Positions 1-16,836 of a DNA stretch of 16,836 nt are shown in pieces. The notes beneath the pieces were generated by a model that did not search any database, was not told the DNA's origin, and was given only the letters and a program-made list of their open reading frames with translations. The stretch is from the NCBI GenBank assembly GCA_024626585.2, contig JANKJI020000002.1:32228848-32245683 (forward strand), in the 5' to 3' direction. Within the stretch, counting starts at the first letter, position 1, and every line of letters begins with the position of its first letter. Source of the stretch: Ginkgo biloba. Taxonomy: Eukaryota; Plantae; Ginkgophyta. The position numbers were made by a program, and so were the translations under genes.

Positions 1-28
1 AGAGAGAGAGAGAGAGAGAGAGAGAGAG
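1..28. repeat. (AG)n microsatellite, cut by the window edge
   Basis: Perfect AG dinucleotide run over 1-28. Confidence 0.95.
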
Positions 29-57
29 TGTAATATGCTGACGTGTAATATGCTGAC
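28..57. repeat. 15-bp perfect tandem duplication
   Basis: GTGTAATATGCTGAC occurs at 28-42 and 43-57. Confidence 0.9.
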
Positions 58-252
58 AAAGGTGTAAGACCAACTAAGAACAAAGTAAGGTTGCATGTGA
101 GATTGCCATGGGTGGAAGACCAAGTAATGATGTGAGAAGAGGACCATAGGCAAGCCAAAACCAAAATCAATAGAAGTGGAAAGCTTTAAGCCAAGCAATG
201 AGACATTCACAATCATTCTTTAGGTAATACTTGGGTGAGACATTGAGTCTAA

Positions 253-655
253 AGGTGGGGGGAGGGGGGTAGATGTTAGGCCATTTGATGTGTGAGATGA
301 ATTATAATGTGTTATTATTATCTTTTGTAACTCGGAGAGTGATCCCCTATAACTAAATATATTAGGGTTAAATGAAGTGAATGTAAAGATTACTTGGGTG
401 GTTGTTTAACTCCCCAATTGAATGGCAATTGTATTAAAAGGGCATATTGAGGAGAGAGTAAGTGTGCAATTGAGGAGATCATTGGCATAGGGATTGGAGA
501 TCATATTATACTCTTGGCATCCCCACTAGGGGTTGCCAAGCCTCTCTTATACTCAATTAATAAGCAATGAATCCCTTGTGTGTATGTTGCCATGACTTTT
601 CCATGTGGACGCTAGTTCTATATTCAGTGGAGTATATGTAGTTCTACTCCAAACA
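253..655 (+). mobile_element. Polypurine tract plus 3' LTR (274-655, about 382 bp) of a Ty3/gypsy retrotransposon
   Basis: G-rich PPT (AGGTGGGGGGAGGGGGG) lies just before TGTTAGG at 274. The element ends ...CCAAACA at 655, giving TG...CA termini with a 6/7 inverted match (TGTTAGG vs TGTTTGG). A TATA-like TATTAAAAG lies at about 433. LINE sequence begins right after 655. Confidence 0.65.
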
Positions 656-679
656 TTGTAATTCTTCTATTAACAAAGA

Positions 680-3600
680 ATATACAAAACACTTACCAAT
701 GTGAGGGTTTTGTTTTCTTTAGAAAGGGCATTGACATTCATTTCATCACACATCATTAATGAACACATCTGGCATTGAAACCTAACTCCATATAGATGAT
801 ATGACTTTGTTTGGGCCGATGTCGAATTCATAAGTAATAACATGACTTTGTGGAAATCATAAAAGGCTACTCGATGAGAACATTAAACTTTGTAAGCAAT
901 CCATAAAATGATTACCCAAAACTCCATTTGTGATTTCCCAACCTCTAAGCTAGGTTGAATTCCCTTGTCCTTTCTACAGTAAACAATTTTCTTCCCTTGG
1001 AAACAAAATACAATCCAATAGATGTAAATTGGACACCCAAATAGATGTAAGAGGTGGTGGTATCAATAATCTGTCCTTTGAAGGTGAACTGGAATTTCAA
1101 CAAGGTATCTTTAGTCATATTAAAATCCATAGCCTTAGTTTTGCTAAGATTGACTTCCAATCTCGTACTATCACAAAACAAAGCAAGGGAGTCTTATTGT
1201 CTCTGTAATACCACATAAGTGGATGAAAGGAGGACAATGCCATCTGCATAAAGGAGAACAAATTTCAAGAACTAGTGTAAAAGACAACCATCATCTGCAT
1301 GAGTGGTCTCTCTGAGTTGTTGCTCAAGCTTGGGGGGCATCATTGCTTGACCTTAGATGTCTCTAGAGAACACTTGTGAGTATGTCTAATACGCTCTCAT
1401 CACAATTGTAGTAACAATCTCAGGAACTACAAGTGCCTAGTTTCTCAAAAAGGAGATGTTTGGGAATTGTGTCAAAAGCTTTCTGAAATTCCACAAACCG
1501 ATAATAGACTTTGGAAGATTGCTATCTAGCCTCCTCAATAATAGCCTTGAGAGTGAGAACACAGTCAATTGTTTCGTGGTCTTGACAAAAGGTTTCCTGA
1601 TAGCTCTAGAGGTTGAACTCTCTATCCACTCTGATTAATATTCATCAATGGCTGTGGCATAAACTTTGGGCAAAGTATGGCCTATCATGATGGTTCTATA
1701 GTTCCTTGAAATTGATGTATAACTTGACTCATGGATGAGATGGATGATATGATGGGTCCAAGATGCGGGAAGCTAGATAAAACAACTTCATTGAATAATT
1801 TGACAATGGGATGAGTAAGGGGGCCTATGCTTTGCTCCAAGAATTTAGATTGGAGGCATTCTATGTTTGTAACNNNNNNNNNNNNNNNNNNNNNNNNNNN
1901 NNNNNNNNNNNNNNNNNNNNNNNNNNNNNNNNNNNNNNNNNNNNNNNNNNNNNNNNNNNNNNNNNNNNNNNNNGCTCACTTTTATATCAAACTATTTGTT
2001 CATTTGTTCATTTTTCAACTTTTTGTTTTATTTACTAAACTCCTTCATTCGTTCATTTTTCCATTCATCAACTGCTTCATTCGTTCGTCTATCGGATGAA
2101 GGCACTTTGAGCAAACTGATAGACAGTCACTAAAATGAACGTAAATTTCAACTTGTAGCTCCATTTTTTGTAAACTTGGTACCAAATCGAATATTACTAT
2201 GAAGGATACAACTTTGATTCATTAACCATAAGCTAAAAATATACGATTTTTTCCCAATTTTGTCTGCAATTTGACTGTCCTAAAAATGACAGGAAACAGT
2301 TTTGATCTGAAAAACGGATCACAGCTTTCTTGGTGTATAGTTTGCCAATGGATTTGTGGATAATGTTGGGCTTGAAGAAATAACATGAAGTAAGTTGGGT
2401 TGGGACCTATGTAGGAGTTTTGGTTGGGGCCATTGTAAAGGGAGGATGCCTGCAGACCAAGTTGTGGGATCAATAATGTGGCAAGGAAATTTTTGTGGTA
2501 AGGAGGTTTTCTGAAAATATTTTGGTGAATTTCTTAGTGCATAGAGGATTTCATTTCTCCTAATCCAAAGATATTGACTTTTTTATCTTCGTAGGAGGCG
2601 ATGATATTCTCTATGATTGTCCATACCTTGGTTTGGATGATGGGTCAAATCTGTCGAGTTTTTTGTGGAGGTGATTATAGTCATCGTTGAACCAATTATT
2701 CAAAGGGAAATATCCAGGTTTGTGAAAAAGTTTGGGGTGATGGATGGTGTGAGGGAAAGGATTTTGGGCAACTTTCCAAAGAATCTAAGTGAGGAACTCA
2801 GATTTAAGCAATGTCGAATGGAGTGCATTAAAGGTTGGTAGAAGTTGAGATATATTCTCTTGATAGCAGTGTCATAAGTGTAGTCAAAATCAATGGTTAT
2901 ATGTGACTGAGGTGGATTGCGAGGGTGGTATTGGAAAGTGTGAAAGATAGATAAGCATGGTCTGCCTGGGGAAGTTGTGAGGAGACTCAAAGACCAACGA
3001 GTTGGGTNNNNNNNNNNNNNNNNNNNNNNNTACTCTCCCTTTATGAGGATAACATGAGGAGGCATTAGACCCAGGGAAATTGGGGAGGTCATTCAAAATG
3101 AATAAATTATGAGACAGACCAAGATTAAGAAGATGATGTCCATAAGCATGGAAGGTGTATTGGAATTTGTTGATTGTCTCTTGATCCTAAAGTCAACGTG
3201 TTCCAACTCATAGCTACATAATTCGTTCTCTGTCTAGTCACGAATAGGCACTTGGCGAGTGCTTGTGTGGGAATTAAAGTCCACTAGCAGGATACCATCA
3301 CCCTATGCTGAGAATCATGATATCTTAGGATATAAGTCTAAGAAAGGGTCCCCTTTTATGTGAATTGCAAAGTCTGAAGAATCAGGTGGGGAGTAGCAAA
3401 CAACACTAAAGACATCCTTGCATGGGAGCCTATAGGAGCTCGAAGCCACAAGAACTTGGAAGTGTTCATTTGAAGGTACCAACTTCATTGAATGAAGTTG
3501 GCCTGTGACTAAGTAAGCAACACCACCTCATCCCTGAAATCCATCAGATTTACTAATTTCCTGTTGGGAAACTGAAATACAATGATATCCTAAAATGGGG

Positions 3601-3720
3601 GTAGGGATCTCTTTGAACTCATGAGTTTCCATAAAAAAGATAAGGTTTTGCTCCTTGATGACATCATAAATTGTACTAGGTGCCGTCCAAATAAGACCAT
3701 TACAATTCCATCAAGCAACA
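680..3720 (-). pseudogene. LINE ORF2 relic (APE endonuclease + reverse transcriptase)
   Basis: Endonuclease: WNCNG at 3710-3696, GILLVDFNSH (GDFN-like) about 3295-3265, ADHAYLS about 2965-2945. RT: NYRTIMIGHTL about 1703-1670, EFQKAFDTIP about 1492-1462, VLLYADGIVLLS with YADG at 1250-1239 (catalytic YADD mutated), VNLSKTK...YIYLGVQF in ORF 945-1181, IIYMELG about 800-780. Confidence 0.9.
1974..2323. mobile_element. Unclassified non-coding insertion inside LINE ORF2 (LTR- or TIR-like fragment)
   Basis: It interrupts LINE coding between HWQTIHQE (right of 2323) and LQSKFLE (left of the gap). It has TTCATT(C/T)GTTCA repeats and AACTTGTAGCTC/TACAACTTT motifs, retains more CpG than the flanks, and ends ...GATCACA. 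The left edge is hidden in the N gap. Confidence 0.5.
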
Positions 3721-3782
3721 GGAAGTCTCCTTGAGCTCCCCCCAATGGCATGGCATCAATTAGATAGAGGCCATGGACAATT

Positions 3783-5585
3783 TCATCCTCTAGGAAGCGA
3801 GTCTTGTATCCAATCTCTACCATTGCATATGAATTCTCATTTCCCATTCTTTGTTGCTTCAATTACTTGTGCTCTAGTTTTTCTAAGCTCTTCACATTGC
3901 AATTGTATAAGTCTTCATCAAGGAAAATTGTCTTCAAGAGTGAAGAGTTTCTTCTTTGCTCTTTAGAATGTCTCTCCTATCCTTCGCAGATTTGAACCAT
4001 ACCAAAAGGACAGAGGCTGGGGTGAACATGATCTGTCCAAGGAAATGTTTGTTAAGTCAAAAGTATCATGCAGGAATTTGGTTGATGTTTCTATGGGATT
4101 TTTGGATTTTGGGAGCCGTCTAACCCTTAATGCTTTGGGCTGCCTAGCTCTTTTCTTCATCAAAATTGGCTTTAGCCATTTCCACAACCAGAGGAATTTT
4201 TTTCCATTTGATAACTTCGACCCAGGAGCTTTGTTCATGAATTCATTTTTGTTTCTNNNNNNNNNNNNNNNNNNNNNNNNNNNNNNNNNNNNNNNNNNNN
4301 NNNNNNNNNNNNNNNNNNNNNNNNNNNNNNNNNNNNNNNNNNNNNNNNNNNNNNNNNNNNNNNNNNNNNNNNNNNNNNNNNNNNNNNNNNNNNNNNNNNN
4401 NNNNNNNNNNNNNNNNNNNNNNNNNNNNNNNNNNNNNNNNNNNNNNNNNNNNNNNNNNNNNNNNNNNNNNNNNNNNNNNNNNNNNNNNNNNNNNNNNNNN
4501 NNNNNNNNNNNNNNNNNNNNNNNNNNNNNNNNNNNNNNNNNNNNNNNNNNNNNNNNNNNNNNNNNNNNNNNNNNNNNNNNNNNNNNNNNNNNNNNNNNNN
4601 NNNNNNNNNNNNNNNNNNNNNNNNNNNNNNNNNNNNNNNNNNNNNNNNNNNNNNNNNNNNNNNNNNNNNNNNNNNNNNNNNNNNNNNNNNNNNNNNNNNN
4701 NNNNNNNNNNNNNNNNNNNNNNNNNNNNNNNNNNNNNNNNNNNNNNNNNNNNNNNNNNNNNNNNNNNNNNNNNNNNNNNNNNNNNNNNNNNNNNNNNNNN
4801 NNNNNNNNNNNNNNNNNNNNNNNNNNNNNNNNNNNNNNNNNNNNNNNNNNNNNNNNNNNNNNNNNNNNNNNNNNNNNNNNNNNNNNNNNNNNNNNNNNNN
4901 NNNNNNNNNNNNNNNNNNNNNNNNNNNNNNNNNNNNNNNNNNNNNNNNNNNNNNNNNNNNNNNNNNNNNNNNNNNNNNNNNNNNNNNNNNNNNNNNNNNN
5001 NNNNNNNNNNNNNNNNNNNNNNNNNNNNNNNNNNNNNNNNNNNNNNNNNNNNNNNNNNNNNNNNNNNNNNNNNNNNNNNNNNNNNNNNNNNNNNNNNNNN
5101 NNNNNNNNNNNNNNNNNNNNNNNNNNNNNNNGTTTGGTTCCCCTAACTTCCACTAGATTGGAAATGTATTCACCGATAAGCTTCACTGTCTTGGTCAAGT
5201 TCCTTTGTGTTTCATTTAGTGGGCTCGGTGGTCCTTAACATTGGCAGTGACCTCATCTTCTCATGTAGGCGCATTGCTTACAACAATATTATCCAGGTCA
5301 AACATCCAGAGGGAGGTCGGAAGGGAGAGGGAGAGAGAGAAAGTCTTACACTACTTTATTGAGGTTGATCATTTTGTGGAGTGGACTTCTCATCTCTTCT
5401 TGCTGTGTATTCGGGCTAGCTCCAACAATTGAGTTTTCAGACTTGCAAATGCTCTCCTGTTGTCCACCTTAGGCTTCCTTTGGAGAAATCGCTTTGCATA
5501 CTTGCCTCTCTTGAATCGGGTTCCTCCACTTCAATCTCTGTTGTTTGTTTGGGCAATTGATCCATGTCTTTTTGGTGGTAAGTGT
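3783..5585 (-). pseudogene. LINE ORF1 relic (interrupted by an N gap of about 875 nt)
   Basis: C-terminal frame fragments LLVWFKSAKDRRDILKSK...TIFLDEDL...QVIEATKNGK(*)EFICNG...PRG* end at TGA 3785-3783, just upstream of the EN domain. A possible N-terminus (LPPKRHGS) lies near 5580. The 5' part is poorly constrained. Confidence 0.55.
4257..5131. other. Assembly or masking gap (largest of several N runs)
   Basis: Other N runs lie at about 1874-1973, 3008-3030, 7806-7905, 9305-9328, 10050-10324, 11845-11944, 12941-12957, 14151-14182 and 14433-14887. Confidence 0.98.
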
Positions 5586-5676
5586 GATCCAAACAATACT
5601 ACCGATCTTCCTCTCTTTGTTTTGTAAGCTTTGCATTTCACACACTTGACCTGAGCAAAATGATTCTCCCAATTGC

Positions 5677-5684
5677 ATTTATAG
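5677..5684 (-). promoter_or_regulatory. TATA box (CTATAAAT) at the 5' end of the LINE
   Basis: Minus strand reads CCCCTCTATAAATGC, a canonical plant TATA context, about 100 nt upstream of the putative ORF1 start. Confidence 0.35.
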
Positions 5685-6093
5685 AGGGGAATGGGGAAGA
5701 TTTCTTTTGGCTCAAGATATGTCCCCATGTCTAGAGCTGTGTAATTTGTTGCAAGTTGTCCTACAAGATTAGAGGTGCCAAAGTCTGAGCACTGCATCAT
5801 CTACTACTTCATTGTTTATGCAGGTTGATTTTTTTGGTAGCAATGCCAAACCAGTGTTAAAAACTCTTGTTTGCAACTACCAAGGCTGTTGGATTTAAAT
5901 TGATTTGATTTATAATTGATTGCAGGAACAGTCATTGGTAAAGCCATGTTAACACATGCCATTTTGTTCATATGATTTACATTATTTCCTAGCTCTCCCC
6001 ATATGCAAGATGTTTGGTTCTTAACACTTAGCTCTTACTCCACTCGATATAGTTTGTGATTAAGCACACAAAGTGACAGGGTTCCTAGTCTTC

Positions 6094-6133
6094 ATGGAGT
6101 GTTTTCGGGTCTTTAATGGCGGTGTTTCCATTG
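6094..6133 (+). CDS. Exon 1 of CINP-like gene (MECFRVFNGGVSI-E)
   Basis: ATG at 6094 and donor G|GTGGGA at 6134 (phase 1). An upstream acceptor GACAG at 6075-6079 suggests a further upstream intron. Confidence 0.5.
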
Positions 6134-8914
6134 GTGGGACCATGTGAGGAAATGATCCATTTTGATATGGCACATCCATAACAACATCAATTGCCATAAA
6201 AGAGTTTCCCATTAATCTGCAGAACACGAATTTGAATCAAGTGCCTTAAAGTGCTTCAATTCTTTGACTAGAGTGGTTAAAAATAAGCAATTGCATGTTG
6301 GAATGAATCCTTATCCTTTTCAGTAGTTTGTGAATGTGTATGAACTTTCCCTCTTCTTTATCGGTTGGATATTCATGGCAAGTTGAATGAATTGAATTCC
6401 ACACTTGCTTCTCACGAAACTTATTCGTTAGCCCCCCCTTTTTTTTTCCGCCCATTTGAAACATGTTTCTTGTAGAATGTGATTGTATTCCCTTAGCATA
6501 TTGTTTGGCCACATTCTGACAGAGTTCATCCCTTTACTCTCTTTTATCCAAATTTGAAGGTTTAATACACATTCTAAGCTATCCCAGTATCATTAATCAA
6601 TCATAATGACCCAGGTTTCTGGGCTGCTGTTGCAAATAAAGGTTTTGATGGAAGTCATGCCATCAGGACAAGTATCTACTGAAATTGTGCTATTTGAGAG
6701 AACTTTAGAGCCCATAAATGTCTCCAATATTAATAGAAAAAGAAACAAACTATATATGCTATGAAATTGCTCCACAATATTATACATGTAGTTGAACTAA
6801 ACCCTAAACTAGCAAGATGCATATGTAGAAGTATGAGTTGGCCTTCTATGAAGATCACCACAAATTCAACTATATCAATGATTTTGGACTTTTGCAGTAA
6901 CAAATAGTCCTCTTGGGTGTCACTATTGATGGGAGTAGTTAATTGCCTCTGATTATCAGTGAATAGACTAAAACCATCCTCAATCCCTTCATGGACCTAG
7001 TCAAAGTTATGAAGTACTATATATGCACATAAATCCACACACTTTATAATAACTACTAACCTCTCCCAAGTAATATTTAATATAATATCAAGGTTCATTT
7101 ATATCATATAGTATCACATCCACTTTAATGATACTTCTAAATCTTCTCTTCTCATTAAGACTCTATACAAAATTGAAATGGACACTTGAACTATCAATAT
7201 CTTGTCAACTCCAAAATAATTATTCAAGGAATCCCATAATATATCCCTAATTTAATATTATTGATTTCAATTTATTCAATAAAATACCTCATTATATTTA
7301 TATTATTATCATTATCATTAAGATATAATACATGGCCTATATTTAGAGTTGTTATTCCATGATAACCCATGGCCTAGATTTATAGTAATTACTTTAACAA
7401 AAACATCTAAATTCAATTTCCTTTAAATCCCTATTAGTATGGTTTATTTGATCTCATTATACCTTTTAAATAATACATTTTATTAATAAATTATTTTATG
7501 TATTTAAAGGACCTATCTAGCTCTTGGATACCATATTATGAGCATGGGACATGCCCACCTCATGTGAAAAATATATAAAATTATTAAAATGAAGAGTTAT
7601 ATAGGAATACATTTACAAATATATTAGTATTATGGTTTTATTCCCCTCCTTCCTATAATTAATATATCTTATTATATATTATTAGATATTAGTAGAACCC
7701 AATAGATCCATTATTAGTAGTTTATTGACATCTGTAGTCAATCTAGATCTTAACCCATTTACATATAAATAACAAATTTGATCCCAAATCATATACCATA
7801 TCTAANNNNNNNNNNNNNNNNNNNNNNNNNNNNNNNNNNNNNNNNNNNNNNNNNNNNNNNNNNNNNNNNNNNNNNNNNNNNNNNNNNNNNNNNNNNNNNN
7901 NNNNNGTTTATTAATGATATATTTGAGTGCTTAATGATCAACATAAAACTCAAACTTATTACCCAAAAGATAATATAATAACTTCTATACAAAATATATC
8001 ATTCTCAAATCTTCCTACTCTATTGTGGAGTAATTTATCTCAATCTTAGACAAATTTATGCTTACAAAATATATGGGATGGTCAATTTTACTAGCCCTCG
8101 ACTGTGCTAAAATTGAATTAATCATAGTCATTGAAGCATCCATATTTATATGGAAGGTCTCCTTACAATTTAGAAATTATAGTATATGAGATTCAAATAT
8201 ACCTTCAATTGATCAAATTCCTCTTGTAATTTATGGATCCACATAATCTATTCCCTCCAAAATGTACTGTCTACTTGATTGCTAGAATATATTGTGCTTG
8301 AAAAATACAGTAAGTCGGAGAGTAGAATCTGCAAATTTTACCTTTTTTTTTGAGGTAGTCATGTTTCACTAGCTCAGTTGCATTGAATGGGCCTTAAATA
8401 TTTGAAGAAAGTAGCAGCATTAGAACCAGTTCCTTATGACAGAATATTGCAAGTAAAACTGATTTGTTAGAAACTACTCTTCTTGCTAGACCTTTTGAGC
8501 CAAAGATATTGTTGGTTTTTCAAAACTTCTGTGGGTTGTATGACTACGTTATGATTCATTGGCAGGGAAGTATTCTTCTTGAAAGTGGTCATAGGTTGGA
8601 AATTTCTGACTATATGGGAATGATGTCAGTAATTTGTGGCATGTTAAGGCAAGACTATGCAATGCAGGTAACGGTTAAATCTTAATATTGTCCAGGTATT
8701 TGTAGTTTTGCTCACTGCCATTATGCATTTTAGTTTCTACAGAATTAAAAACCCATTGATCACTTGAAGATCTGGCTTGAATTGGCAGGAGAGGGTTGTT
8801 TCTGCCTTGCAACTTGACACGCCTTCAGAAACACTTCAAAGCTATTGCTTGATGTGGACCTTGCACCCATTTATGGATGAAAGAGTCATCAATGAGGCAT
8901 TGAAGTGGATATGA
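6094..8914 (+). CDS. Intact 8-exon host gene, about 167 aa, CINP-like (CDK2-interacting protein / 55LCC subunit-like) helical protein
   Basis: Phase-consistent GT-AG model with exons 6094-6133, 6223-6275, 6523-6559, 6615-6671, 8311-8354, 8408-8452, 8566-8667, 8789-8914 (504 nt, no internal stop). Protein: MECFRVFNGGVSIEHEFESSALKCFNSLTRVSSSLYSLLSKFEGFWAAVANKGFDGSHAIRTISRRVESANFTFFFEKVAALEPVPYDRILQGSILLESGHRLEISDYMGMMSVICGMLRQDYAMQERVVSALQLDTPSETLQSYCLMWTLHPFMDERVINEALKWI*. The last three exons are strong and match a conserved uncharacterised plant family as I recall it (DY.MQER.V.AL...SYCLMW.L.PF). The 5' exon boundaries are less certain. Confidence 0.75.
6223..6275 (+). CDS. Exon 2 (E-HEFESSALKCFNSLTRV)
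   Basis: Acceptor CTGCAG at 6222. The only open frame is phase 1. Donor GTG|GTTAAA is weak. Confidence 0.5.
6523..6559 (+). CDS. Exon 3 (SSSLYSLLSKFE-G)
   Basis: Acceptor CTGACAG and donor AAG|GTTTAA (phase 1). Confidence 0.55.
6615..6671 (+). CDS. Exon 4 (G-FWAAVANKGFDGSHAIRT)
   Basis: Acceptor CCCAG and donor AA|GTATCT. The W......GF pattern resembles human CINP WETLNDAGF. Confidence 0.6.
6900..7800 (-). mobile_element. Highly decayed LTR-retrotransposon remnant in intron 4, with tRNA-iMet-like PBS at 7520-7533
   Basis: Minus strand reads TGGTATCCAAGAGC versus the canonical PBS TGGTATCAGAGC. The surrounding sequence is very AT-rich, with a faint gag-like ITWE on the minus strand near 7070. 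Limits are approximate. Confidence 0.4.
8311..8354 (+). CDS. Exon 5 (I-SRRVESANFTFFFE), preferred of two possible exons
   Basis: Acceptor TACAG at 8310 and donor GAG|GTAGTC (phase 1 to 0). An alternative exon at 8286-8309 also fits. Confidence 0.5.
8408..8452 (+). CDS. Exon 6 (KVAALEPVPYDRILQ)
   Basis: Acceptor TTGAAG (alternatives at 8414 and 8417). Donor CAA|GTAAAA, phase 0 into exon 7. Confidence 0.7.
8566..8667 (+). CDS. Exon 7 (GSILLESGHRLEISDYMGMMSVICGMLRQDYAMQ)
   Basis: Acceptor TTGGCAG and strong donor CAG|GTAACG. Lies inside ORF 8464-8685. Confidence 0.88.
8789..8914 (+). CDS. Terminal exon 8 (ERVVSALQLDTPSETLQSYCLMWTLHPFMDERVINEALKWI*)
   Basis: Acceptor TTGGCAG at 8788, in phase with exon 7. 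TGA at 8912-8914. Confidence 0.88.
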   Translation, partial: ERVVSALQLDTPSETLQSYCLMWTLHPFMDERVINEALKWI

Positions 8915-10412
8915 AATGTTTTCATTAGTGAGCACTGCTTTTGTAATCATCTTAGATTTTTGTCCCTCGTTATTACAAAATGTACCTGTATAATTTTTTT
9001 GTAGACATGCAATGCGTAATCTTCTACCATATGCAATTGACTCTGCGACTGTTCTGGGTTTGAACTCAATAGAGAATGATAAAAGAAATGTGCGAGGAAA
9101 CTTTATTTTTTCTAAACAATGCATGGAAGAATTACGGAAGTAGAAGTATTCTGTTGAATCGGTATTGAACTGTTGGATAATTTGTCGTCCATTGTGAAGG
9201 GCAAATTTGTATAAACTTTGGCAGATCAAAATATGTTCTCTTTATGGCTCACGAGTCCTTGGCTGATTCCTTCCATTTTGCCTCACTGAAGAATTCGTTC
9301 TTTANNNNNNNNNNNNNNNNNNNNNNNNTTATGGGTTCATTTATATCTCACGCTCTATTATTCTGAAAGGCAAGTTTTTACGAGCTTTGTAGACAGAGAG
9401 GCTTTGTATGTTTATTCTTGCTTGAAAGTATCTCTCCGGTACGTTTAAAAATAATTTGGCCTCGTTTTTTTTAACTTCCTTCTGGAGTTTTTGAAATGTT
9501 GTGATATCATCTATATAGATTATTTGAAATCATGGATTTATTATAAACTTGGGAGATGCTTCTGTGCAAATTCAACAATTTCTCATACACTAGAAAATAC
9601 AAAATTAGGATGATAACAAGCATTTTTAACCTTTCTTTTTGAATAGAACATAATCTTTCATATTATCTATTCACCTTATAGGCTTCATGTATTGGCCATA
9701 AGTGTTGAACCTAGTGCCCCATACATGATTACACTTTACCATTTGTCTGTTCTTAGGAGCATTACAATGATAACAAGTATTGCAAAGTCCATAGAATTGT
9801 AGCAAAAAGGAGGAAAATATTGTACTCTAACAAAGGGACAAAGCCCAAGGCTACCAAGGTTGTATCATGGCCTTTGTGCTCCTTGGTAAAGAACATGGCT
9901 CTCCATATCCATTCATGGTACTTTATGTTCGATGATAATGAAGATGATTATTGATACCCTAGTTCCGTGGATAGTACCTACAAGAGAAAGTAATAGACCT
10001 TTGCATGGCCTAATAATTTGAACATGAGAAATAGCTTGCTTACTAATGGNNNNNNNNNNNNNNNNNNNNNNNNNNNNNNNNNNNNNNNNNNNNNNNNNNN
10101 NNNNNNNNNNNNNNNNNNNNNNNNNNNNNNNNNNNNNNNNNNNNNNNNNNNNNNNNNNNNNNNNNNNNNNNNNNNNNNNNNNNNNNNNNNNNNNNNNNNN
10201 NNNNNNNNNNNNNNNNNNNNNNNNNNNNNNNNNNNNNNNNNNNNNNNNNNNNNNNNNNNNNNNNNNNNNNNNNNNNNNNNNNNNNNNNNNNNNNNNNNNN
10301 NNNNNNNNNNNNNNNNNNNNNNNNAGCGACATCATATACATACTTGAAGACACTTGATAGGATTATAATGAGCATATACCTTAGTTTACCTTGAGGGTGA
10401 TAATGCCTTAAC

Positions 10413-10490
10413 AACCCTTTGGGACTTGTGTTGGGGGCTTACCCATTGGAATTATGTTGGAGGATTACCCATTGCAATTATGTTGAAGGA
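10413..10490. repeat. 26-bp tandem repeat, 2 good copies plus 1 degenerate
   Basis: TTACCCATTGGAATTATGTTGGAGGA (10439-10464) and TTACCCATTGCAATTATGTTGAAGGA (10465-10490), with a diverged copy upstream. Confidence 0.8.
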
Positions 10491-12397
10491 TTTTGTATCT
10501 AGTACTTTTGTTATAGTGTCAACACAATCACTTAAGGATCAATGCATCAAGCATCTATTTTAGTGGAGGTCAATCAAGGGATCAAAATAAGTATCAGGAA
10601 AATAAGCATGAGCATCTTGTAGGGTAGCAATATGTTGGAAACCAAGCTCCTAAAAGCAATATACACATGAAACCTTAAGCCTTGTAGGCAAGTTGTTGAA
10701 AATTTGTTATCCACATACATTCATCTTGACTATTGTAATTGTATCATGTGTGCCAAAAACAAGGACATTGGTCTCTATTCACACCTTTAGGCTAGCAAGT
10801 TATTAATCTATCATATACACCGCACTTGGGGTTTCATTCATGCAATATGAGCCCATGGATCAAAGCCTAATGTTCGTAACACTTTTGAAATCATAGTAAT
10901 TGAGAGAATGCAATTAATCTGATTCAAAAGTGCAAGACAAGAAGTTGGGCTAACACACCTTTTAACGGTTCATGTCAATGGTGATTTACCCTAAATCTCT
11001 TAGAGACTTTGTGATACCCTATCTCAAAACTCCATCATATGGCCATTCTCTAAGCAATAAGACATAAGAAATCAACACACAAGTATATTTTTTAAAAAAG
11101 TACAACAAGTTGCATATTGTCATAAATTCCATATATCATGTGATTCCATCAACAAACACCAAACCCTAAAGCCAAACAAATTATGCAAGAGAAAGAGGCA
11201 TTTAAAGCATGTTATATAACACCTATGAGAAGGTTGTCTTCAGTTTGCAGAAGTCCTCAAAGGTCATATATGCATTTTGAGAATCAGGAACCATGCATAC
11301 AAGCTAGAAAAAAGGTAGAAAACTTTATCTACTACATATGGGGGTTATTATATCATCAAATGTTCTCTAAGAAAAAGTTGATGGATGAATTTAAGGTGTA
11401 CCCTCATGCTCCATCTGCTTAAAGAATCCCAACAATAGTCTCTCTAAGGAAGAAAATATGGGATTGTGATATATATGCTTGAAAGAGAACAAGATGAGAT
11501 GATAATGGAGATCCTTTCAAGATTTAGGACCGAGTTGATGTTTGAAATAAATTTTTAAATTCTTTTGAGATCTAATCAAGGCCCTAACTAGTCTTGTTAG
11601 GAGTTTTATTACGTGCGCTTTGAATGAATGTGTCAAATCCCAAATGTCGTCAAACTACATAATGAAAATTGCAAGATTGTTGGTGAAACTTAAAATGGCC
11701 ATAACATTCTTGTTCAACATCCTACTAAGGTCCACGATTGCTCACTTTAAAGGGAATAGCAAACACCTCTTAGCATGCAAATTAAAGATATAAATATTAG
11801 TGGTATTACATTAATGCCATATTGGTAAACTAGCTCCAAAATTTNNNNNNNNNNNNNNNNNNNNNNNNNNNNNNNNNNNNNNNNNNNNNNNNNNNNNNNN
11901 NNNNNNNNNNNNNNNNNNNNNNNNNNNNNNNNNNNNNNNNNNNNAAAAAGAAAAAGAAAGTTTTCTAAAGGAGATAGAAAACTTAAAGAAGGTAAAAGAT
12001 ATTGAAACTGATGAGAATGTTGAGAATAAACAAAATGATGTGATTGATGAAATGAGTTGTGAGAAACAAATCAAAAACATTACTGCCACTGTGTGTGCAT
12101 TTTGTATCTCACAAAATCGTTTCCAAATCTCACCACAAAAATAAGAGGAGTCTTGTCACTGGCAGCAGCAACATAATCATGAAGCTGCACAACTTTTGAT
12201 GCACTATGTGATAGCCCTGTTCCCAAAACCCAGTAGAGTTCTAAGCCGAGATGTGTAAAATGGACCTGATTTAGTAATTTCCAGCAAGTAGAAATGCAAA
12301 ATAAAAAAATTATTTTTATTATATAGGTAGTTTGCTAACAAGAGCCCCTTCTATTGTTTTCTTTACTTTTGATACTTAAATCCTTAGTAGAACTAAT

Positions 12398-12640
12398 ATG
12401 CATTGCATCATTAATGGAAGTTTAGCAGTACACACCATGTCTAAACATGCATTTGAACAAGTAGGTATTACAACCTGCAATGAGACGTTTAATAGTCTTA
12501 AGGGTTTTGACAATTTGTCTTCCAACCTACTGGGTATAATTTGTGACTTCCCCAACTCGCTTGGTGGGAAACTTGTTCACATCGACATAGAAGTTATAGA
12601 TAAAAAATTGGATTACAAACTCTTGCAAGGAAGACCATAG
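12398..12640 (+). pseudogene. Retropepsin (aspartic protease) relic
   Basis: HCIIN (catalytic D to N)...LKGFD...LGGKLVHIDIEVID..LDYKLLQGRP matches the gypsy protease pattern ending in LLGRxW. Confidence 0.85.
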
Positions 12641-13309
12641 ATGTAAGCCATAAGTACTATCTTGTCATCTGTCTTCCACACTATCTAATTTTTCCCTAAT
12701 GAACTTGCCAACTAACTCTAATTCATTCAACCACCTTTTGCTCTCGAAATCATAGAGTGTAATCTACCTATGGTCTTGATCAAAGTGTCTCTTATCCATC
12801 TTTCAAAAGTGTGCCACTTGCTCTTGGCCTCTACCAAAATATAACTCTTACCCCAACCTTCTTAAGCTCTATGTCATTGCACATGAGTTCCCTTGTTACA
12901 AAGCAAGGATCTTCTCTTTCTTAGCCTCAAGCAATCTCTANNNNNNNNNNNNNNNNNAAACACTTTTCATGTACTCATTCTTTAGTTGTCCCCACTTAAC
13001 ATTGTCTCAAATGATGAAGCTCCCCTTGAGTTTCTATAAGGACTCGAGTCTAACTAGGTTTTGACCTATCACAAACATGGGAAACCCTATTTCATAAGGT
13101 CTAAACCCTTTCCTTGAAGAGCCCTAGGGAATACTCATAATGAAAACTATTGACTTCCTTCCCTTCAAAGTTACTAATTTTACCAACTTCACCCCTTCTA
13201 CACTAGATAGTTTTGAGGAGCATAATTATGAATGTTAGAGGAACTCAATTGCACTCTCCACATCAAGTGTACTCTCGAGGAAGAACACCTATAGAAACTC
13301 CTCTTCTAA

Positions 13310-13880
13310 GCATTTAGAGATATTTTTAGTTGGCCTTACTTAGAAATAGGTAGAATGGACCCCATAGTAGTTGTGCACAACATTATTGTACAAATTAGTG
13401 TTAGAGGCCAACAAATTCAAAGCTTTCTCCTACCATTAAAAAAAGAATGAAAAATCTCTTGGACACCTATTTTATGTGTCGTGTTGACTTTATTGAATGG
13501 ATCACCAACGCAGTACCCATTGAGAAGAAAAATGGTACCATTAGGATTTGCATTGCTTACCATGACCTTAATAAGGCATGTCCAAAGGACAACTACCCAA
13601 CTCCCCTTATTGAGGAAGTTATTGATTTCTTTTCCAATTACTAATTCTTATCACTTAATGGATGACTTTTAATGTTATAATCAAATCCTTATTTTCAAAT
13701 GTGATAAGGCAAAAACCACCTTCACAAATCCTTAGGGGCACATTTTCCTTCGCATCATGCCATCTAACTTTTGGAATATTAGGGTAAGCTTCTAATGAGC
13801 AATGAATTTGGCTTTTCATAACATTACCCCAAATGTTGTTGATGCTTTCTTTGATGATTTGTCCAACAAATCACAAAAAG
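13310..13880 (+). pseudogene. Gypsy reverse transcriptase relic
   Basis: IFSWPY...MDP..VVHNI; WITNAVPIEKKNGTIRICI.Y.DLNKACPKDNYPTP; YNQI; KTTFTNP*G; FFDDL (YxDD box, DD at 13853-13858). Confidence 0.93.
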
Positions 13881-13937
13881 ATCAAGATTAACATACTATA
13901 TGAGGTGGTGTTAGCAAAGTTAGTTTATTAATAGTAG

Positions 13938-14206
13938 TTGAGACCAGTGTCACAAGGATGAGAATCTATGATAAACACATGGTTGTCCATGAAAAACTGA
14001 AGATGACAAAAGTTGAAAACAATTGAGATCAATGCCACAAGGATAAGAATCTATGATAAACACATGGTTGTCCATGAAAGACTGAAGATGACAAAAGTTA
14101 AAACTTAAAAACAATTGAGATCAATGGCACAAGGATAAGAATTTGTGATANNNNNNNNNNNNNNNNNNNNNNNNNNNNNNNNATGGAAGATTGAAGATTA
14201 GAAAAG
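13938..14206. repeat. Tandem repeat of about 85 bp, about 3 copies, in an insertion after the RT
   Basis: Units start TTGAGA at 13938, 14023 and 14115. Core CACAAGGAT(G/A)AGAATCTATGATAAACACATGGTTGTCCATGAAA.ACTGAAGATGACAAAAGTT. The third copy spans an N gap. Confidence 0.9.
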
Positions 14207-14887
14207 ATAATACTAGGTGTGCGATCAAAGGAGTAGGGAAAGAAAGTGAATGAGTATAGAATAGAGTATCTTTCTTAGTATTGCTAGGACCAAATGGCCT
14301 ATGTGACACCTATGTTGCAATTACAAAATTTCTATTCCCATGATTGAGAGTTGCAAAATTCTCTTTACGATTGTTAATGCTTCTTTAAACATTTATGACC
14401 TTAAATAATATACAAAGGGCAAACATTGCTACNNNNNNNNNNNNNNNNNNNNNNNNNNNNNNNNNNNNNNNNNNNNNNNNNNNNNNNNNNNNNNNNNNNN
14501 NNNNNNNNNNNNNNNNNNNNNNNNNNNNNNNNNNNNNNNNNNNNNNNNNNNNNNNNNNNNNNNNNNNNNNNNNNNNNNNNNNNNNNNNNNNNNNNNNNNN
14601 NNNNNNNNNNNNNNNNNNNNNNNNNNNNNNNNNNNNNNNNNNNNNNNNNNNNNNNNNNNNNNNNNNNNNNNNNNNNNNNNNNNNNNNNNNNNNNNNNNNN
14701 NNNNNNNNNNNNNNNNNNNNNNNNNNNNNNNNNNNNNNNNNNNNNNNNNNNNNNNNNNNNNNNNNNNNNNNNNNNNNNNNNNNNNNNNNNNNNNNNNNNN
14801 NNNNNNNNNNNNNNNNNNNNNNNNNNNNNNNNNNNNNNNNNNNNNNNNNNNNNNNNNNNNNNNNNNNNNNNNNNNNNNNNNNNNNNN

Positions 14888-15900
14888 GGCCAAAAGAATA
14901 TTGAATGATCACCATGTTAGGGCATGTGGGTAGTCATTTACTTATCTTGCAAATGTCTACAAAAATACTACATATAGAGTTTCTATCCCACAAATTTCTT
15001 AGATTGCTATGTTGTAGTCCAATGCTATTTTGATTATCATTTATATAGTAAGAAAGATGATAGCCCCACATTGCCATTGTATTTTATCACATATGTTGAC
15101 CCCATCGTCTAATGGTGAATAGATTTCATGGAGTGTCGACCCCCTTATTTGACATTGAAAAATACATCATAGTTCTAATGGACTATTTTATCAAATGGAT
15201 TGAAGTAATACCCCTCACAAAAATAATGGCCATACAATCACCATGTCCATATTCAATCACATCATTTGTTGATTTGGCATCCCTAGCTAGATCATCTTCA
15301 ACCATAGTTCACACTTTGTGAGAAAAATAATGAGGGAGTTATTTAAATGTGACATAGATCATGTTAAATTCTCACCACAATATCCCTAATTAAATGATTT
15401 GGTTGAAGTAGTTAACTCAATAATCAAAACAATGGTTTAATGAATTATTTCATAAAATAGATGTGATTGGCACCTTAAGTTATATTCATTTCTTTGGGCA
15501 TATCATACTTCCATGAAGGCAACAACAAGGTTCCCACCCTTCTACAACCAAGATGCATTTCTACCACTACAATGCAAGGCCATATTGTATCTTTGTCAAA
15601 ATTGAATAACTTGATGAAAGCCATCACAAAGATCTATTATACATAGAAATCATAAAAATGACCATAAAGGCTACTTATAATTACAATTCCAGACCTCATT
15701 GATTCTACAAGGGCAACCTTGTGCTTGTCTAGGATCAATCTACTAATAAGAGGGGGGCGAGAAAACTCAATCCAAAATCGCATGTTCCATACATTATCAG
15801 TTCTACCTTGATTCAAGATGCATATAACCTCATTTACCATGATGGATTCCTTTATGTTGAACTTGTCAACAAAGTTTACCTATAAAATTTTTACACTTGA
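14888..15900 (+). pseudogene. Gypsy integrase relic (zinc-binding region + rve core)
   Basis: ILNDHH.ACG; W*IDF; YIIVLMDYFIKWIEVIPL; NHIIC*FGIP; SPQYP..N.LVE; DWHLKL..FLWAYHTS. Confidence 0.9.
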
Positions 15901-16836
15901 CAAAATATCCTATCATTATGTGTAAATAAAAATCACAAGAAACATTTATATTTTCAATACAAAGAATTATAAATCAACATTAATAGCATGTGCATGCATA
16001 GCATCAAACAATAAAATACATGATAGGTTGTGACCAAATATATATCCATATATACTATATAAATATATGTATAAGTAAAACTATAGACTATACAACCATG
16101 CACATCATAAAGTCTATAAAGTGTAGAAAATACAAATCTTAGACACTTCCACTATAACATCAAGTATATCGTAAAATCAATGGCTAAGCCCTACACCACT
16201 AGGGTCCACTCTTAGATGCCCACCCTCAACATGATGATGCTTGGTTTCCCTCCTCTCATCCATCTCATGTGGTCTCCGACAAACATGAACAACATTCATA
16301 ACAATCCAAATGGATCTTTTCTCCTAAAGAGGGGATAACTCTAATCACAAACAATCCTCAACACTCGAGGATTATTTGGCACATGGACAAATAAACTCCC
16401 TTAGAATATCATCCACCTACAATTCAAGATCAAGTCTCATAACCATTTCTCATCTAAGATATATTAGCATGATATAGATTAGAGTTAGTAGACATAAAGA
16501 TGATGTCATGTACACAAAAGATTGAAAGAATAAATAAACATACTTGTAGAATCTAGCTACTTGCTAATAGGCCATGACAAGTGAGAATCCTACAACAAAT
16601 CCATGCCAACATAGGAAAACTCCACGAACTCTAGAGTTGTTGTTGATACGAAAGCATTGAATCTATTATTAGCCATACCCATAGTGTGTTTCTCTAATCC
16701 ATTTAATCTTGCTCCAAATATGATAACCACAAATGCCTACTTTATCAACCGAGGAATTAATGGATCAACATGAGTATTATCTTTAATATGGACCAAATCA
16801 AGAAATTGTTTAAAGAAAATACACATAAAGATAGAG

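Follow-up and report, generated by a model that had tools for sequence, protein, structure and literature searches.

Plants possess a 55LCC-like complex, OPNR-OAP1-OAP2-CDC48D-CIP111 (Wang et al. 2025, PMC12332008). The Arabidopsis proteins OPNR, OAP1 and OAP2 purify together as a trimer of ~80 kDa with 1:1:1 stoichiometry; this trimer binds RPL24C in vitro and is found in association with two AAA+ ATPases, CIP111 and CDC48D (PMC12332008). The evidence for OAP2 comprises co-immunoprecipitation, a recombinant trimer, an RPL24C pull-down and lethal mutants, and Arabidopsis mutants keep RPL24C, NOG1-1 and BUD20 in the cytosol (PMC12332008). In contrast to this three-protein adaptor, the human SPATA5-SPATA5L1-C1orf109-CINP complex has a stoichiometry of 4:2:2:2 and contains two C1orf109-CINP dimers, and its CINP subunit docks on GTPBP4 and ES27A (PMC12019325). 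The plant study names OAP1 as the CINP counterpart and leaves OAP2 without a named human counterpart (PMC12332008).

We analyzed a 16,836-nucleotide stretch of Ginkgo biloba DNA (the window), which is AT-rich, filled with repeats and interrupted by ten N gaps. A sequence-only reading had proposed that positions 6094-8914 hold eight GT-AG micro-exons encoding a 167-residue CINP subunit of a four-subunit plant 55LCC complex, from a plant family described as uncharacterized. The idea of a plant 55LCC complex is true in outline and was already published in 2025, but the published complex comprises five subunits, three of which make up the adaptor (PMC12332008). We therefore rejected the four-subunit form, which this composition gives no reason to expect. 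We conclude, with a probability of about 0.9, that the locus holds the 3′ end of a gene for OAP2 (OPENER-associated protein 2, DUF7795) that is intact and expressed. This identification is based on RNA evidence for splicing and expression, on membership in the DUF7795 family, on shared introns and on the fold predicted for a related protein.

The last two coding exons and their family

The features at the 3′ end of the gene are as follows.

8566-8667 (+), exon A, penultimate coding exon of the likely OAP2 orthologue; 102 nt, 34 codons, phase 0/0
8668-8788 (+), last intron; 121 nt, GT..AG, phase 0; splice seen in X21, X2 and X8
8789-8914 (+), exon B, last coding exon; 126 nt, 41 codons plus stop
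8915 to at least 9368 (+), 3′ UTR; covered by X8, X2 and X21, and spanning the N gap at 9305-9328

Reads were mapped to window positions 5132-10049, with 18 raw RNA reads in total. The junction between exons A and B is present in raw poly(A) reads of X21 (two reads sharing one start position) and in transcript contigs X2 and X8 from two other studies. A software guess classified X2 and X8 as RNA, and spliced contigs can only be RNA. Both contigs begin to fit the window at exon A, which is flanked by AG on its 5′ side and GT on its 3′ side, and then splice to 8789. The ~395 nt that lie 5′ of exon A in each contig match nothing within 5132-10049, and therefore the preceding exon is not among the candidates of the sequence-only reading. 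By eye, the 30 displayed letters of RNA upstream of exon A are open in the exon A frame. Downstream, the X8 contig fits the window over 8785-9368 and the X2 contig up to 9250, with raw X21 reads in the same bins. The N gap at 9305-9328 is bridged by X8 (RNA) and X15 (DNA), which make it 9 letters longer than the estimated 24. The X2 transcript contig also carries 8831 A>G, replacing Thr with Ala at the 15th codon of exon B; the change is found in neither X8 nor X15 and is probably an allele.

Exon B, which codes for the conserved Y..MW.L.PF motif and the final helices, retrieved 49 proteins by phmmer at E<=0.001 from a database of 50%-identity representatives, the best full-length match being 71% identical. 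The named relatives that were looked up are all from plants: Cryptomeria (71%), Psilotum, Sphagnum, Physcomitrium, Marchantia, Nymphaea and other angiosperms. A scallop match (P0022), the sole non-plant sequence among the named matches, was discarded as low-complexity, and a search from the divergent member P0010 returned only itself. The family profile scores 72.7 bits on exon B and 26.0 bits on exon A. The closest full-length relative found is the unannotated Cryptomeria japonica protein LOC131061570 (XP_057851300.1, P0002), which is 71-77% identical over both exons (77% between exon A and residues 163-188) and ends at the same residue. Full-length members have ~220-240 residues and carry DUF7795 (PF25071) in their N-terminal half, where it is present in 82 of the 82 aligned members. 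Pfam has no model for the OAP2 C-terminus, and Pfam scans of the single exons gave no match.

The Arabidopsis member (P0190) is UniRef A0A1I9LMB9, which the supplement of PMC12332008 labels OAP2/At3g49645 with 241 residues; its computed mass is 27.7 kDa, compared with 28 kDa in that paper. Thus, the family is not uncharacterized. The last 41 residues of Arabidopsis OAP2 are 41% identical to exon B (pairwise E 5e-12) and share its C-terminal motif. The gene structure is shared as well. Arabidopsis OAP2 has seven exons, the penultimate being 102 nt with phase 0/0, and its last intron falls at the same codon as in Ginkgo; the last two introns (both phase 0) and the 102-nt exon are common to the two loci. 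In contrast, the intron upstream of that exon is at least 3.4 kb in Ginkgo and 91 nt in Arabidopsis. Such a long intron, like the closeness to Cryptomeria, fits a gymnosperm with a large genome. Because the last two of seven exons are shared, about five exons should be missing from the letters read in the window. These exons (~145-165 codons) would lie to the left of base 1 or within N gaps, for example 4257-5131, and the real protein would have ~220-240 residues with most of its exons beyond the letters read. The six-frame family-profile search gave no match to the N-terminal PF25071 domain in those letters. On Arabidopsis chromosome 3 (L002:2001-5362), the gene immediately 3′ of OAP2 encodes a dihydrouridine synthase, and Brassicaceae include gene models that fuse the two (OAP2-Dus); this adjacency or fusion may be the origin of the misleading name "FAD-binding protein".

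Fold and relation to CINP and C1orf109

The gene is predicted to encode an all-helical bundle of 220-240 residues with the CINP/C1orf109 fold. This prediction was made on the AlphaFold model of the Cryptomeria relative (pLDDT 79), whose helical bundle matches the solved CINP and C1orf109 structures over most of the chain. The top nine Foldseek matches to this model are CINP and C1orf109 chains only, and CINP and C1orf109 chains also rank first in VIA-align. The final three helices of the model (167-194, 201-213 and 219-227 in P0002 numbering) correspond to exons A and B. The lead sequence of the first fold alignment was Cryptomeria isoform X4, which lacks ~14 middle residues, and the fold matches may therefore be slightly under-scored. 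A single-sequence fold of Arabidopsis OAP2 (pLDDT 47) was too poor for use.

The ungapped C-terminal match to human CINP also appears real. The residues quoted for it are present, and CINP is the sole PDB match of the C-terminal profile, with an E-value of 0.29 that becomes ~2e-6 when CINP is treated as a single named target (divided by library size). The same profile did not match C1orf109/AIRIM (PF15011) in the PDB, and neither exon B alone nor the full-length family profile retrieved CINP from it. The likeness is distant, with ~10% structural identity to human CINP in 55LCC (PDB 8CIH, 8RHN, 9LGO, 9GWJ) and a profile E-value of ~0.3. In the ESM Atlas, OAP2 features are nearest to C1orf109 clusters (0.91-0.93, among Pfam-named clusters only), and Atlas structures yield a plant C1orf109-like cluster at TM 0.66, with no CINP cluster in the list. 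Thus, PDB structure and the motif favor CINP, whereas the Atlas searches favor C1orf109-like clusters. Plants possess a separate counterpart of C1orf109/AIRIM, namely OPNR (At5g43822).

These data bear on whether the protein is "the CINP subunit", as first proposed. What stands is that it is a predicted adaptor, with a CINP/C1orf109 fold, of the AFG2-type AAA+ complex of plants; the CINP role itself is given to OAP1 in PMC12332008. We consider it rather unlikely that human CINP has its one-to-one plant orthologue in OAP2 instead of OAP1, which would then be an extra subunit, because the text and Supplementary Fig. 7A of PMC12332008 pair OAP1 with CINP, both Atlas searches point to C1orf109-like clusters and the full-length profile has no CINP match. 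There is about an even chance that OAP2/DUF7795 is itself CINP-derived, in which case the adaptor would consist of one C1orf109-type and two CINP-type subunits (OAP1 and OAP2), as a duplicated, re-arranged version of the human dimer of dimers. If so, OAP2 may carry part of the pre-60S docking role of CINP (the NOG1/GTPBP4 contact).

The region upstream of exon A

Three further features lie to the left of exon A.

5132-8565 (+), upstream intron; at least 3.4 kb, without spliced RNA or family match
6718-8220 (no strand), suspect assembly segment; includes the N gap at 7806-7905 and is replaced by 326 other letters in the samples tested
8018-8176 (-), decayed LTR-retrotransposon RNase H fragment; Pfam RT_RNaseH, E 1e-8, within the suspect segment

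The X15 DNA contig (4743 nt) follows the window over 6366-6717, continues with 326 other letters and rejoins it over 8221-10049. At both of these points, 6717 and 8221, two X2 contigs break as well, and therefore the letters on either side of 7806-7905 do not form the continuous sequence of the assembly in those samples. Other contigs account for the pieces 6697-7091 and 7078-7805, which share just 21 and 14 letters with their neighbors. We infer that 6718-8220 is probably a chimeric gap fill and favor this over an insertion allele, which is possible. The segment is intronic in either case, and no coding frame crosses its gap. Other findings near N gaps of the assembly may share the problem of chimeric fill. 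DNA depth reaches 852 at 7920-8083, compared with ~8 alongside, indicating a high-copy repeat. Elsewhere in the window, 13405-13870 (+) and 15150-15900 (+) look like decayed LTR-retrotransposon reverse transcriptase and integrase-like remnants, though a Pfam scan of two pieces from them gave no match. An AG microsatellite at 1-28 and an imperfect direct repeat of ~70-80 nt at 13960-14150, ahead of the gap at 14151, were seen by eye.

No upstream exon turned up in the 8.5 kb to the left of exon A, and the scaffold is fragmented and has a doubtful join. Both would also suit a two-exon remnant of OAP2, either a truncated duplicate or a pseudogene fragment, if an intact and nearly identical copy at another locus had supplied the RNA. 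We regard this as improbable. The RNA contigs differ from the window at 0-1 positions over 560-680 nt of coding sequence and 3′ UTR, DNA depth is that of single-copy sequence (~8) along 8221-10049, and the frames and splice sites of exons A and B are intact. Moreover, long introns are usual in large plant genomes. An intact OAP2 gene is thus the preferred reading, and its upstream intron probably takes up all of the window to the left of exon A.

Two of the eight proposed micro-exons (8566-8667 and 8789-8914) are real, as judged by RNA splicing and the family profile, but the six upstream exons have neither RNA nor homology behind them. RNA splice mapping recovered the A-B junction (X21, X2 and X8) and no spliced reads for the other exons. 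Raw RNA depth, from the 18 raw reads in all, is zero over 5132-8411, where the only contigs from RNA runs are low-depth X2 contigs (2.4-4.3) that run unspliced across the proposed borders at 6508-6717 and 8391-8590. The former interval includes the piece FWAAVANKGF, whose supposed echo of CINP KWETLNDAGF is thus intronic. In six frames of the whole window, the family profile matches exons A and B only; none of the 2269 candidate AG/ATG..GT pieces in 1-8565 matches it, the best scoring 2.5 bits. A stop-free six-exon chain of the needed length can indeed be built in the real region, where 6094-8565 contains 162 stop-free AG..GT pieces of 37-126 nt. However, 40-75% of dinucleotide shuffles contain such chains as well: 16 of 40 when the chain starts at the first ATG, and 30 of 40 when any of the first six ATGs may serve as its start. 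This test accepted any chain of the required length, since no exon coordinates had been listed for the original model. Given the shuffles and the null profile result upstream, the 167-residue model is an artefact of free exon choice. A 167-residue, eight-micro-exon gene contained in 6094-8914 is therefore highly implausible and already refuted as the main isoform, despite its two genuine final exons: the RNA 5′ of exon A is foreign to 5132-10049, the DNA of the tested samples does not run unbroken through part of the region, homologues have 220-240 residues and the Arabidopsis gene has seven exons.

Proposed function and significance

By orthology, the Ginkgo gene would encode the OAP2 finger of the adaptor. 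Following the Arabidopsis model (PMC12332008), Ginkgo OAP2 would form a 1:1:1 trimer with the C1orf109-like OPNR and OAP1, and this trimer would dock onto the AAA+ hexamer of CIP111 and CDC48D at its N-domains. There, it would bind the placeholder RPL24C by its tail on pre-60S subunits that have just been exported and feed that tail to the ATPase, which would free NOG1 and BUD20. Release of these factors would let 60S maturation finish.

The locus extends OAP2, conserved intron positions included, to Ginkgo biloba, and the family has members as distant as liverworts and mosses. It also ties Pfam DUF7795, which is mislabelled "FAD-binding protein" in databases, to OAP2 and the CINP fold. Finally, it provides a first sequence-level hint that OAP2 belongs on the CINP side of the CINP/C1orf109 superfamily. 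Two human studies hold the complex to be eumetazoan-specific or CINP to be a human-specific factor, whereas CINP-like proteins have been reported in Asgard archaea. Against this background, the hint bears on the evolution of the adaptor ring.
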